DNA of 60,445 bases, filler included, from Hausera hauseri (lineage: Eukaryota): NCBI GenBank assembly GCA_046269625.1. It is 10 parts of 10 records of this genome, joined end to end, with 100 filler letters (N's around TTAATTAATTAA, not from the genome) between each part and the next. Parts side by side here need not be neighbours in the genome. Positions count along the whole stretch, not along the records: positions 1 to 4,526 come from JBJURY010541342.1; 9 more parts are not named here. One strand, written 5' to 3'. A program made the position numbers and the translations under genes. Numbering within the stretch: position 1 is the stretch's first letter; each line of letters begins with the position of its first letter. Of the stretch, positions 1-60,445 are shown in pieces. The notes below the pieces were generated by a model. It made no database searches and was not told the DNA's origin. It saw only the letters and a program-made list of their open reading frames with translations.

Positions 1-118
1 CTCCAATTTGTCGGTATAGACTTTTGGACAGTGGTTTGAGGACAGTGACGTGCTGCTGTAAGAAATCATCGATATCGAAACTGGAACTGACTGCTGGATT
101 CTTCGCCTTCTCGGTCAT
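1..118 (-). CDS. 5' end of Gypsy accessory ORF (MTEKAKNPAVSSSFDIDDFLQQHVTVLKPLSKSLYRQIG...), runs off contig
   Basis: ATG at 118-116, open to the contig end; resembles SIDDYLQRCVKILILQSKSIFR at 48409 onward. Confidence 0.6.
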   Translation of the reverse strand, partial: MTEKAKNPAVSSSFDIDDFLQQHVTVLKPLSKSLYRQIG

Positions 119-150
119 ACTTACTTTGCTGAAATAAAAGTAAAGGTTAA
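119..150 (-). promoter_or_regulatory. Putative 3' splice site followed by a 4-nt exon and a 5' splice site
   Basis: Minus strand TTAAC-CTTTACTTTTATTT-CAG-caaa-GTAAGT-ATG; the same layout occurs at 48368-48402. Confidence 0.55.
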
Positions 151-196
151 TCCTAAGACAGGTCATCGTTTTAAAATAAAACATTTTCTCTGTCTG

Positions 197-240
197 ATGA
201 TAGGATAACCCAATCTCTAGTTGTCAGGTTATGCTATCAT
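197..240 (-). other. Conserved 44-nt RNA stem-loop between membrane ORF and accessory ORF
   Basis: ATGATAG-c-ATAACCT...GGGTTAT-c-CTATCAT; same-length homologous hairpin at 48280-48323. Confidence 0.6.
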
Positions 241-265
241 AAAGTCCGTCTTGGTGCCCTTTTAC

Positions 266-1546
266 TCATTTATCTCCTTTCCGATTTTTGCATCGCTTAT
301 TACAACTTTTGGAAACTAGAAAAATCATCGCCGTTAATATGACAAGAAAGAAAATTGACAAACTTAATATAGCTATCGTCAGTAAATTGTTTAGCTCAGT
401 AGACATTTTTGTGGTAGAAGCATCTTGCGTACTCAGATCTCTATACCGCATTACCTCGATCTGGTTGTTTAGAGTCCGCACTGTATAAGTTTTAGGGTTC
501 TTACCCTTTGAGGTAATTCTGATTATATAGTCATGTTGCGGCCGTAAGGACCTGCATTCAGCTTCCTGACTATTCTTTTTCAGGATCACAACTTGGTTGG
601 TGTGCAGGGTGCGACATTCGATTTTGACGTCTCGATTAAACGTCTCTTCAGCGTAAAATAAAATTTTGTCGCTTTTTGACAAAATCTTTACTGGTATGCT
701 TCCGGGCATTTCGTCCGAAGTGACAATCGTAGTGGTGAGAGTTGTGCTTGGAGCAGTAGACGGTTTTCCCGTAGTGGTTTGGAATGGAAGCTTCCATATT
801 TCGTTTCTTGGGCGATATCCCCGTAAATAGGTACTCTGCTCTCCGGGGTACGTATTATACAAATCGAGTTGCAACTGATACTCCTGTCCTAGTTGTATTA
901 CACAGCACGTAGTAGATTAACGTCTGGGCAGATAACAATACTCCGGGTTAGGAATGAAAGCATTCAATGGTATAAATCGGACAGAAATTTGACTGTACTC
1001 TGGCAGCTCTATTGTGTTCTTAATTCGTATACATTGATTCTTTAAGTCCTTGTAAATTCCCATAATGTTATAATCTAAGAGTATTTTAAACGGGTCAGTG
1101 CTTCGTATTATTTCGTCCATCTTGGCTTAGTTTGCATCTTTTCGTTGGGGCATTTTTATTACGAGTTCTGTAATTATATAAGCTTGAGGTCCAAACTGAT
1201 TACAATAAAACATTTGAAATCTGTATCCGTAGGATTGTCCAAAATTCAAATCACAACATCTTTTGTGATGTCCGTACGGAAAATCGCACGTTCTCATCGT
1301 GTTTCCGGTTACACATATTATTTGAAATTTTACGTGTCTCTGAACAGGTTCGCTTGCTTCAAACCATGCGCATGGTTTTTTCCAATCTATATCGTGTACT
1401 CTAAGTGACTGTAAATTTTGGATATCCTTTTGTTTTGCTGCATATTGTAATTTTCCTGTCTGTGAAGTCGATTTCACTTTTGGTATATACGAAGCGATTA
1501 ACGATAAGGCGAGGATTATCTGCACGTATGATACTGGTCCGGTCAC
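266..1546 (-). pseudogene. Element-encoded type I membrane protein (signal-like segment, Cys-rich repeats, S/T stalk, FN3-like domain, TM), in frame with the integrase
   Basis: ORFs 1622-1888, 1127-1546, 917-1120 and 266-874 share one frame and are separated only by single stops. SYVQIILALSLIASYIP is signal-like; LRPQHDYIIRIT..VRT is FN3-like; LLTIAILSLSIFFLVILTAMIFLVS is a TM helix. Homolog at 46860-48250. Confidence 0.75.
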
Positions 1547-1579
1547 TATAATCGACGTTTTCTTTTCTTTATTTGTATT

Positions 1580-4526
1580 GCTTGAACGCAGATTATAACG
1601 TTTATTTGGCCTTATTTCCGTTTAAACTACTCTTTGAATCGACATAACTTTTTCTTTGCCGTTCTTATTTATATAAACTGTGGTTGATGTAACTTTAGTA
1701 ACTTCATAAGGTCCTCTGCCTGTCCTGGAAAGCTTAAGAGATGTGCCTTTCTTTGCTACTGGATAGTGTACGTAAACCCAGTTTCCGGGTTTTAAATCGT
1801 GAGGTTTAGCTTTCCTATCGTATTGCTTCTTGAATTGTTCCTGATAGTCATCAGATAATTCCTTGGCTATTTCCCAACACTTGTGCAATCTCGATTGTAA
1901 TACTTCAACAAAATTTTATTCTAAGTCTTCCGTTCTTGTTGTGTATGGGATCAATCCTAAATCTGTAGGCAATACGGCTTCTCTGCCATACATCATGAAA
2001 AACGGAGTAAATCCTGTTGCAGGATGTGGTGTAGTATTAATGGCAAACTGTGTACCTTCTAAGAACTCAGCTAATCTTTTTGGTCTCTTGCGACTACTGT
2101 CGATAAGATTCGTATAACGGTCGCGTTCATCCGCTTGACCATTCCATTGCATTTGGGATGATAAGCTGTAGTAGGTAGTTGTTCAATCTGAAAAATTTTG
2201 GTAATTTTGTCAAATAATTTGCTCTTAAAGTTTCTTCCTCGATCTGTCAAGATTTGTTCGGGTGGCCCGTATCTGCAAATGATTTTCCGAACTAGGGCTT
2301 CTGCCAAGGTCTCGGCCTTTTGGTCTAATAACGCTATAAGTTCGACGAAATGAGTCAATCAGTTTACACAGGTCAAAATGTATTTGTTATTCTTGTGGGT
2401 TGAAGGCAATGGTCCTACGATATTTATAGACATTGTTTGCACTGGTCTATTTGGCACATTGATAGGTTTAAGTTTAGCGATGTAGTTTTTCACTTTCCTT
2501 TGTTTGGTTGCTCATACTTCGCAAGCATTCACCCAATTCCTTACGTCAATATAAATGCTCGGCCAATAGTACTTATTTAATATCCTTTTCAATGTCTTTT
2601 TCCACGACATGTGTCCGGCTAGGTATAAATCATGTTCGGCTATGAGCACTTCCGTTCGTAATTCCTTTGGTATTACGACTAATTTTTGTTCTTTTCGTTC
2701 GTAGTATAGCACATTTTCTCGGTTCAAATCTCCAACAACGCAGTATTTGTGACCATATAGTCGTAGGTCTTTTCGTAACTGATGACACTTGGGTGTTACA
2801 TTAGTATCAACGAACTCGATAATCTGTTGTATAACCTTGTCTTTCCTCTGTTAGACAGAAATCTTCAATGCCTTGTCTAATGTGAGAGTCCGTTGTCTTT
2901 CTACTAAATCTTCGAGATGGGCTTTCCCCATTACTGTAACTGCGCTTGTTTTGGTTTTAAGTCTCGATAATGCGTCGGCATCAACGTGTTTACTTTCAGA
3001 TTTGTATTGAAATTTGATATTGTATTGTGATATCTCTTCGATCTATCTGTTAAGCCTACAGGTGGGATTATTTGCCCTACCCTTTAAGGTTGTAATTGCC
3101 TTATGATCAGTAACGATTACTATCCTCGGCCCATAGACGTATACATTAAAATGTCTCAAGGCTTCTTTCACCGCTAACGTTTCTAACTCTGTTACGGAAT
3201 AGTTCTTCTCTGCTTTCTTTATAGAATGTCCTCCGGAGGCGATTGGGTGTTTTAGCTCCTTGTCTTCCCGTTTCTGAGCTAATTCATATTCGATGCCTTC
3301 CTTACTGGCATATGTTTTCATTATGAACGGTAGGTTAAAGTCAGGATATCTTAAAACAGGTTCACTAGTTAGAATTTTCTTCATTTCATCAAAAGCCTTT
3401 TGTTCGATATCAGTCCATTTCCATTTAATTCCCTTTTTCAATAAACGATACAAAGGCGCATTTGTCTTTGCATTATTCGATATATAAGTGGCATAATATC
3501 CACATAATCCTAACCAGTTTCAGAGCTCCTTTTGATTCTGGGGTTCCATGCAATCTGATATCTTATTCAATAGTGATTTATCCGGCTTCGACCCTCCTTC
3601 TCCAACTATATGTCCAAGGTACGATACAGCATTCTAAGCCCATTTGCATTTCTTGGGATTCAGCTTTAATCCAGCCTGCTCCAGTCTCATTAGTGTACCT
3701 TCAATATCATTTATGTGATCTTCTTCCGTTTTTAACGCGATCATAACGTCGTCCAAGTAGGCAAATGCGTGTTCTAATCCCATTAGCATCTTATTTATCA
3801 TGCGCGTAAAAAGGGCTGGTCCGGTAGTAATTCCAAAATGCATGACATTAAAATCGTATATACCATAGTGTGTCTTAAATGCCGTTTTGTAACGATCTTC
3901 CTCTTCCGTCTCCACTTGCTAATATCCAGATTGTAAATCGAGCATGGTAAACCATTTAGCTCCCAAAAGTTTGTCCAAAGCTTCCTTTACCAATGGTAAT
4001 GGAAAAGAGTTTTGCATCATGAGTATATTTAATGCTTGATAGTCGATACAAAATCGGTGCTTACTGTTACCCTTTTTCTTAACCATGAGTATTAATGAAT
4101 ACCAAGATCTGTAGCTGGGTCTAATTATGTCGGCCTTTAACATTCGTTCAACCTCTTTGGTTATATCCGGCCTTAATGAGTGTGGAGAAGGATACCATTT
4201 CGGCATCTTTTGATCCTCAAGATCTATTTCATCGTTTGACCCAGGCTTTTTTTAAGCGGAATTGTGAGCTTTAAGGTCCTGGCTCGGCCAATGTCTTCTT
4301 CATCCTTTGCGATAATTGAGCTGTAGCGACAAAGTAGTTCGTAAAATCGACAATATGAGTCTGGTAAAAATTTAGTCTCAACATGGGGTGGAAATTTGGC
4401 ACCCTTATACCTTTTCTCTTTGATGATAATTGACGATACTCTGTACGTGTGTCCTAGAGTGGTATTGGTGTACAGCTTGGTTGGAGTGGGCGCTTTATTC
4501 GCTATTCTAATTGGTACACAGCCTGT
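1580..4526 (-). pseudogene. pol: Ty3/Gypsy pol (PR-RT linker, RT, RNase H, integrase) with stops and frameshifts
   Basis: RFCIDYQALN, LDLQSGY, FAYLDDVMI (RT); KNYSVTELETLAV, VTDHKAI (RNase H); GHMSWKKT..YWPSIY..CEV (HHCC); LTDRGRNF, NGMVKRMN, GPYEV and terminal RYNLRS (IN). Confidence 0.95.
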
Positions 4527-4626
4527 NNNNNNNNNNNNNNNNNNNNNNNNNNNNNNNNNNNNNNNNNNNNTTAATTAATTAANNNNNNNNNNNNNNNNNN
4601 NNNNNNNNNNNNNNNNNNNNNNNNNN
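4527..4626. other. Artificial contig-joining linker (44 N + TTAATTAATTAA + 44 N); identical linkers at 9834-9933, 14282-14381, 19662-19761, 24092-24191, 35746-35845, 40925-41024, 51065-51164, 55557-55656
   Basis: The same 100-nt structure occurs nine times; TTAATTAATTAA puts stop codons in all six frames; sequence content changes abruptly across each one. Confidence 0.97.
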
Positions 4627-4912
4627 GCTGATGAGGAGATCCCACAACAACAAGTGCTGATGCTTTACTTCTGTCTTAATGCAGTCCAAGAGGGTCCTCC
4701 TGCTTGTAGTGTAATGTATAGAGTAATGTATACACAGTCCAAAGGGATCATTGCTATTCTCCACACTGTCACCCAGATCAATTTGTTTCCAAGCTTCATG
4801 ACAAGTAGGAAATATGAGGTCTCGCCTTGATCAAGATTGTGAAGCAAGCGAGATGCTGCCTCTGATCAGTGTATTACTGACAGTTGAGACTGTTCCGGAT
4901 TATGTTTTGCAG

Positions 4913-5064
4913 GTCAGACAAACGAGATTCTGTCCCCATTAGAGCTGAGAATAGAGGAGCTAAAACATCATCTCAGGATTGAATCAGCTGTAGCAGATGG
5001 TGCCAAAAATGTCATCAGAACGTTACAGAATTCCAAGTCTGAGGACAAGAAAGCTCTCAAAGAG
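4913..5064 (+). CDS. PKN: Internal exon of protein kinase N (HR1 Rho-binding domain)
   Basis: Flanked by ttttgcag and gtgagt; encodes [50 protein letters not shown], matching a PKN2-type HR1 repeat (SPLELRMEELRHHFRIE.AVAEGAKNV). Confidence 0.88.
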
Positions 5065-5599
5065 GTGAGTTAATTCTGTGCAGGATAAAGCTGAGTGACG
5101 TTTCAAATATTGGGGTACTTGGTACTAAAAAAGGTATGGAGCTGTGATAATGTAGTAGCTAGTGCATACGCTTTTGAATGTGTGGTCGGGAGTGCAATCC
5201 CACTTGTGGCAGGCTGAATTTCCTTATCGCCGTCTACATTCTCTTATAGTGAGATTGTCGTTGACCGTGTCTTCTTTCTCGTTGTTTCATCTAATTTACA
5301 TGCTGTACTGTATGCTGCTCAGCTCCACCTGTGCACATATTTGTGTATCAAATTGTAACTTTGTGAAACAGACTGTGTCTCAATCCAGTGTCTGGTTATT
5401 AATTGGAATACTACAGACTGATTTTTTCGATGTAGTTTAAAATTTATGTAATTCTAGTTGGTTGTTGAACATTTTTTGTTAATTTGTCTGTGACTGTCAT
5501 CGCCCCAATTCTTCTTCTTCTATGTTTTTCTATTTTACTTTGTCTCATCTAATTTTTAGTCTGTTTAGTGTGGATGAACAGGAATGAGCGGACTCTTGG

Positions 5600-6270
5600 T
5601 CGCAATAATGGTCTGCGTATTCATTTCTTGTATGAATGTGAAATATGGACACTAACCAGTGAGCTAAAGAGTAAAATACAAACAGTTGAAACAAGACACA
5701 CAGATCCATCCGATGAATACAATGCACAGATAATACAACAAATGCTGAAACACGGAAAATAATAAGAAAGAACATCATCAGGTGCCAGGGTGTGCAGCAT
5801 TCATGCATCTCCTTCTTTCGTGACATCTGGTGTCGCCAATCATCTCTACTGTTCAACGTCGGAAACCATGCTTGCATGTCATCCTATACTACTTCTATTT
5901 CCTGGCACTTTGTCTGTGATGACTAAGTTTTAGAGACCTTCTCTTCTTAAAACGTGGCTGGCATGATTGATGCTTGTCTCTTTTTAATATTACTGATAAG
6001 CGTTCTTTCTGCATCTGCTTCGTGCAAAGTAAAGGAAGAACATAGGACCATATAAAGACCTAATGACGACAGTGAAAACATGAAATTTACAATGGCACGA
6101 TTATGTGTCACGAGCTAATGGGCTCTAAAGCACCGTCCTGAAGGTTCAACGAAGTAGACCCAAGATGTGCTGAATAAACAACCCTAACTGAAATCTCCTT
6201 ATGGAACAGCAGAAGCTGATCCATGATGGAAAGACAGTTAACCTTGTGGCACTTCGAGCAAACAGGTTGT
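5600..6270 (+). mobile_element. Degenerate 3' fragment of an RTE-like non-LTR retrotransposon
   Basis: FLYECEIWTLTSELKSKIQTVE and IGPYKDLMTTVK..LQWHDYVSR resemble RTE-clade RT C-termini; interrupted and full of stops. Confidence 0.6.
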
Positions 6271-8099
6271 GGGACCAATGCAGAGCCAGAGAGATAGAAA
6301 GATAGAGAGAGAAGAAGAGAGACAGTGGTAGAGTGAGGTACATAGAGAAAAGGCCTAAGTTTTATGAATCAAGAGGCATCTTATATGAACAAAATCATAA
6401 GAAAAATATTCGGAATTAGACGATCATAGACAATATCAGCTAAAAGCCCACTAGAGAGGCCAGGAGTGAAACAATCATGGACAACATCAGAAAAATAAGA
6501 TAGAAGTGGATAGACCACACTCTGCTCCTCAGAGTAAAATAAGATTGCCAGAGATGGGACGAGAAAAAAGGTAAACGCATTAGATTGACACAAATGAAAA
6601 TTCACAGTGATTTTCCTGTGTTCCGACAACTGAAAGAGAATTTAGTCAGTTTGGTTACAAAAACTGAGCTTCTCACTGAGAAGTTCGCAGGCATACTTGT
6701 GGTGCCCAATGCATTCTTCTATGTCGGTGCCTCCTGAAGTTGGGCGTACATTCTTTTGTGGTGGGTGGGCGGCTTCTGTGGGACCAGCATCACTGTATTC
6801 GGGATATTTCATTAAGAAGCCATTGAAAACTTCCGCATGCTAACCAGCGCAGTGCATGCGCAGTAGGCCGAGTTGCTATATATTCGGTCTGTCAAGGCCA
6901 AAGTCCATAGGTCAGATCCGGGAGCTAATATCCCTAGATCAGCCGGTGTAACAGAATTATATTATTTGCTGTTTCAAAGGCCGCCCGACTGTTGCTAGCC
7001 ACATCACTCTTTCATGTGGCGTTTAGGTAAAAGAAAAAATAATCCTAACGAGAGTTGTGCCCCTGATCTGTGCTTTGTTTTAATTTGTCACGGCAACTCG
7101 TTGATACTGAGTCTCTCGTTTATGACCAGTTACGATGTTTTTCATCCCAAGTGACCCTAGTGTGTCCGTGACATCATTAGAGTTGGGGGGGGGGGGGTTG
7201 TGATTAGCTTATTTTCATCCCAGTAGTTATCCTCTATCCCATGGGAAATGTGCAAGACATGATGGACACTGTACCACTAATCACTTGGGCAGTATTTTAT
7301 TTTCCGTGCTACCTCCAAAGTGCTTTTTCTGGTGTGTCACTGATTTCTCCTCTTCCGACTATTTTCTATCCCACATTCCAGTATCTACAGACCAAGTGGG
7401 GCTCACTGTTGTCCAGTCCCCTCCACCCCATGAAAGCTGTATCCTTGATATAATCACGTTTGGCAGTAAGTTCACCCACAGAAAACGTCTCCATTTCTCT
7501 CCACACGTTCAAGTTTGACATCGGTTTATAAAATGTAAGAAGAAGCTCGATGCCGCCGGTTGTAGTATTCCGCCATCTCATATAATTAAATAGGACATAA
7601 TAATTAAAACAAATTGCTTTCAAGGGAAATTACTCATTATTCTTTAATTTTTTATTTATTGCAAATATTTTAGTAAAATATTTTATGTCTTCCATTTTAG
7701 TAATTATTTTTCTAACTGCTCAAAAAATTTTTTACCAATGTGAAAGTATGTTTAAATAACTTGATAAATCATTAAAATATTTGTCTTAAAATTTTAAAAA
7801 TTAAAATAGATTTCCTCTCTTTAGTCAATCTCATATTGTTCTATAGATAAGTGGGATGACTTTCAATGTCAGTATGTCTTACTGGCGGCTAATTAAATAT
7901 TCACCGGCTCCTAAATCCGTAATCTCGGCAATTTCACTGAGGGTGAATTCACGAACAAATACCCACATTTGGATAGTACTGGTCGCTTGATCAACAACCA
8001 TGCCACAAAGAGAATCTTCAAAAGGGGCCGTAAAGTCAAAAGCCTTATGTTGGGTAGCCTTTCGCCCTTGTGATCCTTAAAGGAACATCTTCACAATGC

Positions 8100-9300
8100 C
8101 ACGAGAGAACAGTCATCATCCGCTGACGAATACGAAACCACCATATCGGTCAGTCCTATTGTGGCAATGGAAGGAGGCAGAGTACATCGTGAAGGAACGC
8201 TTGCTATTACCCAAACCGGGCAAGACGCAGGCAAACAGACGTACCATACAATGATCAGCATTGTTCTCGGGCCCGCTCGAGTCAGCTGGGGCGGGATAGT
8301 CGCCCTATCGGTGGTTTCTCAACCTACAGCCAAACGCACACAAACAACTGTACGAACATTTGCACGGTAAATTCTTTGACTTGTCGCTCCATCCGTCCAT
8401 GTTTCAATCGAACACATTGATCAAGTAAAGAAAAAAGGGACACTCCGTTGGCTAACACCAAATCTAAAGCGTTCAGCTGCTCAGCAGCTCAGCACAAAGC
8501 CCGCGTGGTCACAGGCGCGTTGTCTGCCATAGAAGTGCAACAAGCCCCTGTGGCTAAGGCAATTGGGTTTTTCCTACCGCCACCAACAAAAAATTATCCC
8601 ACACTAACTCACGCTACACCTGACGGACAACATCAACAGTTACTTCAAGGTTTGGATCAGGTTACCGGGGCTAGGGACTCCCTGCCGCATTTGTGGCAAG
8701 ACGGACCACTGGCCCGGTCAATGCCCACAACGGCTACAGAAACTTGACAAACCCACACCAGTAGCCCAAGCTGCCCCCGCACCCCCTAGCCACAGCTTGC
8801 AACCATCCAACCCCAAGACCACGCAAACCCAGGCCGACGTACCACCCACCGCTGAGTACTTATCAGCAGACACCGCCCGTTCAGCCCCCGTCCACATATC
8901 ACTATCACATCTCAATAACAAGCAACCCCCAGCTGACAACCCACCTACACAAAACATCCCATGGTCAGACCCCCGACGCTATTACCGGGAAACACGACAC
9001 TACTCGCAGGATGAGGAAGAAGGGTCGAAATACAGCCAAAAGAACCCATGCTTCCTGGCAAATGTGGCTCACAAGTGGCACCCTATAGTCCACAGCCAAA
9101 CCGGGAAGAGCCAGACACAGGGTCGGAAATGGACGACGACGAGCCACAGCCAACGCCGCGCCCAAAAGAAGAGTTAACAGACTCTGGCTCGCAAGAAGGG
9201 CTTATAGAAGCGGGGATACGCGCGATTGTGAACTTCAACCATGACAGCACCCCAGACACCCTACCATGCATTCAACCACCGCATGCTGCCTGCAAGTACT
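8100..9300 (+). mobile_element. Degenerate gag-like ORF1 of a non-LTR (L1/Tx1-like) retrotransposon
   Basis: CCHC zinc knuckle CRICGKTDHWPGQC at 8683-8724 followed by a Pro/Thr/Gln-rich tail; frameshifted. Confidence 0.55.
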
Positions 9301-9935
9301 ACTCACAAAAACCTTATGGACATGTTTCAACTTTGTTTATTTTGTTTCTTCCATTTTCCTTTCCTTCTCACATTGTAGTCCTCTTTATTTCATTATGGAA
9401 TAAAAGTTTCACACACCCACACACACAAAAATAGTGGCGTGTCGTCCAGGCGGCGTTTCCATGGCGAGGTCCGCATCAGGATTGCCCACAATTGGCTACT
9501 CATAATGCTCAAGGATCCCTGAGGCTCTGGCAGTCTTCCGCTGTGTAGGCCTCCTTGTGCATGAGAAATTTAAACAAAAAAATAAGCACCAACTGAGACA
9601 ATCAGCACACACTACGACAACTATACCTTGGATATATGACAACTCCCTGTCATAGCAAGCCACTGCCAGTCAGACCTAGAGGAACAGGTTAGACCGCATC
9701 CAGGGGGATCTGTGGAGAACAGCAGCGGTAGCATCTTTTGAGAATGAGGGGTCGCATTTGCTCAGTGGTTCAAACCTGTCAACAGTTGTGAAAGTGACAT
9801 CTTAATAGCAGCCCCATGTGCCACGGGTACAGANNNNNNNNNNNNNNNNNNNNNNNNNNNNNNNNNNNNNNNNNNNNTTAATTAATTAANNNNNNNNNNN
9901 NNNNNNNNNNNNNNNNNNNNNNNNNNNNNNNNNCA

Positions 9936-12932
9936 GTTAGCCTAAATAAAATACCCGATGTCACCATGATAGCAACAGACTCGTATATTGAGTTTAAGGT
10001 CTTGCAATTATTAGACGATCCTATTTCAATAACTTGTGTAGGAAAATATCACATAATATACGCCGCTATAAAAAAGCACGAAAGGATAACTAGATGCATT
10101 GACCTCCAACCTGATGAAGAGTACCTAATCGTTTTCACCCAACACCATGCCGTAACGAGACATCGAACAATTAGAACTCAAACAAGAACCAGAAAATATT
10201 TGGCACATGAAGAATTTCCCATCTATACGCCACTACAAATAGTGACTAAGCCTAGTACACATGCAGATATGTTAAAAGTCATAATCCCTTCCATAATAAT
10301 AATAGTGCTTCTCCTGTCCATATCCACACCCTTTGTAATAATAGAAATAAAAAGAGTTTCCAAGAAACGAAATATAATGAACAAAACCTTATTACTTACA
10401 ACTCATCTAATCTGCCTAGTAAAATTAGGTAAAGATCTAGAAGAACTAGAAATCACTTCATCGCAAAAAACTGCGACTCCTTCTGATAGAGATTATAACC
10501 TCTTAAAAATTTTAATCACCATCATCTTCCTCACGTTACTTGTTACTAACCAAAAAGTTCCGCATCTAATAACCATAGTTCAGCGTGTGGAGTTGATAAT
10601 CGCCGCCGAAGGATTTGATAATTTAAATTTACACAAATATCTAACGAAACATACAACATATCTGTATAATTTAACACACCATCAAAAGTTACACACATCA
10701 TACACACGTGACTCTATAATGCAGCAACAACCAATAAAACTTAACTATAACAAGTTAAGAAACACCTACATGTTACATAAAGATACCTACACCAGAAATT
10801 ACTTCTTTTTTCAGTACTCTATGGCAAAATCAAACCAAGAATTTGATGTTGATCTAGACCAAAGCGATGACGATTCAGAATTCAATTTCACTCTCCCCAC
10901 TCTCCCAGACTCTAAACCAAGAGTTGTATCTTCAATGGAAATTAATCCAGATTCCGATTCTAATGAATCAACGGGAACAGTAATTGTTAACCCTAAAAGA
11001 AGGGTTATACCACCCCATCAGGAATTAATGAAAGTTCCACATGATAACTTCACATTCAAAAATCCAGTGCAAAATGGACATACGCGAGGAATTCTAGCCG
11101 CAACAATATGTAATAATACCAAACCCATCAAAAGACAACAACCTTTAGCAACAGAAATCAGACGAAAATCTTTTTCAATCAATGATCTCCCGGAAGAAAA
11201 AAGATCAAAAATTCAAGAAAAATTAATTGAAAATCTAAAAGAAACCGAGCAAAGTCGAATCAAAAATAGATCATGGGATGAACTTTGTAAAAAACTGATA
11301 AAAGTTTATGAACCGGGACGTAGCCTATTCCCTTCAAAATTTTATACTCGAATCATAGAATTAACAGAAACTTCAACAGATTTGATATATCCGGAATGTT
11401 GGTATTTAGAGAATGGCTTAAAAACTATGACTACAAATAATCGTTTATTCAGAATCATAACCATAATAAAACCTCTATACAACGTCAATCTCAATACTAT
11501 ACTGCAATTAGATATGAATTTTGAAAAAGTAATGATTCATTTAGCACGAGGAAAAGTTCAATTTAAAACCGAAGCGGATGTATATGAAACCCAAAGTCTT
11601 CGAAATTCCTTAATGAATACAAGAACAACTATGGCCATAAAAGCTACAGCTTTCATGACGCAGATCTATTTTCAAATCATTCAACATCCTGTCATATTTG
11701 CTTTCGAAATTTGCCAACACATGGATGAATTAATGGGTTTAAAGCCCCCCATATTTTATCAAGTTCCAGAAGAAAAGGACATGGATGGTTATCGACTAAC
11801 AACAGTCTTTAACTATCGATATCTAGCTGTATCATTAGCTTATGCTACAAATGGAGAACCATTGCCCGTAGAGGTAATAATCGCAAATGAGACTGGGTCC
11901 ATTGTCTATCAATCGCTTATAAACCCCAGGAAACGAATTAGTAATACAAACGAACATCACCATGGTTTCACCATGGCAATTATCCAACAGTCACCAGATG
12001 AAGAGGACGTCCGAAGAGAATTAACCAAATACTTATATGGTTATATAGTAGTGAGTGTTAATACTAATACCATATTAAAAGCATTAAGAATACCTTTGAA
12101 TTTCATATATGGAGTCTTCGATATCTTAACAGCCGCAAACACCAAAGTTCGATTTCAAGAGGCTCAAAAGAAGCTCAATTTAACACAGTTGCCGAAAATA
12201 TACGAACTAGACTATGAATTTCCAAAAGCAGCCGAACCCATTTTACAGACCATCATGGAAATCCATAAAAAAATTCTAAATTCTTGTACTAATGAAGAAT
12301 GGGAATGGAAATGGCTCCCACCATCAAATAATTTGATCAACAATGACAGTTTCATGGAAATACCAGAAAAATATCACCAGAACTACCACTATGAACCTAT
12401 ATTTAGAAACGAGACAAATTCTCCAATACAAAAAATGAAAGACAACACAGAAGAGTTATTAAAAAATGCACAACAAAGTAAAATAATACAACCGCTAAAG
12501 CTGTCTATATTAATTTATGGTCAAAACCAACAAGCCATTAATGTACAATTTTTACAGAAACCAATATCAACGATTAATCAATTTGGTCAAATTCGGCTTA
12601 ACCCAAAGCTAGGAGTATTAGTCGGAATAATTTATAAACACCTAATGCACAACACGTTGCATTTAGCGATGATTGGAGTACATCATGAGACTATGAAAAG
12701 TCTCAATCATGAACCAATACTGGTAAACCAACCAATTCCAATGCAACTTCATCCGACGCCCATCCCTAAACCAAGAGGTGGAAGAGCAATTATGCTAAAA
12801 GGAACTGATAAAGCAAAATTAAAAATGCTATTGTATCACAAGAATGGTGTATTTATGCTAGAAAATCTCTACCAAATGGAGAAGATGGAACAAACCGAAA
12901 CGGAAAACAATGACTTATTTATCCAATTGTGA
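9936..12932 (+). CDS. Uninterrupted, 5'-truncated accessory polyprotein: FN3-like domain, TM segment(s), low-complexity region, degenerate REX4/ISG20-like DEDDh domain, unknown C-terminal domain
   Basis: Frame open from the contig start (at least 988 aa). CIDLQPDEEYLIVF..IRT is FN3-like; VIIPSIIIIVLLLSISTPFVII is a TM helix; IVYQSLINPRKRISNTNEHHHGFT..DVRRELTKYLYGYIVVS is an exonuclease fold; C-terminus homologous to 55657-56103. Confidence 0.85.
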   Translation, partial: VSLNKIPDVTMIATDSYIEFKVLQLLDDPISITCVGKYHIIYAAIKKHERITRCIDLQPDEEYLIVFTQHHAVTRHRTIRTQTRTRKYLAHEEFPIYTPLQIVTKPSTHADMLKVIIPSIIIIVLLLSISTPFVIIEIKRVSKKRNIMNKTLLLTTHLICLVKLGKDLEELEITSSQKTATPSDRDYNLLKILITIIFLTLLVTNQKVPHLITIVQRVELIIAAEGFDNLNLHKYLTKHTTYLYNLTHHQKLHTSYTRDSIMQQQPIKLNYNKLRNTYMLHKDTYTRNYFFFQYSMAKSNQEFDVDLDQSDDDSEFNFTLPTLPDSKPRVVSSMEINPDSDSNESTGTVIVNPKRRVIPPHQELMKVPHDNFTFKNPVQNGHTRGILAATICNNTKPIKRQQPLATEIRRKSFSINDLPEEKRSKIQEKLIENLKETEQSRIKNRSWDELCKKLIKVYEPGRSLFPSKFYTRIIELTETSTDLIYPECWYLENGLKTMTTNNRLFRIITIIKPLYNVNLNTILQLDMNFEKVMIHLARGKVQFKTEADVYETQSLRNSLMNTRTTMAIKATAFMTQIYFQIIQHPVIFAFEICQHMDELMGLKPPIFYQVPEEKDMDGYRLTTVFNYRYLAVSLAYATNGEPLPVEVIIANETGSIVYQSLINPRKRISNTNEHHHGFTMAIIQQSPDEEDVRRELTKYLYGYIVVSVNTNTILKALRIPLNFIYGVFDILTAANTKVRFQEAQKKLNLTQLPKIYELDYEFPKAAEPILQTIMEIHKKILNSCTNEEWEWKWLPPSNNLINNDSFMEIPEKYHQNYHYEPIFRNETNSPIQKMKDNTEELLKNAQQSKIIQPLKLSILIYGQNQQAINVQFLQKPISTINQFGQIRLNPKLGVLVGIIYKHLMHNTLHLAMIGVHHETMKSLNHEPILVNQPIPMQLHPTPIPKPRGGRAIMLKGTDKAKLKMLLYHKNGVFMLENLYQMEKMEQTETENNDLFIQL

Positions 12933-13109
12933 TTCCTTTATGTACATTTCTCATTAACAATTCAATTGTTACCTTGTTTATTCTGTTTTATTTTCATATT
13001 ACTTTATTCATTTTTATGTCTATTCCACATTTTATCACTATTGTAATATATGCTTATTTGCTGATTTTGTCGAGTGGCCAAATAAATTTTGTAAGCAAAA
13101 TTTCTCTAC

Positions 13110-13121
13110 AGGGAGGGGAGA
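13110..13121 (+). promoter_or_regulatory. Polypurine tract
   Basis: AGGGAGGGGAGA directly before TGTT; the same tract precedes TGTT at 56370. Confidence 0.9.
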
Positions 13122-14233
13122 TGTTAGGGTAATAGAAATTTATTAAATTAGAAATTTATCAGAGATTTATTAAATATTTTTTTAATTAAGTATTTATTAA
13201 AAATTAAAAGTACTTTAATAAAAGAAAAGCTATACCACACAAAGTATAGCTTGATTGAAAGTTGCTGAGAACAATACAACACAAAAATGAAACAAGGGTA
13301 CCAACACCCATACGAAATTAACAAACATACCATTATGGTACCGAAAAAATGAAAAACTGATACTACACGATAAAATCACTAATTGCAAAAATCAAAAATC
13401 AAAACCCCACATTTGTACATTAAGAAGAAAAACACCCACAGAAAAGAGATAGGTATAAATACCTGAGTAAAATTCAGTCAGCTTGCACAAAAAATTTACG
13501 GTTAGACTCCGTGGTATAAAGACCATTAGTTTTAAACAAGGTCTCGATTAGTCCTATTCGGACGTTTGCCAATCAAATTCGATTTGCGCTAACAATTTTT
13601 TTTGGTCAACTTCGACGAAATCAGCAATCAGTTATTGTAAAACTGCTTGCTGTTATTTTGATTCAAATACAATCAGCATTTTGTTCAATCTTCTACCAAG
13701 GATACCCAAGCGGATAGTAAGTACTTAACAAAAATTATTTGACTTATTTATTTGGTCTTGGTTTTTAATAATTCTAAATTTTCCCACTAAGTAATAGCGG
13801 TCGCAGCTGAAACCCTAGTAAGCTACGCGAATCACCCAAAAGTAACTAAAATATAAACATTAAGGGAAAGTAATTTCTGCTTTTGATTTAAATACCTTTC
13901 TCCAAAGAATCCATAGTTGGATCAGATTAATTAAAGCAAGGGATTTAGAAAACAAAAATACATTTAACAGTTAATGTGTATTAAAAATCTTTGGAGACGC
14001 TTGAAAATTAGATTCGAATACTACATTTGGGTTTTTCAAGAACGATTGGAGTTCTTTTTTGCGAGAAACGCAATTAATAAAGAAATTCAACATCAATTAG
14101 AATTAAAACAACAAAGAGAAACTCTTCTTAATCAACAGAAAGTTAAAAAACGAAAACTTTTTTCTTTTAAAAGAGACAAGAATCCGAAGTTTTAAATTGT
14201 AAAGCATTTGAAATTTTGGACACTGAACCAACA
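13122..14233 (+). repeat. Long terminal repeat (about 1.1 kb)
   Basis: Starts TGTT right after the PPT and ends AACA 4 nt before a PBS; TATA-like boxes near 13455 and 13514; donor-like GTAAGT at 13717. Confidence 0.85.
13974..14195 (+). CDS. Possible small basic ORF (73 aa) inside the LTR 3' portion
   Basis: ATG-initiated ORF in AT-rich DNA with a K/R-rich C-terminus; no recognised homology. Confidence 0.3.
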   Translation: MCIKNLWRRLKIRFEYYIWVFQERLEFFFARNAINKEIQHQLELKQQRETLLNQQKVKKRKLFSFKRDKNPKF

Positions 14234-14237
14234 TTTC

Positions 14238-14256
14238 TGGCGACCCTAGCAGGACT
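14238..14256 (+). promoter_or_regulatory. Primer binding site complementary to the 3' end of tRNA-Arg
   Basis: TGGCGACCCTAGCAGGACT resembles the reverse complement of metazoan tRNA-Arg(TCG) 3' ends (TGGCGACC...CAGGACT), as used by 412/mdg1-type elements. Confidence 0.8.
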
Positions 14257-14381
14257 TGTCTCTGAAACAAAGTTAAGTTTTNNNNNNNNNNNNNNNNNNN
14301 NNNNNNNNNNNNNNNNNNNNNNNNNTTAATTAATTAANNNNNNNNNNNNNNNNNNNNNNNNNNNNNNNNNNNNNNNNNNNN

Positions 14382-14769
14382 ATGGAAGGAAAATTAGTAT
14401 CCGGTGGCAAAGCTGTGGAAATAACCGCTTCAAATTTTCTGAAATAAAACATAAAGAACAAGAAGAAAATATCCACCAAGTTCCGTATATGGCCGTTGTA
14501 ACCGCGCTTGAAATTATTCCTAGAACATTAATTCAAAAGTGTGAAGGTGACAATCTACGTCTCATAACGGAACTACAGGTCGACAGGCACAGAATTCGAA
14601 AGAAAACATCGATTTAGGAATAGACAGAGATTCCGGAACCATTTCTGACATGAAAGAATTGGAAGAAATGGACCCTCTGCAAGTGAAAAGACAAGTATTC
14701 AAAATAGCAATCGAGACGGCAGTCCTTTTATTGATAATAGACCATAGTGCATCCGGCACGAAGAAATAG
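14382..14769 (+). pseudogene. CCT3: Decayed C-terminal fragment of T-complex protein 1 subunit gamma
   Basis: LVSGGKAVE, PYMAVVTALEIIPRTLIQKC, DMKEL..DPLQVKRQVFKIAIETAVLLLIID..SGTKK match the CCT3 C-terminus; stop and frameshifts present. Confidence 0.8.
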
Positions 14770-16669
14770 TCGGCAATTAGTGATCAGACCAATCAGAATT
14801 GAACTGCTGTGTCACGTGTTATGTTCGTGTGTAACCATTTGTCACAATACTTTGTTTGAGATATTTAGGAATTAGGATTTTCGAAGTGCGTTCTTGAAAT
14901 GGAAAAAAATGTTGATTAAGCTTATTAGTAGGATTCTGTTCACAATAAGATAAACGGTGGTTGAATTTATTCAACAAGTTGGTGTAGATTTAGATGATCG
15001 ACATGAGTTTCAGCTGAATGAGTTGTGGAACAAGCATGAAGAATTAACGATGAGAAACCTTGTTTAACAGCATATAAGATAGCTAGCACATACAATTTCG
15101 TGGTACTTTGAATTACTTGACAATTATTAACATAAGATCAAAGTAAACAGGTCAAAAATTGATACAAATGCACTAAGTATGCGAACCAAAATTTTGTTTA
15201 TACTAGACTTTCGGTAATAAAATTCGTTTTGTTTACAAGATGACTACCAATTTATTAACAAATGTGCCAAAATAGATTGAGTTAATTGGAATTTACAAGG
15301 AGTGTACGAGTTGATTTATTATGTTGAAATCTTAATCACAAAAAATTATCAAAATTATCAATCGACAAAATAGATCAAAACCATATTGGCGTATATATTA
15401 CATATGATGTATATATGACAATATTATATGGATATAAAAGATTGGAATTGATTTATGAAATATGAATTTGAAAATAACTGATCCAGAAGTCCTGTTACGG
15501 ACATTTTCAATCCACACGAATTTCACAAAAAACAGAAAATATTTTGAAAAGGTCTATGTGTATATAGACTCAGGAAAGTTCGGAGGCCACGCCTATGGCT
15601 CCTCCCTGAGAAAAGTGACAAATTCGAGCCAGGAGAGGCGAAAGAAAATAACAATATTATCTTTGTCCAAAATGATCAAATCAGATGCACAATTGTACAA
15701 ATATAAATTAGAAAAAATTGATACTCTTATAACTGATGAAGGGTTGAGTTATGGTAAACCAAGTAATCTTAACGAAAGAAATCTGATGATGCATTATACA
15801 ACGGACTATTCGTACCATCAAGACTTAAAAAATATTACTACAGAAATTATCATAGGCAGAACTATAAGAATAGAAACTAAAGGGAAGATACTTGGTAATT
15901 CTATAAATAATTATAAAGTTTATTTTGAGATCAATTTAAACCGGAATCTTTGTAAAGGTAAATGCAAACATCTCACAGACGTAAAAAAAGTAGAAAACAG
16001 AGTGAAAGCGGGAAGACGAAATAAATCGAGGATGAAGGTGATTATTAAATGGGAAGACGATGTCAGGCGAAACAACCACAAATTAGGACTGTATATAGTG
16101 AGATTTCCGTTGAGATTGTTACAAGGTAGATTGAATAGTAACGTTAATTGTTGCGTTTCTCCTTTCGATTTCGCTGAGGTTGACTTGGGCTGCATAAATG
16201 CATGTATGTCTGTAAAAGTCAGAGTGGCTGCAACGGAAAACAAAAATAAAGGTGGAAAAATTCCCCCACGAAGGAGCACCGCGTTAACAATGGCTAAGAA
16301 TGGTTGTAAATTTAATTTAAATGTATTTTTGTATTATTATATATTTATAAAAGGTTTTGGGGAATTTAACAGAATTTGTAAACTGTATCTTATGGGGTCT
16401 GGAACAAGGACTTAAACGGTAATAAAAGAAAAAAAGACCTGGAGATTGGGCCTTATGGAATTCGAGATGGGTTTAGGGATACGTAAGTTCAGAGAAATCA
16501 TTGATGATACTTTGAGAGTTGGTGAGAACAAGAGTTTCGTGAAGGGTGAAATTTGTCTAACAGTGGATATGTTAGGTTTTGAGATATTTGCGTTGAACAA
16601 CACCTATATAGAATCATCCTATATACAGTATACAGTACCTACATTATGTAATTTCTATATGGATTCTTC

Positions 16670-19040
16670 ATCAACTTTAATGAACATAAGCCAGTTGCAC
16701 AACCTGCAGTACCACGGCCTGTAGTACCACGGCCTGCAGTACCACTGCCTGCAGTACAGCCAGATGCAGGACTAAAACACGTATCAGGTGCATCAGGTGT
16801 AGCGGCTCTAACAAAAAGTCAGAGACAGCAGCCAGTTGATGTAGCTGCACTGAAGAGCAAAGTGCGGCGATACTTTATAGCAGCAGTAGGGCAGACATCG
16901 CTCCATGAATTCCTGGAATATTCAAAGGAAGAGGCATCAGGAATTCTCCAGGGCAACTTGTTGGAGCTGAAGGCTCTTAAGGTGAACTTCAAATTGGAAG
17001 CTACATTCACCAGTGTCAAAGGAGAACTGTCTAGTAGAGCCTTCAAGACAAAGAACAGGCCACTATCGAAATCCTTTAACATTAAGGATTTTATTACAGA
17101 TACCCATGCAAGGCTCATCCGCGAAACCGAAGAAAGCCAGAACAAGAAGAGCGGTTGGACTTTAGCAACAATAAAGGGGTTACTTTTGCAAGTGCACAAG
17201 TATTCTCCTATGAGAGGCAGCTCCTACGTACCGCTTCCTGATTGGATAGTTAAGAAAAAGGCGTGCATCAATGTCCATAATGATGACAGCATGTGCTTCA
17301 TGTATTCTATTTTGTCAAAACTAGTCCAGGATAAACATAATGCTTCCCGAGTTTGGATAAATGACAAAGTGCAGCACACATACGAATTCAGCTGCATTTT
17401 ATTTCCGCAGAGCCTAGATGAAATCGTGAAATTTGAAAGCGTGAACAACATCTCAATCAACATCTTCGGATTGGAGGCGGATAAATTTTATCCCTAACAT
17501 GTGTACAAGGAGGAATTGGAGGAACATAGGGATCTGCTCCTGCTAGATAATGGAGAAACTAGGCATTTCATCTGGATCAAGAATTTTGAGCGCCTCGTAG
17601 GATCCCAAATATTCAAGCATAAATCAAGGCTGGAAATATGCAAAAGATGCTTTATCTATTTTAATGGAGACACAGCCGCAGAAAATTTGGTGGAACACAA
17701 GTCCTACTGCAATACAAGCTATAGCATCTTAGCAAAATTCCCAAAGGAGGATTTCCTGGAATTCAAGGAGTTCGAGAAGATGCACAAGGTTCCGATTGCC
17801 ATATATTGTGACTTTGAAGCCATCTTCATTCCATTTTACAGCTGCAGCCCCAATACACAGTAAAGCAGTATTACAGTATACCAGTACCATGAGTTATCAT
17901 TATACTACATGTATGCCAAAGGACTGGACAAAAAACCCTACCTATACAGGGGTGTAAATGCAACAGCACATTTTATCAGCGTCTGGAACTGTATTCCCAC
18001 AAACTTGAAGACATGTTGCAACAGCATAAGGATTACATGGCGATGTCGTGGCAAGAAAAAGGTCAATGGTGCAAAGCATCAACATGCTACTTATGCAAAA
18101 AGCCATTCACATGAGACAATCACAAAGTCAGGGATCACTGCCATTTTACAGGCATATACCGAGGCGCAGCGTGCAACAATTGCAACTTACTATGCAAGAC
18201 ATGCACATGTGTTTTCGTGGTATTCCACAATCTTAGTGGATACGATTCCCACTTCATTGTTCAAGAATTTGGTAATATTGAGTGGAACATTGATGTGATT
18301 CCAAATAGTGAGGAGCAGTACATCACCTTCACGAAGCATGTGGAACGCATCAGACTTTGCTTCATTGATAACTTCCGCTTCATGAGCTCGCCACTGGACA
18401 GCATCGTGAAGACCCTTCCAGCTGATGAGCTCAAGGAGACAAAGGGGTTCTTCCCGAATACATTTGATCTAATGAAGCGGAAAGGAGTGTTCCCCTATGA
18501 CTATATAACATCATGGAAAGAACTGGATGAAGATGCATTACTGGCCAAGGAGGACGTCTATAGTCAGTTGTCATACAGTCGTATTAGCGATGCTGACTAT
18601 GAGCACGCCGAAAGAGTATGGCAGACTTTCCAGTGCAGGAAAATAGGGGAATACAGTGATATTTATCTCCTCACAGATGTCCTGTTGCTTACTGATGTCT
18701 TCAAAAGCTTTCGGGATGTGGCCATTAAGAGCCACATGTTAGATCCAGCCCATTTCTTTACAGCTCCGGGAATAAGTTGGGCAGCTATGCTGCGCTATAC
18801 CGGCATAAGGCTCCAGATCTTGAAGGATTACAATATAGTCGTCATGATTGAGAGAGGCATTAGGGGCGGAATCTGCCAGGCCATTCAAAGGTACAGTGAG
18901 GCCAACAACAAATGCATGGTAAATTATGATCCATCCAAGGAATCCTCATATATATCATACCTGGATGCCAACAATCTGTATGGATAGGCAATGAGCAACC
19001 CATAGCCCTATGATAACTTTCAATGGGTGGAGCAACCGCA
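16670..19040 (+). pseudogene. polB: Polinton/Maverick (adintovirus-like) protein-primed DNA polymerase B, 3'-truncated
   Basis: KSGWTL, YCDFEA, endonuclease VII-like RDHCHFTG.YRGAAC..CN, HNLSGYDSHF, KGVFPYDY, DVLLLTDVF, YLDANNLYG; several frameshifts. Confidence 0.92.
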
Positions 19041-19451
19041 AGTCTCAGTCTTTGGCGCTCACGGCTCTGGGCATGTGTGGGCCATCGGCAATCGTCTTGT
19101 GCACAAGAAGAACGTCACCCACTGGATGCCCCTTCCTGCACCCCCATCAACCGCAGAGGCGGGGGTGCAGCCAGATTCGGGCTCAACTTGATTCTGCCCG
19201 TTGTTCACAAAAAGGACACCCCATGAACGACATCTCAGCTCGCCGCTCCAAGCTCGAGCGCTACATGAAACTGGGCCTGCTGGGCCTGGCCCTGACCCTG
19301 CTGAGCACCTTGGCCCTGCTGTGCCTGACCGACGCCGCCCACCGCTCCACCCGAGTGCATCCCCGGCTTTAAATATATTTCATTTTAGCTACTGTTTGGA
19401 AGGATTTAGCTTTAGCTATTTCTTTTAAGGTTGCAGCTTTTAGCTACTAAT

Positions 19452-19508
19452 TTAACCTCCTAGGACCTGGCATCCACATATGCAATAGTTTGGGTCTTAG
19501 GAGGTTAA
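19452..19508. mobile_element. Tiny piggyBac-like MITE remnant with TTAA target duplication
   Basis: TTAA-CCTCCTAGGACC...GGTCTTAGGAGG-TTAA: 12-bp terminal inverted repeats with one mismatch, inside a TTTTAGCTAC-rich repeat region. Confidence 0.6.
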
Positions 19509-19890
19509 AGGTCATAGTTCTTTACTACTTTTTTGCCAGTCTTAGCTTGAAAGCCTCAGTTTTTAGCTACTGTTTTGAAGATTTTAGCCTTTAGCTACCA
19601 AATGTCTTAAATTTTAGCTACTGTTTTGAAGGTCTTCACTTTAGTTTTTTCTTTAAAGGTCNNNNNNNNNNNNNNNNNNNNNNNNNNNNNNNNNNNNNNN
19701 NNNNNTTAATTAATTAANNNNNNNNNNNNNNNNNNNNNNNNNNNNNNNNNNNNNNNNNNNNGCCTAGTGTGTTCTCATTGAAGTAGCATTAAATAATGGA
19801 GTCCAAAGGAGGCTCTGTAAGCCTATAAACAGCGTTGTATAGCTCTTTGTAAGGATCAGTATGTTCGAAAAGTTGTAGAAGATTGGGTAT

Positions 19891-20350
19891 TCACGTTTTG
19901 ATTAAACTTGGTAAATAGTAGAAAAGATTATGGGCTTTTGGAAGAGATTCGGTGATGTTTGCAGATTGGAGCCAAAGGCAATGAAATTGAAGCCAGGTTT
20001 GACTTGAGTTTTGACTGTCGATAAAGAATTCGGTACAGTGGTGGCCGAATGGGAGCCCGGAAGGTGTGACTGTACAAGCGCAGCGTAATATCGGAATTGA
20101 TTTTGGTTTTTCAGTGGTGTCGATCGAAGGTGGCGAGTTCATGCCGCCAAGAATTTTGGCATTGATTTGAAGGAGAAAGGAAGTCTGTCTGAAAAGGAGA
20201 AGATCATAAAAGTTGTGAATAATGAGGCCATTGTACGATAAGAAAAAGGTAGAAGTGCCTAGAAGGTTAGCAAGGTGGTGATAGATGTTTTGTGTGGTAT
20301 GTTCTTGCATGTGTGTTTTTGTTATTGATTAAAAAATGGAAGGAAAGATA
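19891..20350 (-). pseudogene. ORF beginning with a ubiquitin-like domain ending ILGG, probably the 5' part of a mobile element
   Basis: LSFHFLINNKNTH/QEHTTQNIYHHLANLLGTSTFFLSYNGLIIH..LLQINAKILGG-M; one frameshift; GC-rich leader at 20360-20515. Confidence 0.45.
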
Positions 20351-20659
20351 GGGGGTATTAGCGACAGGTGGGTTTTGTGGCGCATGATGCAAACAAGTCC
20401 GGCGGTCGGACGGCACTGGCGCGACAGCCCGGCGCGCGGCACTACCTCGCCGGCGTGGCGATCCCCGGGCGGCCGAATCCCCGTAACTGGGCCCGGCAGT
20501 CGCTCGACGACCCATTTAATAAAAGATATTGGGGATATCCAACTCTGCCGATCATATTAAATCACGGATTAGGATGAAATTATTTTTTGGTGTAAAAAAA
20601 TGCTATAATAATTGTACCGTGTCGGTGAATGAGCTGCAAAACGTCTTTCGTCAAGTCGG

Positions 20660-48279: not shown

Positions 48280-48323
48280 ATGATAAAATAACCTGACAAC
48301 TACAGAGCGGGTTATTCTATCAT
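48280..48323 (+). other. Conserved RNA stem-loop
   Basis: ATGATA-a-AATAACCTG...CGGGTTATT-c-TATCAT; homolog of 197-240. Confidence 0.6.
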
Positions 48324-48367
48324 CAAACAAAGAACTGGTTTTAGTTTAAAATCACACTGCTTTGAGG

Positions 48368-48402
48368 TTAACCCTTATTTTTTGTTCTTCAGATCGGTAA
48401 GT
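48368..48402 (+). promoter_or_regulatory. Putative acceptor, 4-nt exon and donor
   Basis: TTAAC-CCTTATTTTTTGTTCTT-CAG-atcg-GTAAGT, ATG at 48409. Confidence 0.55.
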
Positions 48403-48408
48403 ATTCAA

Positions 48409-49500
48409 ATGGTGACCAGAAATAACAATGAGCGACGTAGTATCGACGACTATCTACAAAGGTGTGTAAAAATACTAATTCTCCAATCCAAGTCAATATT
48501 CCGATAGATTAACAATGAATTGCAAGGTAGAAACCTCGTGTAGTACAGAAAAATCAGCGATATCCCCAATAATCTTAAAGGCACTACGGAAGAAAATAGA
48601 GTCGTTCGCTTGTACGCATTGAGAGAGAACATGGATGCGAAAGCTTATGGCTTACGACAAATTGTCCAATATGAATCCGACCGATGTCAAAATATTCATT
48701 CACTTAGAAGATGGAGATTTATTATCGATTAAAGGACCAAGCTTGGGATTTCTCTCAAGGAAGGCAAAGCCGGTATAGCACTTTTCTCCTCAACAGCAAG
48801 GACTTTCACCATTACATTTGTGAGCTGGAATTTCGGATAGCTGCATTACCGGTTAAATTGATGATTCACGTGACTAATGAAGAGACGCCGACTGTACAAT
48901 TACCTTTATTAGAGTTTAGGCAGAAACCCACTAAAAGAAATCAGGACGAACATTTACATTCTTTTAGACTGGTACAAGATGCAAGAAATACTATGATCAT
49001 AGCCTTAAATTACGGAGAAGGTGACGACGAGAACTATATTCCGATTGAAGTATCAGTCCAAGAAGCCGGCAGCATCGAGATTTACTCAAAAATAATCAAC
49101 CGAAGAAAAAGGATAAGAGAGACTTATGCGGAGGTAACAGGGATAAGGATGGAGCAGCTGACTAGCGGTAAAGATATTGAACAGGTCCGAGAAGAATTAA
49201 CCCACTGCTTATATGGATGCATTATAGTTGGATACCAAGTAGAAACAATTATAGAATACGAGAAATCAAAATCCATCCTACAATAATGGGATGAGTAGAA
49301 CAGAGTCTTAGGGAAAGAAAAGGGTATCTACCGCCGACCGTGAAAGGTCGAGTTAAACCAATGATCAAATCAATGAGTGGAAGACATGTCAAAATAAGTC
49401 GTCTGTTAACCGCCAATCAACGTTCCCAATATTTGAGTGATATAAACGAAGAACTAAAATGGGACCACGAGTGGATCCCAGACAACCCGAATCAGAATCT
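48409..49500 (+). pseudogene. Accessory ORF with degenerate REX4/ISG20-like DEDDh exonuclease domain (about 48993-49260)
   Basis: IYSKIINRRKRIRETYAEVTGIRMEQLTSGKDIEQVREELTHCLYGCIIVGY resembles REX4 VYD.YVKP...TDYRT.VSGIR.EDL..G.DF..VQ.EV..LLKGRILVGH; aligns with 11817-12290. Confidence 0.7.
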
Positions 49501-50106
49501 GCGAAATTCCACAAATCCCGAAAAACTGAACTTTAGACACAGACGGCATTTCCGACCATACTCTACCCCCAGAAACATCGAGGCTATCGAACGATTGAAC
49601 TATCAGATAACCATACAAAGGTTCAACTCTAAGGCACTCAGTGATAAATCCAAGTCAGGCAATAGACCTTATGTGAACTCCAATTCACAAACTTCCACAA
49701 AAACAATAGAAACCCAAATAAATTTTAAGATACCAGAAGTCCCACGAAAGTATCAGACGAAAGGAACAGATTCCCAGGAAAAGAAAACCGAAGCCGCAAT
49801 ATTTGCGAACAAAAGGAATATTCCTCTATGAATATTTGTTTAAGAATAAAAACAAAACTGTAAAATCGGACACAGACGCAAACAAAGCCCAGAGAGCGAA
49901 AAATCGAACGAATGAAAGAGACGCAGAATCTGTAACTGAGCAATTCGAGGAAACGCCATCTACATCAACAAGCAGTCAAAATTCCGCCGAAACAGGACAT
50001 AAGAACTTCACAAATGGAGTTAAACAACAAATTACAGAAATAAATGTTTCGAAAAAAAGACGCCCAAGACAACATAATCTTTGCCACGGCCAAGGATCAT
50101 CCTTGA

Positions 50107-50760
50107 ATGCTAGTAATCACTGAATATTATAGCCGTAAAAAATCAGAGGCCGCGTTCTTCGTCAAGACCCTACCAGCGCGAGACCTTTACGAGAACACCT
50201 ATATTTGGGAAAGTCCGAAGATAGGGAAATATATTACACCGGTTTTCCAGTCAAAAAGAAATGGTAAATTGATAGTACCGGTAGACAAAACGGTGAAAGC
50301 ATTCTTCAAGAAGCAATACCAGAAATATCAGTTAATAGGAGAGATTCCCGATTTAGATCGAGATGCTATCAGTGATTGGACATTGGTACCGGTAGGATGC
50401 GACCCGAGGGAAAGTTACATAAATGTCAGACAGAAAAGGATCTATGGATATTTGTACTAAGACGGAGATGGTCTTGTGTTTGAACCCATTGAGCTTACAA
50501 TACGAGTGGATTTCGATGACGAAAAATGGGAAAAAGAGGAAAACGAGTGTCCCATATGCGAAGCAGACCTTAAACAGGGATATGTAATTTTAAACAATTT
50601 AGATTATCGGCACAAATACTGTCGGGACTGCTTGGAAAAATGGACGTTAGATAATGGCAAGACCACATGTCCAGCATGCAGAGCCGACCCAAATAATCTA
50701 AAACATTTTTCGAACGGTAGCTATACCCGCGTGGTACGCATAAAACCCTACCACAGTTAA
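50107..50760 (+). pseudogene. Accessory ORF ending in a RING finger
   Basis: ORFs 50107-50460 and 50476-50760 share a frame; CPICEADL..DYRHKYCRDCLEKW..TTCPACRA is RING-HC-like with the third Cys replaced by Tyr. Confidence 0.75.
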
Positions 50761-51489
50761 ACCTTGGAAACGAATGTCCGAGAAGGTCTACCAAATACCA
50801 GTTCGAAATCAAGCTTACGTCAAAGGATGAACCTCCTAAGACGACCACGTTACGGCGGCACCTCTTCTGACGCGATGGGCGCATCCGAGGATGCCGTTCA
50901 GGGAGAAGAGATGTTGTAAAGATATTGCTAGGAAAGACACTAAGACCCGTTTGCGACACTGTCATATTTTCAGGTCTTAGTGCAGCAGCTGAAACAATTA
51001 AAACGAAGAAGAAGCATTAATTGTAAATTTTGAATGGATATAAAAGTAGGGGAAAAATGCGCATNNNNNNNNNNNNNNNNNNNNNNNNNNNNNNNNNNNN
51101 NNNNNNNNTTAATTAATTAANNNNNNNNNNNNNNNNNNNNNNNNNNNNNNNNNNNNNNNNNNNNAGCAGATCAGGAGAAGAATATTCAGCTTTGAGTTAT
51201 TACTTGGAACATCTGAACCAAATAATAACTTGAGGAGATTATCTGTAGGTTTTAAAACATGTTTTCTAACATAAATAGGTTGAAAAATGACATAATTCCC
51301 TTTATATCACAAACTGATGTGGTGTGCTCTGTTTTTAATTTCACACATCTTTGATCTCAGCAGTGGTGGAAACTGTTCCGCTAACAGCAGAACTAGCTTC
51401 ATATTAGATGTCTTCTAACTTTGGAAACTGTTAGCGAACCGGTTTGCTTTCACTAAATATGGTTCCACTTTTAATTCTACTAAAAAAAA

Positions 51490-51870
51490 TGAACAAGTGT
51501 AAAACTTGTATTAAATACAAAACTATTCGCGCTTACAAGCAGAACTGGAAGGCACCGTGTGTTAGCATGTAGCATATAGCATCTTTAGCAGCTAAACTTC
51601 AAACTACAAGCATCATAAAGAAATAAAAATACCATTAAGCAATATTTAAATAACAGATACAAAATTGAGTGCATATAAAATATGGTAGAGGAATTATTTG
51701 CTATATTTTGTTTGACTATGATATTTATGGAAATACAAAACTGGCTTGATACTGAACCGAATAACATTAATAATGCAGAAGATTGTGTTATATACCGGGT
51801 AATTTCGACTTAGGGTTTAGCTGATTTTTCATGCCAATTGACATTTTCTGTGGATATTATTTGTGTTGGA
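51490..51870 (+). pseudogene. C-type lectin domain remnant
   Basis: NWLDTEPNNINNAEDCV..*GLADFSC..IIC at 51739-51864: EPN motif and Cys spacing, with an in-frame stop. Confidence 0.6.
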
Positions 51871-52665
51871 TCAAGTTATAGTATCAACTATAATGCTTTT
51901 ACCGATAACTACAATTCTGAACAATAATGCTGAAGAAGGCCAATCTAAAATGTATATTTTCAATTCCCAAATGGATTGTACTTTCGTGTCAATTTTCCAC
52001 CGTTAATTAATAAAATTTCACATTTTCTAGGTGTTTGATTAGGCAGCCATTCTGTAAAGGTGTCATGGTACAGATGAAGACGAATACGTGCATGTTGAAC
52101 ATTTACGGATTAGTCACTATCGTTGAGATTTAAAAATACACTGGATTCATGGATTCATTATAATAAATAAAATATAATAAAAATATCTACGATAGTCAGC
52201 TCTACAAGTGTAATTTCTCTTGTTGGTATTATTATTTTTATGTATGGGTACTAACATATACGTACAAAACTATCAACGTCCAACATAAAGTTTTAAGTCT
52301 GAAGGGTGTAAGTTCGGTGGTGGTCCGACAATAGAATTGTCTGAACGTGTTGTTTAGGAATAAAGCGAGAGGCTCCAAGATGTCAAATAACAGTTTGGAA
52401 TTATCATGATTATCGGCTCACATTACACAAGATATAAGTTTCTAAGTTGAGATTGTTATTCCGTTGCAATGATTGAGCTTTATACATTGGTCTACTCCAA
52501 TCATCGATCTACCAGGTTAATAGGATGGGTTGTTGTTATTATGAAACAATATAAGAAAATGAATATCTTTCATTTTACATATATTTACACCCATATCGTA
52601 TTTTCCTATTTTCACGTATGAATTATACCCGTATTTTTACCTCCCTCCTTAGTTTAAGATATACC

Positions 52666-52910
52666 ATTTCTACATTAAGGTTTTTCAATGATGAACGTAA
52701 TCCGATGGGGCATTAAATATCAATATCACCTCATCTATAATTTTAAGTTAAAACGACAAAACAAAATTATTATATTCATGGTCATTGATCAATGCCAAAT
52801 TAAATACGTTCAAACCTTGGTTATATTTATCTATACAAGTCTCCAGTAGGCACAACTCTGTATTTACAAAGTATCGATCAAGAATTACACTATTATACCC
52901 TTTGATGTCG
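52666..52910 (+). repeat. Direct repeat, second copy at about 55280-55556
   Basis: Near-identical sequence from tttctacattaagg to ccctttgatgtcg in both places; the second copy has a small internal duplication. Confidence 0.85.
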
Positions 52911-54859
52911 TGGAATATATTCGTATCATTAGTATTCATAGCGACAATTTCCTCAGTTCAACCTTTACGTCTCTGCGGGTAATAATCGATATTCGATTCA
53001 TCCCATAAACCTTTTGATAGTATTATCCAATTCATGTTTGAACTCATCATTCCTGGCGAATTCATAAAGACTAAAGATCATGCTATTAAAAATATTATGT
53101 ATTGCTAAATAATCGTATTAAATATAAAACAACTATATTATCAAATTTATATTTTCATTAATACATGGATATCTTCGGTCTCTCCAACTTTAACGGGTAC
53201 TCACGTCAAATCCATATATTATTCAATTACAAGAGATGAAAATTTATTGACAAAATAATGTATATCATTGGTGGCATCATTATTTAATTGTATTTTATTT
53301 AACTAATCTAAATTTACCATGTTCTTCGTTTGCAGATCACTTATTTTCATATGAGCTCATTTTCCTCGAATGTATGATTATCGCGTTTTCTAAGAAGAGT
53401 GAATGGATTTAACACAATCTTATAGGACTGTCGGTAGTAACTTCTTTAGTATGGTTCTCCTGGAATATCATTATGATACATCAATGAACAAATCTTCTCA
53501 CAATAATGCTCCTTGTTAAAGGCACTCTAATAATCAAGATTTAAAGTTGAGTAAGAATGAAATGGCTTTATACTGAATAGAAATTTCTTCGATATAAGCT
53601 GTCATAGGATGTTATAAACAAACATCAATCAATAAATTCGCTTACTAGAACCTTCCTAGTTAAGGATAATTCTTTATCGAATTAAGTGAACTTTGGTAAG
53701 TTTAAGCAACTGTACAAGAAAAAATGGTTGATTTGTATAAAGGTAACTCGTTTATATACTTGTTGTTGTATTAATAAATTGTCAAATTGATTTTAAGAAT
53801 TGTAATATTTTGATTTATTATATGGCTTTAGATTGTTGAATTGACTTTCAGAATTGACAAATTCTAATTTATTATGTGGCTAATTCAATTCTAAGAAAGG
53901 GTGCGGGTTAATTCTGAAATAACATGATTTCATTTCAACCGTCGATTTTATAATTTCAAACAAATCGATTGATTTATGGCTTGTGTGTATTTCTTGAATT
54001 GCGAATAAACCAACATGGGATTCCGAAGTTTCAGACAAACAGACTGATTTATAGTCTATGCTTGATCTGAATGAAACCGGGTCCAAGAATTTGATTTATG
54101 GTCTATAGCCAATAGCTTGAAGGTTCCTAGTTAATTGCTAATGCCTAATTTGTATATGTAACATAAATGTAAATTTAAAAAAATGTTATTTACTTCATTA
54201 TTTACTGATTTAACTGAATGCATTCAATTTATTAATTTAGCCGCCTATTTTGGTTAACAACACCTGTACATCAAACAGTAAGGATACCCACCAGGGGTTT
54301 AACAATACAAAAAGAATAGAATTAACAAATGAGGTTTTTATTTACACAGGTATATTCACATAGTTACAGTCATTAAAGTTTGATCATAACTATCTCTCAA
54401 ACATTGTCAAATTTCTCGAACAATGTTTAAATTTATTTATGTCAACAAATTTTAGGGCTGTTCATGGGTAGAGCAAACCCTAGCAAACTCTAACACCTTT
54501 TCATTCGCCGCTGAATTTGGGCCAGCCTGCTGAAACTCACCAAAAAGTGATAAAATGGAAAATTGTAAAAATTTCCAAGACTGTAATAGTGCGTTGTACA
54601 CATAATCGTATTAATCATCACTAGGGTCGTGAATATTTTGTTGCCAGGATATTGCATTTTGGGAAAATTTTTCGAAATATTCGAATGGCTATATATTCAG
54701 TTCCTTACGCCACGCAGATTTGATACCTACACCATCTGATAGAGTTCGAAAAACGGAATCTTTTTGTCCTTCCCACCAATATTATTCGAAAACTCGGTGA
54801 AAGGATATTCGAGTTCGAAAAAATTTTTTTTCTATTAATACCATCATATACAGAATTCG

Positions 54860-55190
54860 AAAATGCACATTTTTCATTTTCGAAAATTTTCGAAATTTGC
54901 TCCGAAAAATCGATATTGCACTTTCGAAAATCGATATTGCACTTTCGAAAAATCAATATTGCATTTTTGAAAATTTAAAAATTCAAAATTTAAACAAAAA
55001 GGTGGGAATAGTGAAACCCAACAGCGGCCAGATAATTCTTTGTTCTAGGGAGTGGGAATAGTGAAACCCAACAGCNNNNNNNNNNTTCATTTGCGAAAAT
55101 TTTCGAAATTTGCTCCGAAAAATCGATATTGCACTTTCGAAAATGTAAACAAAAGGGGTGGGAATAGTGAAACCCAACAGCGGCCAGCAA
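54860..55190. repeat. Mixed tandem repeats (CGAAAATCGATATTGCACTTT units and GTGGGAATAGTGAAACCCAACAGC units)
   Basis: At least three copies of each unit are directly visible. Confidence 0.8.
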
Positions 55191-55656
55191 ATTGATTATT
55201 GAATATTGATTTCCAATCCTGGAGTCTTCGAAATAGGAAATTTATATGGGCCCAGTGTGCTCACATCCCCCTACTATAATTTCTACATTAAGGTTTCAAT
55301 GATGAATGTAATCCGATGGGGTATTAAATATCAATACCGTCTCATCTATAATTTTAAGTTAAAACGATAAAACAAATCTCATCTATAATTTTAAATTAAA
55401 ATGATAAAAGAAAATCATTATATTCCCGGTCATTGATCAATGCCAAATTAAATACGTAAACCTTGGTTATATTTATCTATACAAGTCTCCAGTAGGCACA
55501 ACTCTGTATTTACAAAGGATCGATCAAGAATTACACTATTATACCCTTTGATGTCGNNNNNNNNNNNNNNNNNNNNNNNNNNNNNNNNNNNNNNNNNNNN
55601 TTAATTAATTAANNNNNNNNNNNNNNNNNNNNNNNNNNNNNNNNNNNNNNNNNNNN

Positions 55657-56103
55657 CCAATAACAGAATTATCTATCCTACTTTACGGACAATTGGCTCA
55701 ATGCATCAATGTTCGTTATAAGAATGAGCCAACATCAACGATAACGAATCAGCGACTCATATATCCAGATGAAAATTATGGCAATGTTATAGGAATAGTG
55801 TACAAAAACCAAGTACACAACACCCTACATTTAGCCCTAATCGGAGCAAATTTGGAAAAAATTAAAGTTTTAGACCATCAACCGGTATTGACACAACAAC
55901 CAATACCGATTCAGTTGGATCTGGTACCACTCCCCAAACCAAGAGGAGACAAACCACTAATACTCAAAAATACCACCAAAGTGAAACTGCGGATGATATT
56001 ATATGTCAAACAAGACATATATATTCTTGAAAACCTCTACCATATGAAGACCTTGGAACAGATACCCGAGAAGACCAAAATGGGAACCACCATCCAAATT
56101 TGA
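55657..56103 (+). CDS. C-terminal domain of a Gypsy accessory protein (5'-truncated)
   Basis: LSILLYGQ..INV..GIVYK..HNTLHLALIG..HQPVL.QPIPIQL..PLPKPRG..KLRMILY..LENLYHM aligns with the end of the contig 3 ORF. Confidence 0.8.
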   Translation, partial: PITELSILLYGQLAQCINVRYKNEPTSTITNQRLIYPDENYGNVIGIVYKNQVHNTLHLALIGANLEKIKVLDHQPVLTQQPIPIQLDLVPLPKPRGDKPLILKNTTKVKLRMILYVKQDIYILENLYHMKTLEQIPEKTKMGTTIQI

Positions 56104-56355
56104 AGAACAAAAATGTGACTTTGACTTAATTACTTTGATTTGTGATTCTTATGTATCTTTTTCTTCATTTTACTATTCTTTGTGTTTTGTTATTTATTTC
56201 CTTTCATTTACTTTATCACTTTGTACATTGCTGATCATTCTTATTATTAATGTATTCTTTCATTATTGTATATTAACAATTTATACTTTCTTCTATTTCA
56301 TTTTTATGTAAAAAAGAGTGACATAATATTAAATTTTCTAAGGGAAAATTTTTCT

Positions 56356-56480
56356 AAAGGGAGGGGAGATGTTGCGGAATATGTTTTTTTTAAGTACAAC
56401 TATTGTATAAAATTTTGAATTTTCTGAGTACAACTATTGTATAAAATTTTGAAAACACATAACCAATTACAACTTAAGTT
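56356..56480 (+). repeat. PPT (56356-56369) and start of a 3' LTR (TGTT at 56370); LTR end not located
   Basis: AAAGGGAGGGGAGA-TGTT after a T-rich 3' UTR, as on contig 3. Confidence 0.75.
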
Positions 56481-57164
56481 CATTCAGTTACGTTGGCATT
56501 TTAATTGCTCATTTAAGTGTTACGTTAAATATTTGTTGATTGTACGACCACACAAATTAGAATATTTGAGACATTTTACAAACACGATATTGAAAGAAGA
56601 TTTGTTTAATTATTGATTTAACATTTAACGTTTTCATTTATATCTGCGTTAATAGCTGAAAACAATGAAGATATTTTATGAATAGATTAGCAATTCGGAA
56701 TTGATAACATTAGGTTTTATAGTTTGACAAAAACTTTTGTCATGACCAACGGGTAGTTGCTAATGAAAATTATGAATTAGGCAGTTTCAATAAAACACGA
56801 ATGAACACGCATGAATGCGACATTTTACTACGCGTTGTTTAGATTAAAATACCAATACTTGAATTATCGTTAATTGTGAAATTCTGTAGAATTTCAGACA
56901 GATATTTAAACACCCTCAATAAGACGATATTTAATACGTTCATTGCATATGAATCACATGTGATTTATTGAACATGGATACTTGCACGATAATGTCATAT
57001 GAGCCATAAAATGTTTAATATTTTCAACGGAGTAGGTGGAAGTGAGCTCTCCACCGCACTACTGTGATTGGTCCGCCGACCAGTTTTTCCCACCTGATTG
57101 GCTATTTCGAGCATTTCACCAAAATTTTTTACGAGTCCCCATTGGCCGAAAAGGAGGTCGAGCA

Positions 57165-58130
57165 ATGGACTTTGGACCGAGTGATATCGACAGCGCGTGA
57201 AGAGGTGAGTAAAAGTTAATAGAAGTGTGGCTTACAGAAATGTAAGGAAGAAGCGCTAGAAGAGGAAGAAGCAAAACAGGAAATGCTTCACGTGTAGCGC
57301 GAAACATGTTGTGAGCACTCAGAAAATGTGTACAAGGGGTAAGTCGGTATTGGCTTTTGCAATGGACACGGTTACAACTTTGTCGGACCGTGGGAACATG
57401 GGGAAAAATCGATGGGAAAATTTTAAACGGGTAAAATTTCTCCATGTTCAACTCTGCTGGTGATGGAAATTGGTCTAGTACATTGCTCATAAGTTGGGGA
57501 AAATTTCATATTATAGCCGCCTCACGATTGGCCCAATGCATTGGGGTGAAAAATGAAATCGAACGAACGAAAAACGCATTGTTAAAGTAAATTAGGCAGA
57601 AGTGTCCTCTCCACCCCAAAAGACAAAAAGTGCTCAGATGTATTTAGGAGCAAGTTTTTCCAACCTATCTCGCAATTCTGAGCATTTCATGTTTTGTGGT
57701 CGGAGACCCACCCCAAGGAAAAGAAGAAGGTCGGGTAATGGACTTTGAACCGAGACCAATCGGTCGAGCCGGACAGGTGAACAAAAGTCAACAGCGGCGC
57801 GAAGCTGAAAAATGTAACCGGACGGCACAAGAGGCGGAAGAAGAAAAACGGGAAATGTGCAACTCGCAACGCAACACATGTAGTTGGTATACAGAAAATT
57901 TTGTACAGCGGCAAAATTGATGTTGGCAAGTCGAATAGACACGGTTTCGTCGTCGTCCGGCCCAGAGAACATGGGGAAAACCGGTTGGGAAAATTTCCGT
58001 CGGGTAAAATTCCCCCCTGTTCAAGTCTGCCAATGATGGAAATGGGTCCCACACTTTGTTCATAAGTTGTGGAAAATTTCATATTATAACTGCCTCACGA
58101 TCAGACCAATGGATCCTGGTAAAAAACGCA
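57165..58130 (+). repeat. Diverged tandem duplication (units start near 57165 and 57738)
   Basis: Both start atggacttt and share gaacatggggaaaa, tgttcaa.tctgc..tgatggaaat and ttcatattata..gcctcacgat. Confidence 0.7.
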
Positions 58131-58440
58131 CATTTTTTAAAACAAAAAACAACGTCAAAATCGTCATTTTCGTTTTGTGTTTTTTGTAAATGCTTTCGTT
58201 TTGTAAAAATTTATCGTGAATTTCATTTTGTACAACGACAAAAACAACGACGACGACGATTAAAACCGAACGGTTGATAATAATAATAATAAATTACAAT
58301 CGCACTATGAGCATGAGCTCCTAATTGAGTACTACTCATAAAGAGAATGGTTATGATCAAAACTGCAATGCTAGTAGTAGTAGCAAAGGTGACACCTGAT
58401 ATTGTGTACCAAATGTAACAAAGGTAATGAAACGTTATAA

Positions 58441-58443
58441 CAG

Positions 58444-58499
<56 letters not shown>

Positions 58500-58503
58500 G
58501 CAA
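58441..58503 (+). repeat. (CAA)n microsatellite
   Basis: Directly visible. Confidence 0.9.
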
Positions 58504-58598
58504 TATAACACTTAGTATATTTTAAAATCACAAAAACTCACTTCCGATCAGCACAAACACAATCTGTATGTCCGTCATTTCAAAATAGCGAAATACGT

Positions 58599-58968
58599 TC
58601 ACAATAATGTCTGTAATGTAAGCCAAAATAGGCAGTTATGTCCACATAATACAGTAAGTGGATGTTGATAATGAAGTCGATTGCATTCAACACGATGATG
58701 ATGTGATTGTCTTTCAATTTGAGAAACTAACGATGACGGGTAATAAAACCCGAGCGGATCGAATACCTTGACGACGGTCGAATGTTCATGCACCACAATC
58801 CAATGTTCGCCCGGTAACGATGAACTGTGTGTATTGACGATGAAACCTCAGTCACCATTTTTTCGTAAGTCACGCGGCACACGGTCCAGTGGAAACACAA
58901 TGCGGAATTTCACGCCCAAGAGCAGTTTTCCATAGTGACTGAGTTTAGTTGATCTAAACGTAAAACAT
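58599..58968 (-). pseudogene. Adenain-like cysteine protease of a Polinton/adintovirus-like element
   Basis: FIVNTHSSSLPGEHWIV..FDPLG..YQHPLTVLCGHNCLFWL supplies the catalytic His, Asp, Gln and Cys motifs; upstream stop. Confidence 0.85.
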
Positions 58969-59072
58969 GATTTAATCATAATAGTAATAATGGTAATAAA
59001 TTACTTCATGGTGCAACGAGGAGGAAGAAGAAGAAGAAGGTTTTATTTATACCATGACGATTCTGTTTTTCG

Positions 59073-60247
59073 TTATTTCAACCTTAACATCAAATGCAAC
59101 GCTTTAGCAAAATGAATCTCCAGTCGTAAGTTTCCTTGCTGAGGGAGTTGAGTTTGTTCAACATCATAATCCGGAGCCAGGACAAAGGTGAAGAATGGAT
59201 AAGTGGACTTGAACAAATCCATTGATATGCCATTACTGATGTTTTTGTTGAGCAAACCCATGTTGCGCAGGATAGATTGCATATATGTGCAAACACAATC
59301 ATTAAACTCAAAGTCTTGTTTGTACGTGTCAACAAAATCGGCATTCCGACCCAAACTGATGTAATTCACATTGCTATGGGTAAGCTTTTCCGAATCCGTC
59401 ATATAACTGCCCGTTTGTTGAACATTCGTTTGAAATGTAATAAGCATAAATTTTGGCAATCGCATGTCGCCAAACGGTGCATCTTTGTAAAACGTAGTTG
59501 AACCTTTGGGTATCTTGTAAAACACAAGTTCTGTGCGTTGTATCAGGTAACAGACATTTTGCGTTTCGAAGCCCAATTTCCCTTGAGCACAGATGATTCT
59601 ACCTTTACACGACGCACATATAATCGTGCCTCGGTACTTTTCAGTATGGGTTTGAGATTTGCAACTGCGTTTTCCAAACAAAAGACATTGTAGCTTTGTT
59701 TGATCCGAATTATGGCTTTAACACCGGACAGTATGTATTTCGGCTGATCGAAAAAGTCAAAGTACAGTGGTCCACACATTGTAAGCGCTTATGATTCTGC
59801 CACCCATGCCTGACGGTTTACCGCTGTGGCATCGTATCCGATGACTTTTGTCAAATGAGTCATTTTCCTGTCAGTACTGTAATTCAGAACCGTTTTAATG
59901 AGTGCTTTGATACTGTATAGACTAATGTTGCCTTCGATTTTGACGCTGTTCAGAGTCAGTGAAGCCTCTTGGATCAGTGTGAGGAAAAGGCAATTGGCCG
60001 GTGTGACAGTGTCTGTTGCAGTGAGAACCGATGATGCACCCTTTTTATCAATGACTTTTATATAAAGTATCGTATCGGTCAAATCCAGGTATTCATTGTT
60101 CGATGCAATAATGTTGAATTGAATGTCAGTATTATCGTCCGTTGAAACCGAATCAACGGCCTAGATTTCTTCAAATGCCGCATTGTCAATAACAACTTGT
60201 GGCGCCGCATTCTCGAATAAACACAATTCAGATTTGGCAGATGCCAT
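59073..60247 (-). pseudogene. Major capsid protein (double jelly-roll, Polinton/adintovirus type), disrupted
   Basis: AKSELCLF..PQV, IQFNI..EYLDL.DTILYIK, LNYS, GPLYFDFFDQPKYILSGV, ARLYVRRVKV, LPKFMLI, F.FVLAPD, GNLRLEIHFAKAL; lies directly upstream of the protease. Confidence 0.88.
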
Positions 60248-60445
60248 TTGTCTGTCTGTCTGTCTGTCAATCAATCAATCGGAAATCGTACGACGACGAC
60301 ATTTGTTTATAGTTGATAAGGTCGATGATGCTCTGTGGCGTTTTCTCAAGCCACTGCCAGCAAATTGTTTTTGACCGATTCAACGCCTCCCGGTGCAGCG
60401 CTTTTTATTTCTGACAAGGCGTGTTCCTTCAGTGATGGTAAAATC

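What the first reader, a model, noticed from the sequence alone, without database searches (positions are those of the whole stretch)
266..1888. Integrase runs in frame into a signal-like segment and a Cys-rich/FN3-like type I membrane protein
Seen: the IN tail RPNKRYNLRS continues in frame into SYVQIILALSLIASYIP, two Cys-containing beta-rich units, a Thr-rich stalk, an FN3-like unit and a TM helix. The same junction occurs on contig 8 (46810-48250), and the last FN3-like unit plus TM opens the contig 3 ORF. The ectodomain is visibly more diverged than pol while the cysteines and signal-like segment are kept. Inference: a fast-evolving attachment or decoy protein sits in the usual env slot and is released from Pol by signal peptidase.
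Basis: partly seen in the sequence, partly recalled or inferred. Interest (0 to 1): 0.72.

Follow-up and report, generated by a model that had tools for sequence, protein, structure and literature searches.

The report
Retrotransposon with second, fibronectin-like membrane protein
A decayed retrovirus-like element, likely from a flatworm, continues its integrase gene in frame into a fast-changing membrane protein predicted to hold three fibronectin-type domains, while a sister copy carries its fusion protein before the enzymes, so the element likely has two surface proteins, one predicted to fuse and one that may attach to cells.

Summary
Integrase, a signal-like segment, an ectodomain and a TM helix share one frame on contig 1. 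Its four stops are not shared by other copies. The protein ends at the stop at 226-224 (Y-x-x-I-T, in 4 of 4 close copies), not at 266. A stop-free homolog folds into three tandem fibronectin-III-like domains (pLDDT mostly 65-88; Foldseek E 8e-11), so both 'Cys-rich units' are FN3-like too. The FN3 protein is thus a second membrane protein, not an env substitute. Its dN is 0.5-0.8 against 0.08-0.16 in pol, but positive selection is not shown. The signal-like segment is 14/16 identical. Release by signal peptidase and an attachment role are inferred. I found no description of this protein in the papers I could read. Verdict: new variant of a known kind.

The parts
3436..4245 (-). Reverse transcriptase (decayed)
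   Evidence: PF00078 E 2.8e-32
2077..3435 (-). RNase H, integrase zinc finger and core (decayed); frame break near 2070 inside IN, not shared with contig 8
   Evidence: PF17919 E 2.7e-28, PF17921 E 1.1e-16, PF00665 E 9.6e-12
1529..2068 (-). Integrase C-terminal part, YNLR tail and basic linker; private stop at 1624-1622
   Evidence: 80-82% aa identity to contig 8 in the IN part, 63% in the linker
1481..1528 (-). Internal signal-like segment, unusually conserved
   Evidence: Kyte-Doolittle 11-window 2.58; 14 of 16 identical to contig 8, 13 of 16 to P0003
1156..1405 (-). Predicted FN3-like domain 1 (Cys-rich)
   Evidence: 7-strand domain, residues 76-161 of the P0003 model, mapped by alignment
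793..1066 (-). Predicted FN3-like domain 2 (Cys-rich); private stop at 919-917
700..790 (-). Thr/Ser-rich low-complexity stalk
   Evidence: sequence; pLDDT under 50 at P0003 288-321
478..688 (-). Predicted FN3-like domain 3 with L-x-P-x-x-x-Y motif and two invariant Cys
   Evidence: VIA Z 9.7, rmsd 2.4-2.5 over 79 residues in the P0003 model; Z 7.1, rmsd 2.3 over 76 in the contig 1 model
301..376 (-). Transmembrane helix
   Evidence: Kyte-Doolittle 19-window 2.91; helix in both models
224..300 (-). Basic cytosolic tail ending Y-x-x-I-T and the shared stop at 226-224; private stop at 268-266
119..223 (-). Conserved non-coding spacer with branch-point-like TTAAC, pyrimidine tract and AG (150-129), then 4 nt and a GTAAGT donor-like site
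   Evidence: 74% identity to contig 8 without codon periodicity; the only match to the pattern in contig 1 and in contig 8, at matching places
2..118 (-). Start of the next ORF (runs off the contig)
   Evidence: aligns to contig 8 48406 onward
41025..43077 (+). Contig 8: class III (chuvirus/gB-type) fusion glycoprotein upstream of pol, in two frames
   Evidence: PF24664 E 3.4e-20 and 3.6e-29, both above cut-off
43219..43776 (+). Contig 8: aspartic protease
   Evidence: PF00077 E 2.8e-4, 21.6 bits against cut-off 20.7
44180..46890 (+). Contig 8: RT-RH-IN, 74-83% aa identical to contig 1
46892..48296 (+). Contig 8: second copy of the signal-FN3x3-TM-tail protein, with several stops and frame breaks
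49050..49241 (+). Contig 8: DnaQ/DEDDh-like domain (weak match; first catalytic motif not seen)
   Evidence: TIGR01405 E 1.5e-4, far below cut-off; PF00929 E 0.031
50542..50682 (+). Contig 8: RING finger
   Evidence: PF13639 E 1.6e-7, above cut-off
9936..12932 (+). Contig 3: distant family member; FN3-like domain 3 and TM continue without a stop into two more hydrophobic stretches and a DnaQ-like domain (998 aa, open at the contig start)

Best explanation
This is the 3' end of the pol frame of a decayed Ty3/gypsy element of the env-before-pol kind, in which integrase continues in frame into a likely internal signal sequence and a membrane protein predicted to have three fibronectin-III domains, which would be cut free by signal peptidase and likely serves as a surface adhesion or attachment partner of the separate class III fusogen. 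Shown: one frame from IN to the Y-x-x-I-T stop with no shared stop, codon-level conservation across the junction, and a fusogen before the protease in the sister copy. Predicted: three FN3 folds and type I topology. Inferred: Pol lies in the cytosol between the fusogen's TM helix and the second signal; signal peptidase cuts at T-x-A|Q-W and sends the FN3 ectodomain into the ER lumen; the element's protease or signal peptide peptidase must then free IN from the leftover signal, which may be why that segment is so conserved; the Y-x-x-hydrophobic tail sorts the protein through endocytic traffic to where particles bud or cells touch. Genes further downstream (DnaQ-like, RING) would be made from a spliced or trans-spliced message using the conserved acceptor. 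I put the architecture at about 0.8 and the attachment role, given the architecture, at about 0.55-0.6.
For: No shared stop between IN and the signal. Across 1470-1640, no indel reaches 25% of depth and 15 of 21 listed substitutions fall on third codon positions of this frame (positions counted by hand). Linker pN/pS 0.31, signal 0.11. The codon before the signal is Val in contig 1, and no difference at its third base reaches 25% of depth, so a start Met there is not general. Three 7-strand domains at pLDDT mostly 65-88. Foldseek E 7.8e-11 to fibronectin FN10-12 over 340 columns. VIA Z 9.7, rmsd 2.4 for domain 3. Atlas neighbours of P0003 are FN3 type I proteins at 0.83-0.87, leads only. Basic residues lie before the signal (4 K/R, 1 acidic) and after the TM (8 K/R, 2 acidic). 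T-x-A|Q-W in contig 8 and P0003. Y-x-x-I-T end in 4 of 4 close copies. Fusogen before PR on contig 8, whose pol is 74-83% identical to contig 1. Env in frame between gag and pol is published for Burro (PMC6431247 section 7) and gag-env-pol order for flatworm errantiviruses (PMC13524379 section 5).
Against: No intact full-length copy was seen, and no long polyprotein homolog was found (0 of 4879 and 0 of 4281 candidates, up to 2700 and 2395 aa; weak evidence by the tool's own note). The called ORF of P0003 starts 15 residues before the signal and does not run into IN; contig 8 and P0003 both have a Met there. Contig 1 lacks about 21 residues after the hydrophobic core, including the T-x-A|Q-W site. 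Contig 1 has 0 N-glycosylation sequons in 355 residues (2.4 expected, P about 0.07), though P0003 has 4. The 21 residues after the contig 1 signal are also basic (5 K/R). Contig 1 starts inside pol, so its own env is inferred from contig 8. Env and PR are separated by frame breaks on contig 8, so their fusion is not shown. No binding, expression or virion data. FN3 is a common fold and shows no function. Run X1 may not be independent of the window's source.
Confidence: 0.5

Rival explanations
1. Same polyprotein and fold, but the protein works on the host cell, not on the particle: a decoy receptor or superinfection blocker that binds a host cytokine, immune factor or the entry receptor.
For: Fold neighbours include cytokine-receptor and adhesion ectodomains (gp130, IFNAR2, IL-22R). 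The tail is too short to signal and ends in an endocytosis-like motif. The element carries other host-directed modules (RING, DnaQ-like), as Burro carries apoptosis and ubiquitin modules. dN is several times that of pol.
Against: In-frame synthesis ties its amount to the fusogen and Pol, as for a structural protein (inference). No match stands out toward one receptor family: identities are 6-18% and the top Z values are tied.
Confidence: 0.25
2. The membrane protein is a separate accessory gene started at its own Met from a subgenomic message, and the shared frame with IN is a leftover or a second, minor route.
For: Met 2 residues before the signal in contig 8 and 6 before it in P0003; the P0003 ORF does not extend into IN. 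The element uses acceptor-like sites for its next gene. Burro accessory ORFs occur either separate or inside the polyprotein.
Against: No Met in contig 1 or in most laid depth at that codon. No strong acceptor before the signal in contig 1 or 8; each has only one such site, after the tail. Without a stop, IN would still be made with the extension. The linker is under codon-level constraint.
Confidence: 0.17
3. A captured piece of a host FN3 receptor gene that rides along without a role for the element.
For: FN3-TM proteins are common in animals; divergence is high; all window copies on contigs 1 and 8 are broken.
Against: Kept in five divergent copies (contigs 1, 3, 8, P0003, P0004; 23-46% identity) with Cys, signal, TM and tail motif conserved while synonymous sites are near saturation; pN/pS intervals for the domains lie below 1. 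No host homolog among 1.84 billion representatives: only 2 hits.
Confidence: 0.04

Closest known systems
Flatworm GAG-ENV-POL errantiviruses with HSV/gB-type env (Chary and Hayashi, PMC13524379; Smed_errantivirus_1-6)
   Same: Ty3/gypsy PR-RT-RH-IN, class III env upstream of pol. The contig 8 env resembles the six Schmidtea C1a rows of supplement file 3 by eye (not scored).
   Different: The paper's main text has 0 occurrences of 'fibronectin' or 'exonuclease' and describes only chromodomains after IN in the parts I read. No second membrane protein is mentioned there. Its POL sequences are on an outside repository that I could not see.
Burro / GYPSM1 giant planarian LTR elements (PMC6431247 section 7)
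   Same: Env in frame between gag and pol, mononegavirus-like fusogen, very long polyprotein, accessory ORFs that can be separate or fused, ubiquitin-related modules.
   Different: The listed Burro domains (MATH, SUMO-like, BCL2, BIR, ankyrin, AIR1, Smc, dUTPase) include no post-IN signal-FN3-TM protein. Size, LTRs and gag cannot be seen here. The figure and the original genome paper were not available.
Bdelloid rotifer LTR elements with extra ORF3 (Vesta, Juno; PMC5408684)
   Same: Extra genes after pol, including DEDDy exonucleases and small TM proteins with cysteines.
   Different: Those are separate ORF3s, mostly in elements without a canonical env; 0 occurrences of 'fibronectin'. Here the TM protein is in the pol frame and coexists with a fusogen.
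Two-component viral entry systems (herpesvirus gB with gD or gH/gL; paramyxovirus F with HN/G) and signal-peptidase-cut polyproteins (flavivirus, HCV core-E1); recalled, not tested
   Same: Works like: a fusogen plus a separate, variable surface protein, and internal signals that release glycoproteins from a polyprotein.
   Different: No sequence relation; here the enzymes sit between the two membrane proteins.
Animal FN3 type I proteins (FNDC5, IL11RA, contactin, gp130 FN3 tandems)
   Same: Predicted tandem FN3 fold, TM helix, short tail.
   Different: 6-18% identity; Pfam fn3 cut-off not reached; extra conserved Cys pairs; encoded inside a retroelement polyprotein.

Membership tests
Ty3/gypsy (Metaviridae) | pol order PR-RT-RH-IN | tested here: met
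   Pfam matches in this order on contigs 8 and 1
Ty3/gypsy (Metaviridae) | LTRs, primer-binding site and gag | not testable with these tools
   Contigs end inside the element; no genome held
GAG-ENV-POL errantivirus | gB-type env directly upstream of pol | tested here: met
   PF24664 at 41025-43077, protease about 300 nt later on the same strand; seen on contig 8 only
GAG-ENV-POL errantivirus | RT tree placement with the flatworm clade | not tested
Burro | env in frame with pol in one ORF | tested here: inconclusive
   Stops and frame breaks between env and PR on contig 8
Burro | dUTPase-like domain between PR and RT | tested here: inconclusive
   A spacer ORF lies at 43780-44181, but Pfam and NCBIfam give no match at E up to 1
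Burro | 25-30 kb size; MATH, BCL2, BIR, ankyrin modules; planarian host | not testable with these tools
   At most 10 kb of one copy seen; a RING finger is present downstream; host not established
Retroelement env (class I/III fusogen), for the finding's protein | fusogen fold or Pfam fusion family | tested here: not met
   The model is three small beta sandwiches; top PDB matches are FN3 tandems; no fusion family in Pfam for P0002 or P0003
Fibronectin type III domain | seven-stranded beta sandwich superposing on FN3 | tested here: met
   Predicted model only: Foldseek E 7.8e-11; domain 3 Z 9.7, rmsd 2.4; domains 1-2 covered only in multi-domain alignments, not searched alone
Fibronectin type III domain | Pfam PF00041 gathering score | tested here: not met
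   Best 13 bits against cut-off 25, E 0.12, in P0004
Fibronectin type III domain | L-x-P-x-x-x-Y tyrosine-corner motif (motif recalled) | tested here: met
   L, P, Y invariant in domain 3 of contigs 1, 3, 8 and present in P0003 and P0004; looser in domains 1-2
Type I membrane protein | cleavable signal, one TM helix, basic cytosolic side | tested here: inconclusive
   Hydropathy, charge bias and a -3/-1 site fit; SignalP and DeepTMHMM not available

The most novel reading that the evidence does not exclude
A retrotransposon lineage with a two-part entry machine like that of herpesviruses: a class III fusogen and a separate triple-FN3 attachment protein, both cut from one polyprotein that crosses the ER membrane at least four times with protease, RT and integrase strung between the two anchors.
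Probability: 0.3. Interest if true: 0.8.

Novelty: new variant of a known kind. Interest (0 to 1): 0.6.

Why it matters
Envelope-bearing retrotransposons are described with one envelope protein. gB-type fusogens of herpesviruses need a partner for receptor binding (recalled), and how the gB-type errantiviruses pick their target cells is open. A conserved, variable, FN3-type surface protein made from the same frame as Pol is a concrete candidate for that partner, or for a host-directed decoy. It also makes a testable prediction for the intact, many-copy Schmidtea elements: what follows IN in their long ORFs. If the known Burro ORFs already end this way, the finding is an unannotated domain of a known element.

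Tried and rejected
Own-genome search: none held. Word-index protein searches: 0 of 2167 (ectodomain, near lengths), 0 of 4879 and 0 of 4281 (longer). HMMER over 1.84 billion representatives: 2 hits, both unnamed single-member clusters. Single-sequence fold of the contig 1 copy: mean pLDDT 40.5, no Foldseek match at E up to 0.001, only domain 3 readable. PDB sequence search with the domain 3 profile: 2 chance-level hits. Locus searches: P0003 in metagenome contigs 0 of 130 and viral contigs 0 of 2; pol in viral contigs 0 of 25; IN tail in metagenome contigs 1 of 297, an unrelated gypsy whose IN ends in a stop. Atlas: no usable hit for the contig 3 ORF. Sequencing runs: one holder, no RNA holder listed. 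Earlier scan findings: 5 look-ups, nothing. Rejected: programmed read-through at 1624 (the stop is private); the stop at 266 as the true end; the protein as env; positive selection (dS near saturation). My first dN for unit 1 (0.96) was inflated by a frame break in contig 8 and was redone on two natural pieces (0.77). One line (contig 1 signal) was off frame and is not used.
Full report
Setting. The window is ten joined contigs of a eukaryote; no genome is held. Contig 1 (1-4526, minus) is the 3' part of a decayed Ty3/gypsy pol: RT, RNase H and integrase by Pfam. Contig 8 (41025-51064, plus) is a longer copy of the same family, 74-83% identical in pol protein. Contig 3 is a distant relative. 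One public run holds 0.28 of contig 1's words, and 4714 of its contig pieces lie on 1-2400, so the family has many variants. That run may not be independent of the window's source, and its depth is no copy number.

The observation. 1888->266 is one frame from the IN C-terminus through the YNLR tail, a basic linker, a hydrophobic segment, two Cys-rich units, a Thr-rich stalk, a third unit and a TM helix. It has stops at 1624, 1129, 919 and 268. None is shared: contig 8 has sense codons at the aligned places, and the laid contigs differ there in 14795 of 14850, 277 of 283, 215 of 215 and 4088 of 4107 depth units (only 40 of 710 difference rows were shown). The shared stop is at 226-224, after Y-D-S-I-T. 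Contig 8, P0003 and P0004 end in Y-x-x-I-T too. So the finding's 3' limit is 14 codons short.

Is the junction real? Over 1470-1640 no indel reaches 25% of depth, and 15 of 21 listed substitutions are at third codon positions of this frame, 5 at first and 1 at second (counted by hand, binomial P about 4e-4). Between contigs 1 and 8 the linker has pN/pS 0.31 and the signal-like segment 0.11, with 14 of 16 residues identical. Against a universal fusion: contig 8 has a Met two residues before the segment, and P0003's called ORF starts 15 residues before it with residues unlike the linker. Contig 1 has Val at the contig 8 Met codon, and no change at that codon's third base reaches 25% of depth. 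No strong splice acceptor lies before the signal.

Fold and topology. A single-sequence model of contig 1 was poor (pLDDT 40.5), with only the last unit FN3-like (Z 7.1, rmsd 2.3 over 76, in the range the tool calls common). HMMER over 1.84 billion representatives gave two homologs, P0003 (479 aa, 37%, E 2.6e-72) and P0004 (189 aa, 46%). Folding P0003 with six natural rows gave three seven-strand domains at 76-161, 191-282 and 328-398, block pLDDT mostly 65-88, pTM 0.34. Foldseek's top PDB rows are three-domain FN3 fragments (E 7.8e-11, 340 columns; high rmsd because the inter-domain angles are unsettled). VIA gives Z 9.7, rmsd 2.4 over 79 for domain 3. Viral structure hits are generic FN3 proteins. 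Domains 1 and 2 align weakly to each other (43 against 25 +/- 4, 1 of 500 shuffles) and were not searched alone. Pfam fn3 is not reached. Hydropathy finds only two strong segments in the frame, the signal and the TM. T-x-A|Q-W fits the -3/-1 rule in contig 8 and P0003; contig 1 lacks about 21 residues there. Sequons: 0 in contig 1, 4 in P0003.

Rates. Contig 1 against contig 8: dN 0.08-0.16 in pol, 0.77, 0.58 and 0.53 in the three domains; pS 0.6-0.87, near saturation; pN/pS 0.65, 0.53 and 0.43. The ectodomain is fast but constrained. Positive selection is not shown.

Contig 8 begins with a class III fusion glycoprotein (PF24664, E 3.4e-20 and 3.6e-29), then protease, RT, RH and IN. The env is before pol. 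Chary and Hayashi (PMC13524379; I saw the abstract, part 1 of sections 5 and 6, section 23, passages and supplement rows) report GAG-ENV-POL order with gB-type env in nematodes, bryozoans and flatworms. Their six Schmidtea env rows resemble the contig 8 env by eye, so the host is likely a flatworm; this is not established. Arkhipova and Yushenova (PMC6431247; section 7 and passages; author names recalled) describe Burro as having env in frame between gag and pol in a 4,873-aa ORF, with accessory ORFs that can be separate or fused. Rodriguez et al. (PMC5408684; passages) describe DEDDy and small TM ORF3s in rotifer elements. PMC8532177 (passages) adds nothing on domains. Downstream of the FN3 gene lie a conserved acceptor-like site, a DnaQ-like domain and a RING finger. 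In contig 3 the FN3-TM part and the DnaQ-like part are one open frame.

Mechanism. Shown: frame, conservation, gene order. Predicted: three FN3 folds, type I topology. Inferred: one polyprotein threads the ER, with the fusogen outside, Pol inside and the FN3 protein outside again after signal peptidase cleavage. IN is left on a signal stub that must be removed or that holds it at the membrane, which would explain why this signal is as conserved as pol. The tail's Y-x-x-hydrophobic motif (endocytic role recalled) would route the protein. I favour an attachment or cell-contact role beside the fusogen (0.5 overall), over a decoy or superinfection block (0.25), a separately started gene (0.17) and a passenger (0.04).

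Novelty. The element class is known. A post-integrase, in-frame, triple-FN3 membrane protein alongside an upstream fusogen was not found in nine literature searches (in one search none of the 15 listed of 37 papers held 'fibronectin type III'), nor in the passages read. The nematode paper of Sacco et al. and the planarian genome paper were not held, and figures and outside sequence files were not seen; they may annotate this region. Not having a full-length intact copy leaves the env-to-FN3 single-ORF claim open. Verdict: new variant of a known kind, interest 0.6.

Noticed in passing
window 150-119 (-), 48368-48402 (+), 10799-10823 (+): Acceptor-like pyrimidine tract and AG 6-16 nt before an ATG in three copies. 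In contigs 1 and 8 it has a TTAAC branch-like motif and is followed after exactly 4 nt by GTAAGT, like a 4-nt micro-exon or a switch. The pattern is expected 0.25 and 0.47 times per contig by shuffling; the shared place is what stands out.
   Followed up: partly
window 9936-12932 (+) and 55657-56103 (+): Contig 3's 998-aa open frame joins FN3-TM, two more hydrophobic stretches and a DnaQ-like domain without a visible first catalytic motif (TIGR01406 E 8e-4). Its last 132 residues are 50% identical to the start of contig 10.
   Followed up: partly
window 50107-50900 (+): RING finger ORF downstream of the DnaQ-like gene on contig 8 (PF13639 E 1.6e-7); a second RING-like Cys pattern is visible at 37838-37545 (-) on contig 7 (by eye).
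   Followed up: no
window 16652-19040 (+) and 38060-40780 (-): Two decayed copies of a protein-primed-type DNA polymerase B (PF03175 E 2.6e-8), polinton-like.
   Followed up: no
window 58640-60160 (-): ORFs that look like a polinton/adintovirus capsid and cysteine protease (resemblance recalled; two pieces had no Pfam match).
   Followed up: no
window 24709-25299 (+), 30787-31323 (-), 32533-32913 (+): Host-like genes on contig 6: a WW-domain protein, a divergent TBP-like ORF (PF00352 E 1e-10) and kinesin-associated protein (PF05804 E 8e-46), with long exons.
   Followed up: no
window 20757-22061 (-): 434-aa frame whose last 110 residues match glycogen debranching enzyme C-terminus (PF06202 E 1e-13) behind an unmatched N-terminal part.
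   Followed up: no
P0003 residues 45-74: A long charged helix is predicted between the signal and domain 1; contig 1 lacks part of this stretch.
   Followed up: no
L001 2-2350 (+): An unrelated gypsy pol whose IN stops right after the matching motif, with a gag-like ORF downstream of it; an ordinary IN end for comparison.
   Followed up: no
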